Sequence record: MZ956761.1
Length of the DNA stretch: 64,000 bases
Source of the DNA: a phage
Direction: 5' to 3' (one strand)
Notes under the pieces: model-generated
The model's input: the letters and a program-made list of their open reading frames with translations, nothing else
What the model was told of the DNA's origin: nothing
Databases searched by the model: none
Made by a program: the position numbers and the translations under genes
Part shown: in pieces, positions 1-64,000 of the stretch
How positions within the stretch are numbered: the stretch's first letter is position 1
How the letters are laid out: every line of letters starts with the position of its first letter

Positions 1-1850
1 TCAAATTTTTCAGATGTTAAATTAATTTTAGCGATATTCCAATAAATCATGTCAGCCGGATAATTTATTTCACCGATAACATAGTATTTGTCACGTCCAT
101 CAGAATTTGCTAATTTATTAAAATCATTGCCTGTATACGGCTGAATGTTTTCATTTTCTGTAACATCGCCAGAAGCAAATGGACCAATAATAACTTTACC
201 AATTCCTTTAGAATCTCGGTCTGTTGATACTATACGAACGTCATATAATACATCTTCTTCTAAACCAGTATTAGGATTTACAACCTTTCGTCCAGAATTA
301 AATGAAAACGTATTAGATTCCATAGAACGGTCTTTTATTTGATTATTGTATTTAATACCCGCTTCAGGCGTTTTATAGAAGTTTTGTACTTCACGAACCA
401 TTTGAATAGTCGCTGATGAACCAATGACAGAATGATCTGCATCATCTACATATGTCAACATCTTAGATTTAGCGAAAGACGAGTTAAAAATTTCTACATC
501 TTCGGTATAATAGCGATCAATTTTATCAATTATTTGACCTTCAAGCCACTGTTCGGATTCTTGCAGTTTATTTAAAGCATATGTGACTTTTAAATTAGTC
601 TTAATAAAAAGATAATTAGGAGAAATAATTGATGGCGTAATAGGAGCTAAATTATAGTCTTTGAGATAATTTTTAATATCTTCACGCTGTACGGTAGTTA
701 AATACAGACCTGATTTAGGTTTAGCAGCAATGAATGCATACCCAGGTTTAGTAGAATCAGTGAAAGTTTGAACAGCTTGAATAATAGAACCAAATCTCTC
801 TGAAACGAATGTATCATAGTCAGTTGCAGTTACGCAGCGTTGCTGGGTTTCGCGTTTAATAGTACCCAATTCGCGAATACGCTCAATATCTTCTGGATCA
901 CCGCCGCCATCTGCCCCAACAAAATCTGGGTCATCGTTTGGATTTTCATTAATATTGATGACAGTTATATTTGTTAATGTATCTGCGTATGAAAATCCGA
1001 CTGCTCCGTTCGCGTCAGCACCATTAGTACTGATGTACTCAATGACAATCGTAGAGTTCTGAGTAGGTTTAAGACCTCCGATATAATTAGCGGTCAAAGC
1101 TCCTTCAGAAGCATTAACAGAAATTTCACCTTCACCAAAATAGAATTCAGTGTTTCCATCAATAGTTTCACGCATATAGTAAATCGTTGATGTTGAACCA
1201 GCATGAACCATTGACTTTCTCGTCCAGTTAATCCATTCCGCTCCATCAACATATAATTTAACCTGGTTTCTATCAATATTTTTATCATAAATGATAATAG
1301 GTGTTAATTTATCATAAATGATTTCAGTTCTTACTATACGTCCCTGGGCCAATTTTAAACGCGGAAAATATTGGTTATTTTTATCACGAATAGCAATAAC
1401 GTCTTCGGTAGAAACGAAGTTATATGGATTAACAGAAGTATCTTTTGCATATGCTAAAAAGCGAGTTCCGCGAGGAATAGTAATGTAATTCCTATTCAAT
1501 GCGTCGGTGCATGTTAACATAATTTCGGTCTGCGCAGCGGATTTTGAAGTAGGTAAATATCCGTTATCTTGCGCAGCTTGAACAACTGAACTTCGTAAGT
1601 TAGCAGTACGCATAAAGCTTTCATACACAGCAGCATTACCAAACTGCTGAATGTATAATGTATTATAAGCTAAAAGGTCACACAGAACGTTTAATCTTGA
1701 GCCTTCAAAATCATAATCCAAAAATTCATTTTGGCCATTAAGCCATTCAATGAGGTTTTGTTTTATTTCAGCAAACGTACCCCCGACGAATATCTCGGGA
1801 ATAGCATTTGCTGTTCTTGTTAATTGATAATTTACAGGGGTATTTGCCAT
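1..1850 (-). CDS. 6: Baseplate wedge subunit gp6, N-terminal ~616 codons (3' end lies beyond window start)
   Basis: Minus-strand ORF starting at ATG 1850-1848, N-terminus MANTPVNYQLTRT, frame still open at window edge (...YWNIAKINLTSEKF); follows 5.4 as in T4 baseplate module. Confidence 0.8.
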   Translation of the reverse strand, partial: MANTPVNYQLTRTANAIPEIFVGGTFAEIKQNLIEWLNGQNEFLDYDFEGSRLNVLCDLLAYNTLYIQQFGNAAVYESFMRTANLRSSVVQAAQDNGYLPTSKSAAQTEIMLTCTDALNRNYITIPRGTRFLAYAKDTSVNPYNFVSTEDVIAIRDKNNQYFPRLKLAQGRIVRTEIIYDKLTPIIIYDKNIDRNQVKLYVDGAEWINWTRKSMVHAGSTSTIYYMRETIDGNTEFYFGEGEISVNASEGALTANYIGGLKPTQNSTIVIEYISTNGADANGAVGFSYADTLTNITVININENPNDDPDFVGADGGGDPEDIERIRELGTIKRETQQRCVTATDYDTFVSERFGSIIQAVQTFTDSTKPGYAFIAAKPKSGLYLTTVQREDIKNYLKDYNLAPITPSIISPNYLFIKTNLKVTYALNKLQESEQWLEGQIIDKIDRYYTEDVEIFNSSFAKSKMLTYVDDADHSVIGSSATIQMVREVQNFYKTPEAGIKYNNQIKDRSMESNTFSFNSGRKVVNPNTGLEEDVLYDVRIVSTDRDSKGIGKVIIGPFASGDVTENENIQPYTGNDFNKLANSDGRDKYYVIGEINYPADMIYWNIAKINLTSEKF

Positions 1851-1858
1851 TTTAAATC

Positions 1859-2152
1859 CTATTTAATGAATACTTTAGATGATGCCTGAGCCACAGTATC
1901 ACCGCATGATATTGGATCAGCCATTTGAACAGCTTTCTTTCCAGTGACATATACCTTAGAAGTTCGAGGTTGTGTCACTCCGCCATGTGTTTCATACGGC
2001 TTTTTAATTTCTGTATGTTCTGTAATTGGATCGCCTGCTACGAGAACAGCAATTCCTCCAGTGAATACTTTACTTTGCGTAGCATTCACAACTGTTGGAG
2101 GCCACGCTTCATGGCCAGCAGTAACACACTTATCATAACTTAATCCTGACAT
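1859..2152 (-). CDS. 5.4: PAAR-type spike tip protein gp5.4
   Basis: 97 aa ORF directly downstream of gene 5 block; size and position as T4 gp5.4. Confidence 0.7.
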
Positions 2153-2710
2153 TTATGGCCTCTCATACACATAGCTTCTTAATTTATTAGCCCAACGACT
2201 CCAATTTCCAACTATAGTTTTAGTATAATTTTTAACTAGAGCTTTTCTCACTGGAGCAGGAGGATCTGTCGGTTCAGTAGTATCAGAAGATGACCTAGAA
2301 TTACTGCCAGAACCACCGGATTCACTTTGTTCTTGGTAGTCATATATTAATGTTACTTCGTAAGTGAATGTCTTCTGGAGATTTTGAGGAGCTTTCCACA
2401 AATACAACTGAGTATCAGAATCAGTAGGAAGTTCTTCCCATGAAGCAGCAGTTTTAAATTCATCGCCTAAACGATATTTCAACGCGTCATTTCCGAAACC
2501 AAATACAGATTCATATGTTCCATATAAGCGATTTTCTTCTACTAAAACCCCAGGAGTTTCTTCGTAACTAGTTATATTTATAGATACTAACGTTTCACCT
2601 GTTTCTAATTGAGCGGTAAAGGTGACGTCGATAGAAGAACCTTCCATGGATTCTCCTAAATCAGCGCTCATTGGAAGTATATTAGCCAATGTCAATCCTC
2701 GATCCATCAA
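2153..2710 (-). CDS. Conserved hypothetical protein between gene 5 and 5.4
   Basis: 185 aa ORF overlapping 3' end of gene 5; Ser/Gly-rich N-terminus, no recognisable motif. Confidence 0.55.
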
Positions 2711-4409
2711 TTGTGTATTGACCAGATGAAATAGAATTCATAGATGCCATTTTTTCTGTCCAATCACCACCAACGTCCCAATCAACTGTCCCAGCAACTT
2801 TCCAAGAAAGATTTCCATTTACTGTGTTAGTTTGATTTCCTTCAACTAAAGTGGTAGCATCTCCTTTAACTGTAATGTCAGCATTACCTTCAACTATAAT
2901 AGTAACATTACCTTTAACTAGGATAGTTCCATTACCTTCAACAGTTTTCGTTTCGTCGCCGCGCACAAATATTGTATTGCTTCCATCTATTTGGTGAAGA
3001 CGATTATCCATGTTGTAATAAATTTCTGATCCACCGACGTTAGTCTTTTTATCACCGGCTACCAAAAAATTACCATCAGCATTTGTTATATCATACAAAT
3101 TATCAACAGTTTTTCTTGTTCTTCTTCCTGACGGTGATACTTCTTCATAAGTTCCAGTTGGATGAACTAATCTGTATCGTTCTTGCCCAGGGGTATCATC
3201 AAATTCCTGAATATGTCCGCTTTCAGTTTCCATTGTATGCACATAAGGATATTCGCCTTTATATGAAGAAACTGGTTCTTTGAATAAAATTCTCGAGTCA
3301 TTTGGAATAGGAGGATCAGCAGGGTCAGAAGATTTAGCTACAGTAGCAGCCATTGCAGATAAAGACCTAGCTGGTGTTTTCACTTCAACACCATATGATT
3401 CCAAATTTCCCGTAAGAATAATCATGGTAACACGGGATGCACGACCTTTTGTTTGTTGATACCACAATGAATCACGACCGGCTTTATATGCTTTTTCCCA
3501 ATCTCCTGCTAACATAGCAGTTAACATTGTGTTAAATTTAGCGACACCACCAACACCCATCTGAAATGCCATATTTTCTAATGCCATTTGACGAGAACGG
3601 TTGACAGCTTGCCAGACTGGTCCTACTTTAGAATGTGATTTAATGTCACGTTGCATATCAGCCAAATCACGCTCAAATAAAGCTGTCGCTTCTTCCATTG
3701 TAATAGAACCTGGATTTCCTGTAATTTCACGACCAACTTGTTTTGATAAAACTTTATTAATTTGAGCCATATCACGAACTGGCTGCTTCATGATAAGATG
3801 ACCAATACCAATTGTCGGATATCCTTCGGTATCCCAATAAACTTTTAGTCTTAATCCTTCATCACGGCGAAGCATTTCAGCCATTGACATATTTGGATTA
3901 TCATCGGTTGGAATCTCTGATAGTGGTCTATCATCGGGATTTATTGCGGTGTCTAAGTTACTATCTTGGATAATGTTAGAAGACGAATCATATCCTACTT
4001 CTCCGCCTTGGTTTAGTACGTTCGTATCATTTCCTAAACGTCTAGGATACTGCCCAGTTGGGTCAGAAAATCCTTCAAGTCTATTCGGTTTTTCGCGAAC
4101 TATTCCACCATACGTGCCAAGGACAATTCCGTTAGTTTTCCATTTGTCTAAAAAATGACCATAAACTCTAGTTCCTTCTACTGGCCCTGTAACAGAACCT
4201 CCAATTCCTGACATTGCTGCAGAAGTTATAGGTTGAATAACTGACATCCATGGTAATTTTTCAGTTGGAATACCCATTACATCACCTTGTGCTCTTTGAG
4301 GTGGATGCAAACCAACCACACGAACACGAACACGACCTAATTTTAATGGGTCCATTCTATCTTCAACAACACCAACAAACCAATTAAGGTTATTACTTAT
4401 CATTTCCAT
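2682..4409 (-). CDS. 5: Baseplate hub subunit and tail lysozyme gp5
   Basis: 575 aa; internal lysozyme-like segment (LRLKVYWDTEGYPTIGIGHL) resembling e lysozyme in this window; C-terminal VEGN-type beta-helix repeats. Confidence 0.9.
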   Translation of the reverse strand: MEMISNNLNWFVGVVEDRMDPLKLGRVRVRVVGLHPPQRAQGDVMGIPTEKLPWMSVIQPITSAAMSGIGGSVTGPVEGTRVYGHFLDKWKTNGIVLGTYGGIVREKPNRLEGFSDPTGQYPRRLGNDTNVLNQGGEVGYDSSSNIIQDSNLDTAINPDDRPLSEIPTDDNPNMSMAEMLRRDEGLRLKVYWDTEGYPTIGIGHLIMKQPVRDMAQINKVLSKQVGREITGNPGSITMEEATALFERDLADMQRDIKSHSKVGPVWQAVNRSRQMALENMAFQMGVGGVAKFNTMLTAMLAGDWEKAYKAGRDSLWYQQTKGRASRVTMIILTGNLESYGVEVKTPARSLSAMAATVAKSSDPADPPIPNDSRILFKEPVSSYKGEYPYVHTMETESGHIQEFDDTPGQERYRLVHPTGTYEEVSPSGRRTRKTVDNLYDITNADGNFLVAGDKKTNVGGSEIYYNMDNRLHQIDGSNTIFVRGDETKTVEGNGTILVKGNVTIIVEGNADITVKGDATTLVEGNQTNTVNGNLSWKVAGTVDWDVGGDWTEKMASMNSISSGQYTIDGSRIDIG

Positions 4410-4983
4410 AAGATTTCTCCATTATACGTATAAGGTCGTTCATAAATGAATTGATGTCTGATTTTGCTATTATTTTTATTTGACGAAGTTTTTCATTTTC
4501 AAGAACAGCCGCTTCATACGTATCGACCGCAGCAAGTGCTCCTTCATATTGAGGATATTTTCTAGCTTTATCGCCTTTATCATACCAAACATATGGATTA
4601 TCATCGTATGATATTAAATTATAAAATTTTTCACCGTTCTCATTCACATGATATACTATCTGGTCTCCACCCACATTTTTGTATTTTTGTATAGATGCTT
4701 GATAAGCTGCTTCTTGTGAAGTAATCCATCCATAATATGGATCATAATTATCATTACACATCAATAAAACCCAATACAGCTGTGGATTTCCATATATAGT
4801 ATTTGCTAATTCTTCCGGGCGTGGTGAACCTTTAATATAGTAAGTACGTAAGCGGTATCCCGCAAGAGCGCGTTTAAAATAGTCTTTATAGTTTCTAAAA
4901 ATATCTGTCATAGGAATAGTCGGCGCGTTTTTATTCACCGTTTTGGCCGCATATTCAATCGGATCAAAAAATGTAAAGAGCAT
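4393..4983 (-). CDS. 53: Baseplate wedge subunit gp53
   Basis: 196 aa ORF immediately upstream of gene 5 on same strand; length and order as T4 gp53. Confidence 0.8.
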   Translation of the reverse strand: MLFTFFDPIEYAAKTVNKNAPTIPMTDIFRNYKDYFKRALAGYRLRTYYIKGSPRPEELANTIYGNPQLYWVLLMCNDNYDPYYGWITSQEAAYQASIQKYKNVGGDQIVYHVNENGEKFYNLISYDDNPYVWYDKGDKARKYPQYEGALAAVDTYEAAVLENEKLRQIKIIAKSDINSFMNDLIRIMEKSYGNDK

Positions 4984-4996
4984 GGGCCCTCCTGTT

Positions 4997-5004
4997 TATA
5001 AATA
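4997..5004 (+). promoter_or_regulatory. T4-type late promoter motif TATAAATA upstream of gene 4
   Basis: Exact TATAAATA about 27 nt before ATG 5031. Confidence 0.5.
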
Positions 5005-5011
5005 TATTATC

Positions 5012-5019
5012 TATTTATA
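5012..5019 (-). promoter_or_regulatory. T4-type late promoter motif TATAAATA (minus strand) upstream of gene 53
   Basis: Reverse complement of tatttata at 5012-5019, upstream of minus-strand start at 4983. Confidence 0.5.
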
Positions 5020-5030
5020 AGGAGAATCCA

Positions 5031-5483
5031 ATGGCATATTCTGGAAAATGGGTTCCTAAAAATATATCAAAATATAGAGGTGACCCTAAAAAAATTACGT
5101 ATAGATCAAATTGGGAAAAATTCTTTTTTGAATGGTTAGATAAAAATCCAGAAATTATTGCATGGGGTAGTGAAACAGCAGTAATTCCTTATTTTTGTAA
5201 TGCAGAAGGGAAAAAACGTAGATACTTCATGGATATTTGGATGAAAGATTCTTCTGGACAAGAATTTTTTATTGAAATAAAACCTAAAAAAGAAACACAA
5301 CCACCAGTTAAACCAGCACATCTAACAACTGCAGCGAAGAAAAGATTTATGAATGAAATTTATACCTGGTCTGTGAACACTGACAAATGGAAAGCAGCAC
5401 AATCTTTAGCTGAAAAGCGTGGAATAAAATTTAGAATTTTAACAGAAGATGGATTACGAGCTCTTGGCTTTAAGGGGGCATAA
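5031..5483 (+). CDS. 4: Head completion protein gp4
   Basis: 150 aa; divergent from gene 53, followed by genes 2 and 3 as in T4. Confidence 0.8.
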
Positions 5484-6307
5484 TGGCTATTTTTCAAATA
5501 ATTAATGAAAGCACTCCCAAAGTTCCAAAGGTTAAGCAATCATTAAACGAAAAGAAATGGATTCAGATAGGTCTTGAATATAAAAAGGCCAAAGCAAAAG
5601 GAATGACAGGAAAGCAATTTGCTGAAGAAAGAGGAATCAAATACTCTACGTTTACTTCGGCAATGTCAAAATATGCTTCAGGAATTAAAACGGCTGAAAA
5701 GATTCAAAAGCTTGAATCAAAACCAATGAATAAACTCAATAAGCAAGAAAGACAACTGCTTATGATAAATTCATTCAGACAAACATTGCGCGATAAAATT
5801 CGTAATGAAGGTGCAGCAATTAATAATAAAACCAGAAAGTGGTTTGCTGAAACTATTAAGCAAGTAAAAGGACATAAAGTTGTTCGCCCGCAGCCGGGAC
5901 GAATATATGCTTTTGCTTATGATGCTAAGCACAAGGAAACTCTTCCTTACTGGGATAAATTTCCTTTGATAATTTACCTTGGTTTAGGTAAGCATAATTT
6001 AATGTACGGATTAAACTTGCACTATATTCCACCTAAAGCTCGTCAGCAATTCCTAGAAGAGCTTTTAAAGCAATATGCAAATACACCGACTATTACTAAT
6101 AAAACGAAATTAAAAATTGATTGGAGTCAAGTGAAAGGATTTAGGGGTGCAGACCAAATGATTAAGGCATATATACCTGGTAATATTATGGGTAGCCTTG
6201 TTGAAATCGCCCCGAAAGACTGGGCGAACGTTGTGTTGATGCCACTTCAGCAGTTCGTTTCAAAAGGAAAACGTTTCTCTGCAAACAAAGTCTGGTCAAA
6301 TATCTAA
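5483..6307 (+). CDS. 2: DNA end protector protein gp2
   Basis: 274 aa basic protein, start overlaps gp4 stop; size and order as T4 gp2. Confidence 0.8.
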
Positions 6308-6413
6308 TTCTATTATCTTCCATTCTTTTCTATTGTTTGTTCTAATTGGAATTGAATGGAAGGGACTTAGACCCATTATACCACCAACATTTATGAAGCA
6401 TTATGAGGAATAT

Positions 6414-6944
6414 ATGTCGCAAGCACTACAACAAATTTTTAACCAAGCAAATACAACTAACTTTGTAGTATCAATACCGCATAGTAATACTACATCTGCT
6501 TTTACTTTAAATGCTCAGTCAGTTCCTATTCCGGGAATTAGGATACCTGTTACTGATACCGTGACTGGGCCGTTTGGACTAGGCCGAGCACAACGTCCAG
6601 GTGTTACATTTGAGTACGACCCACTCATCGTGAGATTTATAGTTGATGAAGAGCTTAAGTCATGGATAGGAATGTATGAATGGATGCTAGGAACTAGTAA
6701 CTATCTTACAGGCGAAAATACTGCCCAAAAAACAGGTCCTGAATACATTACGCTTTACATTTTAGATAATAGTAAAACTGAAATTGTGATGTCAATAAAT
6801 TTTTATAAGCCTTGGGTTTCTGACCTCTCTGAAGTAGAATTTAGCTACACGGAAGATTCAGACCCAGCCTTAGTATGCACAGCAACGATTCCTTATACGT
6901 ATTTTCAAGTAGAAAAAGATGGCAAAATTATAGCAGAAGTTTAA
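6414..6944 (+). CDS. 3: Tail completion and sheath stabiliser gp3
   Basis: 176 aa from ATG 6414 (GAGGAA 5 nt upstream); track ORF 6333 is a 5' over-extension. Confidence 0.75.
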   Translation: MSQALQQIFNQANTTNFVVSIPHSNTTSAFTLNAQSVPIPGIRIPVTDTVTGPFGLGRAQRPGVTFEYDPLIVRFIVDEELKSWIGMYEWMLGTSNYLTGENTAQKTGPEYITLYILDNSKTEIVMSINFYKPWVSDLSEVEFSYTEDSDPALVCTATIPYTYFQVEKDGKIIAEV

Positions 6945-6993
6945 TGCTTCAGTTTCATGTGTTATAATCTTAACTAAATTTGAGGAGAAACAT

Positions 6994-7706
6994 ATGAAAC
7001 TAATCTTTTTAAGCGGTGTAAAGCGTAGTGGAAAAGATACTACTGCTGATTTTATCATGAGCAATTATTCTGCAGTTAAATACCAACTTGCTGGTCCTAT
7101 TAAGGATGCATTGGCTTATGCATGGGGAGTATTTGTAGCAAACACTGACTATCCTTGTTTAACTCGTAAAGAGTTTGAAGGAATTGACTATGATCGTGAA
7201 ACTAATTTAAATCTGACTAAATTAGAAGTAATTACGATTATGGAACAAGCATTTTGCTATCTTAATAGTAAAAGCCCAATTAAAGGTGTGTTTGTTTTTG
7301 ATGACGCAGTTAATTTCGTAGCATTTAACAAGATTGCTGACGTTATAAATAATATTGAAGATCAATGGTCAGTCCGTCGTCTGATGCAAGCCCTAGGTAC
7401 GGATTTGATTGTTAATAACTTCGACCGCATGTATTGGGTAAAATTATTTGCTTTAGATTATCTTGATAAATTTAACTCAGGTTATGATTATTATATCGTT
7501 CCTGATACTCGTCAAGATCATGAAATGGATGCGGCTAGGGCGATGGGTGCTACAGTAATTCATGTAGTTCGTCCTGGTCAAAAATCCAATGATACTCATA
7601 TTACAGAAGCTGGATTGCCAATTCGTGATGGCGATTTAGTAATTACAAACGATGGTTCTCTTGAAGAACTTTTTTCTAAAATTAAAAATACACTAAAGGT
7701 ACTATA

Positions 7707-7707
<1 letters not shown>
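6994..7707 (+). CDS. 1: Deoxynucleoside monophosphate kinase gp1
   Basis: 237 aa; P-loop GVKRSGKDT; recognised T4 gp1 sequence. Confidence 0.9.
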
Positions 7708-8404
<697 letters not shown>

Positions 8405-8416
8405 TTTCACAAAGTT

Positions 8417-8446
8417 GTTTACATGCTGATGAGGTAGTGATACTAT
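8417..8446 (+). promoter_or_regulatory. Early promoter (GTTTAC -35, TACTAT -10), copy 1 of repeated cassette
   Basis: GTTTAC 8417-8422, 18-nt spacer, TACTAT 8441-8446; -10 flanked by GAGGTA/TACCTC dyad. Confidence 0.55.
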
Positions 8447-8476
8447 TACCTCATCAAAATTAATTAGGAAAATAAA

Positions 8477-8734
8477 ATGAAAACTTTCAAAGAGTTTGCT
8501 ACAAAAACTATTATCACTGAATCTTCTCATGGTATGGAAGTAAAGCTTGGAATGGCTTTAGCTGAAGCTGAGCGTCTTTTCTCTCGTATTAAAGAACTTG
8601 CTGCTGCAGTCGATCCTTCATCTTTTAAAGGAGACCAAACGAAAGTTAAAGCGCTTTTAGCATTATGCTCTGATGCAGGCGAAATCGCTAAGAACGGTTC
8701 TAAGATGAAGAAACGATTAGAAGATTTAAAATAA
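8477..8734 (+). CDS. Internal-protein-like small protein (CTS-like N-terminus MKTFKEF)
   Basis: 85 aa; RBS AGGAAA; N-terminus resembles capsid targeting sequence with I-x-E site (IITE). Confidence 0.5.
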   Translation: MKTFKEFATKTIITESSHGMEVKLGMALAEAERLFSRIKELAAAVDPSSFKGDQTKVKALLALCSDAGEIAKNGSKMKKRLEDLK

Positions 8735-8746
8735 TTTCACAAAGTT

Positions 8747-8776
8747 GTTTACACGGGGTTTTAGTAGTGATACTAT
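8747..8776 (+). promoter_or_regulatory. Early promoter, copy 2 of repeated cassette
   Basis: Near-identical to 8405-8452: aatttcacaaagttgtttac...gtgatactattacc. Confidence 0.55.
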
Positions 8777-8812
8777 TACCCTATCAAAACAAATGTGAGA
8801 TTGGAGAATAAA

Positions 8813-9046
8813 ATGAAAACTTATCAAGAATTTATTGCTGAAACTGCTGATGTAAAAGTTGAGTTTATTTATACTGACAAGAAAGATAAAATGGGTGAAA
8901 TGCCTCATGGAGTTCTTCGCGATGCATTAGATAATTTCGGTCAACTCGCTGCAGAAGATTACGGTGATAAAATTGTTGTTACTGGTCCTGCTGCAGTTAT
9001 TGAAAAATGGGCAGCAGAAAATAAATCAATTTTTCGTAAAAAATAA
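8813..9046 (+). CDS. Internal protein (IPI-locus type), CTS MKTYQEFIAE
   Basis: 77 aa from ATG 8813 (RBS GGAGAA); exact T4 internal-protein N-terminal decapeptide. Confidence 0.6.
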   Translation: MKTYQEFIAETADVKVEFIYTDKKDKMGEMPHGVLRDALDNFGQLAAEDYGDKIVVTGPAAVIEKWAAENKSIFRKK

Positions 9047-9076
9047 GTTTACTTTTAGATAGGGTAGTGATACTAT
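9047..9076 (+). promoter_or_regulatory. Early promoter, copy 3 of repeated cassette
   Basis: GTTTAC 9047-9052, TACTAT 9071-9076; -10 flanked by 9-bp dyad GATAGGGTA/TACCCTATC. Confidence 0.55.
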
Positions 9077-9104
9077 TACCCTATCAACTACTGAGGAGAA
9101 TAAA

Positions 9105-9290
9105 ATGAAACGTTGTGAATTAATTCGAAATGTTGCTATTGCAATTTCTGCTTCTGCTTTTAGTTTTTCAATGTTTGTTGGATTTATATGCGGATTATTG
9201 ACTACAGCAGAAAATGTTTTTTCACTTGTAGTAGCATTTTTAATTGGTTTAATTGCTATCGTTATGGATAAAATTTCTAAAGGTGAATAG
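9105..9290 (+). CDS. Small membrane protein
   Basis: 61 aa, two hydrophobic segments; RBS GAGGAGAA. Confidence 0.45.
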   Translation: MKRCELIRNVAIAISASAFSFSMFVGFICGLLTTAENVFSLVVAFLIGLIAIVMDKISKGE

Positions 9291-9701
9291 ATGAGTATTA
9301 ACGAATATTATGTTTATGCTGGGGATTATGCAAATCCTTCTCATTTTGAAGGTAATTTAATACCTGATAAAGTTTTTAATACTCCTTTTGAAGCGTGGAG
9401 TTGGATTGAAAGTAAAAATGGATTTTCTTACCGTTATGTTGAAGTAACTGATTGGAGAGGAACTAAATATCCTAAAGACCATTATTACGTAAATCCATCT
9501 AAGGTAAATTTTCTTTTATTCGCAGGTGATAATTATTACCCTTGTGGTGGATATGATGATTTAATTGCGTATGCTGAAACAGAAGATAAACTGCGTGATA
9601 TCATTAAAGAAAATGAAAATAAACCAGATTATGGTTCTAATCGCTTTGACTGGTGGCAAATCGTAAATGCCCATACTCATGCTATTGTTGATAGAGGTTG
9701 A
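9291..9701 (+). CDS. Hypothetical protein
   Basis: 136 aa ORF, start abuts upstream stop; Tyr/Trp-rich. Confidence 0.5.
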   Translation: MSINEYYVYAGDYANPSHFEGNLIPDKVFNTPFEAWSWIESKNGFSYRYVEVTDWRGTKYPKDHYYVNPSKVNFLLFAGDNYYPCGGYDDLIAYAETEDKLRDIIKENENKPDYGSNRFDWWQIVNAHTHAIVDRG

Positions 9702-9991
9702 TAATGATACTTTATGCGAAAGTATCGTCCATTGAAAATGGATATAAATATGATCAAGAAGCAGCTAAAGCCTTGATTGATGATTATGGCATTTTAACAT
9801 GTTTTGAAGTTGAAAAGGTTTACATTGATCGTTCATCTTCTCAAGTTAAATTAGTGAAGGAAGACCGTAAATTTAATACAGTAAATTTTGATTTCTTTAT
9901 TGAAACAGAAAAAGGTCCTCTTGAATATGATATTTTCAAGAATCCTTTGAGTCTTGAATGTATCGTAAATACGTATCATCATAAATGGTAA
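9698..9991 (+). CDS. Hypothetical protein
   Basis: 97 aa ORF with ATGA overlap to upstream gene. Confidence 0.5.
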   Translation: MIMILYAKVSSIENGYKYDQEAAKALIDDYGILTCFEVEKVYIDRSSSQVKLVKEDRKFNTVNFDFFIETEKGPLEYDIFKNPLSLECIVNTYHHKW

Positions 9992-10088
9992 ATATGCTTT
10001 AAGAATTATTTGTTATTATTAACTCATACCACACTGATTAATACCCTCTATCATCAAGGGTTCTTGTTAGAGAGCCTTTGTTAATAAT

Positions 10089-10161
10089 TGGGAATTAGCC
10101 AAGTTGGTAAGGCATAGCACTTTGACTGCTAGATGCAAAGGTTCGAGTCCTTTATTCCCAG
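10089..10161 (+). tRNA. tRNA-Gln (UUG)
   Basis: Acceptor tgggaat/attccca, T-loop ttcgagt, anticodon loop cTTTGAc. Confidence 0.85.
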
Positions 10162-10162
10162 C

Positions 10163-10249
10163 GCGAGAATGGTCAAATTGGTAAAGGCACAGCACTTAAA
10201 ATGCTGCGGAATGATTTCCTTGTGGGTTCGAGTCCCACTTCTCGCACCA
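10163..10249 (+). tRNA. tRNA-Leu (UAA), type II, CCA encoded
   Basis: Acceptor gcgagaa/ttctcgc, anticodon loop cTTAAAa, long variable arm. Confidence 0.85.
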
Positions 10250-10254
10250 AATTT

Positions 10255-10328
<74 letters not shown>

Positions 10329-10338
10329 ATTTAATCTA

Positions 10339-10412
10339 CTCCGTGTAGCTCAGTTTGGTAGAGCGCCTGATTTGGGATCAGGAGGTCCAAGGTTCAAATC
10401 CTTGTATGGAGA
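10339..10412 (+). tRNA. tRNA-Pro (UGG)
   Basis: Acceptor ctccgtg/tatggag (two G-U), anticodon loop tTTGGGa. Confidence 0.8.
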
Positions 10413-10414
10413 CT

Positions 10415-10504
10415 GGAGGCGTGGCAGAGTGGTTTAATGCACCGGTCTTGAAAACCGGCAGTCGCTCCGGCGACTCATAGGTTCAAATCCTATCGCCTCC
10501 GCCA
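10415..10504 (+). tRNA. tRNA-Ser (UGA), type II, CCA encoded
   Basis: Acceptor ggaggcg/cgcctcc, anticodon loop cTTGAAa, long variable arm. Confidence 0.85.
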
Positions 10505-10509
10505 GTTTT

Positions 10510-10585
10510 GCTGATTTAGCTCAGTAGGTAGAGCAACTCACTTGTAATGAGAAGGTCGGCGGTTCGATTCCGTCAATCAGCACCA
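10510..10585 (+). tRNA. tRNA-Thr (UGU), CCA encoded
   Basis: Acceptor gctgatt/aatcagc, anticodon loop cTTGTAa. Confidence 0.85.
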
Positions 10586-10586
10586 A

Positions 10587-10661
10587 GGCCCTGTAGCTGG
10601 AAGGTTCAAGCAAGCGACTCATAATCGCCAGATGGTGGTTCAATTCCACCCAGGGCCACCA
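10587..10661 (+). tRNA. tRNA with CAU anticodon (Ile by analogy with T4; Met not excluded)
   Basis: Acceptor ggccctg/cagggcc, anticodon loop cTCATAa. Confidence 0.8.
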
Positions 10662-10674
10662 AATTAAGAATTAA

Positions 10675-10761
10675 GGGGAGTTATCCCGTAGAGGTAGCGG
10701 TGTGGACTGTAAATCCATTGTCATTGCGACTCGGGTGGTTCGACTCCATCACTCCCCACCA
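10675..10761 (+). tRNA. tRNA-Tyr (GUA), type II, CCA encoded
   Basis: Acceptor ggggagt/actcccc, anticodon loop cTGTAAa, variable arm resembling bacterial tRNA-Tyr. Confidence 0.75.
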
Positions 10762-10765
10762 ATTT

Positions 10766-10840
10766 GGATGTGTAGCTCAATGGCAGAGCGATCGCCTGTT
10801 AAGCGATTGGTTATAGGTTCGAATCCTATCACGTCCGCCA
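10766..10840 (+). tRNA. tRNA-Asn (GUU), CCA encoded
   Basis: Acceptor ggatgtg/cacgtcc, anticodon stem atcgc/gcgat, loop cTGTTAa. Confidence 0.8.
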
Positions 10841-10954
10841 AATTTGTGACAACTGTCACATTAATATCTACTTGACGCGATTATAGGGGTTGAACTGATC
10901 ACTCTTCTCTTAATTTCGTGTGAAGACATCTTGATTGTTGGAGTAGGTATTAAT
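10841..10954 (+). ncRNA. Inter-tRNA spacer, possible small stable RNA
   Basis: 114-nt segment between tRNA-Asn and tRNA-His with hairpin tgtgac-aact-gtcaca at 10845-10860; tRNA processing would release it. Confidence 0.25.
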
Positions 10955-11030
10955 GTGGCCGTAGTTCAGTTGGTAGAACTCGAGATTGTGATTCTCGTAG
11001 TCATGGGTTCGACTCCCATCGGTCACCCCA
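10955..11030 (+). tRNA. tRNA-His (GUG), CCA encoded
   Basis: Acceptor gtggccg/cggtcac, anticodon stem cgaga/tctcg, loop tTGTGAt. Confidence 0.8.
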
Positions 11031-11034
11031 ATTA

Positions 11035-11110
11035 CGGGGCATAGCTCAGAAGGAAGAGCAAGGACCTTCTAAGTCCTAGGTCGTAGGTTCGATCCCTACT
11101 GCCTCGACCA
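11035..11110 (+). tRNA. tRNA-Arg (UCU), CCA encoded
   Basis: Acceptor cggggca/tgcctcg, anticodon loop cTTCTAa. Confidence 0.85.
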
Positions 11111-11126
11111 ATTAAGTGAGGAAAAT

Positions 11127-11477
11127 ATGAAAGGTAATGTTTATTTAGTAGTTCATGATTTAACATTCTATTTTAATCATAATGACACTGTTATTTCTGA
11201 ACGTGTAATTAATTTGCTTTATCAGCACGCAGATTATGTTTATGTCGAAAACGAATATGGTCATTGGCAATTTCTTAAAAATCGTTCATTTGGCTTAGAT
11301 GGTTACGAATACTTTGAACGTAAAGACCTTTTAGATAAAATTCCGTTATCTACACAATATCAAAATCACAAATCTTTATATAAATGCCGACCAATTCGAA
11401 ATGTTGAATCCGCGTATGAAGCAATTGATTTATGGCGTAAACGCCGTGAACAGATTGATGCTTTAAAAGAATATTAA
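11127..11477 (+). CDS. Hypothetical protein
   Basis: 116 aa ORF 17 nt after tRNA-Arg; RBS GAGGAAAA. Confidence 0.5.
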   Translation: MKGNVYLVVHDLTFYFNHNDTVISERVINLLYQHADYVYVENEYGHWQFLKNRSFGLDGYEYFERKDLLDKIPLSTQYQNHKSLYKCRPIRNVESAYEAIDLWRKRREQIDALKEY

Positions 11478-11579
11478 GAAACCGGGTCGCTACCGGTAAG
11501 TCGTCGGACTGATGTTCCCTGAGTAAGGAATTGTGTTAATAAATCTTTATGATTTGTTGATGCCCTCTTACATCACAGC

Positions 11580-11750
11580 AGAAACGGCGCACCGAATTAT
11601 CGATTCGAGGAAATATCTTTGCCATAAGCCGAGTAGCGTTTTTGACGGAACGTTCGGATATGGTCGAGATATGGCCTTTTAAAAATATTGAGTAGCGTCA
11701 ACTACTTAATAACCGGGTTCGAATCCCGGCGTTTCGTACAAACACTTGCC
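11580..11750 (+). ncRNA. Candidate structured RNA with tRNA-like T-arm and acceptor-like pairing
   Basis: ccggg-ttcgaat-cccgg T-arm at 11722-11738; cgtttcg can pair with gaaacg at 11584-11589; several hairpins; no long ORF. Confidence 0.3.
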
Positions 11751-11788
11751 TTAGCAGGTGGAACCCCGACAAGGTTGCCGCAAGGCTT

Positions 11789-11816
11789 AGCCCCGACCGA
11801 AAGGTTGGGGCTTTTT
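11789..11816 (+). terminator. Rho-independent terminator
   Basis: agccccgacc-gaaa-ggttggggct hairpin followed by TTTTT. Confidence 0.7.
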
Positions 11817-11862
11817 AGTATAAATAAGTATATTAAAACCACGAATTAAAACAGGAAATAAG

Positions 11863-12336
11863 ATGAAATCATATGCTCAATTTTTAAATGAAGCGGTGTT
11901 AAATGAAGCATCTAGCACCGAAATTCAAGCTGTTGCAAAAGCTGCCATTGCCGCGGGTAAATATTCCTATAAGGATGCTTCCGATGAATCACGATTCCAA
12001 TTTGCTCGTGATATGAAAGCCGAAGGATTTACAGGGAATGCAGTTAGTATGGCTTGGAAAAGTTTAGTTGCTACTGGAGCTGCTTTTGCAAAGGCTTCAG
12101 GTAAACCTGCTCCTAAGGCTGACCCTAAAGCAGCACAAGAAAAAAATATTGCTAAAGGAATTATCTCTAGGTATGAAGCAATTCTTAAAGAACTTTTGAT
12201 AATTAAGACCGAAGGCCAGAAACTTGCGCGAGCTCATAGTTTCAAAGATAATCCACATGCTCATGACCTAGAGTATGTTGAAGACATCCAAAAAATTATT
12301 AAAGACCGCATTTGGTCTGCTAAACAAATCAAATAA
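11863..12336 (+). CDS. Hypothetical protein with CTS-like N-terminus (MKSYAQFLNE)
   Basis: 157 aa; RBS AGGAAA; Ala/Lys-rich; N-terminal decapeptide resembles capsid targeting sequence. Confidence 0.5.
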   Translation: MKSYAQFLNEAVLNEASSTEIQAVAKAAIAAGKYSYKDASDESRFQFARDMKAEGFTGNAVSMAWKSLVATGAAFAKASGKPAPKADPKAAQEKNIAKGIISRYEAILKELLIIKTEGQKLARAHSFKDNPHAHDLEYVEDIQKIIKDRIWSAKQIK

Positions 12337-12343
12337 CATTCTT

Positions 12344-12371
12344 AGCCCCGACCGAAAGGTTGGGGCTTTTT
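12344..12371 (+). terminator. Rho-independent terminator (same sequence as 11789-11816)
   Basis: Identical hairpin plus T-tract. Confidence 0.7.
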
Positions 12372-12503
12372 GGTATCTAGGCCTTTCCGGGCCTCTCTAG
12401 GCATCATTTAGTTTATACCCTTTATAATATATTATCCTACCTTTTAATTGCCCCTCCTGACCCTAGAATTCCCTAAAAATTTTTAAAATTTTTTCACAAA
12501 ACG

Positions 12504-12533
12504 GTTTACATCCCCGTTCTTCCATGGTACTAT
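12504..12533 (+). promoter_or_regulatory. Early promoter (GTTTAC-N18-TACTAT)
   Basis: Shares tttttcacaaaac...ggtactatacaactatcaact with promoters at 24156, 27913, 29352, 54378. Confidence 0.55.
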
Positions 12534-12576
12534 ACAACTATCAACTACTGATATAGAAAACAACTTGGAGAACGAA

Positions 12577-12840
12577 ATGGATAATTACGGCGAACTGTTC
12601 AACTTCTTTATGAAATGCGTTTCAGAAGATTTCGGTCGTACAGTGAATGATATTAAAGTTATCGGTCCTGATCATCCGATGTTTGAAACTTACGCAGTAA
12701 TGGGTAATGAAGATGGTCAGTGGTATACTGTAAAGGTTGTGATTAATATGTTCACGGCAGAAGGTTATGTTAAACTGTCTTCTAAAGTTTACCATGATAA
12801 CGATGAAATCGCAGAAGAATATTTCAATAATATGAAATAA
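12577..12840 (+). CDS. Hypothetical protein
   Basis: 87 aa from ATG 12577 (RBS GGAGAA); track start 12565 is TTG. Confidence 0.5.
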   Translation: MDNYGELFNFFMKCVSEDFGRTVNDIKVIGPDHPMFETYAVMGNEDGQWYTVKVVINMFTAEGYVKLSSKVYHDNDEIAEEYFNNMK

Positions 12841-12842
12841 TT

Positions 12843-12872
12843 GTGTACAAACACCAAGGACGGTGTTATTAT
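12843..12872 (+). promoter_or_regulatory. Early promoter variant (GTGTAC-N18-TATTAT)
   Basis: Followed by 26-bp element tgttattatagacttatcaaaacaaa also found at 60933. Confidence 0.4.
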
Positions 12873-12908
12873 AGACTTATCAAAACAAATACAGAAACGG
12901 AGAAATAA

Positions 12909-13073
12909 ATGACTACTTTAATTATTTGGTTTGACGAAAATGAAGAAACATACTGCGTGAACATTGGCGAAAGCCCAATGCCAGAATTTGAATCTTCGGA
13001 TAAAAACTCGGTTGTATCTTGGGCTGAAGGTTATAAAGCAGCAAAAGGCGATGTTGAAATAGTTTACAACTAA
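12909..13073 (+). CDS. Small hypothetical protein (54 aa)
   Basis: ATG 12909 after RBS-like GGAGAAATAA; below track length cut-off. Confidence 0.35.
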   Translation: MTTLIIWFDENEETYCVNIGESPMPEFESSDKNSVVSWAEGYKAAKGDVEIVYN

Positions 13074-13091
13074 GTATGAAGGCGTTACTAT
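13062..13091 (+). promoter_or_regulatory. Early promoter (GTTTAC-N18-TACTAT)
   Basis: Overlaps 3' end of preceding small ORF; followed by tagacttatc motif. Confidence 0.45.
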
Positions 13092-13117
13092 AGACTTATC
13101 ATCACAAGGAAAACATT

Positions 13118-13453
13118 ATGAAACGTAACTTTAGTAAAGCTTTTTGTAATAGAAATGATTATCCTGAAGAGCTTTTTGAATCTAAGGAATTTAAAGAGTT
13201 TAACGAACGTTCTCAAAACATGCCTATACAGTGGGTATTGGATTATGCTAACCGTATCTTTGAAGGCGTACGTTTCGTTGGCCCCGATGATGAAGCTCCT
13301 TATTTTAAAAAGGCTTGGGAACTCGCCAACCAAGCATATATCAATGCTTTAGAATCTTCTAAAGGTACTGACGATGATTTTATTTTATTGGCTATCAATG
13401 ATGCCGTTGTCGAGGCCATCGACGCCTTTATCGACGAGCTAGACGAAGAATAA
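13118..13453 (+). CDS. Hypothetical acidic protein
   Basis: 111 aa; acidic C-terminus. Confidence 0.5.
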   Translation: MKRNFSKAFCNRNDYPEELFESKEFKEFNERSQNMPIQWVLDYANRIFEGVRFVGPDDEAPYFKKAWELANQAYINALESSKGTDDDFILLAINDAVVEAIDAFIDELDEE

Positions 13454-13483
13454 GTTTACAATCTATTAGAAACGTGATATTAT
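13454..13483 (+). promoter_or_regulatory. Early promoter (GTTTAC-N18-TATTAT)
   Basis: GTTTAC 13454-13459, TATTAT 13478-13483. Confidence 0.45.
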
Positions 13484-13510
13484 CTAATTATACCAACCTA
13501 AGGAAATACT

Positions 13511-14104
13511 ATGAACACACTGAAGAAAATTGTTGAGTTTATTCGCACTAAACTTGGTTCTGCTATGGCTAAAAATTTATCTGTTGAAGAACAGTATACT
13601 GCTGCGGCAGCAAAACTGCTTGATAAAATTAAAGATCTAAAAACTGCTTCTGTTAAATCTATTAATGAAGAAAAGCGTATTCGTGAACTTATTGTCGAAA
13701 AGAATAAGCAGGCCGAATCAAAAGAGCGTGAAATTCGCAAGCTTCTTTCCGAAGGTCAAGATGTAACAATGCATGCTAAACTCGGCTTGCTATATCGTCG
13801 AACAGCTGAGCAGTTGACTACTAAAGCTGATGGTTATGCTGAAATGCGAATTGAAATCGCTAAGAAAGTAGTTGAATTGGATGATGCACGCCAAGAACTT
13901 GCGGTTAAATTGGAATATATCCGTGAAACTCGTGCAGCAAATGCCCTTGGAATTAGTACTGCTGATGATGTAGTTGAAATTGCAGCACTGACTAAGGTTG
14001 ATATTGAAGATACTCTTGCTCGAGTTGAAACCTTTAACGGTAATATTTCTGGGGTTGAAACTACTTCTGCTGATGTTCAGGAATACATTAATTCTCTGAA
14101 ATAA
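13511..14104 (+). CDS. Coiled-coil protein, possibly PspA/IM30-like
   Basis: 197 aa, predicted largely helical with heptad-like Ala/Leu/Lys/Glu patterning. Confidence 0.45.
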
Positions 14105-14110
14105 TGATAA

Positions 14111-14130
14111 GGGGCTTCGGCCCCTATTAC
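14111..14130 (+). terminator. UUCG-tetraloop hairpin, terminator-like
   Basis: ggggcttcggcccc right after stop; weak T-tract. Confidence 0.45.
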
Positions 14131-14145
14131 TTGGAGTAAATAGGA

Positions 14146-14754
14146 ATGAAAATGCAAAGTGATTTCAATTCAATGTTTGAAGAGTTCCAAAGACAGGTTG
14201 ATGTTCCAGACCAATTACTAAATGCTCTTAAACGTATGGCAGAAGGACGTAATTATTATTGGGGTTCTTCATATGAAACTGATGAAAGTCTTTCTGGAAG
14301 ATTTTCCAGAGGTAAAAAGTCTTTAATACGTCCTGGAATACTTATTAACAGTATTGAATCAATTCATTCATTGACATGTGATTTTGATGTTGAATTTACT
14401 GATTTCATTTCTCCTGAATGGTCAGTTTGTTATTTAAACGACGATTTTGATTATCTCGGTGTTTATAGTTTAAGTGACGCATGGTTTAAACGTAACTTAC
14501 AAAAGTCAAATTTATTTTATATTGATACTACGGTAAAATTTCAGGGCAAGAAATATTTTTTTACTCTTATAGTTGATTCTGAAACGAAGTATGAAAATAA
14601 ACGTATTCTTAGTAAAAAGAATATCTTAACTATTGTTGATGATCTTTTTGATAAATTCGTAGAAAATCCCAATTTTGAAAGCGATTTATTACTAGAAAAA
14701 TTTGTGAAGGAATGTAGAGAATATGTCAAAGCCATCAATGTATCTTCCAAGTAA
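14146..14754 (+). CDS. Hypothetical protein
   Basis: 202 aa; C-terminal F-V-K-E-C-R motif shared with next three genes. Confidence 0.5.
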   Translation: MKMQSDFNSMFEEFQRQVDVPDQLLNALKRMAEGRNYYWGSSYETDESLSGRFSRGKKSLIRPGILINSIESIHSLTCDFDVEFTDFISPEWSVCYLNDDFDYLGVYSLSDAWFKRNLQKSNLFYIDTTVKFQGKKYFFTLIVDSETKYENKRILSKKNILTIVDDLFDKFVENPNFESDLLLEKFVKECREYVKAINVSSK

Positions 14755-15115
14755 ACCGTTGAAGTATGAATTAAAGCGCCAGCTAATTTCTACTGATGTA
14801 TTAATAGGTCCTGTAATAGCTGTATCATTTGTAATTCTACTGGGGGTTGGAATAGTTATAGATGTTATGACTGATATTGAATCTAATATAATATTTGCGT
14901 CAACATTAATTCTTCCAATGATAGTTCCATTTTTATTAGTACCTGTAAATTGGGTAGGATACTGGTATCAAGGAAGGCATTATCGTAAACGCGTACGTGA
15001 TTGGAAAGCACAGTGTAAAAAGATTAAAAAGGAACATCAGCTTAAACTTGCTGCGTATGAATTTGATGAAATTATGAAATTTGTTAAGGAATCACGATGC
15101 AAAAGCCAAAACTAA
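14723..15115 (+). CDS. Membrane protein, tandem paralog family member 1
   Basis: 130 aa, two hydrophobic helices, C-terminal FVKESR. Confidence 0.5.
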   Translation: MSKPSMYLPSKPLKYELKRQLISTDVLIGPVIAVSFVILLGVGIVIDVMTDIESNIIFASTLILPMIVPFLLVPVNWVGYWYQGRHYRKRVRDWKAQCKKIKKEHQLKLAAYEFDEIMKFVKESRCKSQN

Positions 15116-15459
15116 ATAAAGTCAAATATTCGCTTCCTGAGTCATTTTTAATTTTTGCTGTGGCGTTGGCTGCAGCTCTTGCGGGTAGTCTTTTTGGATT
15201 GTTAATTGACTGTCTTATTTTAAACATTGACGGCACAGTAAATATAATAGAAGTTTGGAGTGAACTTCACTATACTAAAATTATTTCATTATTTTCATTC
15301 TTTGGTACCATGTTATATTTTCATTATGATAATTTTAAAATAAATTGGCAAAGAAAAAAAGATTACAAAATACAATTAAAAGAATATAATAGCTACATGT
15401 CTTATATTGAAAAAGAATCAATGGAAGAGTTTGTGAGTGATTGTAGGAAAATTAAATGA
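15097..15459 (+). CDS. Membrane protein, tandem paralog family member 2
   Basis: 120 aa, two hydrophobic helices, C-terminal FVSDCRKIK. Confidence 0.5.
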   Translation: MQKPKLNKVKYSLPESFLIFAVALAAALAGSLFGLLIDCLILNIDGTVNIIEVWSELHYTKIISLFSFFGTMLYFHYDNFKINWQRKKDYKIQLKEYNSYMSYIEKESMEEFVSDCRKIK

Positions 15460-15944
15460 TTTTAAAAACTCGCTGGTATGATTTAGATGATGGGGATGAT
15501 GGCATTTCAGTTGATAGAGTTGACTGGAATGGTTGTTCCGAAGATATGAAAAATTTGTTGATTAGGGAGTTTAGAATGGGATATCAAGCAGCTAAGCCAT
15601 TTACTGTAACAGATGATAAGTTCGTATGTATTCAAAACGGTCGCGCTAAGTTAACGAATGCTGATTGGTTCACAGATAAGAAGGTTCTTCTGTGGTATAT
15701 CATTAGTCTTCCTATATCATCGTTCGTATTTTACTTTTTTATAAAAAATCCAATGGACAGAATAGGAGATTGGGTTCTTTTAACTATACTTGTTAATATT
15801 TTTACAGCAGCAGTATTATCAGGAATATGGTACATGTTCATTGAAATGCCATGGCGGTTACGCAGACAGCAAAAGATTTTTGATGAAAAGAAATATACTC
15901 AAAATTTAAATAACTTTATCACTGAATGCAGGAAATTAAAATGA
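15456..15944 (+). CDS. Membrane protein, tandem paralog family member 3
   Basis: 162 aa, soluble N-part plus two hydrophobic helices, C-terminal FITECRKLK. Confidence 0.5.
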   Translation: MILKTRWYDLDDGDDGISVDRVDWNGCSEDMKNLLIREFRMGYQAAKPFTVTDDKFVCIQNGRAKLTNADWFTDKKVLLWYIISLPISSFVFYFFIKNPMDRIGDWVLLTILVNIFTAAVLSGIWYMFIEMPWRLRRQQKIFDEKKYTQNLNNFITECRKLK

Positions 15945-16381
15945 AAACACTATCAGCTGGTATTATCTTTATGACAGAAGATAAAGATTTATTTATGGGT
16001 CGGGTTACTGGTTCTCGTAAGCCTGGAATGATGGCACACCGCTGGGATATTCCAAAGGGCCGTGTAGAAAATTCTGATTTAAGCGCATTAGATGCAGCAC
16101 GAAGAGAATGTTTAGAAGAGACTGGTTTTAGCAATTATAATCCAGACCTTCTAGAAGACCTAGGTGTATTTAAATATTCTAGTAATAAAGACCTACAGTT
16201 ATTTTATTATACGATTCCAGTAGAGCATGAGATGTTTAGAAATTGCCATTGCGAGTCTTATTTTGAAAATAAAGACGGTGTTATGATTCCAGAGATGGAC
16301 GCTTTTGCTCTTATTCCTCGTACTCAGTGGCAATATGTGATGGGTCCTTCACTTTACCGAATAATGAACAACCTCTTTTAA
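15926..16381 (+). CDS. nudE: Nudix hydrolase NudE
   Basis: 151 aa; Nudix box GRVENSDLSALDAARRECLEETGF; directly upstream of e. Confidence 0.8.
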   Translation: MQEIKMKTLSAGIIFMTEDKDLFMGRVTGSRKPGMMAHRWDIPKGRVENSDLSALDAARRECLEETGFSNYNPDLLEDLGVFKYSSNKDLQLFYYTIPVEHEMFRNCHCESYFENKDGVMIPEMDAFALIPRTQWQYVMGPSLYRIMNNLF

Positions 16382-16912
<531 letters not shown>

Positions 16913-16916
16913 AGTT

Positions 16917-16946
16917 GTTTACTTTCTCCTAGAATTGTGATAGTAT
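16917..16946 (+). promoter_or_regulatory. Early promoter (GTTTAC-N18-TAGTAT)
   Basis: Directly after e stop, upstream of internal-protein gene. Confidence 0.5.
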
Positions 16947-16983
16947 ATTCACAGTTACTAATTAAAATATTTAAAGGAAACAC

Positions 16984-17301
16984 ATGAAAACGTATAAAGA
17001 ATTTATTGCAGAATCTGCTGCAGGACAACGTGTAGAAGGCGGTTATATCTGGATTGAACAAGTTGAGCCGCCGAGTCGCACTTCTACGGGTAAATGGAAA
17101 ATCACTGTTGATGGTCCTGGTGGTAAACGTAGGACTCTTAAAGAAATTAACGGGTACTATGAAGAAGCTCTTTCTGACGCGGGTACTTATATGATGCAAA
17201 TCATGATTAAAAACCCAGAAAATCGTTTTGCGGCTAGAGTTTTCCGCCGTATTGGAAATAAGCTTTATGATGCATATTCTAAAAACTTTCCTAAAGAATA
17301 A
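16984..17301 (+). CDS. Internal protein (CTS MKTYKEFIAE)
   Basis: 105 aa; CTS-type N-terminus with I-A-E site; IPII/IPIII locus position. Confidence 0.6.
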   Translation: MKTYKEFIAESAAGQRVEGGYIWIEQVEPPSRTSTGKWKITVDGPGGKRRTLKEINGYYEEALSDAGTYMMQIMIKNPENRFAARVFRRIGNKLYDAYSKNFPKE

Positions 17302-17317
17302 AAATTAAAGGATACAC

Positions 17318-17791
17318 ATGAAAACATATCAAGAATTTATTACTGAAGCAGCTATTAATTCTCAAATTATTGCTGAATCTTTTACTGATCTTTTGAAATT
17401 TAAAAAAGGTCAAAAAATCACTGCTGTATTGGATGATGGTACAGAAGTTGAGATGGATGTACAGGGATATAATTATGCAGTAGATGGAAAACTGTATAAT
17501 AAATCTCATGCTAAATTTGATTCATTTGACGACTTTGTTAATACAGTTGAAGATGAAAAAACTCGTAGATCCATTGCAACTGGTGATGCTAAGGTTCTTA
17601 TGGCACATGGTCATGAACGCATTCGCGCTAAACAGAATAAAATGGGTGAAGATAATTTTGCATTAGTTGGTTATCAATCTGGTAAACAAACTTATGGCTA
17701 TCAGCGTACTGCTACCATGTATAACAAAAATGGTAAAATCGCTTTCGTGAATAGCAAAGGCTCTATTCAGTACGTCAAATCATTCAAATAA
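17318..17791 (+). CDS. Internal protein (CTS MKTYQEFITE)
   Basis: 157 aa; CTS-type N-terminus. Confidence 0.6.
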   Translation: MKTYQEFITEAAINSQIIAESFTDLLKFKKGQKITAVLDDGTEVEMDVQGYNYAVDGKLYNKSHAKFDSFDDFVNTVEDEKTRRSIATGDAKVLMAHGHERIRAKQNKMGEDNFALVGYQSGKQTYGYQRTATMYNKNGKIAFVNSKGSIQYVKSFK

Positions 17792-17944
17792 GCAAATAAG
17801 AAATATGGGAACAAGCTGGACCTCATGATTCTATGAGGGATTCCCGCCAACCTGTAATAAGGTCGAGCCCAAGCGCGGTAATGGGTAAATACAGAAATGG
17901 ACAATTCATGCGCCATGGAATGGCCCAAATTTAGAGAGAATAAA

Positions 17945-18484
17945 ATGAGAACATTTTTAACTGGTCCTTATCTATCCCTGATGAATGCTTTTACACACCA
18001 TTCTGATGCTAGAGTAGAAGAAATTTGTAAAAACGAATATATCCCGCCATTTGAAGACTTACTCAAACAGTACTGCACACTTCGCATAGATGGTGGACGT
18101 CAATCCGGCAAATCAATTGCTGTGACTAACTTTGCTGCTAATTGGCTGTATGATGGCGGAACAGTTATTGTTCTTTCTAATACTTCAGCTTACGCTAAAA
18201 TTTCTGCAAATAACATCAAAAAGGAATTTTCGCGTTATTCTAATGATGATATACGTTTTCGTTTATTTACTGATTCTGTGCGCAGTTTTATTGGTAATAA
18301 AGGAAGCAAGTTCAGAGGTTTATCGCTTTCGCGAATTTTGTATATAATTGATGAGCCTGTCAAATCTCCTGATATGGATAAGATTTATAGTGTCCATATT
18401 GACACTGTACACTACTGCTGTAATAGTAAATGTTGCATTGGTGGTATTACTCGTCCGCAGTTTTTCGTAATCGGAATGCAATGA
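17945..18484 (+). CDS. Small P-loop NTPase-like protein
   Basis: 179 aa from ATG 17945 (RBS GAGAGAATAAA); Walker A-like DGGRQSGKS and Walker B-like ILYIIDEP; where T4 has denV. Confidence 0.45.
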   Translation: MRTFLTGPYLSLMNAFTHHSDARVEEICKNEYIPPFEDLLKQYCTLRIDGGRQSGKSIAVTNFAANWLYDGGTVIVLSNTSAYAKISANNIKKEFSRYSNDDIRFRLFTDSVRSFIGNKGSKFRGLSLSRILYIIDEPVKSPDMDKIYSVHIDTVHYCCNSKCCIGGITRPQFFVIGMQ

Positions 18485-18810
18485 TGACAGATACACAGCT
18501 TTTCGAATATCTCTATTTTTCGCCAAAAACTATTAAAAATAAATTGGTAAATCATTTTGAAATTTTGGCAAATAACAACATTTTGAGCGAATTTTATCCC
18601 AAGCAATACAAATTACAAAAAGGTGTATTCAAAGGATGCAGAGTTTTGTGCACTGCTCCTAATGCACGGCTAATGAATAAAATTCCATATTTTACCATGG
18701 AATTTATTGATGGACCTTTTAAAGGATTAATTACGCAAAGTTTAATGGCATATGATTCTGAGCCGTTTTTAATTAAAGAACAATCTTGGATAAATTTATT
18801 TTCTAATTGA
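18481..18810 (+). CDS. Hypothetical protein, translationally coupled to upstream NTPase-like gene
   Basis: 109 aa from ATGATG overlapping upstream TGA. Confidence 0.4.
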
Positions 18811-18817
18811 GGTTTAT

Positions 18818-19180
18818 ATGAAAGCATATCAAATTCTTGAAGGCACACATAAAGGTACTATTTATTTTGAAGATGGTATTCAGGCACGAATTATTGTCTC
18901 TAAAACCTTTAAAGAGGACTCTTTTGTAGACCCAGAAATTTTCTATGGTTTGCACGCCCGTGAAATTGAAATTGAAACACAACCTACAGTTAAAATTGAA
19001 GGTGGTCAGCACCTGAACGTTAACGTTCTGCGTCGTGAAACTTTGGAAGATGCAGTTAAGCATCCGGAAAAATATCCGCAGCTGACCATCCGTGTATCCG
19101 GTTATGCAGTTCGCTTTAACTCTCTGACTCCGGAACAGCAGCGCGACGTTATCGCTCGTACCTTTACTGAGAGTCTGTAA
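18818..19180 (+). CDS. Autonomous glycyl radical cofactor (GrcA/YfiD-like)
   Basis: 120 aa; C-terminal [61 protein letters not shown] is the glycyl-radical motif region of enterobacterial GrcA. Confidence 0.8.
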
Positions 19181-19401
19181 TGGCAAAGATAATTATTGAA
19201 GGTTCTAAAGATGTGCTAAATGCTTTCGCAGAATGGTTTAGTAATTCAGGCGAACAGCAATTTAATGAAGCGTGGAATATGGGTGATATTAGTGGAATTT
19301 ATCCTACGACAGAAATTTCTGTTCAGGGATATGGCATTCATGAACCTATTCGTTTAGTTGAATATGATTTATGTACTGGTGAGGAAGTCAAATATGATTG
19401 A
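19180..19401 (+). CDS. Hypothetical protein
   Basis: 73 aa ORF, ATG overlapping upstream stop. Confidence 0.45.
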   Translation: MAKIIIEGSKDVLNAFAEWFSNSGEQQFNEAWNMGDISGIYPTTEISVQGYGIHEPIRLVEYDLCTGEEVKYD

Positions 19402-19660
19402 AGATATTAAAGGTTATAAGCCACATACTGAAGAGAAAATCGGTAAAGTAAATGCTATTAAAGACGCTGAAGTTCGTTTAGGACTTATCTTTGATGCTTT
19501 ATACGATGAATTTTGGGAAGCATTTGATAGCTGTGAAGATGATGAACTCGCGAAGAATTATGCCGAAAGCCTCGATCAGTTAACTATTGCTAAAACGAAA
19601 CTCAAAGAAGCCAGTATGTGGGCTTGTCGTGCAGTGTTCCAACCAGAGGAAAAATACTAA
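19394..19660 (+). CDS. Hypothetical protein
   Basis: 88 aa from ATG 19394 (RBS GAGGAAG); track start 19358 overlaps upstream gene. Confidence 0.45.
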
Positions 19661-19938
19661 TGGCTCAATTAAGTGCAGGGTTTGGTTATGAGTATTATAC
19701 TGCACCTCGTCGTGTATCTGCCGCTCCTAAGAAAATTCAAAGTCTTGATGACTTCCAGGAAGTAGTCCGTAAAGCTTTCCAAGACTATGCACGTTATCTT
19801 AAAGAAGATTCACAGGACTGTCTCGAAGAAGATGAAATTGCTTACTATGAGCAGCGTCTTGAACAGCTTAAAAACTTACATGAGGTTCGTGCAGAAGTTT
19901 CAAAGTCTATGAATAAATTGATTAGATTTAAAGAATAA
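19660..19938 (+). CDS. Hypothetical protein
   Basis: 92 aa from ATG 19660; acidic helical C-terminus. Confidence 0.45.
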
Positions 19939-19940
19939 CT

Positions 19941-19970
19941 GTTTACTTTTCCTCTTGACTGTGGTATAAT
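19941..19970 (+). promoter_or_regulatory. Early promoter (GTTTAC-N18-TATAAT)
   Basis: Perfect TATAAT at 19965-19970 with TG two nt upstream. Confidence 0.55.
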
Positions 19971-19997
19971 TTTTCTATCAGTTAAGAGGAGAATAAC

Positions 19998-20459
19998 ATG
20001 ACTATCAATACAGAAGTTTTTATCCGTCGAAATAAGCTTCGTCGTCACTTTGAGTCGGAGTTTCGTCAAATTAACAATGAGATTCGTGAGGCATCAAAAG
20101 CAGCAGGGGTCTCATCGTTTCATCTAAAATATTCTCAGCATCTTCTTGATCGCGCAATTCAACGGGAGATTGATGAGACATATGTTTTTGAATTATTCCA
20201 TAAAATAAAAGACCATGTTTTAGAAGTTAATGAATTCCTGAGTATGCCTCCGCGTCCTGACATTGACGAGGATTTTATTGATGGGGTTGAATATCGTCCT
20301 GGACGTTTAGAAATCACAGATGGAAATCTTTGGCTTGGATTTACAGTTTGTAAACCTAATGCGAAGTTCAAAGACCCGTCACTTCAATGTAGGATGGCAA
20401 TTATCAACAGTCGTCGTTTACCAGGAAAGGCTTCTAAAGCAGTAATTAAAACTCAATGA
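19998..20459 (+). CDS. regB: Probable RegB endoribonuclease
   Basis: 153 aa basic protein; size and position between e-IP block and tk. Confidence 0.55.
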   Translation: MTINTEVFIRRNKLRRHFESEFRQINNEIREASKAAGVSSFHLKYSQHLLDRAIQREIDETYVFELFHKIKDHVLEVNEFLSMPPRPDIDEDFIDGVEYRPGRLEITDGNLWLGFTVCKPNAKFKDPSLQCRMAIINSRRLPGKASKAVIKTQ

Positions 20460-20466
20460 GGTAAGC

Positions 20467-21012
20467 ATGAGAAAAGCACTACTCGCTGGTCTATTGGCCA
20501 TTTCAATGATGGCACATAGCTCCGAGCATACTTTCAGTAATGTCCAACTCGATAACATGCGTTACGCGTATCAATTCGGGGAACAATTTTCTAAGGATGG
20601 AAAATATAAAACACACAAAAATATCCACAAGAGCGGATTAGGTCATATAATGGCAGCCATTTTATGGCAAGAAAGCTCTGGCGGAGTTAATTTAAAATCT
20701 AAACCAAAGCATCACGCCTACGGAATGTTCCAAAATTATTTGCCTACTATGCGAGCAAGAGTTAAGGAACTTGGTTATAATATGACCGATGCTGAAATAA
20801 AAAGAATGTTGAATAAACGATCCAATTCAGCTTCCTGGGCGTACATTGAACTTTATTATTGGTTAAATATACATAAGGGCGATATAAGAAAGGCGATATC
20901 CTCTTATAATTCGGGATGGAATGTTAAAGCAGGTTCTAAATATGCTTCTGAAGTCCTAGAAAAGGCTAATTACCTTAAAAATAATAAACTTTTGGAAATA
21001 GTAAATGACTAA
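20467..21012 (+). CDS. Secreted lytic transglycosylase-like protein
   Basis: 181 aa; N-terminal signal peptide; ILWQESSGG resembles SLT catalytic E-S motif. Confidence 0.5.
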   Translation: MRKALLAGLLAISMMAHSSEHTFSNVQLDNMRYAYQFGEQFSKDGKYKTHKNIHKSGLGHIMAAILWQESSGGVNLKSKPKHHAYGMFQNYLPTMRARVKELGYNMTDAEIKRMLNKRSNSASWAYIELYYWLNIHKGDIRKAISSYNSGWNVKAGSKYASEVLEKANYLKNNKLLEIVND

Positions 21013-21352
21013 AATTTTGGTTTTATGTATAGGATTAATTTCATTTTCTGCTTCTGCGTCAGCAGATACATCATATACTGAAATTAGAGAATATGTAAAC
21101 CGCACTGCGGCAGATTATTGTGGGAAAAATAAAGCATGCCAAGCTGAATTTGCACAGAAATTAATATATGCATATAAAGACGGAGAAAGAGATAAATCAA
21201 GCAGATACAAAAACGATACATTATTAAAACGATATGCTAAAAAGTGGAATACATTAGAATGTTCAGTTGCGGAGGAGAAAGATAAAGCCGCTTGTCATTC
21301 AATGGTTGACCGTTTGGTAGATTCTTATAATCGAGGATTGAGTACTAGATGA
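21005..21352 (+). CDS. Secreted Cys-containing small protein
   Basis: 115 aa; signal peptide MTKILVLCIGLISFSASASA; four Cys. Confidence 0.5.
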   Translation: MTKILVLCIGLISFSASASADTSYTEIREYVNRTAADYCGKNKACQAEFAQKLIYAYKDGERDKSSRYKNDTLLKRYAKKWNTLECSVAEEKDKAACHSMVDRLVDSYNRGLSTR

Positions 21353-21816
21353 TTGTAAAATATATCAAGGGCGATATTGTCGCCCTTTTCGCTGAAGGTA
21401 AAAATATTGCGCATGGATGCAATTGTTTTCATACTATGGGTTCAGGCGTAGCGGGTCAATTAACCAAAGCTTTCCCTAAAATTTTGGAAGCTGATAAATT
21501 ACAGACTGAATGGGGTGATGTGACTAAACTTGGTTCTTATTCAGTCTATGAAAAATACTTTAGGACTCATAAAGCGTATTGCTTCAACCTTTATACTCAA
21601 TTTCAGCCAGGGCCAAATTTTGAGTATTCCGCTTTAATGAATTGTATGTTAGAATTAAATGAGTTTGGTGAAAATAAACTAATTAAACCTACAATCTATA
21701 TGCCTAGGATTGGTGCAGGCATAGGTAAAGGGAACTGGGATATTATTGAGGGGATTTTAGATGCATATTCCTCTAAATTAGAAATTGTGATTGTTGATTG
21801 GGAACCATTATTATGA
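21349..21816 (+). CDS. Macro-domain protein (ADP-ribose binding/hydrolase fold)
   Basis: 155 aa; motifs GDI...NIAHGCNCFHTMGSGVAGQL and IGAGIGKGNWDIIEGIL match macro-domain signatures. Confidence 0.6.
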   Translation: MIVKYIKGDIVALFAEGKNIAHGCNCFHTMGSGVAGQLTKAFPKILEADKLQTEWGDVTKLGSYSVYEKYFRTHKAYCFNLYTQFQPGPNFEYSALMNCMLELNEFGENKLIKPTIYMPRIGAGIGKGNWDIIEGILDAYSSKLEIVIVDWEPLL

Positions 21817-22025
21817 ATATACATTATCCACATCCGTTTGATCCTAAAAACAAAGCAGTAATTATTCGTCAATGGGAACGCATTTGCCGTACTAAATGTC
21901 CAATTAATAGTCAACATGATGTAAATAAAGACTATATTGGAACATTCGTTGAATATACCTTTATTGATAAGAAAGGTCGTAAACAGCATGTAGAAGAATA
22001 TTGCTTAAAGGTTACATGGTTATGA
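21813..22025 (+). CDS. Hypothetical protein
   Basis: 70 aa from ATG 21813 (ATGA overlap). Confidence 0.4.
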   Translation: MNIHYPHPFDPKNKAVIIRQWERICRTKCPINSQHDVNKDYIGTFVEYTFIDKKGRKQHVEEYCLKVTWL

Positions 22026-22228
22026 GCCAAACTAGTATTCTTAAAAATGCCCATTGTGAAAAGTGTAAATGGCCTGTTGTTTTTGCTTTATGTAATGATG
22101 AAATGGCTTGTGATTTCGATTATTGGTGCTATTGTTCTAATAAAGGATGCATCAATCATAAAGGTGAAGGATTTTATTCGGGATTTTATCCTTATCCTGA
22201 TTTCGTTAAAGAAGGTAAACCAAAATGA
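22022..22228 (+). CDS. Cys-rich small protein (putative zinc-binding)
   Basis: 68 aa; CEKCKW...C...C...CYC...C pattern. Confidence 0.4.
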   Translation: MSQTSILKNAHCEKCKWPVVFALCNDEMACDFDYWCYCSNKGCINHKGEGFYSGFYPYPDFVKEGKPK

Positions 22229-22401
22229 ATGATGATTTAAAATATCAATTATTACGTGAACTTGATGTTTTGATTGAACTTTCTGCACAAAAAGGATTTA
22301 TAATTGGATCGGGTCAAAAAGACCCTAACGGTCATTCAATCGTAGCGGTTATGAATCAGAAACGAGTCATTTTAAAACTTTTGGGGATTGACATACTGTG
22401 A
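22225..22401 (+). CDS. Small hypothetical protein (58 aa)
   Basis: ATGA overlap with upstream gene; not in track. Confidence 0.35.
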   Translation: MNDDLKYQLLRELDVLIELSAQKGFIIGSGQKDPNGHSIVAVMNQKRVILKLLGIDIL

Positions 22402-22583
22402 GTCTAAGCAAAGAACAAAAAGATAAATTGTTTGAGCTTATCCATGAACTTCTAGATGAGCATACAGAAGCAAACACCTTTTATGATGAATACGGCCCGC
22501 TATCTCCCGAACAGCAGGAAGAATTTGCTGATCGGTTTGATAAGAAAGAAAATGAATTAATAGCTTATGTGAATACGCTTTAA
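22398..22583 (+). CDS. Small acidic hypothetical protein
   Basis: 61 aa, GTG start overlapping upstream stop. Confidence 0.4.
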   Translation: MSLSKEQKDKLFELIHELLDEHTEANTFYDEYGPLSPEQQEEFADRFDKKENELIAYVNTL

Positions 22584-22592
22584 GAAGGTGAT

Positions 22593-23174
22593 ATGGCGAG
22601 TTTAATTTTTACTTATGCAGCAATGAATGCTGGAAAATCTGCTTCTCTTTTGACTGCTGCACATAATTATAAAGAACGTGGAATGAGTGTATTAGTTCTT
22701 AAGCCTGCTATTGATACTCGCGATTCTGTCTGTGAAGTCGTTTCTCGCATTGGAATTAAGCAGGAAGCGAATATTATTACAGATGATATGGATATTTTCG
22801 AGTTCTATAAATGGGCTGAAGCACAAAAAGATATTCATTGCGTATTTGTAGATGAAGCTCAGTTTTTAAAAACTGAACAGGTGCATCAATTGAGCCGAAT
22901 TGTTGATACATATAATGTTCCTGTTATGGCTTATGGGCTAAGGACTGATTTCGCTGGAAAATTATTTGAAGGTTCTAAAGAACTTTTAGCGATTGCAGAT
23001 AAACTTATTGAACTAAAGGCAGTTTGTCATTGTGGTAAAAAAGCGATTATGACAGCTCGATTAATGGAAGATGGAACACCAGTTAAAGAAGGTAATCAAA
23101 TCTGTATTGGTGATGAAATTTATGTTTCTTTGTGTAGAAAACATTGGAATGAATTAACTAAAAAGCTCGGTTAG
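22593..23174 (+). CDS. tk: Thymidine kinase
   Basis: 193 aa; P-loop AAMNAGKSASLL, C-terminal CHCGKKA...C zinc motif. Confidence 0.9.
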   Translation: MASLIFTYAAMNAGKSASLLTAAHNYKERGMSVLVLKPAIDTRDSVCEVVSRIGIKQEANIITDDMDIFEFYKWAEAQKDIHCVFVDEAQFLKTEQVHQLSRIVDTYNVPVMAYGLRTDFAGKLFEGSKELLAIADKLIELKAVCHCGKKAIMTARLMEDGTPVKEGNQICIGDEIYVSLCRKHWNELTKKLG

Positions 23175-23216
23175 TGCAAAAGTTATAAATAGGTTTATCT
23201 AACTAAAGGGGTATAT

Positions 23217-23429
23217 ATGCTACAATTAACTGAAAAGCAACTTCGCAATCTTACTGTGCTTCAATTAGATGAAATTCGTAGGGAAGTTGGAAATATCATT
23301 TCAGCTTTGCGTCGAGAAGTATCACTCAACCAATCTCCGGCAGACTATACTAGATTGCGAAATTTTGAAAAATACCTTGATAAAGTTAAGGCCGTGCATC
23401 GGCATAAAGTAAATACAGGACAAAAATGA
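23217..23429 (+). CDS. Hypothetical protein (rI.1 position)
   Basis: 70 aa between tk and rI. Confidence 0.5.
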
Positions 23430-23441
23430 TAGGAGGCCTTT

Positions 23442-23735
23442 ATGGCCTTAAAAGCAACGGCACTATTTGCCATGCTAGGATTGTCATTTGTTTTATCTCC
23501 ACCGATTGAAGCGAATGTCGATCCTCATTTTGATAAATTTATGGAATCTGGTATTAGGCACGTTTATATGCTTTTTGAAAATAAAAGCGTAGAATCGTCT
23601 GAACAATTCTATAGTTTTATGAGAACGACCTATAAAAATGACCCGTGCTCTTCTGATTTTGAATGTATAGAGCGAGGCGCGGAGATGGCACAATCATACG
23701 CTAGAATTATGAACATTAAATTGGAGACTGAATGA
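23442..23735 (+). CDS. rI: Lysis inhibition regulator RI
   Basis: 97 aa MALKATALFAMLGLSFVLSP...; recognised T4 RI. Confidence 0.85.
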   Translation: MALKATALFAMLGLSFVLSPPIEANVDPHFDKFMESGIRHVYMLFENKSVESSEQFYSFMRTTYKNDPCSSDFECIERGAEMAQSYARIMNIKLETE

Positions 23736-24118
23736 AATTCAGCGACTTTTCACAAAGTGGAAAACCTTCAAAGGCAGATGAATACTTAGGTTTATTAATG
23801 GCTGCACAAGCTTATTTTCATTCTGCACATTTTGAAACTAAAAGTTATGCTAGACACAAAGCATACGATTTTATTTTCTCTGAGTTACCAGATTTGATTG
23901 ATAAATTTGGTGAGCAATATTTGGGGTATTCTGGTAGAAAATACACACCTTCAATTCCAGATGCCAGTAAACTTCCTACCGACACAATTAAAATGATTGA
24001 TCGCATACTAGACCAATCTAACAGCATTTATAAAGAAATGCCTCCAGCCATCCAAAGCACGATAGATGATATTACTGGAATGTTTTACCAAAGTAAGTAT
24101 CTTCTTTCCCTCGAATAA
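23732..24118 (+). CDS. Hypothetical protein (rI.-1 position)
   Basis: 128 aa, ATGA overlap with rI. Confidence 0.5.
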
Positions 24119-24122
24119 CATT

Positions 24123-24146
24123 AGTCTCCTTCGGGAGACTTTTTTC
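24123..24146 (+). terminator. Rho-independent terminator (UUCG tetraloop)
   Basis: agtctcc-ttcg-ggagact plus TTTTT. Confidence 0.7.
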
Positions 24147-24155
24147 ATTTTACCG

Positions 24156-24185
24156 GTTTACTTTCCGTTTGAGCTGTGGTACTAT
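24156..24185 (+). promoter_or_regulatory. Early promoter (GTTTAC-N18-TACTAT)
   Basis: GTTTAC 24156-24161, TACTAT 24180-24185. Confidence 0.55.
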
Positions 24186-24213
24186 ACAACCATCGGATAA
24201 AGAGGAGAACATC

Positions 24214-24402
24214 ATGAAAATTGAAGCACTTAATCAAGAAGGAAATATCTACGTCATCATTAATGGTGATTTTTTCGTCGACATGGATGAAGTTACTAGT
24301 GAAGAACTTGTAGAACTTCTTAAGAAACGCTATAATATGTGTGATGAAGTTGCAACTCGCATGGCATGTGCAATATTCTCTCTTTCATATGTGGTGGAAT
24401 AA
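24214..24402 (+). CDS. Hypothetical protein
   Basis: 62 aa from ATG 24214 (RBS AGAGGAGAA). Confidence 0.4.
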
Positions 24403-24605
24403 TGATTAGTATCGAACAAGCGGATAAAATTAAGGAATTGGTAGCTTTAATTCGTAAAGCAGATGAGGAACTTAGTGACTTTGCTTGGTTTTCATCAGGC
24501 ATTGCAAATAAAGGTATTGAAGAATTTGAAGCTAAAGTTGATAATGCTTTAGAAGCGTTAGATATGTTTCTTGATGAAATTATCGATCATAATACGAGAG
24601 TTTAA
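24402..24605 (+). CDS. Hypothetical protein
   Basis: 67 aa from ATG 24402, coupled to upstream stop. Confidence 0.4.
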   Translation: MISIEQADKIKELVALIRKADEELSDFAWFSSGIANKGIEEFEAKVDNALEALDMFLDEIIDHNTRV

Positions 24606-24607
24606 GT

Positions 24608-24802
24608 ATGCTAACACGTGAACAGTTTGAAAAAATCATTAAATTAGCACGTGATATTGAAATAGATTCATATCAATTAGCAGTTGAGCATTGTGAAGGA
24701 TATTCATACGACGGTATAGAAGCAGCTAAAAGAGATTTGGATAAATCCAAAGCTAAGTTAGTTCAATATCTTGAAATGATTAGGTGGAATAATGAAAACT
24801 GA
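24608..24802 (+). CDS. Hypothetical protein
   Basis: 64 aa. Confidence 0.45.
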   Translation: MLTREQFEKIIKLARDIEIDSYQLAVEHCEGYSYDGIEAAKRDLDKSKAKLVQYLEMIRWNNEN

Positions 24803-24965
24803 AAAGCAGATGTTTTTAATGAAGCTAATTGAAGAATATGCTAATGCAGTTTCTGACTATGAGTATTCTGCTCGGGAAAGAGGTACGGCTTTCGCTAAAG
24901 AAGAATTGAAAATCATGGTTGATGCTCATACAAAGCTTCAGAATTTTATCGAAAATGTCATTTAA
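24792..24965 (+). CDS. Small hypothetical protein (57 aa)
   Basis: ATG 24792 overlaps upstream gene end; not in track. Confidence 0.35.
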   Translation: MKTEKQMFLMKLIEEYANAVSDYEYSARERGTAFAKEELKIMVDAHTKLQNFIENVI

Positions 24966-24967
24966 TG

Positions 24968-25010
24968 GTTTACAAGTTGACAAGGTTATGGTATAGTAAT
25001 CTTGTCAACT
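24968..25010 (+). promoter_or_regulatory. Early promoter with 10-bp dyad embracing the -10 region
   Basis: GTTTAC 24968-24973, TATAGT 24992-24997; AGTTGACAAG 24975-24984 complementary to CTTGTCAACT 25001-25010. Confidence 0.5.
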
Positions 25011-25129
25011 GCCAAGGAGAAGAGAATGAAAGTTTTGTTTGTTGTGTATGTGATGATTCAATATAATTACCCAATGTTTACTTATAATTTGGTAAACAAC
25101 ATTATTGATATGATTCAGAGGAGTATGTA

Positions 25130-25315
25130 ATGACAAGTGAGCAGGCTTTTAAATTAAGAGAATTAATTGAGACGTATAGTAAAGCTGTTCATACATCAAC
25201 AATTATTGATGAATCAGCTTTCTCCGGACATGCTAACAAGATTAAATACAAAACTCTTATGGAAGAAGCTAAAGTAAATCTTGATTCTTATATTGAAACT
25301 TTAATTGGTAAATAA
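25130..25315 (+). CDS. Hypothetical protein
   Basis: 61 aa; RBS GAGGAG. Confidence 0.4.
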   Translation: MTSEQAFKLRELIETYSKAVHTSTIIDESAFSGHANKIKYKTLMEEAKVNLDSYIETLIGK

Positions 25316-25316
25316 T

Positions 25317-25859
25317 ATGAAAGCTGTAATTGAAACAACTGATTTGTTCGGTGACCTGGTTATCGAAAAACGTGATAATGTATACGTTCTGACGCAGGAA
25401 GACGATAGTATTACTATTCTTCCTATGGAATTGCCTGCGATTTTATCTTATGCTCCCTCAGGAGTTACCGGTGTAACTAATATTACAGACGACCTCCAAG
25501 TTCGTTTTTATCGTGGCACTCACGGTGGTAATATTGAAACTGAACTTGCGTGTCTTTCTATCAACAATTGGGCAACATTCGTTGCCAAGGTGAAAGAATT
25601 CTTGGAATCTGAAACAGTCGAAACACCCGAAAAGGCTAAACTTCAATGGGCTAAAGATCGCGGTGCTAGCATTATTAATCCAGTAGCTGCAAATTATACT
25701 ACGACTTTGGATGTCAAGACTTCTTATGAAGATGGCGATGTCGTACTTGTTCGCCAAATTGATGATTCTCGAGCACATATTGTCACATTTACCAAAGACG
25801 AAGCTATTGCACTAAAGACTTATCTTGATTCTGTTATTCCAACTATGATTTCAAAGTGA
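25317..25859 (+). CDS. Hypothetical protein, tandem paralog A
   Basis: 180 aa from ATG 25317; C-terminus DEAIALKTYLDSVIPTM resembles next gene. Confidence 0.5.
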   Translation: MKAVIETTDLFGDLVIEKRDNVYVLTQEDDSITILPMELPAILSYAPSGVTGVTNITDDLQVRFYRGTHGGNIETELACLSINNWATFVAKVKEFLESETVETPEKAKLQWAKDRGASIINPVAANYTTTLDVKTSYEDGDVVLVRQIDDSRAHIVTFTKDEAIALKTYLDSVIPTMISK

Positions 25860-25865
25860 GGAAAT

Positions 25866-26387
25866 ATGTTTATTTCAAGTGGAAGTGGTTTAATTCGTGT
25901 TGAATTTAAAAATGACATCTTCCTTAGTCAAGGAGATGATATTATTAAAATGAGTTATGACGAAATCAAGAAAATTTGTCATGCTCTTGAAAGTCATGGA
26001 AAAGTGAACGCTGTTATTGATATTGGCGATTTATGGGTGACACTTTATGAAGTATCCGAAGGATTTAACATTGAAGATGAAAATAACATTTTAGCTATTG
26101 ATAAAAGAAGTGATTTGTTTGATGTATTAAAAGTTTATGAACAGTCAAATGGCGGAAGAAAAGCTGCATTGATTTATCAAAAACCGCATTCATGTGGAAC
26201 TGCTTCAATCATTTCAAATATTGAAGATGAAGTTGATACTTATATGTGTGTTTTAAAAGCTGGTGGTGACCGTCATCCGGATTTTATTTCTATTCGTCAA
26301 AACAATGGAGAAATTTCATTATCAAAATCAGAAGCTGAAGCTATGATTAAGTATTTAACAACTGTTACGCCTTCAATGAAAGGATAA
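25866..26387 (+). CDS. Hypothetical protein, tandem paralog B
   Basis: 173 aa; C-terminus SEAEAMIKYLTTVTPSM. Confidence 0.5.
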   Translation: MFISSGSGLIRVEFKNDIFLSQGDDIIKMSYDEIKKICHALESHGKVNAVIDIGDLWVTLYEVSEGFNIEDENNILAIDKRSDLFDVLKVYEQSNGGRKAALIYQKPHSCGTASIISNIEDEVDTYMCVLKAGGDRHPDFISIRQNNGEISLSKSEAEAMIKYLTTVTPSMKG

Positions 26388-26389
26388 TT

Positions 26390-26851
26390 ATGATTATTAA
26401 TGAAAACTCTTGGCATTATAAATTATTCAAATTGTTTAACGATGAATGGCAACGACCTAAGACACTATGCGCATATTTTTGGTCTATTGTCATTCCTACA
26501 TTTTTCGTTTCTATTTTTGGGTGTGCTATACTCGTAGGGCTAACAATTATTTGTGCAGAAAGCCTACAACGTTGGCTTATTTTCGGTAGTTTATGGACTC
26601 TTCTTCCATCGGCATTTATACTTGCGCTTTTGGTTGTTTTACTTATTATCGGTTCATTTGTTATTCCTGCACATTTGCGTGAAAAATATAAAGATTATAA
26701 ATGGAAAAAGGATTATGCTTTACACGTAGAAAATATTGATAGAGCGTATAAAGGTTTACCTCCTATTCAACCCAAGAAATCGGTTATCGTTGAATTTTTA
26801 AAAGCTCGTAAAGCTAAAGTATGTCCTGTTATTGAATATAAGGCTGAATGA
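26390..26851 (+). CDS. Membrane protein
   Basis: 153 aa, at least two hydrophobic helices. Confidence 0.5.
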   Translation: MIINENSWHYKLFKLFNDEWQRPKTLCAYFWSIVIPTFFVSIFGCAILVGLTIICAESLQRWLIFGSLWTLLPSAFILALLVVLLIIGSFVIPAHLREKYKDYKWKKDYALHVENIDRAYKGLPPIQPKKSVIVEFLKARKAKVCPVIEYKAE

Positions 26852-27861
26852 TGAAAACAGTAATGAAAAGCTATTTTGGTAGTCATCTTTATGGAACTTC
26901 TACCCCAGAATCTGATGTAGATTTTAAAGAAATTTTTGTTCCTCCTGCTCGCGATATTCTTATCGGAAATGTTAAAGAGCACATGAGTAAAAACACCAAC
27001 AACACATCATCTAAAAACACTAAAGATGATATTGACCATGAACTATACAGTCTTAAGTATTTCTTTAAATTAGCAGCAGATGGTGAAACTGTAGCATTGG
27101 ATATGCTCCACACTCCACCTGAACTAGTGGTTAAATCTGATTTACCTGATGTATGGAAATTTATCCAAGACAATCGTTCACGGTTTTATACAACTAACAT
27201 GAAATCCTATTTAGGATATGTCCGCAAGCAAGCTTCTAAATACGGTGTCAAGGGTTCTCGTTTGGCCGCATTACGTGATGTATTGAAAGTAGTTAATCAA
27301 ATCCCTGACCAGTGGGTTGATTATCAAGAAGACGGTTCTATTAAGCAGCGTCGCACTAAAGTTGAAGATATTAAGCATCGTCTTCCAGAGAACGAATTCT
27401 GTGAATGGGTATTCCATAATCATGAGAAAACCGGTCCACAAACGTTCTACACTGTGTTGGGTCGTAAATATCAGACAACACTTTCTCTTATTGAGCTTAA
27501 GCAGTCACTGAACAAATTAGATGCTGAATACGGCGAACGTGCTCGTAAGGCTGAAGCGAATGAGGGCATTGACTGGAAAGCTCTGAGTCATGCTTGTCGT
27601 GGTGGACTCCAACTATTGGAAATTTACAAAACTGGTGACTTAGTCTATCCACTTCAAGACGCTCCATTTATTCTCGACGTGAAGCTGGGTAAACACCCAT
27701 TTAAAACTGTTCAAGAGTTTTTGGAAGATGTGGTCGATCAAGTAGAAGCAGCATCCATTGAAGCTTCTAAGAACGGTATGCAGCAAAAAGTAGACATGGG
27801 TTTTTGGGATGACTTCCTTGAGAGGGTTTATCTTGAAAACCACCGAAGTTATTATAAATGA
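26848..27861 (+). CDS. Nucleotidyltransferase-fold protein (Pol-beta superfamily-like)
   Basis: 337 aa; N-terminal FGSHLYGTSTPESDVDF matches G-S ... D-x-D nucleotidyltransferase motif. Confidence 0.5.
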   Translation: MMKTVMKSYFGSHLYGTSTPESDVDFKEIFVPPARDILIGNVKEHMSKNTNNTSSKNTKDDIDHELYSLKYFFKLAADGETVALDMLHTPPELVVKSDLPDVWKFIQDNRSRFYTTNMKSYLGYVRKQASKYGVKGSRLAALRDVLKVVNQIPDQWVDYQEDGSIKQRRTKVEDIKHRLPENEFCEWVFHNHEKTGPQTFYTVLGRKYQTTLSLIELKQSLNKLDAEYGERARKAEANEGIDWKALSHACRGGLQLLEIYKTGDLVYPLQDAPFILDVKLGKHPFKTVQEFLEDVVDQVEAASIEASKNGMQQKVDMGFWDDFLERVYLENHRSYYK

Positions 27862-27864
27862 TAA

Positions 27865-27888
27865 GGGAGCCTTCGGGCTCCCTTTTTT
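27865..27888 (+). terminator. Rho-independent terminator (UUCG tetraloop)
   Basis: gggagcc-ttcg-ggctccc plus TTTTTT. Confidence 0.75.
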
Positions 27889-27912
27889 ATTTCAAAAATT
27901 TTTCACAAAACT

Positions 27913-27942
27913 GTTTACAAGCATAAAGCTTTATGGTACTAT
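27913..27942 (+). promoter_or_regulatory. Early promoter (GTTTAC-N18-TACTAT)
   Basis: Spacer holds 14-bp palindrome cataaagctttatg at 27922-27935. Confidence 0.55.
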
Positions 27943-27976
27943 ACAACTATCAACTGATACGGATTTGGAGAATAAA

Positions 27977-28945
27977 ATGAAAACTGTAACTATCAATAAG
28001 GGTATCTACTTCGGTAAAGAAATCTCTGGAACTTTTGAGCTCTTAGGTGAATGGTTCCCAGATAATGCTCCGGTAGATGCACAAGGAGATGGTAAAGTTT
28101 TTGTTGAAATTGACGGTAAACGTCGCGGTGTTTGGGTTTACAAATCAGACATTTCATATGATGGTGTAAAAGTTGAAGAAGTTAAAGAATCATATGAAGA
28201 TATGAAAACCCGCATTAATAAAAGATTTAATGTTATGGGAATGATGACGAATGGTATTATTAACGGAAACATTCGTTCATTAATTATCTCTGGTGCGGCA
28301 GGTATTGGTAAAACGTATTCTTTAGATAAAGCTTTAAATAAAGCAAATGATATTGGATACATTGAGTATAAAAGCATTAATGGTAAAATCTCTGGTATCG
28401 GTCTTTATGAACAGCTCTGGAATAATCGTGAAGAGAATTCTGTCCTTTTGATTGATGATGTGGATGTTTTCTCTGATATGGACATTCTTAATCTTCTGAA
28501 AGCTGCTTTGGACACTGGAGAGACCCGTAAAGTCTGCTGGAGCACTGCATCTTCTTACTTAGAAGAAAAAGGCATTGAGCGTGAGTTTGAATTTAAAGGA
28601 ACGATTGTTTTTATCACAAACGTTGATATTGACCGCGAATTAGACCGTGGTACTAAACTTGCTCCACATTTACAAGCATTAGTGTCCCGCTCAGTTTATT
28701 TAGATTTGGGTGTTCACACTAATGAAGAAATTATGGTCAGGGTTGAAGATGTTATTCTTTCAACCGACATGATGCAAAAGCGCGGTCTTTCTGATGAAGA
28801 AACTTATAAAGCATTATCATGGATGAAAGTCAATGTTAACCGTTTACGCAATGTTTCACTGCGTACTGCTCTTTATCTTGCTGACTTTATTATGACCGAC
28901 AAAAATGGTTGGGAAGAAATCGCTGAGGTTACTCTTCTGAAATAA
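27977..28945 (+). CDS. ATPase with Walker A and B motifs (AAA-like)
   Basis: 322 aa from ATG 27977 (RBS GGAGAATAAA); GAAGIGKT and VLLIDDVD; track start 27809 runs through terminator and promoter. Confidence 0.5.
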   Translation: MKTVTINKGIYFGKEISGTFELLGEWFPDNAPVDAQGDGKVFVEIDGKRRGVWVYKSDISYDGVKVEEVKESYEDMKTRINKRFNVMGMMTNGIINGNIRSLIISGAAGIGKTYSLDKALNKANDIGYIEYKSINGKISGIGLYEQLWNNREENSVLLIDDVDVFSDMDILNLLKAALDTGETRKVCWSTASSYLEEKGIEREFEFKGTIVFITNVDIDRELDRGTKLAPHLQALVSRSVYLDLGVHTNEEIMVRVEDVILSTDMMQKRGLSDEETYKALSWMKVNVNRLRNVSLRTALYLADFIMTDKNGWEEIAEVTLLK

Positions 28946-29046
28946 TTCATAAGAGGACTTCTATGACAAAAAGGCAGTTCAGAAATAGATTATATGGACT
29001 GCCATCAAAAAGATGACTAGAATTAAACTGGTAAATGGAGGTAGTG

Positions 29047-29349
29047 ATGTTATACTCAAAGGCTCGTGAAATTTACGAAACTAAAATTAAAGAAGCTGTA
29101 CTTCAATTCGCAACAACGATGCGATGGACAAATGATTGGGAGTATTCAAAAAATCATAAGAAGCCCATGGTGACAAGAAAGGCTCATATGTTAGTGTTAA
29201 TAGACCGTGAGCAGATTAAAGCCCGAGAAGCCCTCCAGAATCATAAAAAGGCTGCTTTTGAATGGTTTATGGATAACACTGCTCCTGAGACTAAGAAAGC
29301 GGTGAGCGCGTGGTTCAGTGGAAAAAATTGTGAAAGAAGTTTCTTTTAG
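29047..29349 (+). CDS. Hypothetical protein
   Basis: 100 aa from ATG 29047 (RBS GGAGG). Confidence 0.4.
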   Translation: MLYSKAREIYETKIKEAVLQFATTMRWTNDWEYSKNHKKPMVTRKAHMLVLIDREQIKAREALQNHKKAAFEWFMDNTAPETKKAVSAWFSGKNCERSFF

Positions 29350-29351
29350 TG

Positions 29352-29381
29352 GTTTACAAGACTGTTCCTTTGTGGTACTAT
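29352..29381 (+). promoter_or_regulatory. Early promoter (GTTTAC-N18-TACTAT)
   Basis: GTTTAC 29352-29357, TACTAT 29376-29381. Confidence 0.55.
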
Positions 29382-29409
29382 ACAACTATCAACTACGGAG
29401 GAACACAAA

Positions 29410-29937
29410 ATGAACGCTAAAGATATTTTCAACCTGGTAAATTACAATGATGGTAAATTTAAATCTGAAGCACAAAGCAAGTTCTTTAACGACATCTCAA
29501 TCGGAGGTGAAATCACAGTTGATGGAGGACAAATTTACAAATCCCGCTGGAATTGGATCGTTATTATTGATGAGATTGGTATTGTAGAAATTTACAAAAA
29601 TACGAATAAAAATCGTACATTACACTGGTCTCGTGATACTAACGAACAGTACAAAAAGGATAAAGCATCTAAATTATCTCGTGTAACTCAAGAAGATATT
29701 GAGTTCATCAAGAAAGATATTTTAATGTATGATAACTTAATTGCTGAAGAGCAAGCTGTTATTGATAAATTTGATGAGATTAAAGCTTCTCGTGAAATTC
29801 CTGATTTTATGAAAGAATCAGTAAATGAACGATACTCTCTCATTTCAGAGCGTATTGAAACTTACAAAAAGCAAAGAGCTGAACGCCAAAATACTCTTCG
29901 GAAGTTTGAAGAACGGTTAAAGACGGTACTCGCATAA
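29410..29937 (+). CDS. Hypothetical protein
   Basis: 175 aa; helical, charged C-terminal half. Confidence 0.5.
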   Translation: MNAKDIFNLVNYNDGKFKSEAQSKFFNDISIGGEITVDGGQIYKSRWNWIVIIDEIGIVEIYKNTNKNRTLHWSRDTNEQYKKDKASKLSRVTQEDIEFIKKDILMYDNLIAEEQAVIDKFDEIKASREIPDFMKESVNERYSLISERIETYKKQRAERQNTLRKFEERLKTVLA

Positions 29938-29992
29938 CCGCTTTATACCAAGGATGGTATAATGGTTCTAAGCCCTTTTAATTGAGATTATT

Positions 29993-30400
29993 ATGAAACA
30001 GTTGATAATTAAAAGATTGAATTTATTGATATGTTGTTTATGTGTAGTAGTTGCATATGGTTATTACGCAATTAATGATTATATGCATTATAAAGATTAT
30101 GATGTTACTGTAGTTAATACTATTACAGGAACACAAGGAAAGGGGTCTAGTTTATCGTTTATTGCCGTATATGAACTCAAAGACGGTTATAGATTTAGTG
30201 AATATATTTCCCCAGAGATGTATTCTTCAATAGAAAAAGGTGATAATATTACTGTAAGTTTACGTCCTTTCGACGTAAAACAGACATTGTTTGATAATAT
30301 TGTTTGGTTCTTTGGAATGGTATTAGTTCAATCTGTATGCGGTGCTTATATAGTCTGTTCCATCTTATTCTGTATATTTAGTAAAATTGAAATTGAGTGA
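29993..30400 (+). CDS. Membrane protein
   Basis: 135 aa; N- and C-terminal hydrophobic helices. Confidence 0.5.
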   Translation: MKQLIIKRLNLLICCLCVVVAYGYYAINDYMHYKDYDVTVVNTITGTQGKGSSLSFIAVYELKDGYRFSEYISPEMYSSIEKGDNITVSLRPFDVKQTLFDNIVWFFGMVLVQSVCGAYIVCSILFCIFSKIEIE

Positions 30401-30407
30401 GGAAAAT

Positions 30408-31295
30408 ATGTCAGTCGTAATTAATAATGTCAATGCAGTAATTAAATCTTTAGTTAATAAAAAATTGAATGAATGGACTGTACTTCGTCGTGGAGAGCCA
30501 GATAAATTTTTTCATAGATTTAACCCAGTACTAAATTTAAATGTTATTGACAGAGATGTTCATGCAGAAATTTTAGATAAGTTTAAAGTTGATATTGGAT
30601 TTGGATTAGAAAAACATTTACAGCGAACAAATGGGTCTGGAATGGGTTTATCTAATCGCATCATGAAAGCCCTTAATAAAATTGGAGCATTGTCTCATAT
30701 TAATGCAAGTGAAATTCTTCGCAATTATAATAAAGGCTATGATCTTTACGGTCGACTAATGCCGAAATTATCATTCGACCAAATGATTACGGATTTGTGG
30801 GAAAATCAACGACGATTATTAGCATTAGGCGCTCGATTGGCTAAAGGTCTAGATAAACAAATGATTTTTAAAACTAATAATACAGAAGACCTTAAATGCT
30901 TTAAATTTAGTACACGCGGAATTGATTATTATATCAGAGCTCACTCTACAGATTATGTTAATATGGGGCATCATCTCTGTTTAGCTTTTGAAATTTTAAA
31001 AGAAGCTGGAACATTAGAATATGTGTCTGGTGCTAAATGCCCGATTGGTTCAAATTGCATTTTAATTTATCGCCCGGATGAATCCAGTTCAACTAAATTG
31101 CCTACAAAACCTGTACCAGTTCGTAGTAACGAAAAACATTCTGAACAAATTGATTATTTTAATAAACAGATTGAAGAGCTGAATATTTCTATTCAACAAT
31201 ATGATGATGAAATTTTCAGACTATCTGGACTGAGTAGTAAAGCTAAATCTGAGCGTGAAAAGTTAATTAAAATTGTCGATTTACTTAAATCTTAA
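30408..31295 (+). CDS. Hypothetical protein with C-terminal coiled coil (paralog set member 1)
   Basis: 295 aa from ATG 30408 (RBS GAGGAAAA); C-terminal ~40 aa heptad segment. Confidence 0.5.
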   Translation: MSVVINNVNAVIKSLVNKKLNEWTVLRRGEPDKFFHRFNPVLNLNVIDRDVHAEILDKFKVDIGFGLEKHLQRTNGSGMGLSNRIMKALNKIGALSHINASEILRNYNKGYDLYGRLMPKLSFDQMITDLWENQRRLLALGARLAKGLDKQMIFKTNNTEDLKCFKFSTRGIDYYIRAHSTDYVNMGHHLCLAFEILKEAGTLEYVSGAKCPIGSNCILIYRPDESSSTKLPTKPVPVRSNEKHSEQIDYFNKQIEELNISIQQYDDEIFRLSGLSSKAKSEREKLIKIVDLLKS

Positions 31296-31303
31296 GGAAC
31301 ACC

Positions 31304-32308
31304 ATGAAAACTCGTTCTCAAATTGAAGATATGGTTCGTAATGCCAGCTATACTCGTGATGTTATGACATTTTTGTGCCAAAATAATTTAGACCCTGATA
31401 AAGTTAATCGTGATATTCACTTTAAATATATGAATAGCAGTGAATGGTTACGTCATTTTAGTAAAGCGGGGTATATTACACAAATGACGGCTCGTGAGCA
31501 GCTCACCGATTTCTGTAAAACTATTGATTATAAAAATCCTCTATTTGTTCAAGGCGTTGGTCAGAGTAAGGTTGATTTATCATCTGGATTTTTTAATCCA
31601 AATCATTATCGTATTGAATGGAGATTTATTGCTCTATTCCGTAAACAATTAAAGCAAATTTTGTCGACGGCTAGTCGATTAAAAGGTTCTGACATTAACT
31701 TAAAGAACCTGAAATTTGATGGTTATACTCTTCAGATGGAAGTAAGACCATTAAAAGAAAATAACAGAACTGCACGAATTAGCTTTAAACCTAATACAAA
31801 AAATTCTCTTTCAATTTGCGAATGCCTTAAATCGCAGTTGACAGAAGCATTTAAGTATATGGATGTTGTTGCCGCTGTTCAGTCTAAGATTTTACCTCGT
31901 TTTGAGCGATTTAAATTAGACACAACAACATATGAACTTGATATGATCGTTTCATTTAAATACGATTTTTTGAGAAAGGACGAAGTCCCGCAAGAGAAAA
32001 AGCATGAAGTGCAAGATAACTACTCATCAAACGATTCTAAATTTTGGATGTATAGTTCAAGTAACATAGATGCATGTAAACTTAATAAAGTGAGTTTTCT
32101 TCCTACTGAAAATTCAAATTTTAAACCTGTAGAAAAATGGCACGCTGACGCGATTGAGAAGTCTATCAAGGCAGTAGATGATGAATTAGTTAAAGCAACC
32201 AATGAAATGCTAGAAGCTGAAAAGGTGTTAGAACAAGCTCAGTCAAGGGTTCAAAATCTGACAAAGCAACGTTCTAAACTGAACAATGCATTAAATGCAC
32301 TGAATTAG
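31304..32308 (+). CDS. Hypothetical protein with C-terminal coiled coil (paralog set member 2)
   Basis: 334 aa; N-terminus MKTRSQIED; C-terminal heptad segment. Confidence 0.5.
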   Translation: MKTRSQIEDMVRNASYTRDVMTFLCQNNLDPDKVNRDIHFKYMNSSEWLRHFSKAGYITQMTAREQLTDFCKTIDYKNPLFVQGVGQSKVDLSSGFFNPNHYRIEWRFIALFRKQLKQILSTASRLKGSDINLKNLKFDGYTLQMEVRPLKENNRTARISFKPNTKNSLSICECLKSQLTEAFKYMDVVAAVQSKILPRFERFKLDTTTYELDMIVSFKYDFLRKDEVPQEKKHEVQDNYSSNDSKFWMYSSSNIDACKLNKVSFLPTENSNFKPVEKWHADAIEKSIKAVDDELVKATNEMLEAEKVLEQAQSRVQNLTKQRSKLNNALNALN

Positions 32309-32337
32309 TTTACTTTGCCACAAGGATGTGGTATAAT
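32308..32337 (+). promoter_or_regulatory. Early promoter (GTTTAC-N18-TATAAT)
   Basis: Perfect TATAAT at 32332-32337 with TG upstream. Confidence 0.55.
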
Positions 32338-32365
32338 GTTCTTACTTTCTACTGAGGAGATTATT

Positions 32366-33367
32366 ATGACTCGCAACGAATATATCAAATCATTCAATAG
32401 CGTTATTGATGATAAAGCTATACCGATGTTTGGCCAAAATAGCGTTCTTTCTATTATCAATCAGTGGCTCAATAGTGTTGATGCAGGTATTGTTTCTTCT
32501 GCTAAATTTATTCATGAAATTCGTAAAATTTCTAGCCGTGTAGATAAAGATGTTATCAAGAAAACCTTTAAAGAGTCTCGTCTTCTTTCATATTTGGTTA
32601 ATCGGGATATTCTTGGTAATTTTGGGAAAGAAATTAAACGAACCAAAGATGTAGTAGGATATAATTGGTTCGGTGATGTTAATTCTTATCATCTTAATGT
32701 CAAAGAAGACCCTGAGAATATTTTTACTCGTCGTTGGATTAGTAATTTCAGACTTTTCAGAGGACAAATTCTAAAATCAGCTTCTAAATTATGTTATGGC
32801 GATTATCGTCAAATTCATCCTTTGGCTTCTGATATGATTATCATAAAAGAATATGAACTTGATAAAAATAAAGTATCTATTTTTGTGAATTATGGATTTT
32901 TTACACCAGAAACTAACCAAAAGAATATTAATAAATTTTTCTCAATTGCTAGCACTATAACTCGTCAATTAGAGACTGCATTACTTTGTATGGAAACAGT
33001 AGAAAATATTCATACATATCCTTTTAAGAATATATGCGGTTGGGAAGGATATAAAATTGTAGTTAGTCTTCGTGAAGTAAAGTGTGCGTACTCACCGACT
33101 GATAAAGAAATTTACCAACAAAAATGTGATGAAATTGTGAATACTCCTAAAGAAGAAACTACCCTTGAGGAACTAATGGAATGTCTTGACGATTCACCTG
33201 AACCGGTAGAAATTCGTCCAGAAGTTATTGCACTAGAAAAAGCTTATAAAGAAGTTCTAGAAATTTCTAATAAAGCACAGAAAGAATATGAGCAGGCTAA
33301 AAGGATTTGGGAAGAATCTGTTAATCGCTTGGATCGTCTTGAACAAGCTTTACAGTTAATTAAGTAA
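32366..33367 (+). CDS. Hypothetical protein with C-terminal coiled coil (paralog set member 3)
   Basis: 333 aa from ATG 32366 (RBS GAGGAGA); C-terminal heptad segment. Confidence 0.5.
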   Translation: MTRNEYIKSFNSVIDDKAIPMFGQNSVLSIINQWLNSVDAGIVSSAKFIHEIRKISSRVDKDVIKKTFKESRLLSYLVNRDILGNFGKEIKRTKDVVGYNWFGDVNSYHLNVKEDPENIFTRRWISNFRLFRGQILKSASKLCYGDYRQIHPLASDMIIIKEYELDKNKVSIFVNYGFFTPETNQKNINKFFSIASTITRQLETALLCMETVENIHTYPFKNICGWEGYKIVVSLREVKCAYSPTDKEIYQQKCDEIVNTPKEETTLEELMECLDDSPEPVEIRPEVIALEKAYKEVLEISNKAQKEYEQAKRIWEESVNRLDRLEQALQLIK

Positions 33368-33419
33368 TTTAAAGCCAAGGATGGCTCGGAGTATAAATCA
33401 TTAACCAAGTGAGAAGAAC

Positions 33420-34349
33420 ATGAAAACTCGTAAACATTATATTGATTATTTTGATAGTCTTATTACTAAACACCGTAATTATCAGATAGGACACAGAGCA
33501 GTAATCAATAATATTCTTCGTGATTTCCTTCAATATGTTGGCCAGGAAAATCATATCTGTAAAGATACTCAGAACGCCTATTCTCATTCATTGGGCAATT
33601 TGCTTGAATGGTTTAAACGTTCTCGCATGTTATCTTCTACTGTAGCTCACGATAACATTAAAAACTTTATGAAGCCAAGCTTCATTAAATCTGCGACATC
33701 TATAACCGATTTGGTTGAATTTACTATTGTTAACGATGTTAAAAAGACCCATTTAGCTGATTGGTTATCTACCATTCCTGAAACTAAATTTGCTGATAAA
33801 TTTGCTTGTCAGTTCAATGACCAAGTGAATATGCTTTTTAAGCATGCTCGCAAACTATTTACCGCAGGCGATGACCGTACAAATACAGTTCATGTTAAGG
33901 ATTGGGTTATTGCTGATGAAGTAACACACAAGCCAGGTGGTTCATCAGTGTTAATTAATATCCAAGTTCCTTATTATTACTCACGTAATCTCGGCACCAT
34001 GAACTCTAGAGAAATTAATAAGCACAACAAAACTATTCGTTCGTTGTCTTATAAACTCCGCATGATGTTAAAAATCATGGACGTAGTAGAAATGTATGAC
34101 GAAATCGAAGATAATGGTTCAATGTTATACAGTTCACGTATTCTAATTAAACTGAAGAATCCTAATACATATAAGACAGTTGTAAAAGAGCCTAAAGTAG
34201 AAAAGATTGATAATATGAGTGAAGAACGCGAATACCTCAAATCTCGACTGGTTGAAGTTGAAGCCCAGATTGCCGAACACACCAAATTGTTAAAAGCTCT
34301 TAATGCAAAAGCAAGTGGTTTACGTAATGCTATTGAGGTATTGAAATGA
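33420..34349 (+). CDS. Hypothetical protein with C-terminal coiled coil (paralog set member 4)
   Basis: 309 aa; N-terminus MKTRKHYIDYF; C-terminal heptad segment. Confidence 0.5.
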   Translation: MKTRKHYIDYFDSLITKHRNYQIGHRAVINNILRDFLQYVGQENHICKDTQNAYSHSLGNLLEWFKRSRMLSSTVAHDNIKNFMKPSFIKSATSITDLVEFTIVNDVKKTHLADWLSTIPETKFADKFACQFNDQVNMLFKHARKLFTAGDDRTNTVHVKDWVIADEVTHKPGGSSVLINIQVPYYYSRNLGTMNSREINKHNKTIRSLSYKLRMMLKIMDVVEMYDEIEDNGSMLYSSRILIKLKNPNTYKTVVKEPKVEKIDNMSEEREYLKSRLVEVEAQIAEHTKLLKALNAKASGLRNAIEVLK

Positions 34350-34735
34350 AAAAGCGCTTATTAGAAGATATTGCAGCTTCAAGTAATTCCAGTCTAATTA
34401 AAATTATTATGGCTGGTGAAGAAGACGATCTGGAAATGCGTGGAAAGATTCACGGCTGCGACGATTTAGATTTTAAACCTCCAGCATGGGATGCTATTAT
34501 GGCTATGGTTGAACGACGTGAAAGAGCTTCTAAAAACGTTCCTAATTGCCCTGAATGCGGTACTGAACAGGTTCAATTGATTAACTGGCGTAAACCGGAA
34601 CTTGAATATAAATGCCGTCATTGTAAACACAAATTTAGCAAGCATGCTCCGGAAATGGTTAAATTACCTGACTCTACTGAGTTCTTTAAAGAACTTGCGA
34701 GTGTTCAACCAATGCCTAATAATATTTTGGATTAA
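34346..34735 (+). CDS. Zinc-ribbon protein
   Basis: 129 aa; CPECGTEQ ... CRHCKHKF. Confidence 0.5.
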
Positions 34736-34737
34736 AA

Positions 34738-34980
34738 ATGACCAAGCGTAAAGAATATATGGAGACTGCTGAAAAGGCAGTCCGTGAATTAGCAATAGCG
34801 TATTATAATGAACATGGTAAATTTCCTGATAGATACAGCGTGCTTAAATCTGCTATAACTCGTTCATATAAAAATATGCTATCAGAAGTAAGTGATATTA
34901 TATACAAACATAAAGAGCAAACGGGCCAAAGTCTTGATTACGATGAGACTTTTAAACAAGTACTAGGAATTAAGGAATAA
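34738..34980 (+). CDS. Hypothetical protein
   Basis: 80 aa. Confidence 0.5.
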
Positions 34981-34981
34981 T

Positions 34982-35245
34982 ATGTTTAAAGTATATGGTT
35001 ATGATAGCAACATCCATAAATGTGTGTATTGCGATAATGCAAAACGTCTTTTGACTGTAAAGAAACAGCCGTTTGAATTTATCAACATTATGCCGGAAAA
35101 AGGTGTTTTTGATGATGAGAAAATCGCTGAGCTTCTGACGAAACTAGGTCGTGATACTCAAATTGGTTTGACGATGCCACAAGTATTTGCTCCTGATGGA
35201 AGTCATATTGGTGGATTTGACCAATTGCGGGAATACTTTAAATGA
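34982..35245 (+). CDS. nrdC: Glutaredoxin/thioredoxin NrdC
   Basis: 87 aa MFKVYGYDSNIHKCVYCDNAKRLL; CVYC active site. Confidence 0.85.
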   Translation: MFKVYGYDSNIHKCVYCDNAKRLLTVKKQPFEFINIMPEKGVFDDEKIAELLTKLGRDTQIGLTMPQVFAPDGSHIGGFDQLREYFK

Positions 35246-35457
35246 TGCTCGAAGGAACTGATTATATCCATGACTACCGCGGAAGCGCGGTATATGTAGG
35301 TGATGAAGTCGCAGTTTACTATGGGTATGGAACTTTGATGACAGCCAAGGTTATTCAAATTAAAAATAATCGTGCTAAACTCGAAGTTTATTATTCTAAT
35401 GGTGAAAAGTCTATTTCTAAATGGAAATACGGCGATTGTATGGTCAAAATGGGGTAA
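35242..35457 (+). CDS. Hypothetical protein
   Basis: 71 aa, ATGA overlap with nrdC. Confidence 0.45.
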   Translation: MMLEGTDYIHDYRGSAVYVGDEVAVYYGYGTLMTAKVIQIKNNRAKLEVYYSNGEKSISKWKYGDCMVKMG

Positions 35458-35459
35458 AT

Positions 35460-35630
35460 ATGATTTACGATATTAGTGTATCAAGAACTCCGTCAATGGT
35501 TACTATTCCAGCTGAAGAACTAGATCGTCTTCAGAAAATTGAAGAACTTCTTTGGGAAATTGAATCTGATTTGCCATCAGGACTAGAATCCTGGATTGAT
35601 TATGAAGAACTTAATAAATTGCGAAATTAA
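35460..35630 (+). CDS. Small hypothetical protein (56 aa)
   Basis: ATG 35460; track start 35421 overlaps upstream gene. Confidence 0.35.
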   Translation: MIYDISVSRTPSMVTIPAEELDRLQKIEELLWEIESDLPSGLESWIDYEELNKLRN

Positions 35631-35640
35631 TTGGTGAAAA

Positions 35641-35961
35641 ATGACTATTGAAAATAAATTAGATGTTGATGCAATTCTGAGCGAAATCATCGAAGACCAT
35701 GATGCATTTTCAGAAAATTATGATTTCGATTTTTCGGATTATCTTAAACCTGTCGAAATAGAAGATTGGGTACAAGATGGCAAATGCCAATATCGGCAGT
35801 GCGTTTATTTTAGTCCAAAACATAACGTTTATGTGTCTGTAAATGAATCTCGCTCAGGTTCTTACCATTCTGACTGGTATTATGCAGTTCCTACAGTTGA
35901 ACTGGTTGAGCTTCGAGAACGTGTAGTAACTCAGACAGTACGAGAATGGATTACGCTATAA
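35641..35961 (+). CDS. Hypothetical protein
   Basis: 106 aa acidic. Confidence 0.45.
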   Translation: MTIENKLDVDAILSEIIEDHDAFSENYDFDFSDYLKPVEIEDWVQDGKCQYRQCVYFSPKHNVYVSVNESRSGSYHSDWYYAVPTVELVELRERVVTQTVREWITL

Positions 35962-36084
35962 AACCTTGGTGGGCGGCTAGATGGGAAACTGTAGAGCCAG
36001 AGCCGGAAGAACCGGTTTACACTGATGAAGAAACAGTATATAATGAACCAACGATAAATGACTTAATTGATATGGAGATGGGAC

Positions 36085-36489
36085 ATGATTACAGTAGATA
36101 AGTGGTTTAGAATTAATCGTGCTGATACAGGGCTGTGTAATTACTGGCCGGAACTTAGTGCAGGTGCTGTCTTTAAAGTTCGTGAACTTGCAAAAGAATG
36201 TGAAGATGATATAGAACCTGATACTGGAATTATTGAAATTGAACTTTCTGATGGAAAGATTATTAACATCTACGATAAGCCAATTACGTATTGGTGCTTA
36301 TGGAATACTGAATCAGTAGAAAATGGCGAAATTGAAGAAGTTGTAGAGAGAACTAATCAAGTTGTTCAGAAGCCTAAAGCCGATTTTCAAGGTGAACGCA
36401 TTTCATACGCATTAGCTAAATTAGCTGCACAAGAAAATAACGATGGTTATGAAGGAAATTTAATGCAAGCTTGCCGCAGAGTACATTGA
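36085..36489 (+). CDS. Hypothetical protein
   Basis: 134 aa from ATG 36085 (RBS GGAGATGGG). Confidence 0.45.
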   Translation: MITVDKWFRINRADTGLCNYWPELSAGAVFKVRELAKECEDDIEPDTGIIEIELSDGKIINIYDKPITYWCLWNTESVENGEIEEVVERTNQVVQKPKADFQGERISYALAKLAAQENNDGYEGNLMQACRRVH

Positions 36490-36612
36490 ATGGCTTGAAA
36501 CTCAAATTTCTTTTTCTGACCGAATGATTCAGCAATATAAGCGATTGCATCAAATGTTTTACAATACTTGAAAATAATAAATACCCTTATCTATTTAAGG
36601 TAAGGGTTTATT

Positions 36613-37086
36613 ATGTTATTGACTGGCAAATTATATAAAGAAGAAAAACAGAAATTTTATGATGCACAAAACGGTAAATGTTTAATTTGCCAACGAGAAC
36701 TAAATCCTGATGTTCAAGCTAATCACCTTGACCATGACCATGAATTAAATGGACCAAAAGCAGGAAAGGTACGTGGATTGCTTTGTAATCTCTGCAATGC
36801 TGCAGAAGGTCAAATGAAGCATAAATTTAATCGTTCTGGCTTAAAGGGACAAGGTGTTGATTATCTTGAATGGTTAGAAAATTTACTCACTTATTTAAAA
36901 TCCGATTACACCCAAAATAATATTCACCCTAACTTTGTTGGAGATAAATCAAAGGAATTTTCTCGTTTAGGAAAAGAGGAAATGATGGCTGAGATGCTTC
37001 AAAGAGGATTTGAATATAATGAATCTGACACTAAAACACAATTAATAGCTTCATTTAAGAAGCAACTTAGAAAGAGTTTAAAATGA
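36613..37086 (+). CDS. 49: Endonuclease VII (Holliday junction resolvase) gp49
   Basis: 157 aa; recognised T4 endo VII zinc motif CLICQRELNPD...HLDHDH...CNLCN. Confidence 0.9.
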   Translation: MLLTGKLYKEEKQKFYDAQNGKCLICQRELNPDVQANHLDHDHELNGPKAGKVRGLLCNLCNAAEGQMKHKFNRSGLKGQGVDYLEWLENLLTYLKSDYTQNNIHPNFVGDKSKEFSRLGKEEMMAEMLQRGFEYNESDTKTQLIASFKKQLRKSLK

Positions 37087-38900
37087 CAATTGAAAAAGAA
37101 ATTGAAGGATTGATTCATAAAACTAATAAAGACCTTTTGAACGAGAATGCTAATAAAGATTCTCGTGTTTTTCCAACTCAACGGGACCTTATGGCTGGTA
37201 TTGTGTCTAAACACATTGCCAAAAATATGGTCCCGTCTTTTATTATGAAAGCGCATGAAAGCGGAATTATCCATTTCCATGATATTGATTATTCCCCTGC
37301 TCTTCCATTTACTAATTGCTGTTTAGTAGATTTAAAAGGAATGCTTGAAAACGGATTTAAGCTCGGTAATGCGCAGATTGAAACTCCTAAATCAATTGGC
37401 GTTGCTACTGCAATTATGGCACAAATTACTGCGCAGGTTGCTTCCCATCAATATGGCGGAACAACTTTTGCGAATGTAGATAAAGTACTTTCTCCTTATG
37501 TTAAACGCACCTATGCAAAACATATTGAGGATGCAGAAAAATGGCAAATCGCTGATGTGTTGAATTATGCCCAATCTAAAACAGAAAAAGACGTATACGA
37601 TGCATTCCAAGCTTATGAATATGAAGTAAATACTCTCTTTAGTTCAAACGGACAAACGCCTTTTGTAACAATTACATTTGGTACGGGAACTGACTGGACT
37701 GAACGAATGATTCAGAAAGCAATTCTGAAAAATCGTATTAAAGGTCTTGGTCGTGATGGGATAACTCCTATTTTCCCTAAGCTTGTTATGTTCGTTGAAG
37801 AAGGTGTTAATCTTTATAAAGACGATCCGAACTATGATATTAAGCAGCTTGCTCTAGAGTGTGCAAGCAAAAGGATGTATCCTGATATTATTTCAGTTAA
37901 GAACAATAAAGCTATCACTGGTTCATCTGTTCCTGTTTCTCCAATGGGTTGCCGTAGTTTCTTGAGCGTATGGAAAGATTCGACTGGTAATGAAATTCTT
38001 GATGGGCGTAATAATCTTGGTGTTGTAACACTGAATCTTCCTCGTATTGCGTTAGATTCTTATATTGGAACACAGTTTAATGAACAGAAATTTGCCGAAT
38101 TGTTCAATGAACGAATGGATTTGTGTTTTGAAGCTTTGATGTGTAGAATTAGTTCCTTAAAAGGAGTTAAAGCGACTGTTGCTCCTATTCTTTACCAAGA
38201 AGGTGCATTCGGGGTTCGTCTTAAACCTGATGACGACATAATTGAGTTATTTAAAAACGGTAGAAGTTCAGTGTCCTTAGGATACATTGGTATTCACGAA
38301 TTGAATATTCTTGTCGGTCGTGATATTGGACAGGAAATTTTGACTAAAATGAATGCTCGTCTTAAGCAGTGGACTGAAAGAACCGGTTTTGCTTTTAGCT
38401 TGTATTCTACTCCTGCTGAAAACCTGTGCTATCGCTTCTGTAAACTTGATACTGAGAAATATGGAAGTGTAAAGGATGTTACTGATAAAGGCTGGTACAC
38501 TAACAGTTTCCATGTTTCAGTAGAAGAAAATATTACTCCGTTTGAAAAGATTTCTCGCGAAGCCCCATATCATTTCATTGCGACAGGCGGTCACATTTCT
38601 TATGTTGAACTTCCTGATATGAAAAATAACTTAAAAGGTCTTGAGGCTGTATGGGATTATGCTGCACAACATTTAGATTATTTTGGTGTTAACATGCCAG
38701 TAGATAAATGTTTTACATGTGGAAGTACACATGAAATGACTCCTACTGAAAACGGATTTGTTTGTTCTATTTGTGGAGAAACTGATCCTAAAAAGATGAA
38801 CACAATAAGAAGAACTTGTGGTTATTTGGGAAATCCGAACGAACGCGGATTTAATCTCGGCAAAAATAAAGAAATCATGCATAGGGTTAAACACCAATGA
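37083..38900 (+). CDS. nrdD: Anaerobic ribonucleotide reductase NrdD
   Basis: 605 aa continuous ORF; C-terminal CxxC...CxxC and glycyl-radical region; followed by nrdG. Confidence 0.9.
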   Translation: MTIEKEIEGLIHKTNKDLLNENANKDSRVFPTQRDLMAGIVSKHIAKNMVPSFIMKAHESGIIHFHDIDYSPALPFTNCCLVDLKGMLENGFKLGNAQIETPKSIGVATAIMAQITAQVASHQYGGTTFANVDKVLSPYVKRTYAKHIEDAEKWQIADVLNYAQSKTEKDVYDAFQAYEYEVNTLFSSNGQTPFVTITFGTGTDWTERMIQKAILKNRIKGLGRDGITPIFPKLVMFVEEGVNLYKDDPNYDIKQLALECASKRMYPDIISVKNNKAITGSSVPVSPMGCRSFLSVWKDSTGNEILDGRNNLGVVTLNLPRIALDSYIGTQFNEQKFAELFNERMDLCFEALMCRISSLKGVKATVAPILYQEGAFGVRLKPDDDIIELFKNGRSSVSLGYIGIHELNILVGRDIGQEILTKMNARLKQWTERTGFAFSLYSTPAENLCYRFCKLDTEKYGSVKDVTDKGWYTNSFHVSVEENITPFEKISREAPYHFIATGGHISYVELPDMKNNLKGLEAVWDYAAQHLDYFGVNMPVDKCFTCGSTHEMTPTENGFVCSICGETDPKKMNTIRRTCGYLGNPNERGFNLGKNKEIMHRVKHQ

Positions 38901-39367
38901 ATTATGATAGATTTTATCCTTGCGATTTTGTGAATGGCCCTGGATGCAGGGTCGTTCTTTTCGTTACAGGTTGTTTGCATAAATGCGAAGGGTGTTATAA
39001 TAAATCAACATGGAATGCTAGAAACGGTGTTCCATTCACTGGTGAAACGCTGGAACAATTAATTGAATGTTTGAATAATGATTATATAGAAGGATTAACT
39101 ATAACTGGAGGAGACCCTCTCTATCCTGATAACCGAGATGTTGTTCATTGCATTGTTCAAACAGTAAAAAATCTTTATCCCAATAAAAGCATTTGGTTGT
39201 GGACAGGATATAAGTTTGAAGATATTAAACAACTAGAAATGCTTAAATATGTTGATGTTATTATTGATGGGAAGTATGAGAAAAATCTTCCGACTAAAAA
39301 GCTGTGGCGAGGATCAGATAATCAGCGACTTTGGTCAAATACCGATGGGGTGTGGAAACATGATTAA
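38897..39367 (+). CDS. nrdG: Anaerobic RNR activating enzyme NrdG
   Basis: 156 aa; radical-SAM cysteine cluster CLHKCEGC. Confidence 0.9.
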   Translation: MNYDRFYPCDFVNGPGCRVVLFVTGCLHKCEGCYNKSTWNARNGVPFTGETLEQLIECLNNDYIEGLTITGGDPLYPDNRDVVHCIVQTVKNLYPNKSIWLWTGYKFEDIKQLEMLKYVDVIIDGKYEKNLPTKKLWRGSDNQRLWSNTDGVWKHD

Positions 39368-39482
39368 ATTGAATTATATTATGGACACTATAAATGATAT
39401 GATTTTTCATTTTGGTCCAGAATTTTATTCGCAATATAGTTTAGTGCTTATCAATGCTTGGTTAATCAATTAAGGGTAAAAT

Positions 39483-39695
39483 ATGTATAAATTTCGCAAA
39501 GGTTTAGCTGATTTTCTTACAACTGTAACATTCTTTCTGTTTATGGCAGTTGGAGCTATTTTCCTTATTCCTTTTATTGCTATATTTTTCGTGATTAGTT
39601 TGATTTCTCCAGAAAAAGGACTGTCTTCTAGCGAGTTCAATGAGCGTCTGGATAAAATTACTAATAAGCTGAATGCTGCTCTTAGTAAGGAATAG
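39483..39695 (+). CDS. Small membrane protein
   Basis: 70 aa with one long hydrophobic helix. Confidence 0.45.
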   Translation: MYKFRKGLADFLTTVTFFLFMAVGAIFLIPFIAIFFVISLISPEKGLSSSEFNERLDKITNKLNAALSKE

Positions 39696-39697
39696 TT

Positions 39698-40006
39698 GTG
39701 AAACAAAACAAGATTGAAGTCTATGGAATTCCAGATGAAGTAGGTCGTTGTCCTGGATGTCAATCAGTTACAAAACTTCTAAAGGAGCTCAATGCTCCTT
39801 TTACTTTCTATAAAGTTCTTACAAATAATGGTAAGATTGAGTATGATCGTCCACTGATTGTATCTCTTGCTAAACGCGCTGGATTCACATCTCTTAACAT
39901 TCGTTATCCAGTCATTTTCATTAATGATTCTAGACAAAAGAACATTAAACACTTCAAAGAAACTCTCATTTCACTCGGATATGATAGAGATATCATAGAA
40001 GACTAA
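39698..40006 (+). CDS. nrdH: Glutaredoxin-like protein (NrdH-like)
   Basis: 102 aa, GTG start; CPGC redox motif. Confidence 0.6.
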   Translation: MKQNKIEVYGIPDEVGRCPGCQSVTKLLKELNAPFTFYKVLTNNGKIEYDRPLIVSLAKRAGFTSLNIRYPVIFINDSRQKNIKHFKETLISLGYDRDIIED

Positions 40007-40010
40007 GACG

Positions 40011-40030
40011 GGCCCTCTGGGCCTTTCTTT
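40011..40030 (+). terminator. Rho-independent terminator
   Basis: ggccc-tct-gggcc hairpin plus tttcttt. Confidence 0.55.
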
Positions 40031-40104
40031 CTCACATTCTGTATATTACCATTCTAAGCTATCGTTCCCTTCTTATCGTTCCCTAAAATAATTTTCACAA
40101 AGTT

Positions 40105-40134
40105 GTTTACAAGAAGTTCAAACTGTGGTATTAT
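40105..40134 (+). promoter_or_regulatory. Early promoter (GTTTAC-N18-TATTAT)
   Basis: GTTTAC 40105-40110, TATTAT 40129-40134. Confidence 0.5.
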
Positions 40135-40164
40135 TAACATATGAATTGCCTTTGAGGATTTGAT

Positions 40165-40341
40165 ATGGTTGATAAAGAGATTAAAAGGGATCAGTATTAT
40201 CGTGTTAACGGACATATTGTTATTGTTACAGCAGTAGATGATCTAGATGTTCATTATACTGTACTTAAATGGAATAAACAGATGATTTGCGATCGTGCTG
40301 TATTTAGTTCAGCTGCTAAGGAAATTAAACTCCATGGGTAA
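40165..40341 (+). CDS. Small hypothetical protein (58 aa)
   Basis: ATG 40165 after RBS-like GAGGA; not in track. Confidence 0.3.
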   Translation: MVDKEIKRDQYYRVNGHIVIVTAVDDLDVHYTVLKWNKQMICDRAVFSSAAKEIKLHG

Positions 40342-40627
40342 AACGTATCGTCGTAAAGACTTGAAAGTTCGTGATTATGACTATTTCGGAAAGCGTAAAG
40401 CTCCTGATGGTGTAAGTCATAAAGATATGGTTGAAAACATTTTTCGCTCAGATAAATGGCGTAGAATGAAAGGCATTGATTCAGAAGTTAAAGATGAGCT
40501 AAATCGCCAATTACGTGGTGAAGTAAGAAAGTTGAAAAAATCAGTTTACATTGACGATGATTTTGATTACAATACTTCTCAACGAGTTGCTAAGCGTAAA
40601 TCAAACGAGTGCTATCGTTACAGCTGA
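40334..40627 (+). CDS. Highly basic small protein
   Basis: 97 aa from ATG 40334; Lys/Arg-rich. Confidence 0.4.
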   Translation: MGKTYRRKDLKVRDYDYFGKRKAPDGVSHKDMVENIFRSDKWRRMKGIDSEVKDELNRQLRGEVRKLKKSVYIDDDFDYNTSQRVAKRKSNECYRYS

Positions 40628-40634
40628 GGAAAAT

Positions 40635-40766
40635 ATGAATATCAAACGCATGCTTTTTAAACAAGGATTATACACTTTAAATGTTGCTCCAAAAGGCGAT
40701 ACGACTAAGTGGTCAGTAAATGACTGGATTAAATTTATTGATGAAAATGGTAACTGGAAAATTTAA
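40635..40766 (+). CDS. Small hypothetical protein (43 aa)
   Basis: ATG 40635 with RBS GAGGAAAA. Confidence 0.3.
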   Translation: MNIKRMLFKQGLYTLNVAPKGDTTKWSVNDWIKFIDENGNWKI

Positions 40767-40967
40767 ATGAATCCTGAATCTAAATTATCGCAACGAATTG
40801 CTGAAGCTCGTCGTCAGTTCTTTGAAAATATGATAGCCCAAGGTATTGATGACGAAGTTTTTCTAAACTGGTTTTGGAATCACAAATATTCAAGTTGCTC
40901 AGGAGCAATATTAATATCAGCTGCAATGATGTACGAAGGCTGGAAGGGTGCCAAACAGTTTAGCTAA
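40767..40967 (+). CDS. Hypothetical protein
   Basis: 66 aa. Confidence 0.45.
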   Translation: MNPESKLSQRIAEARRQFFENMIAQGIDDEVFLNWFWNHKYSSCSGAILISAAMMYEGWKGAKQFS

Positions 40968-40984
40968 GGGCTTCGGCCCTTTTT
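40968..40984 (+). terminator. Rho-independent terminator (UUCG tetraloop)
   Basis: gggc-ttcg-gccc plus TTTTT. Confidence 0.7.
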
Positions 40985-41019
40985 GGATAATAAAATTTTA
41001 ACGCAATTGAGGATAATGT

Positions 41020-41346
41020 ATGACTATTCAAATTAAAAACGCCATCAATTCTTATGCATATGATAAAGTAGTCTCTTTGCTAGAAAAAGGCAATATTGTA
41101 ACTCCTCAAATTTTGGATAAATGGGAAAAAGAGCTTCATCAGACGATGAAACAGAATGATCAGAAAATTGGGCGCAATACTGTCCGCGAATTGTTAGTTC
41201 AATATATCTTGTCAGAATTTGATGTTAAAGCTTTTGGTGTAGAATCTAAAGCTTATCAAAAGCATGAAATTTCCGATAAAACTATTCGTCGCATGAAAAA
41301 TCAACGCAAGAAAAAATTTGCTGACCTGAAAATTGCTAAGGTATGA
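41020..41346 (+). CDS. Hypothetical protein
   Basis: 108 aa, basic C-terminus. Confidence 0.5.
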   Translation: MTIQIKNAINSYAYDKVVSLLEKGNIVTPQILDKWEKELHQTMKQNDQKIGRNTVRELLVQYILSEFDVKAFGVESKAYQKHEISDKTIRRMKNQRKKKFADLKIAKV

Positions 41347-41564
41347 ATATGAACGAAGCTCTTATTAACGATTTACGTCTTGCCGGATATGAAGTAAATA
41401 CAAATAGCATTGGTTTAACTCAAATTGAAGGAAATGGATTCATCCTTGAGTATGAATTTAGCCAATGGTGGTTATACGCTAATTATGGCGAATTGATTGA
41501 ATACGTTGACCAGTTTGATTCACTAGATGCAGCTCTTGAAGCGGCTAAGTTGATGAATGCATGA
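41343..41564 (+). CDS. Hypothetical protein
   Basis: 73 aa, ATGA overlap. Confidence 0.45.
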   Translation: MNMNEALINDLRLAGYEVNTNSIGLTQIEGNGFILEYEFSQWWLYANYGELIEYVDQFDSLDAALEAAKLMNA

Positions 41565-41830
41565 AATTTATTAATATTTCTATTACTATTGAAAATTATG
41601 GCATTTTCTATGTTGATCAATACATGAAAATTTCATTTTTCCCAAATAAGACTGGTGTTGGATATTGGGAAAGCCATGTTTCTGAATTAAATGAAAGTGA
41701 ATATGCTAGCACACATGAAAAGTTTTTAGACTTTTTATATCATGCTGATTTAACTAGTCATTATATAGATATTCATGAATTTAAAAAGATGATGGAGAAA
41801 GTGTTCCAAGCATACTGCTTACTTAGATAA
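41561..41830 (+). CDS. Hypothetical protein
   Basis: 89 aa, ATGA overlap. Confidence 0.45.
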   Translation: MKFINISITIENYGIFYVDQYMKISFFPNKTGVGYWESHVSELNESEYASTHEKFLDFLYHADLTSHYIDIHEFKKMMEKVFQAYCLLR

Positions 41831-41908
41831 CTAATATCCTCTATGCTTTAAGATAGATCTTCAAATATTATGATATAATAGATCTATGAATTGAGCTAAG
41901 AGGTGAAA

Positions 41909-42466
41909 ATGTCAGAAACTAAGCCTAAATATAATTACGTAAACAATAAAGAGCTTTTACAAGCTATTATTGATTGGAAAACAGAATTAGCAAATAATAA
42001 AGACCCAAATAAAGTAGTTCGTCAGAATGATACTATCGGATTAGCCATTATGCTTATTGCAGAAGGCTTATCTAAACGTTTCAACTTTTCAGGATACACC
42101 CAATCCTGGAAACAAGAAATGATTGCAGATGGTATAGAAGCTTCTATTAAGGGGCTTCATAATTTTGATGAAACGAAATATAAAAACCCACATGCATATA
42201 TAACTCAAGCTTGTTTTAATGCATTCGTCCAACGTATTAAAAAAGAACGTAAGGAAGTTGCAAAGAAATACAGTTACTTCGTTCACAATGTCTATGACAG
42301 TCGTGACGACGATATGGTTGCGTTAGTAGATGAAACTTTTATTCAAGACATCTACGATAAAATGACGCATTACGAAGAATCAACCTATAGAACACCGGGG
42401 GCTGAAAAGAAAAGTGTTGTAGACGATTCTCCTAGTTTGGATTTTTTATATGAGGCTAACGATTAA
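41909..42466 (+). CDS. 55: Late sigma factor gp55
   Basis: 185 aa from ATG 41909, [20 protein letters not shown]; recognised T4 gp55. Confidence 0.9.
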
Positions 42467-42668
42467 CCTCTCCGGATTCTTGGAAGAAATACCTGAAGTT
42501 GAAGCTATTCCCTATTTACTTAAAATGTATCTCAGGGAAGTTTTAGCTCTTGACATTGATATTGATCCAGAAAATCCGTATGATACCGCTTTTAAATCTA
42601 ATGGTGTAGAATTAAACTATCGGTATCATTTAACAGATGATGATTTTTATTTTATATTAGAGAAATAA
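42450..42668 (+). CDS. Hypothetical protein
   Basis: 72 aa overlapping 3' end of gene 55. Confidence 0.4.
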
Positions 42669-42669
42669 T

Positions 42670-42987
42670 ATGACTGATAAACCCGAAATTAATGATGAAG
42701 TGGAAAAGCTTATTTCTTCTATTGAAGAAAAGAACCGTCTTGAAGCAGAAAGAAAAGCAAATAAGTTATTGTCTAAAAACAAACGCGAACTGAACCGTCT
42801 TTATAAGCACGCTCAGATTGCAGCTGAAAACAATAATTTTGCTCAATACGAATATGCTATCAAGAAAAGTCGGGATATTCTAAAACAGCCATATAACGAT
42901 GAACTCATTAGTATTCTTTGGAAGACTACTAGATCGCAGATTGAGGATATGATTGATGCTTACACATGTAAAATTCAAGCGTCTTAA
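42670..42987 (+). CDS. Hypothetical protein
   Basis: 105 aa helical charged. Confidence 0.5.
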   Translation: MTDKPEINDEVEKLISSIEEKNRLEAERKANKLLSKNKRELNRLYKHAQIAAENNNFAQYEYAIKKSRDILKQPYNDELISILWKTTRSQIEDMIDAYTCKIQAS

Positions 42988-43159
42988 AATTAATGCAGGA
43001 TTTACTGAATCTTTGAATGGTCATCTTTGTGTGAAAATTTCTGAAAAAGAATACCATGATAGTTCAATTAAAGAAGTTAATCCTCCTATTGTAAGAGCAG
43101 ACCCTAATATGAAAGTGTGGGTTGATTCTTATCAAGTCAAAAAATGGTGGCAACTGTGA
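42953..43159 (+). CDS. Hypothetical protein
   Basis: 68 aa. Confidence 0.4.
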   Translation: MMLTHVKFKRLKINAGFTESLNGHLCVKISEKEYHDSSIKEVNPPIVRADPNMKVWVDSYQVKKWWQL

Positions 43160-43162
43160 AAG

Positions 43163-43363
43163 ATGAACGCCCAGACTTGTGAAATAGATTATAATAAAAT
43201 TCGTTCCTCTAAAGTAGAAATGATGAGGCGCTTTAAAGAGTCTCATGATAAAGCTAAAGCAGAAGGAACTATAACATATAAGCGCATAAAATTTAGAAGC
43301 TCTAATGAGCCTCTGTATGGTGTATTATGCGGATAGGAGCTTCGGCTCCTATATTGCTTTATA
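43163..43363 (+). CDS. Small hypothetical protein (66 aa)
   Basis: ATG 43163 in same frame right after upstream stop; 3' end includes ggagcttcggctcc hairpin; absent from track. Confidence 0.35.
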
Positions 43364-43402
43364 AATTTTTGGTAAAATAAACCAAAACAATGAGGATATT
43401 AA

Positions 43403-44605
43403 ATGAAAGTATGCATTTTTATGGCTCGAGGTCTTGAAGGTTGTGGTGTAACTAAATTTTCTCTTGAGCAACGTGATTGGTTTATTAAAAATGGTCATGA
43501 AGTAACTTTGGTTTATGCTAAAGATAAATCATTTACTCGTAACTGCGCGCACGATTATAAATCATTTTCAATTCCGGTTTTATTGGCAAAAGAATACGAT
43601 AAAACACTTAAGCTGGTAAATGATTGTGATATTCTAATTATCAATTCAGTTCCTGCTACTTCAGTTGAAGAAGACACTATTAATAACTATAAAAAAATTA
43701 TTGATAACATTAAACCTTCGGTTCGTGTTGTAGTTTATCAACATGACCATTCTTCTCTTTCTTTGCGACGAAATTTGGGATTAGAAGAAACTGTTCGTCG
43801 AGCTGATGTTATTTTTAGCCATTCTGATAATGGTGATTTTAATAAAGTTCTGATGAAAGAATGGTATCCAGAAACTGTTTCTCTGTTTGATGATATTGAA
43901 GAAGCGCCGACAGTATATAACTTTCAGCCTCCTATGGATATTGCGAAGGTTCGGTCAACCTACTGGAAAGATGTTTCTGAAATTAACATGAATGTCAACC
44001 GTTGGATTGGTCGTACGACTACATGGAAGGGTTTTTATCAGATGTTTGATTTTCACGAAAAACATCTTAAACCTGCAGGACTAAGTACTATTATGGAAGG
44101 TCTGGAACGTTCTCCAGCATTCATTCCTATTAAAGAAAAAGGAATTCCATACGAGTATTATCGTCTTCATCAAGTAGACCAAATTAAAATTGCTCCTAAT
44201 TTGCCAACGCAAATTCTTGACCGTTATGTAAATAGCGAAATGCTTGAGCGTATGAGTAAATCCGGATTTGGTTATCAGTTGAGTAAGTTGGATAAAAAAT
44301 ATCTACAACGTTCTTTAGAATATACTCATCTCGAGCTTGGTGCATGTGGAACAATTCCGGTATTTTGGAAATCTACTGGCGAAAATTTAAAATTCCGTGT
44401 TGATAATACTCCTTTGACCTCACATGATAGCGGTATCATTTGGTTTGATGAAAATGATATGGAATCAACATTCGAGCGTATTAAAGAACTGTCATCTGAC
44501 CGAGCTCTTTATGACCGTGAGCGAGAAAAAGCGTATGAATTTTTGTATCAGCATCAAGATTCAAGCTTCTGCTTTAAAGAACAGTTTGACATTATTACAA
44601 AATAA
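43403..44605 (+). CDS. agt: DNA alpha-glucosyltransferase
   Basis: 400 aa MKVCIFMARGLEGCGVTKFSLEQRDWF; between 55 and 47. Confidence 0.9.
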   Translation: MKVCIFMARGLEGCGVTKFSLEQRDWFIKNGHEVTLVYAKDKSFTRNCAHDYKSFSIPVLLAKEYDKTLKLVNDCDILIINSVPATSVEEDTINNYKKIIDNIKPSVRVVVYQHDHSSLSLRRNLGLEETVRRADVIFSHSDNGDFNKVLMKEWYPETVSLFDDIEEAPTVYNFQPPMDIAKVRSTYWKDVSEINMNVNRWIGRTTTWKGFYQMFDFHEKHLKPAGLSTIMEGLERSPAFIPIKEKGIPYEYYRLHQVDQIKIAPNLPTQILDRYVNSEMLERMSKSGFGYQLSKLDKKYLQRSLEYTHLELGACGTIPVFWKSTGENLKFRVDNTPLTSHDSGIIWFDENDMESTFERIKELSSDRALYDREREKAYEFLYQHQDSSFCFKEQFDIITK

Positions 44606-44607
44606 AG

Positions 44608-44625
44608 GGCTTCGGCCCTTTAGCT
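44608..44625 (+). terminator. UUCG-tetraloop hairpin terminator
   Basis: gggc-ttcg-gccc after agt stop. Confidence 0.55.
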
Positions 44626-44644
44626 TTATACGGAGTTTGATATA

Positions 44645-44785
44645 ATGATATTTCTTGGATATGTGATACTTTTTCTAGCGTTTTATCTATTCGCCAGAGC
44701 ATGTTGGATTGGGTTCTTTAGCACTCCAGATGGATTTATTTCAATAATTTTATTTTGCATTTCAATGACGGTTCTTGATATATGA
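44645..44785 (+). CDS. Small membrane protein (46 aa)
   Basis: Hydrophobic ORF MIFLGYVILFLAFYLFARA; stop overlaps gene 47 ATG. Confidence 0.3.
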   Translation: MIFLGYVILFLAFYLFARACWIGFFSTPDGFISIILFCISMTVLDI

Positions 44786-45801
44786 AAATTTTAAATTTAG
44801 GTGATTGGCATTTAGGTGTTAAAGCCGATGATGAGTGGGTTCAATCTATTCAGCTGGATGGAATTAAACAAGCAATAGAATATTCTAAGAAAAACGGAAT
44901 TACTACATGGATTCAATACGGCGATATTTTTGATGTGCGAAAAGCAATCACGCATAAAACTATGGAGTTCGCTCGTGAAATAGTTCAAATGCTTGATGAT
45001 GCTGGTATTACCCTACATACTGTTGTAGGAAACCATGATATGCACTTTAAAAATACTTTAACTCCAAATGCTTCTACTGAGCTTTTGGCTAAATATCCTA
45101 ATGTTAAAGTATATGATAAGCCTACTACAGTAGATTTTGACGGATGTTTAATTGATTTAATTCCTTGGATGTGTGAAGAAAATACTGGTGAAATTCTTGA
45201 ACACATCAAAACTTCATCTGCTTCTTTTTGCGTTGGTCACTGGGAACTGAATGGATTTTATTTTTATAAAGGAATGAAATCTCACGGTCTTGAACCTGAT
45301 TTCCTTAAGACTTATAAGGAAGTGTGGTCTGGTCACTTCCATACTATCTCTGAGGCTGCTAACGTCAGATATATTGGGACACCATGGACACTAACTGCAG
45401 GTGACGAGAATGACCCTCGTGGGTTCTGGATGTTTGATACAGAAACAGAACGAATGGAATTTATTCCAAACAACACCACCTGGCATCGTCGAATTCAATA
45501 TCCATTTAAGGGAAAAATTGACTATAAAGATTTTACAAATCTATCAGTACGTGTTATAGTAACTGAGGTAGACAAAAATCTAACGAAGTTCGAATCTGAA
45601 CTAGAAAAAGTTGTGCATTCATTACGAGTTGTGTCAAAGATTGATAACTCTGTCGAGTCAGATGATAGTGAAGAAGTTGAAGTTCAATCTCTTCAGACAT
45701 TGATGGAAGAATACATTAATGCAATTCCAGACATCACTGATTCTGATCGCGAAGCACTTATTCAATATGCAAATCAGTTATATGTAGAGGCAACACAATG
45801 A
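44782..45801 (+). CDS. 47: Recombination nuclease subunit gp47 (Mre11-like)
   Basis: 339 aa; phosphoesterase motifs LGDWHLG, GDIFD, GNHD. Confidence 0.9.
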   Translation: MKILNLGDWHLGVKADDEWVQSIQLDGIKQAIEYSKKNGITTWIQYGDIFDVRKAITHKTMEFAREIVQMLDDAGITLHTVVGNHDMHFKNTLTPNASTELLAKYPNVKVYDKPTTVDFDGCLIDLIPWMCEENTGEILEHIKTSSASFCVGHWELNGFYFYKGMKSHGLEPDFLKTYKEVWSGHFHTISEAANVRYIGTPWTLTAGDENDPRGFWMFDTETERMEFIPNNTTWHRRIQYPFKGKIDYKDFTNLSVRVIVTEVDKNLTKFESELEKVVHSLRVVSKIDNSVESDDSEEVEVQSLQTLMEEYINAIPDITDSDREALIQYANQLYVEATQ

Positions 45802-46061
45802 CTTTTGATGAATTTAAAAATGTTATGATGAGTCAGCATTTTGAATGCGAAGTAAAAGATGATATTGGGCATAAAGAAATTATTGAATATTGGTTTGAAC
45901 CGCTAGAGGTTGAAGATAATTGTATTAAAAAGGTTACGGTCTGCACTGACTGGGCTGTATCTTTTAACTTCAACATTTTAGATAATGATACACCTAAATC
46001 ATTACAAGATATGGCTGTATCTTGTATTAAGGATGCATACTGTGAAGTTTTCGACATTTGA
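45798..46061 (+). CDS. Hypothetical protein
   Basis: 87 aa, ATGA overlap with gene 47. Confidence 0.45.
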   Translation: MTFDEFKNVMMSQHFECEVKDDIGHKEIIEYWFEPLEVEDNCIKKVTVCTDWAVSFNFNILDNDTPKSLQDMAVSCIKDAYCEVFDI

Positions 46062-46248
46062 CATTAATGATGAATTCATAGCAAATATTGATTACACCGA
46101 AGAAGATTCTAGATATGTTGGAATAATTTATATCACATCAAAAGCAGCACAAGGCGTTGTTTGCATGGCTGAATTTGATGAATACTTTTTAGATTATGAT
46201 GATATGATAGAATGGTCTAAAAGATACATTAAAAGGAATCTTTTGTGA
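46042..46248 (+). CDS. Hypothetical protein
   Basis: 68 aa from GTG 46042; stop overlaps gene 46 start. Confidence 0.4.
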   Translation: MKFSTFDINDEFIANIDYTEEDSRYVGIIYITSKAAQGVVCMAEFDEYFLDYDDMIEWSKRYIKRNLL

Positions 46249-47933
46249 AGAATTTTAAACTAAACCGAGTTAGGTATCAAAATATAATGTCAGTAGGTGG
46301 AAATCCTATTGACATTCAACTAGATAAGGTTCAAAAAACTCTTATTACTGGACGAAATGGCGGTGGTAAGTCTACTATGTTAGAAGCCATCACATTTGGG
46401 CTTTTTGGCAAGCCATTTCGTGATGTAAAGAAAGGTCAATTAATAAACAGCACAAATAAGAAAGAACTTTTAGTTGAACTGTGGATGGAATATGATGAGA
46501 AAAAGTACTATATCAAAAGAGGACAAAAACCAAACGTTTTCGAAATCACCGTTAACGGTACACGTCTTAATGAATCTGCCAGCAGTAAAGATTTCCAAGC
46601 AGAATTTGAACAGCTTATCGGAATGTCATATGCCAGTTTCAAGCAGATTGTTGTCCTTGGTACAGCAGGGTATACCCCTTTCATGGGTTTGTCGACCCCT
46701 GCACGAAGAAAGCTTGTGGAAGACCTGCTCGAGGTAGGAACATTAGCTGAAATGGATAAGCTTAATAAAGCACTAATACGTGAATTAAATTCACAAAACC
46801 AAGTGCTTGATGTTAAAAAAGATAGTATTATCCAACAAATTAAAATATATAATGATAACGTTGAACGCCAGAAAAAATTAACTGGTGATAACCTTACTCG
46901 TCTACAGAATATGTATGATGATTTGGCAAAAGAAGCTAGAACGTTAAAATCGGAAATAGAAGAAGCTAATGAAAGATTAGTTAATATTGTTTTGGATGAA
47001 GACCCGACTGATGCATTTAATAAAATCGGTCAAGAAGCATTTTTAATTAAATCAAAAATTGACTCGTATAATAAAGTCATTAATATGTATCACGAAGGTG
47101 GATTATGTCCAACCTGTTTGTCACAATTAAGTTCCGGTGATAAAGTTGTTTCTAAAATTAAAGATAAAGTTTCTGAATGCACGCATTCGTTTGAACAGCT
47201 TTCAACNCNNCNNGNNNNNNNNNNAGTATNTCGTTNNTNANTNNNGNGATNNTNNNAANNNCNANNNGTNNGTTGCTTGCNNNTNNTNTGTNNCNNTNNA
47301 AANCANTNNNTNNNCACGACTGTAGATAAAGCTAAAANAGTTAAAGCAGCTATAGAANAAGCATCATCTGAGTTTATTGNCCATGCTGATNAAATNGCNC
47401 TGCTTNAAGANGAACTTGATAAAATTGTTAAGNCAAANACTAATTTNNTAATGGAAAAATNCCACNGAGGAATTTTGACTGATATGCTCAAAGATTCTGG
47501 TATTAANGGTGCTATTATTAAAAAGTACATTCCATTATTTAATAAGCAGATTAACCATTATCTTAAAATAATGGAAGCGGATTATGTGTTTACATTAGAT
47601 GAAGAATTTAATGAGACAATTAAATCCCGTGGTCGTGAAGATTTTAGTTATGCTTCATTCAGTCAAGGCGAAAAAGCACGAATTGATATTGCTCTTCTAT
47701 TTACTTGGCGTGATATTGCTGAAAAAGTTTCAGGTGTTAAAATAAACACACTAATTCTCGATGAAGTTTTTGATTCAGCAACTGATGTTGAAGGTGTAAA
47801 AGCTATTTCAACTATTTTAGATAGTTTAAAAAATACTAATGTTTTTGTTATTTCACATAGAGACCACGACCCGCAAGCATATGGTCAGCATCTTCAAATG
47901 AAGAAAGTTGGTCGATTTACTGTAATGGTTTAA
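46245..47933 (+). CDS. 46: Recombination ATPase subunit gp46 (Rad50/SbcC-like)
   Basis: 562 aa; Walker A GRNGGGKST, central coiled coil, C-terminal signature region; interior partly masked by n. Confidence 0.9.
   Translation: MKNFKLNRVRYQNIMSVGGNPIDIQLDKVQKTLITGRNGGGKSTMLEAITFGLFGKPFRDVKKGQLINSTNKKELLVELWMEYDEKKYYIKRGQKPNVFEITVNGTRLNESASSKDFQAEFEQLIGMSYASFKQIVVLGTAGYTPFMGLSTPARRKLVEDLLEVGTLAEMDKLNKALIRELNSQNQVLDVKKDSIIQQIKIYNDNVERQKKLTGDNLTRLQNMYDDLAKEARTLKSEIEEANERLVNIVLDEDPTDAFNKIGQEAFLIKSKIDSYNKVINMYHEGGLCPTCLSQLSSGDKVVSKIKDKVSECTHSFEQLSXXXXXXXVXRXXXXXXXXXXXXXCLXXXCXXXXXXXXTTVDKAKXVKAAIEXASSEFIXHADXXXLLXXELDKIVKXXTNXXMEKXHXGILTDMLKDSGIXGAIIKKYIPLFNKQINHYLKIMEADYVFTLDEEFNETIKSRGREDFSYASFSQGEKARIDIALLFTWRDIAEKVSGVKINTLILDEVFDSATDVEGVKAISTILDSLKNTNVFVISHRDHDPQAYGQHLQMKKVGRFTVMV
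47207..47466. other. Stretch of partly ambiguous bases (n) inside gene 46
   Basis: n interleaved with called bases; translation gives X runs. Confidence 0.9.
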
Positions 47934-47988
47934 TTTATAAGAGATTATGCTTTAATTTATTAGAGTATAATCTCTATGGAGGAAAAAC

Positions 47989-48177
47989 ATGGAATATTCA
48001 ACTGGACAGCATCTATTAACTATTCCTGAAATAAAACGATATATTCTGAGAAATAATTTTTCTAATGAAGAGCATATAGTTACTGAATCTATGCTTAAGA
48101 ATGCATTTAAAGCAGAATATACAAAAATAATGTCCAATAGAAATGAAGCTTGGACTGTTACTGATTATTATGACTAA
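47989..48177 (+). CDS. Hypothetical protein
   Basis: 62 aa; RBS GGAGGAAAA. Confidence 0.4.
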   Translation: MEYSTGQHLLTIPEIKRYILRNNFSNEEHIVTESMLKNAFKAEYTKIMSNRNEAWTVTDYYD

Positions 48178-48186
48178 AGGTGTATT

Positions 48187-48576
48187 ATGACTAAAATTAC
48201 TGTGAATTATACTGTTGATGTAAAAGATATTCAGCCAAAACACGTGCGTTCTGAATCAAATCCACAAAACCAAAATAAAATTCGTCGAGCATGGGTTTTG
48301 TCTCTTTCTGATAACGCGATGGAAGTTATTCAGAGCAAAATTAAATCTGCACCTGCTCGTCATGCGTATTATGAAGCTATCGATCGTGAAGTAAGTAATA
48401 AATGGATTGAACTAATGCGCAAACATACGACAGAATCTTTAAATGCTGGTGCTAAATTTATTATGACTTCATGCGGTGAACGCCTTGAAGACGATTATTG
48501 TGGTAATGCAGATGAACGCCTAATTGTTGCTGCTCAAATTGTTGCGGAAACAATTGCTGCCGATTTTAATCGTTAA
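48187..48576 (+). CDS. rpbA: RNA polymerase binding protein RpbA
   Basis: 129 aa between genes 46 and 45. Confidence 0.7.
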
Positions 48577-48631
48577 TTGCTTTATTAAATTAGTTATAAA
48601 ATTAAATCTCATTTGAATTGAAGGAAATTAC

Positions 48632-49318
48632 ATGAAACTGTCTAAAGATACTACTGCTCTGCTCAAAAATTTCGCTACTATTAACTCTGGCATTATGCTT
48701 AAATCCGGTCAATTTATTATGACTCGTGCAGTTAATGGTACAACTTACGCGGAAGCAAATATTTCTGACGTTATTGATTTTGATGTAGCAATTTACGATT
48801 TGAACGGTTTTCTCGGTATTCTGTCCCTAGTTAATGACGATGCAGAAATTTCCCAGTCAGAAGATGGAAATATTAAAATTGCTGATGCTCGTTCAACAAT
48901 TTTTTGGCCAGCAGCCGATCCGAGTACAGTAGTTGCTCCTAATAAACCAATTCCATTCCCGGTAGCATCTGTTGTTACTGAAATTAAAGCTGAAGACCTT
49001 CAACAGCTGTTGCGTGTATCTCGCGGTCTGCAGATTGATACAATTGCTATCACAGTAAAAGAAGGTAAAATCATAATTAACGGTTTTAATAAAGTAGAAG
49101 ATTCTGCTTTGACCCGCGTTAAATATTCTTTGACTCTTGGTGATTATGATGGTGAAAATACATTTAATTTCATTATCAATATGGCAAATATGAAAATGCA
49201 ACCAGGAAATTATAAACTTCTGCTCTGGGCAAAAGGTAAACAAGGTGCTGCTAAATTTGAAGGTGAACACGCAAATTATGTAGTAGCTCTTGAAGCTGAT
49301 TCTACCCACGATTTTTAA
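48632..49318 (+). CDS. 45: Sliding clamp gp45
   Basis: 228 aa MKLSKDTTALLKNFATINSGIMLK; recognised T4 gp45. Confidence 0.9.
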   Translation: MKLSKDTTALLKNFATINSGIMLKSGQFIMTRAVNGTTYAEANISDVIDFDVAIYDLNGFLGILSLVNDDAEISQSEDGNIKIADARSTIFWPAADPSTVVAPNKPIPFPVASVVTEIKAEDLQQLLRVSRGLQIDTIAITVKEGKIIINGFNKVEDSALTRVKYSLTLGDYDGENTFNFIINMANMKMQPGNYKLLLWAKGKQGAAKFEGEHANYVVALEADSTHDF

Positions 49319-49322
49319 TAGA

Positions 49323-49340
49323 GGGCTTCGGCCCTTTATA
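49323..49340 (+). terminator. UUCG-tetraloop hairpin terminator
   Basis: gggc-ttcg-gccc after gene 45 stop. Confidence 0.55.
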
Positions 49341-49369
49341 ATTTACACTAAAACTTGAATGAGGAAATT

Positions 49370-50329
49370 ATGATTACCGTAAATGAAAAAGAACACATTC
49401 TTGAACAGAAATATCGTCCATCTACTATCGATGAATGTATTCTTCCCGCCTTTGATAAAGAAACCTTTAAATCTATTACAAGTAAAGGTAAGATTCCACA
49501 TATTATTCTTCATTCTCCTTCTCCAGGAACAGGTAAAACAACTGTAGCAAAAGCATTGTGTCATGATGTAAATGCTGATATGATGTTTGTGAATGGATCA
49601 GATTGTAAAATTGATTTTGTTCGTGGTCCTTTGACTAATTTTGCCAGCGCCGCTTCATTTGATGGTCGTCAAAAAGTAATCGTTATTGATGAATTTGACC
49701 GTTCAGGGCTAGCAGAGTCTCAGCGACATCTTCGTTCCTTTATGGAAGCTTATAGTTCAAACTGTAGTATTATTATTACTGCTAACAATATTGATGGTAT
49801 TATTAAACCGCTTCAGTCGCGCTGTCGAGTTATTACATTCGGTCAACCGACTGATGAAGATAAAATTGAAATGATGAAGCAGATGATTCGTCGATTGACT
49901 GAAATCTGCAAGCATGAAGGAATTGCTATAGCTGATATGAAAGTTGTAGCAGCTTTGGTTAAAAAGAATTTTCCTGATTTTCGTAAAACTATTGGTGAGC
50001 TCGATAGTTATTCATCTAAAGGTGTTTTGGATGCTGGTATTTTATCACTGGTTACTAACGATCGTGGTGCTATTGATGATGTTCTTGAGTCTCTCAAAAA
50101 TAAAGATGTTAAACAGCTCAGAGCTTTAGCGCCAAAATATGCAGCTGATTATTCGTGGTTCGTAGGTAAACTTGCCGAAGAAATTTATACACGCGTAACT
50201 CCGCAAAGTATTATTCGTATGTATGAAATTGTTGGTGAAAATAACCAGTATCATGGAATTGCGGCTAATACGGAATTACATTTAGCATATCTTTTCATTC
50301 AATTAGCATGCGAAATGCAGTGGAAGTGA
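49370..50329 (+). CDS. 44: Clamp loader large subunit gp44
   Basis: 319 aa from ATG 49370; AAA+ Walker [11 protein letters not shown], Walker B VIVIDEFD. Confidence 0.9.
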
Positions 50330-50330
50330 T

Positions 50331-50894
50331 ATGAGCTTATTTGAAGATGATATTCAATTAAACGAGCATCAAGTTGCTTGGTATTCAAAAGATTGGACAG
50401 CTGTCCAATCTGCTGCTGATTCTTTTAAGGAAAAAGCTGAAAATGAATTTTTTGAAATAATTGGAGCTATTAATAATAAAACTAAATGCTCTATTGCTCA
50501 AAAAGATTATTCAAAATACATGGTTGAGAATGCATTATCACAATTTCCTGAATGCATGCCAGCTGTATATGCTATGAATTTAATTGGATCAGGTTTAAGC
50601 GATGAAGCACATTTTAATTATCTGATGGCTGCTGTTCCTCGGGGTAAAAGATATGGTAAATGGGCAAAACTGGTCGAAGATTCTACCGAAGTATTGATTA
50701 TTAAGTTACTTGCTAAGCGGTATCAAGTTAATACAAATGATGCAATTAACTATAAATCAATTCTTACTAAAAATGGAAAACTTCCTTTAGTATTAAAAGA
50801 ACTAAAAGGTTTAGTCACGGATGATTTTTTAAAAGAAGTGACTAAGAACGTAAAAGAACAGAAACAACTCAAAAAACTAGCATTGGAATGGTAA
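50331..50894 (+). CDS. 62: Clamp loader small subunit gp62
   Basis: 187 aa directly after gene 44. Confidence 0.85.
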
Positions 50895-50895
50895 A

Positions 50896-51264
50896 ATGAT
50901 TGAAATTACTCTTAAAAAACCTGAAGATTTTCTGAAAGTAAAAGAAACTTTGACTCGTATGGGAATTGCTAATAATAAAGATAAAGTTCTGTATCAGTCC
51001 TGCCACATTCTTCAGAAAAAAGGACTATACTATATCGTTCATTTTAAAGAAATGCTTCGTATGGATGGCCGTCAGGTTGAAATGACAGAAGAAGATGAAG
51101 TTCGTCGTGATTCGATTGCGTGGCTGTTAGAAGATTGGGGACTGATTGAAATCGTTCCTGGTCAAAGAACTTTTATGAAAGATTTAACCAATAACTTCCG
51201 AGTTATTTCTTTTAAACAAAAACATGAGTGGAAACTCGTTCCTAAATATACGATTGGTAATTAA
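50896..51264 (+). CDS. regA: Translational repressor RegA
   Basis: 122 aa between 62 and 43. Confidence 0.85.
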   Translation: MIEITLKKPEDFLKVKETLTRMGIANNKDKVLYQSCHILQKKGLYYIVHFKEMLRMDGRQVEMTEEDEVRRDSIAWLLEDWGLIEIVPGQRTFMKDLTNNFRVISFKQKHEWKLVPKYTIGN

Positions 51265-51265
51265 T

Positions 51266-51487
51266 ATGACTGCTATAACTCCACAAGAATACATGGCGTC
51301 TCTTAAAGAAAAATATAATCTTTCTGCAACAGAAACACTTTTTGATTTACCAGAAAACCTCCAACTAAAATTTCAGGTAGAATTTCAAAAATTAGTTCAC
51401 CCAGAACAAAAACACTTTACCGCAGTGGTTAAGTCAATTAATGCAGATGGATTAACAATTTTTCACCGACAACTGGTATTAATTTAA
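51266..51487 (+). CDS. Hypothetical protein
   Basis: 73 aa from ATG 51266. Confidence 0.45.
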   Translation: MTAITPQEYMASLKEKYNLSATETLFDLPENLQLKFQVEFQKLVHPEQKHFTAVVKSINADGLTIFHRQLVLI

Positions 51488-51491
51488 GCAA

Positions 51492-51511
51492 GGGGCTTCG
51501 GCCCCTTATTT
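51492..51511 (+). terminator. UUCG-tetraloop hairpin terminator
   Basis: ggggc-ttcg-gcccc plus ttattt. Confidence 0.6.
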
Positions 51512-51565
51512 GGAGTATAATATATCAAGAGCCTAATAACTCGGGCTATAAACTAAGGAATATCT

Positions 51566-54262
51566 ATGAAAGAATTTTATATCTCTATCGAAACAGTCGG
51601 AAATAACATTGTTGAGCGTTATATTGATGAAAATGGAAAGGAACGTACTCGTGAAGTAGAATATCTTCCGACTATGTTTAGGCATTGTAAGGAAGAGTCA
51701 AAATACAAAGACATTTATGGTAAAAACTGTGCTCCTCAAAAATTTCCATCAATGAAAGATGCACGAGACTGGATGAAGCGAATGGAAGACATCGGTCTCG
51801 AAGCTCTCGGTATGAACGATTTTAAACTCGCTTATATCAGTGATACATATGGTTCAGAAATTGTTTATGACCGAAAATTTGTTCGTGTAGCTAACTGTGA
51901 CATTGAGGTTACTGGTGATAAATTTCCTGACCCAATGAAAGCAGAATATGAAATTGATGCTATCACTCATTATGATTCAATTGACGACCGTTTTTACGTC
52001 TTTGATTTGTTGAATTCAATGTACGGTTCAGTATCAAAATGGGACGCAAAGTTAGCTGCTAAGCTTGACTGTGAAGGTGGTGATGAAGTTCCTCAAGAAA
52101 TTCTTGACCGAGTAATTTATATGCCATTTGATAATGAGCGTGATATGCTCATGGAATATATTAATCTCTGGGAACAGAAACGACCTGCTATTTTTACTGG
52201 TTGGAATATTGAGGGATTTGACGTTCCGTATATCATGAATCGCGTTAAAATGGTTCTCGGCGAACGTAGTATGAAACGCTTCTCTCCAATCGGTCGAGTA
52301 AAATCTAAACTAATTCAAAATATGTACGGTAGCAAAGAAATTTATTCTATTGATGGCGTATCTATTCTTGATTATTTAGATTTATACAAGAAGTTTGCAT
52401 TTACTAATTTGCCATCGTTCTCTTTGGAATCAGTTGCTCAACATGAAACCAAAAAAGGTAAATTGCCGTACGATGGTCCTATTAATAAACTTCGTGAGAC
52501 TAATCATCAACGATACATTAGTTATAACATCATTGACGTAGAATCAGTTCAAGCAATTGATAAAATTCGTGGGTTTATCGATCTAGTTTTAAGTATGTCT
52601 TATTACGCTAAAATGCCTTTTTCTGGTGTAATGAGTCCTATTAAAACTTGGGATGCTATTATTTTTAACTCACTGAAAGGTGAACATAAGGTTATTCCTC
52701 AACAAGGTTCGCACGTTAAACAGAGTTTTCCAGGTGCATTTGTGTTTGAACCTAAACCGATTGCTCGTCGATACATTATGAGTTTTGACTTGACGTCTCT
52801 GTATCCTAGCATTATTCGTCAGGTTAACATTAGTCCTGAGACTATTCGCGGGCAGTTTAAAGTTCATCCAATTCATGAATATATCGCAGGAACAGCTCCT
52901 AAGCCAAGTGATGAATATTCTTGCTCTCCGAATGGATGGATGTATGATAAGCACCAAGAAGGTATCATTCCAAAGGAAATCGCTAAAGTATTTTTCCAGC
53001 GTAAAGATTGGAAAAAGAAAATGTTCGCGGAAGAAATGAATGCCGAAGCTATTAAAAAGATTATTATGAAAGGTGCAGGGTCTTGCTCAACTAAACCAGA
53101 AGTTGAACGATATGTTAAGTTCAGTGATGATTTCTTAAACGAATTATCGAATTACACCGAATCTGTTCTTAACAGTCTGATTGAAGAATGTGAAAAAGCG
53201 GCTACACTTGCTAACACAAATCAGCTGAACCGTAAAATTCTTATTAACAGTCTTTATGGTGCTCTTGGTAATATTCATTTCCGCTACTATGATTTGCGAA
53301 ATGCTACTGCTATCACAATTTTCGGTCAAGTTGGTATTCAGTGGATTGCTCGTAAAATTAATGAATATCTGAATAAAGTATGTGGAACTAATGGTGAAGA
53401 TTTCATCGCAGCAGGTGATACTGATTCGGTATATGTTTGTGTAGATAAAGTAATTGAAAAAGTAGGTCTTGACCGCTTTAAAGAACAAAATGATTTAGTT
53501 GAATTCATGAATCAGTTTGGTAAGAAAAAGATGGAACCTATGATTGATGTTGCATATCGTGAGTTATGTGATTATATGAATAACCGCGAGCATCTGATGC
53601 ATATGGACCGTGAAGCTATTTCTTGCCCTCCGCTTGGTTCAAAGGGTGTTGGTGGATTTTGGAAAGCGAAAAAACGTTATGCTCTGAACGTTTATGATAT
53701 GGAAGATAAGCGATTTGCTGAACCGCATCTAAAAATCATGGGTATGGAAACTCAGCAGAGTTCAACACCAAAAGCAGTACAAGAAGCTCTCGAAGAAAGT
53801 ATTCGTCGTATTCTTCAGGAAGGTGAAGAGTCTGTCCAAGAATACTACAAGAACTTTGAGAAAGAATATCGTCAACTTGATTATAAAGTTATTGCTGAAG
53901 TAAAAACTGCGAACGATATAGCGAAATATGATGATAAAGGTTGGCCAGGATTTAAATGTCCGTTCCATATTCGTGGGGTGCTAACTTATCGTCGAGCTGT
54001 TAGTGGTTTAGGTGTAGCTCCAATTTTGGATGGAAATAAAGTAATGGTTCTTCCATTACGTGAAGGAAATCCATTTGGTGACAAGTGCATTGCTTGGCCG
54101 TCGGGCACAGAACTTCCAAAAGAAATTCGTTCTGACGTACTGTCTTGGATTGACTACTCAACTTTGTTCCAAAAATCGTTTGTTAAACCGCTTGCGGGCA
54201 TGTGTGAATCGGCTGGTATGGACTATGAAGAAAAAGCTTCGTTAGACTTCCTGTTTGGCTGA
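51566..54262 (+). CDS. 43: DNA polymerase gp43 (family B)
   Basis: 898 aa; exonuclease and polymerase motifs incl. YGDTDS. Confidence 0.95.
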   Translation: MKEFYISIETVGNNIVERYIDENGKERTREVEYLPTMFRHCKEESKYKDIYGKNCAPQKFPSMKDARDWMKRMEDIGLEALGMNDFKLAYISDTYGSEIVYDRKFVRVANCDIEVTGDKFPDPMKAEYEIDAITHYDSIDDRFYVFDLLNSMYGSVSKWDAKLAAKLDCEGGDEVPQEILDRVIYMPFDNERDMLMEYINLWEQKRPAIFTGWNIEGFDVPYIMNRVKMVLGERSMKRFSPIGRVKSKLIQNMYGSKEIYSIDGVSILDYLDLYKKFAFTNLPSFSLESVAQHETKKGKLPYDGPINKLRETNHQRYISYNIIDVESVQAIDKIRGFIDLVLSMSYYAKMPFSGVMSPIKTWDAIIFNSLKGEHKVIPQQGSHVKQSFPGAFVFEPKPIARRYIMSFDLTSLYPSIIRQVNISPETIRGQFKVHPIHEYIAGTAPKPSDEYSCSPNGWMYDKHQEGIIPKEIAKVFFQRKDWKKKMFAEEMNAEAIKKIIMKGAGSCSTKPEVERYVKFSDDFLNELSNYTESVLNSLIEECEKAATLANTNQLNRKILINSLYGALGNIHFRYYDLRNATAITIFGQVGIQWIARKINEYLNKVCGTNGEDFIAAGDTDSVYVCVDKVIEKVGLDRFKEQNDLVEFMNQFGKKKMEPMIDVAYRELCDYMNNREHLMHMDREAISCPPLGSKGVGGFWKAKKRYALNVYDMEDKRFAEPHLKIMGMETQQSSTPKAVQEALEESIRRILQEGEESVQEYYKNFEKEYRQLDYKVIAEVKTANDIAKYDDKGWPGFKCPFHIRGVLTYRRAVSGLGVAPILDGNKVMVLPLREGNPFGDKCIAWPSGTELPKEIRSDVLSWIDYSTLFQKSFVKPLAGMCESAGMDYEEKASLDFLFG

Positions 54263-54275
54263 TAGAATAAATCTA

Positions 54276-54296
54276 GGGACCTCCGGGTCCCTTTTT
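54276..54296 (+). terminator. Rho-independent terminator
   Basis: gggacc-tccg-ggtccc plus TTTTT. Confidence 0.75.
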
Positions 54297-54377
54297 CATA
54301 CAAGTAATATAAATCTATACTTATGAAAAACAGATGATTCTGGACCTTTAGAATTCCCCAAAAAATTTTCACAAAAC

Positions 54378-54407
54378 TGTTTACAAGACTGTTCTTCCAT
54401 GGTACTA
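54378..54407 (+). promoter_or_regulatory. Early promoter (GTTTAC-N18-TACTAT)
   Basis: GTTTAC 54378-54383, TACTAT 54402-54407. Confidence 0.55.
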
Positions 54408-54442
54408 TACAACTATCAACTAATACGGATTTGGAGAATAAA

Positions 54443-54679
54443 ATGAAAATTGTTATGGGATGCTTAGCAGTTTGTTTAGTTGCATTAGCAGCTGTTCCAT
54501 TTATTGATATTGAAAATGATACTCAGAATGTGATTGAATCTAATACTGTTATTCACATGAATGGTAAAGTATCAACAAAAATTGATGATAATCTTCATAT
54601 GAATACTAATGGAACGCTGGGTGTTCAATTAGGTAATACCTGTGTAAGCACTACTGGAGTAATTACTACTTGTATTTGA
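54443..54679 (+). CDS. Small secreted or membrane-anchored protein
   Basis: 78 aa from ATG 54443 (RBS GGAGAATAAA); hydrophobic N-terminus. Confidence 0.45.
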   Translation: MKIVMGCLAVCLVALAAVPFIDIENDTQNVIESNTVIHMNGKVSTKIDDNLHMNTNGTLGVQLGNTCVSTTGVITTCI

Positions 54680-54689
54680 GGAAATTATT

Positions 54690-55070
54690 ATGAAAATCGC
54701 TATTTTGGTTATTGCATTAGGTCTTACTGGTTGTGTAGCTCAAGGACCGGTAGTAAATCAGTCTGATGTAGGAAAAATTGTAAACTGTTCAAGCAAATTT
54801 TATAATCCTAATGTCAAGTGTTATAAAGAAGCTCCAAAACAGACAGTAGAACAAATGCAGGCGAATTTTGACGAAGCTATTCGTCCAGATGAATCTGCTC
54901 AAGCATATCGTAATTCGGATGTAATTACACGCGAAGAAAAAATTGAAAACTACTGCGCTGAACTTTGGGCTAATTGGGCTAATAATTACCAATGGCGTAC
55001 TGGTAAAAATGCTCCGATGGAGTATGTAGTGAATTCTTATAATTCATGTGTAAAAAATTTGACTAAGTGA
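54690..55070 (+). CDS. Putative lipoprotein
   Basis: 126 aa; signal peptide with lipobox LTGC. Confidence 0.5.
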   Translation: MKIAILVIALGLTGCVAQGPVVNQSDVGKIVNCSSKFYNPNVKCYKEAPKQTVEQMQANFDEAIRPDESAQAYRNSDVITREEKIENYCAELWANWANNYQWRTGKNAPMEYVVNSYNSCVKNLTK

Positions 55071-55077
55071 GGAAAAC

Positions 55078-55329
55078 ATGGAAACTTTAGTAGCAGGTTC
55101 AATTTTTATGGTTTTAGTTTCAGGTGTGTTGGCTATTATTATATACATGCTTCCATGGTTTATCGCCTTGATGCGTGGGTCAAAATCGACAGTAGGAATC
55201 TTTTTCACATCTTTACTGTTTAACTGGTCAATTATTGGTTGGTTTATTACATTTATTTGGTCAATTGCGGGTGAAACTAAAAAGTCTGCACAACCAAATC
55301 AGGTAATTATCATCAGAGAGAAGGAATGA
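55078..55329 (+). CDS. imm: Superinfection immunity protein Imm
   Basis: 83 aa two-helix membrane protein between 43 and 42. Confidence 0.7.
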   Translation: METLVAGSIFMVLVSGVLAIIIYMLPWFIALMRGSKSTVGIFFTSLLFNWSIIGWFITFIWSIAGETKKSAQPNQVIIIREKE

Positions 55330-55475
55330 AAAGCAAAATTATAGCAGTGTTGCTTTTAATCTTGATGATTATAATAAGTATATACTATAGTGTAACGGTT
55401 CCTCTTATGATTCCAACTATTATTTTAGGTTGGGGTTTATTACTGTTACAAGTTAAATATGAATGTATCAATTGA
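55326..55475 (+). CDS. Small membrane protein (49 aa)
   Basis: ATGA overlap with imm; not in track. Confidence 0.3.
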   Translation: MKSKIIAVLLLILMIIISIYYSVTVPLMIPTIILGWGLLLLQVKYECIN

Positions 55476-55482
55476 GGTTTAA

Positions 55483-56223
55483 ATGATTAGTGACTCTATG
55501 ACAGTTGAAGAAATCCGTCTTCATTTGGGGCTTGCATTAAAAGAAAAAGATTTCGTAGTTGATAAAACCGGTGTTAAAACTATTGAAATTATTGGTGCAT
55601 CATTTGTAGCAGATGAACCGTTTATTTTTGGCGCTCTTAATGATGAATACATTCAACGTGAACTTGAATGGTATAAATCTAAAAGTTTGTTTGTTAAAGA
55701 TATTCCGGGTGAAACACCGAAGATTTGGCAGCAGGTAGCATCTTCTAAAGGCGAAATTAACTCGAATTATGGTTGGGCCATCTGGTCAGAAGATAACTAT
55801 GCCCAGTATGATATGTGTTTAGCTGAACTTGGTCAAAATCCTGATTCTCGGCGTGGTATCATGATTTATACTCGTCCATCCATGCAATTTGACTATAATA
55901 AAGATGGTATGTCAGATTTCATGTGCACGAATACAGTACAGTACCTGATTCGTGATAAGAAAGTTAATGCAGTAGTAAGCATGCGTTCAAATGACGTGGT
56001 CTTCGGATTCCGTAATGATTATGCATGGCAAAAATACGTACTAGATAAATTAGTATCTGATTTGAATGCAGGTGATTCAACTCGTCAGTATAAAGCAGGT
56101 TCTATTATATGGAATGTTGGAAGTCTTCATGTATATTCTCGTCATTTTTACTTGGTTGATCATTGGTGGAATACTGGCGAAACTCATATTGTGAAAAAAG
56201 ATTATAAAGGTGAGTGGAAATGA
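55483..56223 (+). CDS. 42: dCMP hydroxymethylase gp42
   Basis: 246 aa thymidylate-synthase-like fold; position before the glucosyltransferase locus. Confidence 0.9.
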   Translation: MISDSMTVEEIRLHLGLALKEKDFVVDKTGVKTIEIIGASFVADEPFIFGALNDEYIQRELEWYKSKSLFVKDIPGETPKIWQQVASSKGEINSNYGWAIWSEDNYAQYDMCLAELGQNPDSRRGIMIYTRPSMQFDYNKDGMSDFMCTNTVQYLIRDKKVNAVVSMRSNDVVFGFRNDYAWQKYVLDKLVSDLNAGDSTRQYKAGSIIWNVGSLHVYSRHFYLVDHWWNTGETHIVKKDYKGEWK

Positions 56224-57062
56224 TTCAATTCGTAATTCCAAGCTATCAACGCGTAGGGGCAGTTTCTGCCCTTGATATGTTTCCGACTGATTATGAACCT
56301 CATATTGTAGTACGTGAACACGAAGAAAAAGCTTATTATGACGCTTACGGGTCTAGAGCTAAAATTATAACTATTCCTGATGATGTTAACGGAATTGCTG
56401 GTACTCGTAAAGCAATTACTGATATGTATGCAGGTCAACGAATTTGGATGATTGATGATGATACTACTATTCGTATGAGTTCAATGCGAAAGAAAGATGA
56501 TCGTCGCTGCGTAGATAAAATTAATCAATTAACTCGTGAACAGTTCTATGAATTGATTCAATACGTTGAAGATGCCATGGATTGCGGGTATTATCATGGT
56601 CATGCTCGTTTACCAATTTTTAAAATTACTTCATCTTGGGGTAATTATCGTGAAAATTCATATGGATTCACGAATACTTGGTATGACCTCGGGAAACTTA
56701 CAACAGAACAAATTGGGTATGGAAAAATTGATTTATGCGAAGATATGTATGCATTTCTCAATTTAATTAATCAAGGTTATCCGCATTTGGCCTTGTTCAA
56801 ATATCTGGTTGTATCTGGAAAAGCACAGGCTCCAGGCGGATGTAGTTCAATTCGTAGTAATTCAAAACATAATAGAGCTCTTGAGCAAATCAATAGAGAG
56901 TTTCCAGAGCAAGCTCGTTGGAAAACATCGAATATCGAAAAGAGAAAATCGTTGGGTGAAGAAGACGAGCCATTAAAAGTTCTTCGCATGTGTGTTTCGC
57001 GCAAAGAAAAATCAGAAGCATTTCATAAGTTTAATGCTATTCATCCAATAGCAGTTGATTAA
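56214..57062 (+). CDS. Glycosyltransferase at the beta-gt locus (possibly T2/T6-type beta-glucosyl-HMC-alpha-glucosyltransferase)
   Basis: 282 aa; DxD-type motif IWMIDDDTTI; occupies the slot where T4 has beta-gt but does not look like T4 beta-gt. Confidence 0.5.
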   Translation: MEMIQFVIPSYQRVGAVSALDMFPTDYEPHIVVREHEEKAYYDAYGSRAKIITIPDDVNGIAGTRKAITDMYAGQRIWMIDDDTTIRMSSMRKKDDRRCVDKINQLTREQFYELIQYVEDAMDCGYYHGHARLPIFKITSSWGNYRENSYGFTNTWYDLGKLTTEQIGYGKIDLCEDMYAFLNLINQGYPHLALFKYLVVSGKAQAPGGCSSIRSNSKHNRALEQINREFPEQARWKTSNIEKRKSLGEEDEPLKVLRMCVSRKEKSEAFHKFNAIHPIAVD

Positions 57063-57139
57063 TGCCTAAATTTATTGTGTTATAATTACTCTATCTTTAA
57101 CCAGTGAGGAAAATATAATGTTGCCTATGGAAAAAATGA

Positions 57140-58321
57140 ATGTCTATTGCAGATTTAAAATCCCGTTTGATTAAAGCTTCCACTTCTAAAATGACTGCTG
57201 AACTGACTACATCTAAATTCTTTAATGAAAAGGATGTAATCCGTACAAAAATCCCAATGCTTAATATCGCTATTTCTGGTGCGATTGATGGTGGTATGCA
57301 GTCTGGTTTAACCATTTTTGCAGGTCCTTCTAAACACTTTAAATCAAATATGTCTTTGACTATGGTTGCAGCGTATTTGAACAAATATCCTGACGCGGTA
57401 TGTCTATTCTATGATAGCGAATTTGGTATTACTCCTGCTTATTTGCGATCCATGGGAGTTGACCCGGAACGAGTAATTCATACGCCAATTCAGTCAGTTG
57501 AACAGCTGAAAATTGATATGGTGAATCAGCTTGAAGCTATTGAGCGTGGTGAAAAAGTTATTGTATTCATCGACTCAATTGGTAATATGGCTTCTAAGAA
57601 AGAAACGGAAGATGCCTTGAATGAAAAATCTGTGGCAGATATGACTCGTGCTAAATCACTGAAGTCATTATTCCGTATTGTTACTCCTTATTTTAGTATT
57701 AAAAACATTCCGTGCGTTGCGGTTAACCATACAATTGAAACAATTGAAATGTTTAGTAAAACCGTGATGACAGGTGGTACAGGCGTAATGTATTCGGCTG
57801 ATACTGTATTCATTATCGGTAAGCGCCAGATTAAAGATGGTTCTGATCTTCAGGGGTATCAATTTGTTCTAAATGTAGAAAAATCTCGTACCGTTAAAGA
57901 AAAAAGTAAATTCTTTATTGATGTTAAATTTGACGGTGGCATCGATCCTTATTCTGGATTGTTAGATATGGCTCTAGAATTAGGATTTGTGGTAAAACCT
58001 AAAAATGGCTGGTATGCTCGTGAATTTCTTGATGAAGAAACCGGCGAGATGATTCGCGAAGAAAAATCTTGGCGTGCAAAAGATACCAACTGTACTACAT
58101 TCTGGGGTCCTTTATTTAAGCATCAACCATTCCGAGATGCTATTAAACGTGCTTATCAGTTAGGTGCTATTGATAGTAATGAAATTGTTGAAGCTGAGGT
58201 TGATGAATTGATTAACTCAAAGGTTGAAAAATTTAAATCTCCAGAAAGTAAAAGTAAATCAGCAGCTGATTTAGAAACTGACCTAGATCAGTTAAGTGAT
58301 ATGGAAGAATTTAATGAATAA
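57140..58321 (+). CDS. uvsX: Recombinase UvsX (RecA-like)
   Basis: 393 aa; Walker A GPSKHFKS; recognised UvsX sequence. Confidence 0.95.
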   Translation: MSIADLKSRLIKASTSKMTAELTTSKFFNEKDVIRTKIPMLNIAISGAIDGGMQSGLTIFAGPSKHFKSNMSLTMVAAYLNKYPDAVCLFYDSEFGITPAYLRSMGVDPERVIHTPIQSVEQLKIDMVNQLEAIERGEKVIVFIDSIGNMASKKETEDALNEKSVADMTRAKSLKSLFRIVTPYFSIKNIPCVAVNHTIETIEMFSKTVMTGGTGVMYSADTVFIIGKRQIKDGSDLQGYQFVLNVEKSRTVKEKSKFFIDVKFDGGIDPYSGLLDMALELGFVVKPKNGWYAREFLDEETGEMIREEKSWRAKDTNCTTFWGPLFKHQPFRDAIKRAYQLGAIDSNEIVEAEVDELINSKVEKFKSPESKSKSAADLETDLDQLSDMEEFNE

Positions 58322-58658
58322 AGATGATTTAGATTTAGATCTAGAAATTATCGATGAATCCCCCTCTTCGGAGGGGGAAGAAGAAAGAAAAGAACGTCTT
58401 TTTAATGAATCTCTTAAGATAATTAAATCTGCTATGGAAAATGTTATCCAGGAGATTGTCATTAAACTAGAAGACGGTTCTACACACATTGTGTATGTGA
58501 CAAAATTAGATTGGGTTGATGGAAAAGTCGTAATGGACTTTGCTGTTCTTGACCAAGAAAGAAAAGCTGAGTTAGCTCCTCATGTAGAAAAATGTATTAC
58601 AATGCAACTGCAAGATGCATTTAATAAAAGGTCAAAGAAAAAATTTAAATTCTTTTAA
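58314..58658 (+). CDS. 40: Probable gp40 head vertex assembly protein
   Basis: 114 aa from ATG 58314; acidic N-part; between uvsX and 41. Confidence 0.5.
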   Translation: MNKDDLDLDLEIIDESPSSEGEEERKERLFNESLKIIKSAMENVIQEIVIKLEDGSTHIVYVTKLDWVDGKVVMDFAVLDQERKAELAPHVEKCITMQLQDAFNKRSKKKFKFF

Positions 58659-58667
58659 GGAGTAAGT

Positions 58668-60095
58668 GTGGTAGAAATTATTCTTTCTCATCTCATATTT
58701 GATCAAGCTTATTTTTCAAAAGTTTGGCCATATATGGATTCAGAATATTTTGAAAGTGGTCCAGCTAAAAATACATTCAAATTAATTAAATCTCATGTTA
58801 ATGAGTACCATAGCGTTCCATCTATTAATGCGTTAAATGTTGCATTAGAAAATAGTTCATTTACTGAAACAGAATATTCTGGTGTAAAAACACTTATTTC
58901 AAAACTAGCTGATTCTCCGGAAGACCACAGTTGGTTAATAAAAGAAACAGAAAAATATGTTCAGCAAAGGGCGATGTTTAATGCTACGTCTAAAATAATC
59001 GAAATTCAAACTAATGCTGAGCTTCCTCCGGAAAAACGAAATAAGAAAATGCCGGACGTTGGTGCTATTCCTGACATCATGCGTCAAGCATTATCTATTT
59101 CATTTGATAGCTACGTTGGTCATGATTGGATGGATGACTACGAAGCACGCTGGCTATCTTATATGAATAAAGCTCGTAAAGTTCCATTTAAACTTCGTAT
59201 TTTGAATAAAATTACAAAAGGCGGAGCTGAAACAGGAACACTGAACGTTTTAATGGCTGGTGTTAACGTTGGTAAGTCATTAGGATTGTGTTCATTAGCA
59301 GCAGATTATTTGCAGCTCGGACATAATGTTCTTTACATTTCCATGGAAATGGCAGAAGAAGTTTGTGCTAAGCGTATTGACGCTAATATGCTTGATGTTT
59401 CTCTTGATGACATTGATGATGGGCATATTTCTTACGCTGAGTATAAAGGAAAAATGGAAAAATGGCGTGAGAAATCTACTCTCGGTCGTTTAATCGTTAA
59501 GCAATATCCCACTGGTGGAGCAGACGCTAATACATTTCGATCGCTTTTAAACGAATTGAAGCTCAAGAAGAATTTTGTTCCAACAATCATTATTGTTGAC
59601 TATCTAGGTATTTGTAAATCTTGCCGCATCAGAGTTTATTCAGAAAATAGTTACACAACTGTTAAAGCTATCGCAGAGGAATTGCGTGCTCTGGCTGTTG
59701 AAACCGAAACTGTTCTTTGGACTGCAGCGCAGGTTGGTAAGCAAGCTTGGGATTCTTCTGATGTTAACATGAGCGATATTGCAGAATCTGCCGGTCTTCC
59801 AGCAACAGCCGATTTTATGCTTGCGGTCATTGAAACCGAGGAGCTAGCAGCTGCTGAACAACAACTCATTAAGCAAATCAAATCACGATATGGTGATAAG
59901 AATAAATGGAATAAGTTTTTGATGGGTGTTCAAAAAGGAAATCAGAAATGGGTAGAAATTGAACAAGATTCTACTCCAACTGAAGTAAGTGAAGTAGCAG
60001 GTTCACAGCAGATTCAGGCTGAACAGAATCGCTATCAAAGAAACGAATCTGCTCGAGCCCAGTTAGATGCTTTAGCGAATGAATTAAAATTTTAG
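58668..60095 (+). CDS. 41: Replicative DNA helicase gp41
   Basis: 475 aa, GTG start after AAGGAG; MVEIILSHLIFDQAYF; Walker A GVNVGKS. Confidence 0.95.
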   Translation: MVEIILSHLIFDQAYFSKVWPYMDSEYFESGPAKNTFKLIKSHVNEYHSVPSINALNVALENSSFTETEYSGVKTLISKLADSPEDHSWLIKETEKYVQQRAMFNATSKIIEIQTNAELPPEKRNKKMPDVGAIPDIMRQALSISFDSYVGHDWMDDYEARWLSYMNKARKVPFKLRILNKITKGGAETGTLNVLMAGVNVGKSLGLCSLAADYLQLGHNVLYISMEMAEEVCAKRIDANMLDVSLDDIDDGHISYAEYKGKMEKWREKSTLGRLIVKQYPTGGADANTFRSLLNELKLKKNFVPTIIIVDYLGICKSCRIRVYSENSYTTVKAIAEELRALAVETETVLWTAAQVGKQAWDSSDVNMSDIAESAGLPATADFMLAVIETEELAAAEQQLIKQIKSRYGDKNKWNKFLMGVQKGNQKWVEIEQDSTPTEVSEVAGSQQIQAEQNRYQRNESARAQLDALANELKF

Positions 60096-60131
60096 TTTAC
60101 AAGCCGACAAGACTATGGTATAGTAGTCTTG
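60094..60131 (+). promoter_or_regulatory. Early promoter with 9-bp dyad embracing the -10 region
   Basis: GTTTAC 60094-60099, TATAGT 60118-60123; ACAAGACTA 60106-60114 complementary to TAGTCTTGT 60123-60131. Confidence 0.5.
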
Positions 60132-60153
60132 TTGGTTAAATGAGGAGATTGTT

Positions 60154-60336
60154 ATGGAATTGGTAAAGGTAGTTTTTATGGGGTGGTTTAAGAACGAAAG
60201 CATGTTTACTAAAGAAATCACAATGATGAAAGATGACGTTCAATGGGCTACTAATCAATATGCTGAAGTTAATAAAGCACTAGTTAAAGCTTTCATTGAT
60301 GACAAGAAAGTATGCGAAGTGGATTGCCGAGGATAA
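60154..60336 (+). CDS. dmd: Dmd, discriminator of mRNA degradation (antitoxin against RnlA/LsoA)
   Basis: 60 aa MELVKVVFMGWFKNESMFTKEI; directly after gene 41. Confidence 0.7.
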   Translation: MELVKVVFMGWFKNESMFTKEITMMKDDVQWATNQYAEVNKALVKAFIDDKKVCEVDCRG

Positions 60337-60337
60337 T

Positions 60338-60595
60338 ATGCATATCGTTTTATTTAAACCTACTCCGTATAACGTCAGGAAAAATACTCAATTCAAAGCA
60401 CTTATCGCAGATACGTGGGAATTGGTATTAGATATTCCAGCAGAAGAAAGCCCTCCATTTGGTCGAGTGGAATTTATTAAGTTTGCTGTGCGCCCTACAA
60501 AGCGGCAGATTCGCCAATGCAAAAGATACTTTCGTAAAATCGTCAAGTTAGAGAAACAGTTTGTAACATGTGATTATACAGAAGTTTTAAAATAG
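60338..60595 (+). CDS. Hypothetical basic protein (61.4 position)
   Basis: 85 aa from ATG 60338 (RBS GAGGATAA). Confidence 0.4.
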   Translation: MHIVLFKPTPYNVRKNTQFKALIADTWELVLDIPAEESPPFGRVEFIKFAVRPTKRQIRQCKRYFRKIVKLEKQFVTCDYTEVLK

Positions 60596-60597
60596 CT

Positions 60598-60639
60598 GTT
60601 TACAAGCTGATAGAGTTGTGTTATAGTAATTCTATCAGC
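60598..60639 (+). promoter_or_regulatory. Early promoter with 9-bp dyad embracing the -10 region
   Basis: GTTTAC 60598-60603, TATAGT 60622-60627; GCTGATAGA 60606-60614 complementary to TCTATCAGC 60631-60639. Confidence 0.5.
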
Positions 60640-60658
60640 TAATCGCGGAGAAAAGAAA

Positions 60659-60913
60659 ATGATGCTAGTTAATAGAGAATATCAGTTTAAATCAGAAGAA
60701 GATTTGGAAAAATTCGCGAGTGGTTGTGAACTGAATAGACGCACAGCTAAAGTCATAGGATTAAAACCCTTTACAGTTCTAGATTGTGAAGTTTCTAAAT
60801 TCCGCAGAGGGTGTTCTATTAGCGGTCATGCTCTGGTTGATGGGAACACATTTTTCTTTGTTTTTAGCGTCAGAGAACTTTTATTGATTAACGAACTTGA
60901 GGAAATAAAATAG
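60659..60913 (+). CDS. Hypothetical protein
   Basis: 84 aa. Confidence 0.45.
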   Translation: MMLVNREYQFKSEEDLEKFASGCELNRRTAKVIGLKPFTVLDCEVSKFRRGCSISGHALVDGNTFFFVFSVRELLLINELEEIK

Positions 60914-60941
60914 TTTACTTTTGTTTTAAACATGTTATTAT
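60913..60941 (+). promoter_or_regulatory. Early promoter (GTTTAC-N17-TATTAT)
   Basis: Contains 26-bp element identical to 12864-12889. Confidence 0.45.
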
Positions 60942-60977
60942 AGACTTATCAAAACAAACGAGTAAATGGAGAACAAA

Positions 60978-61160
60978 ATGTCTAAAGTATCAGGTTATCA
61001 ATTATTAACACAAGAACAACGTTCAGAGATGGATTCTTTACAAGAACGGTGTCAGCATAGAAATAACGCACTTGATTCATTTTTATTAGTTGAATATGAA
61101 AACTTGTGCTCTAGACTTGAAAAAGAATATGTTCATCAACATGAAGGAGGAGAAGAATGA
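60978..61160 (+). CDS. Hypothetical protein
   Basis: 60 aa from ATG 60978 (RBS GGAGAA). Confidence 0.4.
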   Translation: MSKVSGYQLLTQEQRSEMDSLQERCQHRNNALDSFLLVEYENLCSRLEKEYVHQHEGGEE

Positions 61161-61263
61161 AACTGAAATCACCAATTATTGCAATTTGTCTGTTTGCTTC
61201 TACTAGTGTTTACTTTTGTTGAAAATTGAGATACTATAAATATAAACTACTGAGGAGATTATC

Positions 61264-61557
61264 ATGAAAAAATTTGTTTTTGCTGCAATTTTTGCTTTGG
61301 CTTCTTGTACTGCTCAGCCTGCTATGGCGGGTTATGATAAAGATTTGTGTGAATGGTCTATGACTGCAGATCAGACTGAGGTTGAAACTCAAATTGAAGC
61401 AGATATTATGAATATCGTTGAGCGTGATCGTCCTGAAATGAAAGCTGAAGTGCAAAAACAGCTTAAGTCTGGTGGTGTAATGCAGTATAATTATGTTCTG
61501 TATTGCGATAAAAACTTTAATAATAAAAATATCATCGCTGAAGTGGTAGGTGAGTAA
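61264..61557 (+). CDS. sp: Spackle periplasmic protein
   Basis: 97 aa; signal peptide MKKFVFAAIFALASCTAQPAMA; position between dmd and 61. Confidence 0.65.
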   Translation: MKKFVFAAIFALASCTAQPAMAGYDKDLCEWSMTADQTEVETQIEADIMNIVERDRPEMKAEVQKQLKSGGVMQYNYVLYCDKNFNNKNIIAEVVGE

Positions 61558-61569
61558 TTAGAGGTTAGT

Positions 61570-61926
61570 ATGTATAGTTCTGAATTTTCATATTTAAAAA
61601 TGGAAAAAATTTCATACGATTTTATAGATGAAAAGGTTTATTACAGCTTCCATGAACCACGTTTTAATAGTGAGGTTGGGTTTATTGTAGTAAAAGACAA
61701 TTTCATTTTAAAAATATATTCGGCATTAAAGGATTTTCACTACGAAAATATTAACCTAAAATTTGATAAAGAAAACGTTCGTAATTGTGCAGTAACAATT
61801 ACAGGAAATAAAGGTACATGCGTTATGCTATCTGATGAAATTAATGATTTGCTAAATGATGCCGAAAAGGTTGTTGTTCCATCGATTGATGACCAAATTT
61901 TTAATGCTTTTATGAATAGAGGTTAA
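61570..61926 (+). CDS. Hypothetical protein (61.2 position, AdfA-like by position)
   Basis: 118 aa between sp and gene 61. Confidence 0.45.
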   Translation: MYSSEFSYLKMEKISYDFIDEKVYYSFHEPRFNSEVGFIVVKDNFILKIYSALKDFHYENINLKFDKENVRNCAVTITGNKGTCVMLSDEINDLLNDAEKVVVPSIDDQIFNAFMNRG

Positions 61927-61927
61927 T

Positions 61928-62092
61928 ATGAAAACATATAAAGAATTTATTAAAGAAGATATGGTCGCTGGAGATTCAGGTGGTAATCCTGAAAATATCT
62001 CCACTGGAACAACGTCAGGCGCTGTAGTAAATAAAGGTCCTGAACAGATTCCTAAAAAGAAAAAAGAGGAATCTAAAGAAAAAGAAGAGTAA
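61928..62092 (+). CDS. Small protein with CTS-like N-terminus (MKTYKEFIKE)
   Basis: 54 aa; after I-K-E the rest is Gly/Lys/Glu-rich. Confidence 0.4.
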   Translation: MKTYKEFIKEDMVAGDSGGNPENISTGTTSGAVVNKGPEQIPKKKKEESKEKEE

Positions 62093-62094
62093 AA

Positions 62095-63123
62095 ATGTCA
62101 TCAATACCTTGGATTGATAATGAGTTTGCATACCGTGCATTAGCTCATTTACCTAAATTCGCACAAGTAAATAATAGTTCAACTTTTAAATTACGGTTTA
62201 GATGTCCTGTTTGTGGAGATTCAAAAACCGATCAAAATAAAGCCCGTGGATGGTATTATGGTGATAATAATGAAGGAAATATTCATTGTTATAACTGTAA
62301 CTATCATGCACCAATCGGAATATATTTAAAGGAGTTTGAACCTGATTTATATCGTGAGTATATCTTTGAAATAAGAAAAGAAAAAGGTAAAAGTCGTCCA
62401 GTAGAAAAACCTAAAGAACTTCCTAAACAACCTGAGAAGAAAATAATTAAATCTCTTCCGTCATGCATTAGATTAGATAAACTGGCGGAAGACCATCCAA
62501 TTATAAAATATGTAAAAGCTCGTTGTATTCCAAAGGATAAATGGAAATATCTTTGGTTTACAACTGAATGGCCTAAATTAGTTAATAGCATAGCACCCGG
62601 AACATATAAAAAGGAAATACCTGAGCCTCGTCTTGTTATTCCAATTTATAATGCTAATGGAAAAGCTGAGTCTTTTCAAGGACGTGCATTAAAGAAAGAT
62701 GCTCCTCAAAAATATATCACCATCAAAGCTTATCCCGAGGCAACAAAAATCTATGGAGTCGAACGAGTCAAAGATGGTGATGTATATGTTCTAGAAGGAC
62801 CTATAGATTCACTTTTTATTGAAAATGGTATAGCTATTACGGGTGGTCAATTAGACCTAGAAGTTGTTCCATTTAAAGATAGACGTGTGTGGGTCTTAGA
62901 TAATGAACCTCGTCACCCTGACACTATTAAACGAATGACTAAATTAGTTGATGCAGGAGAAAGGGTTATGTTTTGGGATAAATCTCCCTGGAAATCAAAA
63001 GATGTTAATGATATGATTAGAAAGGAAGGTGCAACCCCTGAACAAATTATGGAATATATGAAAAATAATATTGCCCAAGGGTTGATGGCTAAAATGCGGC
63101 TATCTAAATATGCTAAGATTTAA
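62095..63123 (+). CDS. 61: DNA primase gp61
   Basis: 342 aa; zinc ribbon CPVCGDS...CYNC; TOPRIM-like region. Confidence 0.9.
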   Translation: MSSIPWIDNEFAYRALAHLPKFAQVNNSSTFKLRFRCPVCGDSKTDQNKARGWYYGDNNEGNIHCYNCNYHAPIGIYLKEFEPDLYREYIFEIRKEKGKSRPVEKPKELPKQPEKKIIKSLPSCIRLDKLAEDHPIIKYVKARCIPKDKWKYLWFTTEWPKLVNSIAPGTYKKEIPEPRLVIPIYNANGKAESFQGRALKKDAPQKYITIKAYPEATKIYGVERVKDGDVYVLEGPIDSLFIENGIAITGGQLDLEVVPFKDRRVWVLDNEPRHPDTIKRMTKLVDAGERVMFWDKSPWKSKDVNDMIRKEGATPEQIMEYMKNNIAQGLMAKMRLSKYAKI

Positions 63124-63320
63124 ATTAACCCAACCAAAGCAAATGCTAAATCTACGAATGTATCAAGAGTAATTACTGGAATATTAACACCATGAGCAAT
63201 AGCAATTGGTGATAAAACAAAATTCCAGAGTAAAATTCCTACCGTAGCAGAAATAGTAAAAGCTATACGCTTTTTATTACCTTTGATGGCATTAACAAGT
63301 GCCATTAATTTTTGTACCAT
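63120..63320 (-). CDS. Small membrane protein on the minus strand
   Basis: 66 aa; RBS AAGGAGG 4 nt before ATG; near-consensus late motif AATAAATA upstream; hydrophobic helices. Confidence 0.45.
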   Translation of the reverse strand: MVQKLMALVNAIKGNKKRIAFTISATVGILLWNFVLSPIAIAHGVNIPVITLDTFVDLAFALVGLI

Positions 63321-63391
63321 ATGTCCTCCTTATTGCTTTATATATTTATTGTATAATTAATCTACTAACCCATGAATTGAAAGGAAAAATA

Positions 63392-63910
63392 ATGGCTCAC
63401 TTTAATGAATGTGCTCATTTGATCGAAGGTGTTGATAAAGCAAATCGTGCATATGCTGAGTATATTATGCACAGTATTGACCCATTGCAGGTTATGCTTG
63501 ACATGCAGCGGCATTTACAGATTCGTTTGGCTAATGATAAACCAGAAACAAATCGTCATCCTGATTCACTTGAAACTGCAGGAGAAGTTCTTGCTTGGTT
63601 GCGAAACCAAGACGATTATATCGCAGACGAAACTCGCGAGCTATATACTTCTCTTGGTGGTATGAGTAATGGTGAAAAAGAAGCTTCTGCTGTATGGAAA
63701 CCTTGGAAGAAACGTTATTCTGAAATGCAATCCAAGAAAATTCAAGATTTATCTCCTGAAGATCAACTTGAAATTAAATTTGAACTAATTGACCAATTTC
63801 ACTTTTTCATGAATAAATTTATTGCTCTTGGAATGTCAGCTGAAGAAATCTTTAAACTTTATTATCTGAAAAATGCTGAAAACTTCGCTCGTCAAGACCG
63901 AGGCTATTAA
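63392..63910 (+). CDS. 56: Probable dCTP pyrophosphatase gp56
   Basis: 172 aa helical protein from ATG 63392 (RBS AAGGAAAAA); size and position as T4 gp56. Confidence 0.65.
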   Translation: MAHFNECAHLIEGVDKANRAYAEYIMHSIDPLQVMLDMQRHLQIRLANDKPETNRHPDSLETAGEVLAWLRNQDDYIADETRELYTSLGGMSNGEKEASAVWKPWKKRYSEMQSKKIQDLSPEDQLEIKFELIDQFHFFMNKFIALGMSAEEIFKLYYLKNAENFARQDRGY

Positions 63911-64000
63911 TGGCTCGTTTAAATAAACGTCAGCTTAAGAAAGCCCACAAGAAACGTATTGACCAGCTATTTAAAAATTATGACAAGGAGCTCACATACG
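63910..64000 (+). CDS. Hypothetical protein, 5' portion (continues beyond window end)
   Basis: ATG 63910 overlapping gp56 stop; open to window edge. Confidence 0.3.
   Translation, partial: MARLNKRQLKKAHKKRIDQLFKNYDKELTY

Follow-up and report, generated by a model that had tools for sequence, protein, structure and literature searches.

The stretch of DNA analysed here (64,000 nucleotides of the phage record MZ956761.1, hereafter the window) belongs to a T4-like Escherichia phage, Tequatrovirus, as judged from its identity to sequence records and its synteny with T4. Escherichia phage ADUt is 100% identical to it over the region 16984-17791, many other Tequatrovirus genomes are approximately 96-98% identical there, and phage GADU22 is 100% identical across the stretch with the ipI locus. 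The + strand of the window is the early-transcription strand of T4 and the gene order agrees with that of T4. Genes 1, 57A and 57B are followed by internal protein (IP) genes, trna.4, trna.3, trna.2 and the tRNA cluster; the e.x genes, nudE, the lysozyme gene e (16418-16912), a second set of IP genes and vs.8 come next, and sp, 61.2, 61.1 and 61 are located far downstream. Six open reading frames of the + strand start with MK[TS][YF]x[EQ]F, all of them with ATG and a Shine-Dalgarno-like purine run (slashes mark predicted cleavage sites):

8477-8734, + strand, 85 aa, MKTFKEFATKTIITE/S: Ip5-type gene with a long IPI-like propeptide, phrog_3499 'internal head protein'
8813-9046, + strand, 77 aa, MKTYQEFIAE/T: Bas37_0260-type gene, second internal protein of the ipI locus, phrog_8111 'internal virion protein'
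11863-12336, + strand, 157 aa, MKSYAQFLNE/AVLNE/ASS...: candidate internal protein gene, phrog_2280
16984-17301, + strand, 105 aa, MKTYKEFIAE/S: Ip10-type gene, the first gene past lysozyme e, with a match to phrog_3966
17318-17791, + strand, 157 aa, MKTYQEFITE/A: IpIV-type gene ('ipIV' in PP01) with a second I-A-E site at residues 18-20
61928-62092, + strand, 54 aa, MKTYKEFIKE/DMVAGD...KKKKEESKEKEE: gp61.1 ortholog, between 61.2 and the primase gene 61

The 8813 frame can be extended to a GTG at 8795; the ATG at 8813 was taken, in agreement with the annotated ortholog. The original prediction had named 16984, 17318, 61928 and possibly 11863 as bearers of this N-terminal signature with an I/L-x-E site, and all four were confirmed at these starts; the two further genes that it had called IP-like, 8477 and 8813, were assigned to the Ip5 and Bas37_0260 types.

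The Ip5 and Bas37_0260-type genes are situated between 57B and trna.4, and Ip10 and IpIV between e and vs.8. These four fit a variable IP locus with cassette-like flanks; 11863 is placed elsewhere, and gp61.1 belongs to the conserved primase operon. None of T4 ipI, ipII, ipIII and denV was found in the window. The additional proteins had been predicted to exist besides the three classical internal proteins, but the genes of the latter are absent here and have been replaced: the IP loci of this phage carry replacement alleles and no addition to T4 ipI, ipII and ipIII.

The N-terminal signal and its presumed pathway

The core motif K[TS][YF]x[EQ]F has seven matches in the six-frame translation of the window, six of which directly follow a start Met, the seventh running across a stop codon; random sequence of the same dinucleotide content gave a mean of 0.43 matches and a maximum of 3. 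A relaxed motif pattern returned zero additional candidates over the window. The I/L-x-E motif ends at residue 10 in five of the ORFs and at residue 15 in Ip5 (8477), and a second such site is present in the 11863 protein (ending at residue 15) and in IpIV (ending at residue 20). The residues relevant to targeting and processing (4, 7, 8 and 10) are found in all six, Ip5 having the later, IPI-like site. The likeness among the six proteins, and between them and T4 IPI, IPII and IPIII, is restricted to the first 10-14 residues, and alignments in an all-against-all BLASTP comparison end at approximately residues 10-25, save for weak, non-significant longer stretches. The candidate proteins range from 54 to 157 aa in size. 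In contrast to the classically basic internal proteins, the 8813 protein (pI 5.3) and gp61.1 (pI 5.5) are acidic.

In T4, the leader of IPII and IPIII reads MKTYQEFIAE and that of IPI reads MKTFKEF...ITE, which is the same kind of N-terminal signal (CTS) as in the six ORFs. Furthermore, the I/L-x-E site for the prohead protease gp21, the small size, the position at the same two loci and the early promoters are common to T4 IPI, IPII and IPIII and to the IP genes of the window, whereas the mature bodies are unrelated. As related in PMC9026906, the first 10 residues of T4 IPIII suffice to bring foreign proteins into heads, and targeting depends mainly on residues 4 and 7 of the CTS, processing on residues 8 and 10 (Mullaney & Black 1996). 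Cleavage by gp21 takes place after the Glu of I/LxE motifs (PMC12991175), and the protease is normally described as active within the assembled prohead (PMC9546572). Internal proteins are present in a few hundred copies in the scaffolding core, are trimmed, stay with the DNA and are injected (PMC9546572; PMC3012670). Each of T4 IPI, IPII and IPIII blocks a different type IV restriction enzyme of the GmrSD type (PMC12373910; PMC9391042), and IPIII has been linked to infection of ECOR17 (PMC9391042). Their genes are classed as early by RNA and late by protein (PMC9697503 supplement). At least 10 Ip types bearing CTS are recorded in T-even phages, a multiplicity described since Repoila et al. 1994 (as cited in PMC12373910 and PMC3012670), and the occurrence of multiple CTS proteins in these phages is also stated in PMC9026906. 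That a T-even phage has many CTS proteins is established knowledge, so the idea of more CTS-bearing proteins than the three classical ones is not new.

At the ipI locus, the promoter, ribosome-binding site and first-codon region are repeated as a cassette, and the conserved ends of Ip genes have been proposed in the T-even literature as an aid to cassette exchange. Both points would suit a reading of the common 5' stretch as a DNA or RNA element, i.e. a recombination hotspot or translation-initiation region, with no peptide signal. We consider this highly improbable. The leaders differ by synonymous codons (ACT/ACG/ACA, GCT/GCA) and the peptide is kept despite these differences, so that the peptide and not the DNA is the conserved feature. 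Moreover, in the account of PMC9026906 the 10 N-terminal residues act on foreign proteins by themselves, and 11863 and gp61.1 share the peptide but with unrelated upstream DNA. A role of the 5' end in recombination can coexist with a peptide signal but is no substitute for it.

Judging from their sequences, all six ORFs very probably bear the T-even CTS, four of them as known alleles, 11863 as a likely further internal protein and gp61.1 as a probable gp21 substrate. The 'five or six' candidates that had been anticipated have thus resolved into four known families, one well-supported new candidate and one ambiguous case. The pathway of T4 IPI, IPII and IPIII, in which the protein is enclosed in the core, cleaved, injected with the DNA and then active against type IV restriction, is presumed to be the same here. 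On the model of the T4 IPIII experiments, the N-terminal decapeptide would bind the scaffolding core during prohead assembly, and the CTS protein would thereby be enclosed, in up to a few hundred copies. Cleavage by gp21 after the Glu of I/L-x-E would follow; the mature protein would remain in the head with the DNA, be co-injected and disarm first-line host defences in the cell. T4 Alt and the prohead core proteins gp67 and gp68 are likewise packaged via core association and trimmed by gp21 after Glu; they differ from the six ORFs in having other propeptides, in being encoded outside the window and in not being cassette-like. Direct results of the analysis are the sequences, homologies, promoters and cassette structure; for the six proteins we infer packaging, cleavage and injection, and likewise what Ip5, Ip10, IpIV, the 11863 protein and gp61.1 would act on; anti-defence activity is known only for T4 IPI, IPII and IPIII (PMC12373910) and for the 99%-identical ortholog of the 8813 protein (10.1101/2025.11.20.689424).

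Known alleles at the two classical loci

The regulatory elements at the two loci are as follows:

8389-8464, + strand: cassette junction of 76 nt, made up of the final codons of the gene before it and the early promoter GTTTAC-N16-GATACTAT
16917-16946, + strand: early-type T4 promoter GTTTAC-N16-GATAGTAT, before ip10 (pattern search)

At the ipI locus, the 8477 protein shows 98% identity to PP01 Ip5 and 99% to bas37_0261. The 8813 protein is 99% identical to Bas37_0260, itself a CTS bearer. Knockout of Bas37_0260 makes phage Bas37 specifically sensitive to McrBC; the protein was shown to inhibit type IV restriction by McrBC and has the N-terminal signal alone in common with IPI, IPII and IPIII (preprint 10.1101/2025.11.20.689424). 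Neither Ip5 nor the 8813 protein had a match in Pfam and NCBIfam. A repeat search revealed that the cassette junction recurs at 8719-8794 and that a third copy of its promoter part stands at 9047-9087, before trna.4. In virion LC-MS/MS of phage fD1, a dataset of low specificity, the ipI-locus protein g146 passes the strict threshold (PMC8309999).

Downstream of e, the 16984 gene has the label 'internal head protein' in ADUt and 'ip10: Ip10 internal head protein' in PP01, and the source records of homologs of its product give Ip10 or IpII as the name of an internal head protein; the Ip10 body is nevertheless unrelated to those of T4 IPII and IPIII. The 17318 gene is an 'internal head protein' in ADUt, and its product falls into phrog_3155 'internal virion protein' (E 6e-102) and also hits Pfam DUF7412. 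The DNA match to PP01 is approximately 96% over both genes. By these comparisons, 16984 and 17318 are identified as Ip10 and IpIV, both already annotated in GenBank, and together with 8477 (Ip5) they belong to the Ip genes that are polymorphic in T-even phages (Ip4-Ip13 type; Repoila et al. 1994). With the 8813 gene added, this isolate has the same set of families, without substantive difference. It should be added that the fD1 protein g129, an assumed IpIV ortholog by length and locus, was found in virions by LC-MS/MS at the strict threshold (PMC8309999 Table S3).

Ip10 had no match in Pfam and NCBIfam, and neither Ip10 nor IpIV matched solved structures by sequence; the AF2 model of Ip10 (pLDDT 48) was unusable. 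Homology between the bodies of IpIV and T4 IPII was considered and is not claimed, as about one third of the identities in the pairwise alignment (E 5e-6, 30% over 76 aa) fall in the CTS. Matches of Ip10 and IpIV such as those to CsgH and to a curli-inhibitor family were sub-threshold and were treated as noise.

Early promoters precede 8477, 8813 and 16984 (pattern search), in line with T4 ipI, ipII and ipIII, whose RNA is early and whose protein is late. Before e, TATAAATA late promoters are present at 16384 and 16397. A search for a terminator-like site in 16300-18000 returned none, and late read-through from the e promoters into the IP genes is therefore possible. The combination of early promoter and late read-through at ip10 fits the T4 pattern as well.

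Internal proteins are the first response of the phage to host defences, delivered with the DNA, and they switch off type IV restriction enzymes able to cut glucosyl-hmC DNA. Each Ip allele appears to match one nuclease variant; the Ip set therefore helps to determine phage host range, and it matters for the choice of therapeutic T4-like phages. The catalogue obtained here (Ip5, Bas37_0260 type, Ip10 and IpIV) is a useful annotation and no discovery. Overall, the finding of multiple CTS proteins is real and mostly known already, with two modest leads, 11863 and gp61.1. Two points go beyond current annotation: an extra, well-supported IP candidate, 11863, in a clean presence/absence cassette, and the likeness of gp61.1 to gp23.

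A candidate internal protein in a late cassette

The gene at 11863 is framed by the following elements:

11786-11821, + strand: upstream copy of a terminator hairpin, the hairpin that ends the tRNA/small-RNA region (rnaC in T4)
11819-11826, + strand: TATAAATA late promoter, 44 nt 5' of the 11863 ATG
12341-12376, + strand: downstream copy of the hairpin, terminator of the 11863 gene

The two hairpin copies are 36-nt direct repeats, 97% identical, which flank a cassette of 555 bp. At the corresponding site T4 has one hairpin and no gene, i.e. an empty site. The late promoter is kept, at -44/-48, in a Klebsiella phage homolog, and the late promoter of this family was independently annotated as a T4-late promoter in vB_EcoM_SA20RB.

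Alignment of 11863 homologs down to 39% identity, including those of Yersinia and Klebsiella phages, revealed F7 to be invariant. Furthermore, [LMF]-x-E always stands immediately before the conserved mature start ASSSDV, the leader varying in length from 9 to 15 residues. A site fixed at the mature start behind a leader of variable length is what a propeptide removed by cleavage would show. The late promoter is in keeping with a product destined for the virion. LC-MS/MS of fD1 virions recorded the homolog g140 at the strict threshold (PMC8309999); this proteome, the single one found for 11863 and gp61.1, comprised 137 of 277 phage proteins together with 672 host proteins, a low specificity that makes the detection weak support.

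All records listed label the 11863 protein 'hypothetical protein', and no internal-protein annotation was present among those inspected; Pfam and NCBIfam yielded no match, nor did solved structures searched by sequence. Its AF2 model (pLDDT 77) begins with a flexible N-terminus, followed by a domain of three helices, a linker rich in Pro, Lys and Ala, and finally a helical hairpin; a Foldseek search of this model against BFVD and PDB returned its own family only, with no functional clue. Such a record would also suit a late gene product that works elsewhere, for instance as an accessory of the tail or of lysis or in the cytoplasm, and whose likeness to the CTS is only superficial: among the six N-termini its own diverges most (S3, A5, Q6, L8, N9), the structure comparison was uninformative and the fD1 proteome is unspecific. 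We nevertheless regard another role as unlikely, for the conservation of F7 and of [LMF]-x-E before the mature start down to 39% identity is hard to explain otherwise, and the late promoter is consistent with a virion component.

We therefore favour the reading that 11863 encodes a further packaged internal protein, which is likely on the evidence of its leader, promoter, cassette and fD1 homolog, and probably new. The phrog_2280 family may represent a third IP locus, gained or lost independently between duplicated terminator hairpins, and this widespread late gene should probably be re-annotated as an internal protein.

gp61.1 and the maturation site of gp23

The 61928 protein is 96% identical to T4 gp61.1, which starts with MKTFKEFIKE/DMVAGD. 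Its gene is at least 95% identical at the nucleotide level in 503 phage records, and none of the records inspected gives it an internal-protein label; some records label gp61.1 homologs 'major capsid domain-containing protein'. Pfam and NCBIfam gave no match for gp61.1, and a literature search found no study devoted to it. A TATAAATA sequence at 61235 was considered as a conserved late promoter for gp61.1 and rejected: it coincides in part with the -10 element of the early promoter of sp, and the T4 sequence reads TATATAAACA at this position.

Residues 2-38 of gp61.1 align without gaps to residues 57-93 of gp23 (43% identity, pairwise E 1e-8), with I-K-E/D of gp61.1 in register with the gp23 maturation site L-T-E65/A66. 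The key CTS residues of gp61.1 (Y4, F7, I8 and E10) match F59, F62, L63 and E65 of gp23. A profile of 15 gp61.1 family members searched against all PDB sequences found gp23 only (E 1.3e-5). Maturation of gp23 takes off 65 residues; residues 66-105 are disordered in the unexpanded head, where they are thought to touch the scaffolding core; afterwards they become the N-arm and N-fist, with inter-capsomer and Soc contacts (PMC9546572). As judged from the alignment, gp61.1 locally reproduces the maturation site of gp23 together with the start of the mature N-arm. A capsid protein proper was considered and rejected, given that gp61.1 has 54 aa, matches only residues 57-94 of gp23 (521 aa) and has no body of HK97-type fold; it shares the module of residues 57-94 with gp23 and differs from it in this fold and in its place in the primase operon.

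The module is not confined to short proteins. Orthologs annotated '61.1' outside Tequatrovirus (Acj9, PX29) have approximately 140-250 aa and carry it C-terminal to an unrelated domain; across Straboviridae, these long orthologs have the other domain of about 100 aa in front, and the N-terminal CTS is absent. In nearly all short and long orthologs inspected, [LIMF]-x-E stands before the module. A Lys-rich tail follows it in the long orthologs and also ends the 54-aa gp61.1. A few distant homologs have V or S in place of F7.

These data bear on two readings of gp61.1, which overlap in part. Since the gp23 cleavage site is copied, gp61.1 is probably a gp21 substrate, and as such it probably enters proheads. 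Alternatively, gp61.1 might stand outside the IP pathway, its 'CTS' being merely part of a gp23-derived segment that spans the maturation site; it could then be a competitor or regulator of gp21, an assembly factor at gp23 N-arm sites or a decoy in gp23 recognition. The in-register alignment and the exclusive profile match to gp23, whose corresponding region is itself thought to touch the core, agree with the latter reading, as do the long Straboviridae orthologs with a C-terminal module and no CTS, and the conservation in 503 records as opposed to the variable IP genes. The gene belongs moreover to the primase operon; T4 transcribes it early, and its product was not detected in the infected-cell time-course proteome (PMC9697503 supplement). 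Against it speaks the activity of gp21 inside the prohead, so that a conserved gp21-type site suggests entry there. The presence of all four key CTS residues in the Tequatrovirus N-terminus also weighs against it, as does a weak virion detection in fD1, where g034 (gp61.1) fell short of the strict threshold and neither of its neighbours, primase and 61.2, was seen (PMC8309999). A role outside the IP pathway is thus a possibility that we take seriously and yet hold to be somewhat doubtful. Packaging of gp61.1 in the capsid, as suggested by its leader, could be true or not almost equally well, with a slight inclination to doubt; a packaged assembly peptide would satisfy both readings.

Being highly conserved, gp61.1 looks like an assembly or structural peptide rather than an arms-race effector. 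Its 44-residue product may be an unrecognised head-internal or capsid-binding peptide across Straboviridae. The wider proposition that T4-like phages, T4 included, package more CTS proteins than annotated, with phrog_2280 as third IP locus and gp61.1 as head peptide, is put forward tentatively and seems to us rather doubtful as a whole. Beside the gp23 maturation region, the 10-residue gp24 propeptide is among the closest known counterparts of gp61.1.

Promoters and mosaicism of the internal protein loci

The ipI locus carries the genes for the internal (capsid-packaged) protein Ip5 and for an ortholog of the McrBC inhibitor Bas37_0260 (the 8813 gene). The following elements lie in or beside it:
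7949-8404: 57B gene, directly upstream of the internal protein genes
8417-8457, 8747-8787, 9047-9087: three copies of a tandem early promoter, GTTTAC-N16-GATACTAT

The promoter copies precede Ip5, the 8813 gene and trna.4, respectively, and each of the three is enclosed by an inverted repeat overlapping the -10 element (e.g., GAGGTAGTGATACTATTACCTC). Since 57B is annotated as ‘anti-CBASS protein’ in the closely related phages GADU22 and ADUt, the ipI locus is placed next to another anti-defence gene.

The second locus, e/ip10/ipIV (16400-17900), was 100% identical between the window and ADUt, but at ipI (8400-9100) the identity with ADUt was only 97.3%, with the match in two pieces, and it was GADU22 that was 100% identical there. 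This pattern shows the internal protein loci to be mosaic among very close isolates. Downstream of ipIV, the homolog of vs.8 (17833-18484) is broken into two overlapping frames, corresponding to T4 residues 1-32 (17833-17928) and 26-219 (17897-18481). Two readings account for the split: a frameshift that turned the gene into a pseudogene, or an error in the sequencing. The denV gene, situated in T4 between ipII and vs.8, is missing here.

The tRNA cluster and the 11863 cassette

Eleven contiguous tRNA genes, Met, Tyr, Asn and His among them, were predicted with ARAGORN at 10089-11110, compared with eight annotated in T4, where the cluster is interrupted by the homing endonuclease gene segB; the cluster in the window leaves no space for segB. 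It is followed by:
11127-11477: unannotated ORF of 116 aa
11786-12376: 555-bp cassette, late promoter and 11863 gene (candidate internal protein)

On both sides of the cassette are 36-nt direct repeats, 97% identical, each a copy of the terminator hairpin closing the tRNA/small-RNA region. As T4 has an empty site with one hairpin at this position, it was probably recombination between the flanking hairpin repeats that either introduced or removed the cassette.

gp61.1 and the region upstream of sp

Comparison of gp61.1 with the major capsid protein, gp23, involved the following genes:
61928-62092: gp61.1 gene (T4 counterpart, L004:1967-2131)
L007:4446-6011: T4 gp23 gene

Residues 57-94 of gp23, comprising the maturation cleavage site and the beginning of the N-arm/N-fist, are copied in gp61.1, which ends C-terminally in a Lys-rich tail. 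Across Straboviridae, the gp23-like module is C-terminal in gp61.1 orthologs of ~140-250 aa. The literature search found no study of gp61.1.

A match to the late-promoter consensus, TATAAATA at 61235 (window 61208-61242), overlaps the -10 element of the sp early promoter; it is probably a single-base accident, because T4 carries TATATAAACA at the equivalent position.

Follow-up and report, generated by a model that had tools for sequence, protein, structure and literature searches.

The window, meaning the whole 64-kb stretch of DNA that was analysed, comes from a Tequatrovirus (T-even) phage genome and is read on the strand opposite to T4 numbering. The features of its e–regB region are collected in Table 1. 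As the original prediction had described, a 179-aa ORF containing the sequences GGRQSGKS and IIDEP is present, beginning with ATG at 17945 and ending with a stop codon at 18482–18484. The ATG of a 109-aa ORF at 18481 overlaps this stop codon as ATGA (context CAATGATGA), in agreement with the translational coupling that had been proposed for the two ORFs. The 179-aa ORF is separated from the preceding ipIV-type gene by 153 nt. The ipIV-type protein is 100% identical to the ipIV products of PP01, teqhal and T2, and the ip10-type gene upstream of it stands in place of T4 ipIII/ipII, its product having only an MKTYxEFI leader in common with those of T4 ipII/ipIII. The downstream neighbour of vs.7 is vs.6, which belongs to the same early gene string.

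Table 1 Features of the e–regB region in the window.
Feature	Coordinates	Strand	Description
nudE	15926-16381	+	
e	16418-16912	+	Lysozyme
e-to-ip10 spacer	16913-16983	+	Early-promoter-like GTTTAC...TAGTAT and stem-loop; empty denV slot of this lineage
ip10-type gene	16984-17301	+	Internal head protein; 99% identical to PP01 ip10
ipIV-type gene	17318-17791	+	Internal head protein; Pfam DUF7412, E 5.7e-96
Leader of vs.8	17807-17927	+	GC-rich, conserved, non-coding; in the T4 annotation, residues 1-40 of a 219-aa 'Vs.8'
Core RNA motif	17845-17887	+	Predicted helix P1 (17845-17849 with 17882-17887) around a near-invariant 32 nt, ACCUGUAAUAAGGUCGAGCCCAAGCGCGGUAA (17850-17881)
vs.8	17945-18484	+	179 aa; free-standing P-loop protein resembling ATPase subdomain I of the terminase large subunit
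vs.7	18481-18810	+	109-aa orphan, coupled to vs.8
vs.6	18818-19180	+	GrcA/YfiD-like autonomous glycyl-radical cofactor; Pfam Gly_radical 2.2e-18; 98.3% identical to T4 Vs.6
regB	19998-20459	+	Preceded by vs.5, vs.4 and vs.3; followed by vs.1, vs and tk.4

The vs.8/vs.7 pair and the distribution of denV

Comparison with T4 revealed that both ORFs have close counterparts there. The larger product is 98.9% identical to T4 Vs.8 (NP_049732, phrog_1488) over a 179-aa core corresponding to T4 residues 41–219, with 2 of 179 residues differing, and the smaller is 99.1% identical to T4 Vs.7 (NP_049731, phrog_2049, PF26834). The order of the two genes, their ATGA overlap and their neighbours from vs.6 to regB are all shared with T4, and the order ip–vs.8–vs.7–vs.6–vs.5–vs.4–vs.3–regB is common to the window, T4 and PP01. 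A 2.4-kb query around the pair retrieved 834 matching phage records, and in PP01, whose annotation uses T4 gene names, the ORFs are labelled vs.8 and vs.7. The T4 record differs in two respects: the upstream neighbour of vs.8 is denV rather than an ipIV-type gene, and vs.8 is given a start 40 codons farther upstream (219 aa), in a stretch that is out of frame in the window. The 179- and 109-aa ORFs are known, catalogued T4 genes, vs.8 and vs.7; they had been described accurately, and the inference drawn from their position was mistaken. Among phage records, Vs.8 was found in 1010 and Vs.7 in 930. An intact vs.8 occurs in about 1000 phage genomes from at least five genera, with a fixed length of about 175 aa.

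The positional inference concerned denV. A denV-like ORF had been reported missing between the internal-protein genes and regB, and this was confirmed by tblastn with T4 DenV as the query, which detected no DenV homolog in the whole 64-kb window (best E 3.7); the same query recovered DenV in T4 and teqhal. The pair had, however, also been placed 'instead' of denV, in the slot where T4 carries this gene. The T4 reference order is e–ipIII–ipII–denV–vs.8–vs.7–vs.6 ... regB, with vs.8 and vs.7 immediately downstream of denV. Since T4 carries the pair beside denV, the pair replaces nothing, and denV is simply absent here. Among the 40 nearest relatives, denV is present in the interval in 18 and missing from 22, and all 40 have the vs.8/vs.7 pair. 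These data bear directly on the possibility that vs.8/vs.7 functionally replaces denV as an NTP-dependent UV or DNA-repair module. What speaks for such a replacement is position, the pair lying between the ip genes and regB in a denV-less phage. It is contradicted by the T4 gene order and by the many relatives that, like T4, have denV and the pair together, the pair being retained independently of denV; moreover, searches of repair protein families revealed no similarity for either member of the pair. We give this reading next to no credence. T4 DenV itself (endonuclease V, a pyrimidine-dimer glycosylase) has only its neighbourhood in common with the pair, as denV adjoins vs.8 in T4.

In the 18 relatives that carry it, denV lies between e and ip10, as in teqhal, and not at the T4 position. 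The DenV of teqhal is 78% identical to that of T4. The e-to-ip10 spacer of the window matches teqhal base for base, except for about 415 nt in teqhal that comprise an SD sequence and denV. Tequatrovirus thus has at least two positions for denV, which behaves as an independent small cassette of about 415 nt: ipII/vs.8, occupied in T4, and e/ip10, occupied in teqhal. Both are empty in the window.

A comparison of the interval among T2, T4 and T6, which had been suggested as a check on the positional claim, went against it: T4 has the pair together with denV, the T6 locus has neither, and the T2 locus has a broken vs.8 and no denV. In the T6 reference, e is joined straight to regB, and the ip genes, denV and vs.8 through vs.3 are all missing. 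The sequence at this junction is the vs.3-to-regB spacer of the window, which fits a deletion between repeated early-promoter/stem-loop cassettes. Promoter/stem-loop cassettes of this kind drive shuffling in T4-type phages. In T2, whose reference e–regB locus (the part compared) is denV-less, vs.8 is split over three frames. The vs.8/vs.7 pair is accessory and dispensable, having been deleted in T6 and frameshifted in T2. Among T-even phages, denV loss is a frequent polymorphism. Classically, T2 and T6 are known to be more sensitive to UV than T4 through lack of the v gene, and the loss of denV, as compared at the e–regB loci of T2 and T6, probably matches this difference; a search of the open-access literature found no statement on denV in T2 or T6.

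Relationship of Vs.8 to the terminase ATPase, and its partner Vs.7

The Walker A motif of Vs.8 (G50-G-R-Q-S-G-K56-S57, nt 18092–18115) conforms to GxxxxGK[ST], and its Walker B motif (L132-YIID136-E137, containing I134-I-D136-E137-P, nt 18344–18358) conforms to hhhhD followed by a catalytic Glu. An R124-G125 pair stands just before the Walker B strand, and the protein agrees with a RecA-like α/β fold. The designation of the two ORFs as a P-loop NTPase-like pair therefore applies to the 179-aa ORF and has to be withdrawn for Vs.7, which has no NTPase features. Conservation was assessed in a family set of 34 Vs.8 members ranging from 88% to 21% identity. G55 is invariant in this set, and conservation reaches at least 90% at G51, R52, Q53, K56, R113 and G177. 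Most members keep an acidic Walker B pair (DE or EE), which a few distant ones have lost, and a C-terminal P-x-FFVIGMQ strand is the rule. Conservation of this kind shows that the motifs did not arise by chance. Because the Walker motifs are degenerate in some distant members (K changed to H, DE replaced), catalysis is perhaps not a property of the whole family. In Vs.8 itself, the predicted nucleotide-binding site is of the terminase type, intact and under selection.

Profile searches, which had been proposed as a means of checking the P-loop assignment, brought out a relationship of the 179-aa ORF to the terminase ATPase in hhalign, PHROGs and Pfam. Alignment of the 34-member profile with residues 1–360 of T4 gp17 using hhalign gave a probability of 87.9% and an E of 3.2e-6, pairing (Vs.8/gp17) G51-RQSGKS with S161-RQLGKT167, FR124G with VR245G, and IID136E137 with YID255E256. 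Searched against PDB sequences, the same profile returned gp17 as its top three matches (3ezk, 2o0h and 3cpe; E 1.3e-3 to 3e-3), and a narrow profile of 13 Vs.8 sequences gave weak generic P-loop matches (UvrA) and no gp17. In PHROGs, Vs.8 matched phrog_1488 (function unknown) at 3e-79 and, secondarily, the terminase large subunit phrog_2 at 6.8e-6. Its Pfam matches were sub-threshold and confined to P-loop families (AAA_14, Terminase_6N and AAA_30); individually, 21 of the 34 members gave weak Terminase_6N matches that stayed under the gathering score. When 1.84 billion representative proteins were searched with a HMMER profile (E up to 1e-3), the search collected 41 Vs.8 family members, in proteins of about 41–260 aa, and no full-length terminase, so the terminase link rests on the profile–profile comparison together with the PHROG and Pfam evidence. 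NCBIfam and PADLOC yielded nothing meaningful for Vs.8 or Vs.7. Two candidate results were set aside: the top BLASTP alignment of Vs.8 with gp17, which was out of register, and an assignment of Vs.8 to the SF2 helicases, given a single 179-aa domain with Walker A and B only and marginal Pfam matches to DEAD and UvrD in 2 of 34 members each.

The likeness to N-subdomain I of T4 gp17 (2O0H, 3CPE and 3EZK) comprises a RecA-like ASCE core, an Arg-Gln Walker A of the form xRQxGK[ST], an Arg-Gly pair before Walker B, an hhhhDE Walker B with catalytic Glu, and a final Vs.8 β-strand at the position of the coupling motif. Identity between the two proteins is about 20% over about 95 aligned residues, a weak sequence similarity that escapes a single Vs.8 sequence or a narrow profile. 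The alignment ends at residue 263–271 of the 610 residues of gp17, short of the lid subdomain II, and Vs.8 ends at its residue 179, directly behind the last core strand; no C-terminal RNase H-like nuclease domain was found in Vs.8 or Vs.7. Relative to gp17, Vs.8 is missing the region at the N-terminus that binds gp16, the lid, the nuclease domain and the elements for portal binding, and in the first hhalign pass the adenine-binding Gln143 of gp17 had no conserved counterpart in Vs.8. The genomic settings also differ, gp17 being encoded in the late structural module and Vs.8 by an accessory gene of the early e–regB region, away from small terminase and portal genes and with no gp16-like neighbour. 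Judged from these profiles, Vs.8 is a stand-alone homolog of the gp17 ATPase subdomain I, terminase-ATPase-like but not a terminase; without lid, nuclease and portal-binding parts, it could not package or cut DNA.

In gp17, the interfaces of the ATPase ring are formed by the very subdomain to which Vs.8 is homologous, which raises the question of whether Vs.8 is a packaging regulator: a truncated ATPase, made early, that binds gp16, gp17 or the portal and, as a dominant-negative or timing subunit, restrains or adjusts the packaging motor. Its Arg-Gly pair aligns with gp17 R245-G246, presumably the position where other terminases carry the trans-acting arginine. On the other hand, normal packaging in T6 and T2, members of the same genus, does without Vs.8, no region of the protein matches the gp17 parts in contact with portal or small terminase, and the literature searched held no experimental hint of such a role, which makes a packaging function improbable. 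Slightly better placed, but still unlikely, is a small working ATPase that serves nucleic-acid transactions of the phage and has no particular tie to immunity; Vs.8/Vs.7 could, for example, be a minimal motor resembling a helicase, loader or remodeller, with substrates in early replication or recombination or among RNAs. The catalytic motifs are all conserved, some members give weak Pfam matches to AAA_30, AAA_19, UvrD, DEAD and PhoH, and similar stand-alone domains of about 150–175 aa exist in many jumbo and T4-like phages. Against such a motor stand the single RecA-like domain, which lacks a second RecA domain and the helicase motifs Ia, III and VI, the preference of the profiles for terminase over helicase, the dispensability of a gene lost in T6 and broken in T2, and its location in a variable accessory region beside a known anti-defence gene.

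Disrupted copies of vs.8 are also on record. Besides the T2 and T6 cases, the vs.8 start codon of teqhal has changed from ATG to ATA, and truncated versions of Vs.8 occur. Such copies would be expected of a functionless, decaying relic of a duplicated terminase gene. The gene is nevertheless intact at a fixed length in the roughly one thousand genomes noted above, with constrained catalytic residues and signs of purifying selection, and conservation extends to the structured leader and to the coupling with a partner ORF; we consider a relic very improbable.

Vs.7 matched phrog_2049 in PHROGs (3e-54), and PF26834 is precomputed on its homologs. Its conserved core reads Y-x-F-x(2)-GPFKG ... P-x(3)-MN ... 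F-x(3)-F ... SSLITYD. The overlap with the vs.8 stop codon is present in most T4-like loci, and in Karamvirus, Kagamiyamavirus and Jiaodavirus a Vs.7 homolog follows vs.8 across the ATGA junction GGAATGCAATGATGA. Yersinia phage MHG19 has a vs.5-like ORF at the place of Vs.7, and several further loci have a coupled ORF behind vs.8 that fails a simple Vs.7 motif test. Homolog searches with Vs.7 returned close relatives only. Its AF2 model is unreliable (pLDDT 52), and a BFVD fold search with this unreliable model retrieved only probable family members, the best four being uncharacterised phage proteins at 25–41% identity. Comparisons of Vs.7 with gp16, gp17 and PDB sequences revealed no similarity (hhalign probability 0.1% against gp17 and 0.1% against gp16), and a literature search for this protein found nothing. 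Vs.7 is a conserved, co-translated partner of Vs.8, and because of this translational coupling the two proteins may form a complex.

The leader of vs.8 and its RNA motif

Residues 1–32 and 26–219 of the annotated T4 Vs.8 match different frames in the window. Among relatives, the leader contains indels of 1, 6 and 9 nt, and the N-termini of Vs.8 family proteins across genera read M-[RKN]-TFLT or MKYLT. The frame shift, the indels and these N-termini together indicate that the leader stretch is not coding, and the vs.8 start in the T4 reference is probably placed 40 codons too far upstream. At the nucleotide level, the leader is conserved between genera with Vs.8 proteins of 36–56% identity. A promoter/terminator scan found no excess of sites and no site in the leader.

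A covariance model matched the leader at 17837–17895 with 67.3 bits (E 2e-19), and found no other copy anywhere in the window, the tRNA cluster region included. Across 45 distinct copies, the 32-nt core has the consensus ACCUGURNWAAGGUCNAGCCNNNGNGCGGUAA, and the three inner pairs of the flanking helix P1 are 100% paired, with 3–5 pair types each. The covariation score of P1 was 0.32, compared with 0.085 ± 0.013 for shuffles, none of 500 of which reached it, and 0.03–0.08 for slid controls. U-G pairs favour the sense strand of vs.8. Single-sequence folding did not set the leader apart from shuffles, whichever strand was folded (z −0.07 and −0.59), so the case for an RNA is one of comparative data only. 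Within P1, the core would fit either a three-way junction or a long hairpin. The variable positions fall at unpaired sites of a three-way junction consisting of P1, an ACCU/AGGU hairpin and a GCC/G-GC triloop hairpin, and divergent copies contain two compensatory double changes in agreement with this model and none in agreement with the long hairpin; the two models are not decisively separated.

The 145-nt stretch 17800–17944 matched 1078 phage records by blastn, and in rV5-like Vequintavirus the match is limited to the core of about 45 nt, at 91–93% identity. Pattern scans of IMG/VR revealed more copies, in siphovirus-like contigs of about 45 kb and in a 371-kb jumbo-phage contig, with tandem second copies of the motif in three loci. 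Unrelated phage families share the core; in the rV5-like phages and the contigs of about 45 kb it is found, covarying closing helix included, next to clusters of tRNA genes. Outside T4-like phages, no Walker-A ORF lies downstream of the motif, which in 8 loci is on the same strand as tRNA genes at a distance of about 160–700 nt; in the jumbo-phage contig, no tRNA gene was present in the stretch fetched around the motif. Apparent copies in bacteria and archaea were rejected: the 22 pattern matches in 185,579 genomes do not exceed chance by our own estimate, and they fit the model only over the searched pattern. Rfam 15 contained no relevant match to positions 16800–19300 of the window (E up to 1) or to five homologous loci (E up to 0.1), and a search for literature on such an RNA found nothing relevant.

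Phage non-coding RNAs located beside tRNA genes include GOLLD, ROOL and the T4 stable RNAs C and D. Like them, the motif is phage-borne and apparently structured, and outside T4-like phages it is found near same-strand tRNA clusters; it differs in being far smaller, with a core of about 45 nt, and in its fixed position upstream of vs.8 in T4-like phages. From the comparative data, we regard the motif as a real structured RNA module that has become fixed as the vs.8 leader in T4-like phages. More tentatively, and at somewhat less than even odds, the leader could be a structured RNA with an undescribed phage motif and form a unit with a terminase-ATPase mimic and its partner, the unit perhaps having an anti-defence or translation-linked role. 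The RNA in such a unit might be processed like a tRNA-cluster RNA, or it might control the expression of vs.8.

Vs.8 and a possible link to terminase-sensing immunity

A preprint of May 2026 described T4 Vs.8 as similar to the gp17 ATPase in sequence and structure, with Walker A and B motifs, and reported that it is toxic on co-expression with the terminase sensor EcAvs2 (bioRxiv 10.64898/2026.04.30.721860). An AF3 model in the same work places Vs.8 in the terminase pocket with ATP; its authors leave the role of Vs.8 open and note that such activators are possibly anti-defence proteins (bioRxiv 10.64898/2026.04.30.721860). The label 'function unknown' in the original prediction is accordingly outdated for the larger ORF, with its terminase ATPase homology and EcAvs2 toxicity (bioRxiv 10.64898/2026.04.30.721860); Vs.7 is still an orphan. 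The EcAvs2 phenotype is one of activation, not inhibition, the opposite of what a simple decoy would produce.

Two further non-terminase activators of Avs2, Ksap1 and Ksap2 (bioRxiv 10.64898/2026.04.30.721860), invite comparison, here on the basis of their description. They are likewise small, lineage-restricted phage proteins whose sheet resembles that of the terminase ATPase; co-expression with Avs2 makes them toxic, and no phage function has been assigned to them. They come from different phage groups, Dhillonvirus and Stephanstirmvirinae, and according to the preprint Vs.8 differs from them in having recognisable terminase sequence homology and Walker motifs; it would be a putative trigger of Avs2 in infection.

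The neighbourhood of vs.8 has a defence connection of its own. Vs.3 is the Thoeris-IV sponge TadIV-1, and a T4 segment of about 3 kb including vs.3–vs.8 can be moved into T6 by mating (PMC13243611). Type IV Thoeris is countered by Vs.3 (TadIV-1) only, and Vs.4 to Vs.8 individually have no such effect (PMC13243611). The vs.8 gene thus shares its variable early region with TadIV-1.

The best explanation of the locus, to which we assign a probability of roughly 55%, is that it holds the T-even accessory pair vs.8/vs.7 behind a structured leader, and that Vs.8 is a terminase-ATPase mimic in conflict with terminase-sensing immunity. Early in infection, Vs.8 would bind ATP and present a terminase-ATPase-like surface, probably acting as a 1:1 complex with co-translated Vs.7. 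It may thereby take part in a conflict with host sensors of the terminase ATPase (the Avs family), possibly as a decoy, an inhibitor or a mere target, or in another anti-defence role.

As the known T4 vs.8/vs.7 cassette, the gene pair itself adds little. The useful outputs of the analysis are a corrected reading of the locus, a link to the terminase-mimic literature, a probable correction of the T4 vs.8 start and the RNA motif. If truly undescribed, the motif would represent a new class of small phage RNA that is readily accessible to experiment in T4. Few phage proteins besides Vs.8 appear to copy the terminase ATPase, the target of several bacterial immune sensors, and the reason for the early synthesis of such a copy, coupled to that of Vs.7, is now a testable question.

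The RNA core and its distribution

The structured RNA core in the leader of vs.8 (see table) was also present in rV5-like phages, ~45-kb siphovirus-like contigs and one jumbo-phage contig, and the copies outside T4-like phages often share a strand with tRNA clusters located close by. Comparison of window 16800-19300 and five homologous loci with Rfam revealed no family matching the core, and no copies were found in bacterial genomes in a scan of 185,579 bacterial and archaeal genomes, which returned chance-level partial matches. In two T4-like IMG/VR contigs and one 44-kb contig, the core is doubled in tandem, with the copies 85-115 nt apart; compensatory changes informative on its inner helices are found in the second copies. 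The T2 core has a G-to-U change, causing the loss of one pair in both candidate inner-helix models.

Features of the vs.8 region and of comparison loci
Feature	Location	Strand	Description
GC-rich leader of vs.8	window 17807-17927	+	conserved; holds the ~45-nt structured RNA core
Structured RNA core	window 17845-17887	+	closing stem strongly covarying
Tandem RNA core pairs	contigs L031 5087-5256; L037 9015-9185; L077 824-967		
Probable 5' over-extension of T4 vs.8	L003 (T4, NC_000866) 4294-4413		equivalent to window 17833-17934
vs.8 start codon, teqhal	L002 2942-2944		ATA
vs.8, T2 reference	L006 (AP018813) 5757-6289		split
e/regB junction, T6	L007 (AP018814) 4951-5013		
vs.5 ORF	window 19180-19401		73 aa; resembles a 74-aa protein of Yersinia phage MHG19

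Start codons and reading frames

The 219-aa Vs.8 of the T4 annotation probably begins 40 codons downstream of its annotated start, since the window, PP01, T2 and teqhal all have the extra 5' stretch out of frame, and members of the family in other genera begin at the position corresponding to window 17945. In teqhal the ATG is replaced by ATA, and the record instead places the start of vs.8 12 codons further downstream, at an internal Met. The reference sequence of T2 has an intact vs.7 but a vs.8 spread over three reading frames, which reflects either a pseudogene or errors in the sequencing. The 58-aa annotated T4 Vs.5 matches the window vs.5 in two different frames, and the T4 version thus appears to be frameshifted.

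Gene loss in T6

In T6, regB directly adjoins the lysozyme gene e, and the locus contains no ip genes, no denV and none of the genes from vs.8 to vs.3. The junction sequence is that of the promoter/stem-loop spacer between vs.3 and regB in the window, suggesting a deletion between repeated early-promoter cassettes.

Database labels and related domains

Many GenBank phage records label Vs.8 and Vs.7 "endoribonuclease (RegB)", and others name Vs.8 "DNA packaging protein" or "putative large terminase subunit" (records under hits H19, H22, H24, H30, H83 and H193). The endoribonuclease label looks like a mis-annotation propagated from the neighbouring regB. BFVD matches included stand-alone proteins of ~145-175 aa with a Vs.8-like fold from many large phages, among them phiKZ-like jumbo phages, Ralstonia phiRSL1, Vibrio JSF10, and T4-like phages of Aeromonas and Acinetobacter. 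This spread hints at a minimal P-loop domain family far broader than Vs.8.

Follow-up and report, generated by a model that had tools for sequence, protein, structure and literature searches.

A T4-like phage vs.6 gene with a glycyl-radical segment nearly identical to Escherichia coli grcA

Previous work, as Wagner et al. 2001 is cited in PMC8683613, showed that E. coli YfiD (GrcA) and its T4 counterpart Y06I (Vs.6) are activated by the PFL-activating enzyme and restore oxygen-cleaved PFL. Residues 61-127 of YfiD share their fold with PFL 693-759, the C-terminal domain of YfiD replaces PFL residues 696-759, and the disordered N-terminal half promotes cPFL binding and radical installation (PMC8683613). 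vs.6 was present in every T4-like genome compared in an earlier study (PMC1524935), and most database records already label its homologs autonomous glycyl radical cofactor. Neither the gene and its family nor the biochemical activity is new, and the window, by which we mean the whole 64,000-nt stretch of phage DNA analysed here (MZ956761.1), holds no new kind of system; its evolutionary pattern is of somewhat more interest than the gene itself. For that pattern cyanophage psbA offers a comparison: Zeidner and colleagues in 2005 and Sullivan and colleagues in 2006 are said to have attributed its host-type patches and shifted GC to homologous exchange with the host gene. As in psbA, the window contains a phage copy of a host metabolic gene with host-type sequence patches. 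The gene, the host and the phage group are different, however; the host-type sequence here is a single domain-sized tract nearly equal to the present host allele, and the window phage is a virulent coliphage that degrades host DNA.

The DNA around vs.6 is 100% identical to Escherichia phage ADUt and 95-98% identical to RB14, T2, T4 and hundreds more Tequatroviruses, and on this evidence the window is T4-like (Tequatrovirus). Its genes run nudE, e (lysozyme), internal proteins, vs.8, vs.7, vs.6, vs.5, vs.4, vs.3, regB, vs.1 and on to tk, as in T4, and the early cluster vs.8-vs.7-vs.6-vs.5...regB has the same synteny in T4T and RB14. Because the gene order matches that of T4, the ORF at 18818..19180 was assigned as vs.6; judged by its sequence, it is the Tequatrovirus ortholog of T4 Vs.6/Y06I, a small, stand-alone GrcA/YfiD-type glycyl-radical protein. 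The gene has the following features:

18818..19180, + strand: vs.6 CDS from the ORF list, 120 aa plus stop, phage autonomous glycyl radical cofactor.
18809..18812, + strand: GAGG, a putative RBS read from the sequence, 5 nt before the ATG of vs.6.
18818..18995, + strand: 5' half of vs.6, a diverged GrcA N-terminal region with no E. coli nucleotide match.
18996..19170, + strand: tract of host origin, matching E. coli grcA at 174/175 nt and encoding most of the structured glycyl-radical domain.
19091..19111, + strand: RVSGYAV motif, with the Gly95 codon at 19100..19102, equivalent to GrcA Gly102 and PFL Gly734.
19169..19180, + strand: phage-type 3' end GAG AGT CTG TAA, common to distant phage genera, its TAA overlapping the vs.5 ATG.

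The GAGG overlaps the vs.7 TGA stop (18808..18810), the overlap of the vs.6 TAA with the vs.5 ATG lies at 19180, and the ORF, with its putative RBS and its own stop, has the size of a small stand-alone protein of ~14 kDa. The product is identical to T4T Vs.6 at 119/120 aa (T54 here, P in T4T), and the gene is identical to T4 Vs.6 at 355/363 nt. Identity is 100% to ADUt and 96-98% to hundreds of Tequatroviruses. The match to phrog_1209 spans residues 1-120 of the 121-position profile (E 5.4e-63), i.e., the similarity to the phage family is full-length. T4 Vs.6 and the window gene both lie upstream of regB, flanked by vs.7 and vs.5, and both have an E. coli-like 3' tract; they are distinguished by that one residue, by a few synonymous bases, and by 3' codons that are GAG AGT CTG here and GAA AGT TTG in T4T.

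Several other features of the region were noted. An antisense 127-aa ORF with a TTG start (18803..19186, - strand) covers all of vs.6; it is probably a by-product of the sense-strand codon pattern, and we saw no sign that it is a real gene. Scanning 17200-20600 for promoters and terminators gave no more sites than in shuffles, and an Rfam search found only tRNAs, away from vs.6. The latter form a cluster at 10089..11107 (+ strand) of 11 RF00005 matches, of which the one at 10677..10756 is barely above the gathering score. The gene immediately upstream of vs.8 in T4T is denV, which is absent from the window segment 17318..18484; here vs.8 (17897..18484) comes after an internal-protein-like ORF (17318..17791, N-terminus MKTYQEF), and the first ~17 vs.8 residues are unlike those in T4. 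There is also a small GC-rich patch (GC 0.475) at 17800-17920.

Membership of the GrcA/YfiD family, catalogued as TIGR04365 and IPR011140, was assessed with profile and sequence searches. The RVSGYAV glycyl-radical motif occupies residues 92-98, with Gly95 as the radical glycine in a GrcA-type loop, and the Pfam Gly_radical model matches residues 60-101 (E 2.2e-18, 67.2 bits, cut-off 22.2). By phmmer, residues 22-120 match GrcA 28-127 (NMR structure 6owr; E 4.6e-42) and residues 58-120 match PFL residues 697-759 (E 4.8e-26). NCBIfam TIGR04365 matches residues 20-120 at 154.6 bits, short of the equivalog cut-off of 170 because the N-terminus has diverged. The first ~20 residues cannot be aligned to GrcA; beyond them the N-terminal half has weak but significant similarity to GrcA residues 28-67 (13/40 identical, 33% over 40 aa, E 6e-6). 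E. coli GrcA (YfiD, 6OWR) and the window protein thus agree in size class, in two-part layout and in the last 60 residues, including the RVSGYAV loop. They differ in the N-terminal half, which in the window is 7 residues shorter, diverged as just given and devoid of nucleotide similarity, and in context, the window gene lying in a virulent-phage early-gene cluster and E. coli grcA between ung and eamB. The C-terminal domain of PflB (693-759) has the same radical motif and is the piece replaced by the spare part, but PFL is an 85-kDa enzyme, unlike the stand-alone 14-kDa vs.6 protein, and the tail of vs.6 has about 80% nucleotide identity to pflB versus more than 99% to grcA.

The earlier note on this DNA had claimed, from the letters alone, that the C-terminal ~60 aa match GrcA almost residue for residue and are written in GC-richer, host-like codons, and had proposed a nucleotide alignment with host grcA and a composition plot as checks. 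The match is in fact complete: at 60/60 positions, residues 61-120 (EGGQH...TESL) agree with residues 68-127 of E. coli GrcA. The alignment bore the proposal out at the DNA level too. When 5,426 complete E. coli genomes were searched with blastn, grcA of every genome matched window 18996..19180 at 95-99% (best 182/185); the first 178 nt of vs.6 had zero nucleotide matches in the same 5,426 genomes, and none of them contained full-length vs.6. In an ungapped alignment to grcA the identity begins abruptly at ~18996. Only three mismatches, all synonymous, follow (19043, 19171 and 19174). The sole one within 18996..19170 is 19043 (CTG>TTG), and the figure of 174/175 for this tract leaves out the phage-type last codons. 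The tract corresponds to GrcA residues 68-125, which lie within the structured domain 61-127 (PMC8683613). Among 81 grcA genes of Enterobacterales and Pasteurellaceae, a host panel without K. pneumoniae, the tail is nearer E. coli (174/177) than another Escherichia species (171/177) or Citrobacter amalonaticus (162/177), and the 81-species median is 0.847. For a 171-nt core the counts are 170/171 to E. coli grcA and 150/171 to K. pneumoniae grcA.

The composition of the gene, likewise, is far from uniform. The tail has GC 0.500 and GC3 0.448, versus GC 0.339 and GC3 0.190 for the head (18818..18995) and a background of GC 0.356 +/- 0.040 and GC3 0.245 +/- 0.063 in 1,184 58-codon windows from 77 ORFs. 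The tail is the GC maximum among those windows, and its GC3 is attained in just 0.17% of them. Its preference for CTG, CCG, AAC, ATC and CAG is opposite to the norm of the window: CTG serves 5/6 Leu, CCG 3/3, AAC 3/3 and ATC 2/2, compared with 7%, 16%, 25% and 15%, respectively, in the window's genes. The 3' half of vs.6 is, by its DNA identity and composition, recently host-derived. E. coli grcA shows host-type codon usage and occupies a normal place among its enterobacterial counterparts, and the transfer therefore ran from host to phage. Very probably, then, the best explanation is that vs.6 is an old phage gene for a PFL-rescuing glycyl-radical product, in which the segment 18996..19170 was lately overwritten by an E. 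coli grcA allele.

A second replacement, with a different donor, is evident in Klebsiella phages of the genus Jiaodavirus. The vs.6 gene of KPV15 has a GC step of 0.36 to 0.57, larger than that of the window, and its 3' half is 96.6% identical to K. pneumoniae grcA versus 86.9% to E. coli; for the 171-nt core the counts are 166/171 and 149/171. The E. coli and K. pneumoniae grcA cores agree at 151/171 positions, leaving 20 discriminating sites. At these sites the window gene has the E. coli base 20/20 times, four Jiaodaviruses (KPV15, Mineola, Roth20 and KpnM6E1) have the K. pneumoniae base 14-18/20 times, and outgroup phages are mixed. When K. pneumoniae grcA was used as the query, 106 Klebsiella-phage records matched at 95-99%, with the 5' edge as in the window and the 3' edge 10-15 nt before the stop. 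The discriminating sites indicate at least two independent, host-specific replacements, each by the allele of the local host, giving an E. coli type in Tequatrovirus and Mosigvirus and a K. pneumoniae type in Jiaodavirus. The K. pneumoniae-type Jiaodavirus tail is newly described here. Salmonella grcA found no phage match above 83.8%. With Enterobacter sichuanensis grcA a single phage record matched at 90-95%, and this record could be a third host-specific tail; otherwise the Salmonella and Enterobacter queries turned up no further host-specific events, hosts such as Cronobacter, Proteus and Aeromonas being outside the panel.

Some records used here need comment. The K. pneumoniae grcA comes from PLSDB, from a chromosome wrongly entered there as a plasmid; CP125156.1 (5.37 Mb) and LR134122.1 in that collection are whole or partial Klebsiella chromosomes filed as plasmids. 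A K. aerogenes grcA record was left out owing to an indel inside grcA. The deposited KPV15 vs.6 (NC_055715.1 69717-70078) has a 1-nt deletion and is annotated as two short ORFs; in its sister phages vs.6 is intact and encodes 120 aa.

How often the E. coli-type replacement occurred is less certain. In about 650 T-even records from E. coli and Shigella the tract is always of E. coli type; its 5' edge is the same throughout, and it is 93.5-98.4% identical to one O157 allele. When Tequatrovirus is compared with Mosigvirus, identity is 96-98% for the tails, 88% for the 5' halves and 64-74% for the flanks; synonymous differences number 2-6/57 conserved codons in the tail, 11-12/52-53 in the head and 25/48 in vs.5. 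Since divergence of the tail is far below that of the flanks, the tail is younger than the split of the two genera. The synonymous-site comparison of tail with 5' half is marginal (p 0.007-0.12) and does not discriminate between repeated captures and a single one with later spread among phages. These data might be explained by one ancient capture from E. coli that later passed between Tequatrovirus and Mosigvirus as phages recombined with one another, without further exchange with the host, and we hold this to be a serious possibility, somewhat short of an even chance. The 5' edge common to the ~650 records agrees with such a history, as does the fact that the whole of vs.6, 5' half included, is more alike between the genera than the flanks are, which fits whole-gene transfer. 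The shared edge is nonetheless uninformative, because it falls where usable homology ends and is seen again in Jiaodavirus, whose donor was another. Further, some phage cores equal alleles of present-day E. coli exactly: one Tequatrovirus contig in IMG/VR, where six close relatives only were covered, matches grcA of many E. coli genomes at 171/171. The phages also contain both variants of a CAG/CAA polymorphism of E. coli, one being that of the O157 allele and the other that of an Escherichia sp. allele and of the E. coli genomes matched at 171/171. Finally, RB69-type phages are reported not to recombine with T4 (PMC6024577). The competing proposal, to which we would give close to an even chance, is that the radical-domain segment of vs.6 is kept in step with the current host's grcA allele by recurrent homologous recombination, i.e., that a lytic-phage gene and its host homolog undergo concerted evolution.

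T-even phages have recombination-dependent replication, and their recombination with homologous plasmid inserts is known. The replacement would have come about by homologous patch recombination (gene conversion) between phage vs.6 and the chromosomal grcA of E. coli. A phage tail 80-85% identical to host grcA would be a poor yet usable substrate for recombination, and the limits of the remaining phage-host likeness would set the ends of the conversion on both sides. Once converted, the 170 nt of near-perfect homology would ease later exchange, and the tract would stay near current host alleles. Counting against this scheme, such exchange should be rare because T4-type phages degrade host DNA.

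The earlier note had also suggested that a spare glycyl-radical domain could rescue either host PFL or the NrdD encoded in the window. The genes that bear on the latter are:

36613..37086: gene 49-like ORF.
37083..38900: NrdD, 605 aa, with a Pfam Gly_radical domain.
38897..39367: NrdG, with a 4-nt overlap with nrdD.

T4 nrdD carries a group I intron; the window nrdD is one uninterrupted ORF. It is very unlikely, in our judgement, that the vs.6 product serves the phage NrdD by replacing an oxygen-cleaved glycyl-radical C-terminus, with NrdG as activase. The presence of NrdD, with its Gly_radical domain, and NrdG in the window would permit such a role, a nucleotide-metabolism function for vs.6 was proposed from the Pfam match alone (PMC1524935), and the homolog of Aeromonas phage ZPAH1 adjoins a gene for the small subunit of NTP reductase. 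In BLASTP of vs.6 against the window's NrdD, however, the best E was 2.6, away from the radical site, and the motif is RVSGYAV in vs.6 versus RRTCGYLG in NrdD. The tail is that of host GrcA and is highly similar to the PFL C-terminus, and T4 Y06I works with PFL and PFL-AE, as far as the work cited in PMC8683613 goes. The PFL half of the suggestion therefore stands, on the PFL match given above (E 4.8e-26) and the T4 Y06I biochemistry, and the NrdD half falls; host PFL is the likely partner.

Given that the RVSGYAV loop with Gly95 and the C-terminal domain are identical to those of host GrcA, the window protein would be expected, by analogy, to share the mechanism of T4 Y06I. With host gene expression off after infection, the phage would supply its own GrcA; the host activase PflA would put the radical on Gly95, the C-terminal domain would slot into host PFL with an oxygen-cleaved C-terminus, and the rescued enzyme would restore production of acetyl-CoA and formate under microaerobic conditions. 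Recognition of the partner could differ in detail, the N-terminal half being just 33% identical. The literature searched reports no in vivo phenotype for a vs.6 deletion, and the evidence for function comes from in vitro experiments on the T4 protein.

The part of the earlier note that called for recent host DNA is upheld by the 170/171 core, but the accompanying proposal, that the host sequence was fused to a phage-type N-terminus, is not. It is highly improbable that vs.6 arose as a new chimeric gene, made when a piece of host grcA was captured and linked to an unrelated ORF of the phage. An abrupt switch of composition and host identity at ~18996 is what a fusion would give. The 5' half, however, aligns to the GrcA N-terminal region, phrog_1209 covers residues 1-120, and full-length homologs exist in Mosigvirus, Jiaodavirus, Karamvirus, Slopekvirus, Pseudotevenvirus, T5-like, Aeromonas and jumbo phages. 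Identity of the 5' half to that of the window is 0.88 in Mosigvirus, 0.76 in Karamvirus, 0.72 in Jiaodavirus and 0.60 in Slopekvirus, and by this gradation the 5' half evolves with the phage lineage. The homologs of Karamvirus, Slopekvirus, Pseudotevenvirus, T5-like (Tequintavirus), Aeromonas and jumbo phages resemble vs.6 in family, length and conserved tail protein. Unlike that of vs.6, their complete tails are not recently host-derived, being 72-85% identical in nucleotides to any grcA of the 81-species host panel; Jiaodavirus is the exception. Since complete phage-type tails exist elsewhere, host DNA replaced the homologous segment of an old phage gene and did not create a gene.

The extreme 3' codons are phage-type as well. 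GAGAGTCT[G/A]TAA is the gene end here and also in Mosigvirus, Slopekvirus Roth22 and Pseudotevenvirus GAP161, and E. coli has GAAAGCCTGTAA; the 3' end of E. coli grcA reads GAA AGC CTG TAA. With phage-type last codons and a homologous 5' half, both junctions fall inside a pre-existing homologous gene, although the exact 3' breakpoint cannot be placed because T4T ends GAA AGT TTG. We infer that gene conversion replaced a patch of about 175 nt (18996..19170), and that no fusion took place. The patch matches the structured YfiD C-terminal domain (61-127) almost exactly, and the diverged half is the disordered N-terminal half (PMC8683613).

Because the tail protein is nearly invariant across bacteria and phages, constraint on the protein must be separated from transfer of DNA. 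Extreme purifying selection or codon constraint on the conserved domain, with no DNA transfer, would draw on that conservation among all hosts and phages, but it is already refuted by the synonymous-site pattern: phage tails with exactly the same amino acids reach just 81-83% DNA identity (GAP161, 142/171 nt to E. coli grcA; Roth22, 138/171 nt to K. pneumoniae grcA), the probability of at least 170/171 at the GAP161 per-site rate is 5.7e-13, and at the 20/171 sites where E. coli and K. pneumoniae grcA differ each phage lineage has its own host's bases. The tail proteins of these two phages are themselves of host variants, that of the Klebsiella phage Roth22 (Slopekvirus) being the K. pneumoniae GrcA variant (LLDAVEH) and that of the Cronobacter phage GAP161 the E. 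coli-type variant (LEDAVKH); their tails could be older, decayed conversions or protein-level convergence.

Neither the host-identical nucleotide tract nor its host-specific recurrence is mentioned in the literature searched, including PMC1524935, PMC2993671, PMC13450708 and PMC9697503; older key T4 papers were outside that scope, and an earlier mention is possible. In sum, the window phage is strictly lytic and destroys host DNA, yet one domain-sized patch of its genome is, base for base, close to the host allele, and in a sister genus on Klebsiella the Klebsiella allele occupies the same place. The vs.6 patch is thus a clean, countable marker of homologous exchange from host to phage, and it belongs to a spare-part protein whose disordered N-terminal half and structured radical domain have separate evolutionary histories. 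For annotators, a phage 'GrcA' is a mosaic, and composition-based calls of horizontal transfer at this gene reflect conversion of a patch, not acquisition of a gene. The vs.6 tail also suggests a simple readout of recent host use from T-even genomes. If conversion is indeed recurrent, vs.6 would be a natural reporter both of the rate of DNA exchange between phage and host and of the recent host history of T-even phages.

What the first reader, a model, noticed from the sequence alone, without database searches (positions are those of the whole stretch)
21349..21816. Macro-domain protein in the early region upstream of tk
Motifs GDIVALF...NIAHGCNCFHTMGSGVAGQL and PRIGAGIGKGNWDIIEGIL match the two conserved macro-domain segments. 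Macro domains bind or hydrolyse ADP-ribose derivatives. In a phage this could reverse host ADP-ribosylation-based defence or modulate the phage's own ADP-ribosyltransferases; the role is inference.
Basis: partly seen in the sequence, partly recalled or inferred. Interest (0 to 1): 0.6.

Follow-up and report, generated by a model that had tools for sequence, protein, structure and literature searches.

The report
T4 tk.4/AdfM anti-DarTG2 macrodomain gene
The ORF is a real macrodomain protein, but it is the already-annotated T4 gene tk.4 (154/155 residues identical), which a 2025 preprint showed protects T4 against the bacterial DNA-ADP-ribosylating defence DarTG2, so the finding is correct but not new.

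Summary

What this analysis adds:
- Tk.4 is not a DarG-family member. It scores 30 bits against a 250-bit cutoff and has no DarT-binding domain.
- The catalytic Lys of DarG and TARG1 is an invariant Gln (118/118 homologs), as in SCO6735.
- It shows no pairwise similarity to the biochemically characterised PhiKZ 'AdfM', which is DarG-type.
- Hydrolysis of ADP-ribosyl-thymidine by Tk.4 is still inferred, not shown.

Side observation: a conserved, codon-biased hairpin lies inside the first codons of tk.4.

The parts
21349..21816 (+). tk.4 / adfM coding sequence, 155 aa, single macrodomain
21412..21447 (+). Loop 1, residues 22-33 (H22-G-C-N25-C...M30-G31-S-G33). N25 is the conserved macrodomain Asn, equivalent to SCO6735 N27 and PhiKZ AdfM N23.
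   Evidence: In 118 homologs N25 is kept in 117, H22 in 113 and G33 in 118. Column map. The N27S and N23A mutants lose activity in the comparator enzymes.
21586..21600 (+). N80-L-Y-T-Q84 motif. Q84 occupies the position of the catalytic Lys of DarG (K80) and TARG1 (K84), and of Gln85 in SCO6735.
   Evidence: Q84 is Gln in 118/118 homologs, Y82 in 118/118 and N80 in 117/118. Both DarGs and TARG1 have K in that column; SCO6735 and BT1257 have Q. The equivalence of Q85, K80 and K84 is stated in PMC9411070.
21703..21738 (+). Gly-rich phosphate-binding loop, residues 119-130 (P-R-I-G-A-G-I-G-K-G-N-W). G124 is equivalent to SCO6735 G128. G126 sits where TARG1 has the catalytic D125.
   Evidence: P119, I121, G122 and G124 are invariant in 118/118 homologs. 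Alignments.
21367..21387 (.). 9-bp GC-rich hairpin inside codons 7-13 of tk.4 (AAGGGCGAT-ATT-GTCGCCCTT), followed on the + strand by TTTCGCT. Its function is unknown; it may be an attenuator or terminator, or an mRNA element.
   Evidence: Flagged by the terminator scan. It is built from rare codons GGC, GTC and GCC (joint usage 5.6e-4), and only 7 of 5000 synonymous recodings fold as stably. It is retained with compensatory pairs in Winklervirus, Krischvirus and Vequintavirus. In the pair count, 0/500 shuffles reach the observed covariation score.
21005..21352 (+). vs (valyl-tRNA synthetase modifier), the upstream gene. Its TGA stop overlaps the tk.4 ATG (ATGA).
   Evidence: It is 100% identical to T4 Vs.
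21813..22025 (+). tk.3 homolog, the downstream gene. Its ATG overlaps the tk.4 TGA stop.
   Evidence: It is 96% identical to T4 tk.3.
22593..23174 (+). tk (thymidine kinase), the landmark gene named in the finding
   Evidence: It is 99.5% identical to T4 Tk.

Best explanation
This is the ortholog of T4 tk.4, recently renamed adfM (anti-DarT factor, macrodomain). It is a small stand-alone macrodomain of the ALC1-like class (TARG1, DarG, Poa1p, SCO6735), expressed from the regB-vs.1-vs-tk.4-...-tk gene string. Its role is counter-defence. When a host DarTG2 toxin-antitoxin system releases DarT2, which ADP-ribosylates thymidines in single-stranded DNA at TNTC motifs and blocks phage replication, Tk.4 most likely binds the ADP-ribose and hydrolyses the thymidine-ribose bond, restoring the DNA. 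Shown: the fold, the orthology, and (for T4, in the literature) the genetic requirement on DarTG2 hosts. Inferred: the enzymatic step. The active site is not DarG-like. The catalytic Lys is replaced by an invariant Gln (Q84), held next to an invariant Asn (N25) and a Gly-rich loop (G122, G124). This is the arrangement of Streptomyces SCO6735, which cleaves ADP-ribosyl-thymidine without a lysine. There, Gln positions the distal ribose, and a water-initiated mechanism has been proposed from simulations and mutagenesis.
Against: No biochemical assay of Tk.4 is reported; the preprint says enzymatic removal only 'seems likely'. The genetic result is in a preprint and rests on one DarTG2 system. Tk.4 lacks the two lysines that position DNA in SCO6735 (K34 and K89 correspond to S32 and G88), so DNA handling must differ. 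Catalytically dead SCO6735, DarG and TARG1 still inhibit DarT in vitro, so a binding contribution cannot be excluded. Sequence similarity to every characterised enzyme is low (19-29% identity).
Confidence: 0.75

Rival explanations
1. Tk.4 neutralises DarTG2 mainly without catalysis, by binding and inhibiting DarT2 or by masking ADP-ribosylated sites, as the direct inhibitors AdfA and AdfB do.
For: Catalytically dead SCO6735 (Q85A), DarG (K80A) and TARG1 (K84A) all inhibit DarT activity in vitro, and SCO6735 does so most strongly. AdfA and AdfB are described as direct DarT inhibitors. No Tk.4 enzymology exists.
Against: The residues that are invariant in 118 homologs are exactly the catalytic and ADP-ribose-binding ones. 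Tk.4 lacks the C-terminal DarT-binding domain of DarG: it matches only positions 2-147 of the 338-position model. An enzyme suits a small early protein facing many DNA lesions better than a stoichiometric blocker does (inference).
Confidence: 0.12
2. Tk.4 is a metabolite-processing 'phosphatase' like yeast Poa1p (ADP-ribose-1''-phosphate phosphatase) or an O-acetyl-ADP-ribose deacetylase, as many database records label it. On this reading the DarTG2 phenotype is secondary.
Against: The labels derive from the old domain name A1pp, not from an assay. The residue equivalent to Poa1p F152 is Gly or Ala in the Tk.4 family. T29 is only 73/118 conserved. The only phenotype reported for the gene is specific to DarTG2.
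Confidence: 0.06
3. Tk.4 is an eraser for the phage's own ADP-ribosyltransferases (Alt, ModA, ModB), tuning modification of host proteins or RNA.
For: T4-like phages encode three ARTs (own knowledge; Alt is discussed). SCO6735 also removes ADPr from an automodified PARP1 mutant, so members of this class can act on protein.
Against: The T4 ARTs modify arginine (own knowledge), and ALC1-like macrodomains are known for acidic-residue and thymidine linkages, not arginine (own knowledge; for the class). tk.4 was dispensable on K-12 without DarTG2. Tk.4 homologs occur in FelixO1-like, rV5-like and Pseudomonas phages; whether those phages carry Alt/Mod genes was not checked.
Confidence: 0.04

Closest known systems
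T4 Tk.4 = AdfM (NP_049723; bioRxiv 10.1101/2025.11.20.689424)
   Same: 154/155 identical, with the same length and the same position between vs and tk.3. This is the same gene in a sister phage.
   Different: One substitution, A139T, in the C-terminal helix and outside all conserved columns.
Streptomyces coelicolor SCO6735 and Bacteroides BT1257 (PDB 5e3b, 2fg1/2afc)
   Different: Only 26-29% identity. Tk.4 lacks the K34 and K89 DNA-positioning lysines and the longer loop that follows the Gln. It has 'NLYTQ' rather than 'NMIGQ', and it is phage-borne.
DarG antitoxin macrodomain (DarTG2; PDB 5m31, 5m3i, 7omu; NCBIfam NF048014)
   Different: Tk.4 scores 30.4 bits against a cutoff of 250. It has no C-terminal DarT-binding domain and no adjacent darT. 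The catalytic Lys80 is replaced by Gln, and DarG has Asn where Tk.4 has His22.
PhiKZ gp104, also named 'AdfM' (Cell Rep 2026, PMC13309987)
   Same: A stand-alone phage macrodomain that counters DarTG2, with the conserved Asn (N23 there, N25 here).
   Different: A different subfamily. gp104 is a clear DarG-type protein (133-138 bits on the DarG models; E=9e-25 to Mtb DarG; 'FPTK' lysine motif). BLASTP between Tk.4 and gp104 gives E=4.1. gp104 has in vitro activity data and Tk.4 has none.
Human TARG1/OARD1 (PDB 4j5r)
   Same: Top Foldseek hit. T83-Q84 of Tk.4 aligns with T83-K84 of TARG1, and the two share the MPRIGxG loop.
   Different: The TARG1 catalytic dyad K84/D125 corresponds to Q84/G126 in Tk.4.
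T4 AdfN (gene 30.3, NADAR)
   Same: An orphan antitoxin-like ADP-ribosylglycohydrolase of T-even phages that counters a DarTG system.
   Different: AdfN has a NADAR fold, acts on guanine-linked ADPr made by DarT1, and has no effect on DarTG2. By T4 map position it lies outside this window (own knowledge).

Membership tests
Macro domain (Pfam PF01661) | Profile score above Pfam's gathering cutoff | tested here: met
   27.7 bits against a cutoff of 22, E=2.8e-6, covering profile positions 2-113 of 118.
Macro domain (Pfam PF01661) | Three-layer alpha/beta/alpha macro fold | tested here: met
Macro domain (Pfam PF01661) | Conserved Asn in loop 1 and the Gly-rich phosphate-binding loop | tested here: met
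   N25 is kept in 117/118 homologs; G122 and G124 in 118/118.
Macro domain (Pfam PF01661) | Binds ADP-ribose | not testable with these tools
   Needs ITC, a crystal structure or a hydrolysis assay.
ALC1-like macrodomain class (TARG1, DarG, Poa1p, SCO6735) | Nearest structural and sequence neighbours belong to this class rather than to the MacroD, viral or PARG classes | tested here: met
T4 Tk.4/AdfM orthologous group | Orthology to T4 Tk.4 by sequence and synteny | tested here: met
   154/155 identity. The order regB-vs.1-vs-tk.4-tk.3...tk is the same in both.
T4 Tk.4/AdfM orthologous group | Required for phage growth on a DarTG2 host | not testable with these tools
   Reported for T4 by transposon sequencing and a clean knockout. 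Not tested for this phage.
T4 Tk.4/AdfM orthologous group | Hydrolyses thymidine-linked ADP-ribose on ssDNA | not testable with these tools
   No assay was found in the literature for Tk.4. It is inferred from SCO6735 and PhiKZ gp104.
DarG antitoxin (NCBIfam NF048014; PADLOC DarG) | Score above the curated equivalog cutoff | tested here: not met
   30.4 bits against a cutoff of 250; 36.1 bits on PADLOC DarG, where PhiKZ gp104 scores 132.9.
DarG antitoxin (NCBIfam NF048014; PADLOC DarG) | C-terminal DarT-binding domain | tested here: not met
   The protein is 155 aa and matches only model positions 2-147 of 338.
DarG antitoxin (NCBIfam NF048014; PADLOC DarG) | Catalytic lysine (Taq DarG K80) in the 'FPTK' motif | tested here: not met
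   That column is Gln in Tk.4 and in 118/118 homologs, and Lys in both DarG structures.
DarG antitoxin (NCBIfam NF048014; PADLOC DarG) | Encoded next to a darT toxin gene | tested here: not met
   The neighbours are vs and tk.3. The two MAG-labelled homologs sit in T4-like phage contigs with no DarT gene.
SCO6735/BT1257-type lysine-less dT-ADPr hydrolases | Gln at the catalytic position, buttressed by the loop-1 Asn, plus the loop-2 Gly | tested here: met
   Q84, N25 and G124 correspond to Q85, N27 and G128. The mutational importance of these residues is described.
SCO6735/BT1257-type lysine-less dT-ADPr hydrolases | DNA-positioning lysines K34 and K89 | tested here: not met
   The equivalent residues are S32 and G88 (SCO6735 numbering checked).
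SCO6735/BT1257-type lysine-less dT-ADPr hydrolases | Close sequence kinship (same subfamily) | tested here: inconclusive
   BT1257 is the best PDB hit, but at 26-29% identity. Profile scores for BT1257 (68.6), TARG1 (58.3), SCO6735 (58.1), Poa1p (54.3) and Mtb DarG (53.1) lie close together.
Poa1p-type ADP-ribose-1''-phosphate phosphatase | Residues probed in the Poa1p structures: H23, S30, F152 | tested here: inconclusive
   H22 matches H23. T29 sits at the S30 position but is conserved in only 73/118 homologs. The F152 position is Gly or Ala. Activity cannot be tested here.
PhiKZ-type AdfM (gp104) | Detectable pairwise homology and the DarG-type 'FPTK' motif | tested here: not met
   BLASTP E=4.1. 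The two are related only at profile level (33.9 bits). gp104 aligns to Mtb DarG at E=9e-25.

The most novel reading that the evidence does not exclude
Tk.4-type AdfM is a phage-borne, lysine-less clade of ALC1-like macrodomains, present in about 2,750 of 50,697 phage records across T4-like, rV5-like, FelixO1-like and Pseudomonas/Vibrio phages. On this reading it was recruited against DarT2 independently of the DarG-derived PhiKZ AdfM and works by the SCO6735-type water-initiated, Gln-dependent chemistry. So phages have reached anti-DarT2 erasers at least twice, with different catalytic solutions. In addition, the conserved hairpin in its first codons would regulate expression of tk.4 and the downstream tk genes.
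Probability: 0.4. Interest if true: 0.4.

Novelty: already known. Interest (0 to 1): 0.2.

Why it matters
As a discovery it matters little. The gene, its domain and now its counter-defence role are on record for T4, and this phage carries the same protein.

Three refinements may be useful.
- The literature now uses one name, AdfM, for two unrelated-subfamily proteins. One is DarG-type with a catalytic Lys (PhiKZ gp104). The other is SCO6735-type with Gln (T4 Tk.4).
- The T4-type protein still lacks any enzymology. The residues to mutate are clear: Q84, N25 and G124.
- The family occurs in roughly 5% of sequenced phage genomes. Many records label it 'phosphatase', a name inherited from the old A1pp domain name rather than from an assay.

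Tried and rejected
1. A C-terminal fragment query of the PDB, meant to print the alignments to SCO6735 and DarG, covered only the Gly loop. I solved this by querying with BT1257 and PhiKZ gp104 to recover the reference sequences.

I re-ran it without that row.

3. I checked whether 'bacterial' homologs (Bacilli and Culicoidibacterales MAGs) sit next to a DarT gene, which would have pointed to a Gln-type DarG ancestor. Both are T4-like phage contigs binned into MAGs, with Rnl1, Pnk, dCMP deaminase and T4 spanin as neighbours and no DarT. Only two contexts were examined.

4. I looked for a promoter to support 'early region'. Promoter-like sites are no more frequent than in shuffled sequence (17 against 18.3), so I make no claim.

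5. MAFFT and hmmalign placed the PhiKZ gp104 'PTK' one or two columns off the Gln column. I relied instead on gp104's direct alignment to DarG.

6. I considered whether the hairpin loop carries a DarT2 TNTC motif. It is present in some lineages but not in Serratia X20, so I rejected it as uninformative (by eye).

7. A literature search on the Poa1p mechanism found nothing usable. LeRoux 2022 is not held in the library.

Full report
**The observation**

The window has an ATG-to-TGA ORF at exactly 21349..21816 on the + strand. It encodes 155 residues that contain both quoted motifs. The macrodomain assignment is not a chance resemblance:
- Pfam PF01661 scores 27.7 bits against a gathering score of 22, E=2.8e-6.
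- PHROG 335 matches at E=3e-65.
- phmmer against PDB sequences finds BT1257 (1.3e-9), yeast Poa1p, DarG, SCO6735 and TARG1.
- A profile of 51 family members improves these hits to between 5e-18 and 6e-11.
- An AlphaFold2 model built on 50 homologs has mean pLDDT 96 and pTM 0.91, with the alternating strand/helix order of a macro fold.
- Foldseek against the PDB returns TARG1, Poa1p, BT1257 and DarG at probability 1.00.

**What the gene is**

The 2.8 kb around the ORF is 100% identical to Escherichia phage ADUt and 97-99% identical to hundreds of Tequatrovirus genomes. In those records the ORF is annotated as tk.4, 'macro domain protein', 'phosphatase' or 'Poa1p-like'.

Against T4 itself the protein is 154/155 identical; the only change is A139T. 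The gene order regB, vs.1, vs, tk.4, tk.3 ... tk is the same. The vs stop codon overlaps the tk.4 start (ATGA), and the tk.4 stop overlaps the tk.3 start, so the genes form one tightly packed co-oriented string. The A1pp/macro domain in tk.4 orthologs was already reported in 2006 (PMC1524935).

**What is known about its function**

A bioRxiv preprint of November 2025 (10.1101/2025.11.20.689424) challenged a T4 transposon library with a DarTG2-expressing host. tk.4 was the single significant hit. A clean knockout made T4 sensitive to DarTG2, and the authors renamed the gene adfM.

This fits an earlier report that T4 lacking both adfA and adfN remains DarTG2-resistant, which had suggested a further factor (PMC11825919).

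The preprint infers enzymatic removal of ADP-ribose from DNA ('seems likely'). It reports no assay and does not discuss catalytic residues. I found no other paper on T4 Tk.4 and DarTG2.

The deletion test it proposed on DarTG hosts has been done for a protein that differs by one residue.

**Mechanism and active site**

I recovered reference sequences from the PDB alignments and aligned them with 118 full-length family members.
- The catalytic lysine of TARG1 (K84) and DarG (K80, in 'NFPTK') falls on Tk.4 Q84. This residue is Gln in 118/118 homologs, inside an invariant N-x-Y-T-Q motif.
- TARG1's second catalytic residue, D125, falls on G126.
- SCO6735 and its close homolog BT1257 also have Gln at the catalytic position.

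Per PMC9411070, SCO6735 Gln85 is structurally equivalent to DarG K80 and TARG1 K84, and Q85A or Q85E abolishes activity. N27S and G128E strongly reduce it. The enzyme cleaves thymidine-linked ADPr-DNA with high turnover and protects Streptomyces from DarT. The authors propose a water-initiated mechanism in which Gln positions the distal ribose.

Tk.4 conserves the equivalents of these residues: H22, N25, Q84 and G124. It lacks the equivalents of the DNA-positioning lysines K34 and K89, which correspond to S32 and G88.

I therefore think Tk.4 most likely erases DarT2 lesions by SCO6735-like, lysine-independent chemistry. That step remains an inference.

**Family membership**

Tk.4 is not a DarG-family member:
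- It scores 30.4 bits on NCBIfam antitoxin_DarG (cutoff 250) and 36 bits on PADLOC DarG.
- It matches only the macrodomain part of those models and has no DarT-binding domain.
- It has no darT neighbour.

A second phage protein, PhiKZ gp104, was independently named AdfM (Cell Rep 2026, PMC13309987). It removes DarT2-made ADPr from a TNTC oligo in vitro, and N23A weakens that activity.
- gp104 is a true DarG-type macrodomain: 133-138 bits on the same DarG models, E=9e-25 to Mtb DarG, and an 'FPTK' lysine motif.
- It shows no pairwise similarity to Tk.4 (BLASTP E=4.1). The two are related only at profile level.
- That paper states that no macrodomain Adf had been reported, so the two groups appear to have been unaware of each other.

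The shared name covers two different subfamilies with different catalytic residues.

**Distribution**

tblastn finds Tk.4-like sequences in 2,752 of 50,697 phage records. These include many Straboviridae genera, Vequintavirus, Felixounavirus, and Pseudomonas, Vibrio and Acinetobacter phages. Two homologs labelled as bacterial MAG proteins lie on T4-like phage contigs, with Rnl1, Pnk, dCMP deaminase and T4 spanin as neighbours and no DarT. On this limited evidence the family looks essentially phage-borne.

**Rivals**

- Non-catalytic inhibition of DarT2. This is possible because dead SCO6735, DarG and TARG1 mutants still inhibit DarT in vitro. The invariance of the catalytic residues argues against it as the main mode.
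- A Poa1p-like phosphatase or deacetylase role. It rests on labels inherited from the A1pp domain name. The Poa1p residue set is only partly kept: H22 yes, T29 variable, and Gly or Ala at the F152 position.
- An eraser of the phage's own Alt/ModA/ModB marks. This is unsupported. Those enzymes modify arginine (own knowledge), and tk.4 was dispensable on K-12 without DarTG2.

**Side observation: a hairpin inside tk.4**

Codons 7-13 of tk.4 (21367-21387) form a 9-bp GC-rich hairpin.
- It is followed on the + strand by a short T run, and the terminator scan flagged it on the - strand.
- It uses GGC, GTC and GCC, each only 7-10% of its amino acid's codons in this genome (joint usage 5.6e-4). Only 7 of 5000 synonymous recodings of the same peptide fold as stably.
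- It is kept in phages whose Tk.4 is only about 39-58% identical. Compensatory pairs appear in Serratia X20, Krischvirus and the Vequintavirus slur16. It is absent from Moonvirus, Marfavirus, Jiaodavirus, Acj9, FelixO1 and Slopekvirus.
- In the pair count, 0/500 shuffles reach the observed covariation score, and the named register beats every slid register.

Its function is unknown. An attenuator or terminator, or an mRNA stability element, are guesses.

**Verdict**

Interest is low. The remaining open points are the untested enzymology of the Gln-type active site, the name collision with PhiKZ AdfM, and the embedded hairpin.

Noticed in passing
window 21367-21387 (inside tk.4 codons 7-13): A conserved 9-bp GC-rich hairpin built from rare C-ending codons: only 7 of 5000 synonymous recodings fold as well. 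It shows compensatory changes in Winklervirus, Krischvirus and Vequintavirus homologs and is absent in several other genera. It looks terminator-like on both strands. Its function is unknown.
   Followed up: partly
literature: bioRxiv 10.1101/2025.11.20.689424 and PMC13309987: Two groups independently named different proteins 'AdfM': T4 Tk.4 (Gln-type, remote from DarG) and PhiKZ gp104 (DarG-type with a catalytic Lys). BLASTP between them gives E=4.1. The 2026 paper states that no macrodomain Adf had been reported.
   Followed up: yes
window 22016-22401: The tk.4-tk interval differs from T4. Two small ORFs have no match in the T4 region: 22016..22228 (70 aa, Cys-rich, CxxC-containing) and 22225..22401 (58 aa). 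The ORF at 22398..22583 is only 54% identical to T4 tk.2, and T4 tk.1 has no counterpart. This is a typical hyperplastic stretch of T-even genomes.
   Followed up: partly
window 10089-11110: A cluster of 11 tRNA genes (Gln, Leu, Gly, Pro, Ser, Thr, Met/Ile-CAU, Tyr, Asn, His, Arg). T4 has 8 (own knowledge), so this phage carries extra Tyr, Asn and His tRNAs.
   Followed up: no
L003 (GCA_051648945.1) and L004 (GCA_051660865.1): Tk.4 homologs labelled as proteins of bacterial MAGs (Bacilli, Culicoidibacterales) sit on 40-44 kb contigs full of T4-like phage genes (Rnl1, Pnk, dCMP deaminase, T4 spanin). These are phage contigs binned into MAGs.
   Followed up: partly
L001 (phage ADUt record) and L005 (phage JQD51 record): Likely annotation errors in public records. 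ADUt calls the 73-aa ORF at window 19180..19401 'tail tube protein' and its neighbour 'putative exonuclease'. In JQD51 the product names look shifted by one gene: 'lytic transglycosylase' sits on vs and 'phosphatase' on tk.3, while tk.4 is 'hypothetical'.
   Followed up: no
window 18818-19180: A 120-aa ORF ending in the RVSGYAVRF glycyl-radical motif, annotated 'autonomous glycyl radical cofactor' in ADUt. The 2006 paper's table lists vs.6 with a Gly_radical domain. It is a GrcA/YfiD-like spare part for a glycyl-radical enzyme.
   Followed up: no
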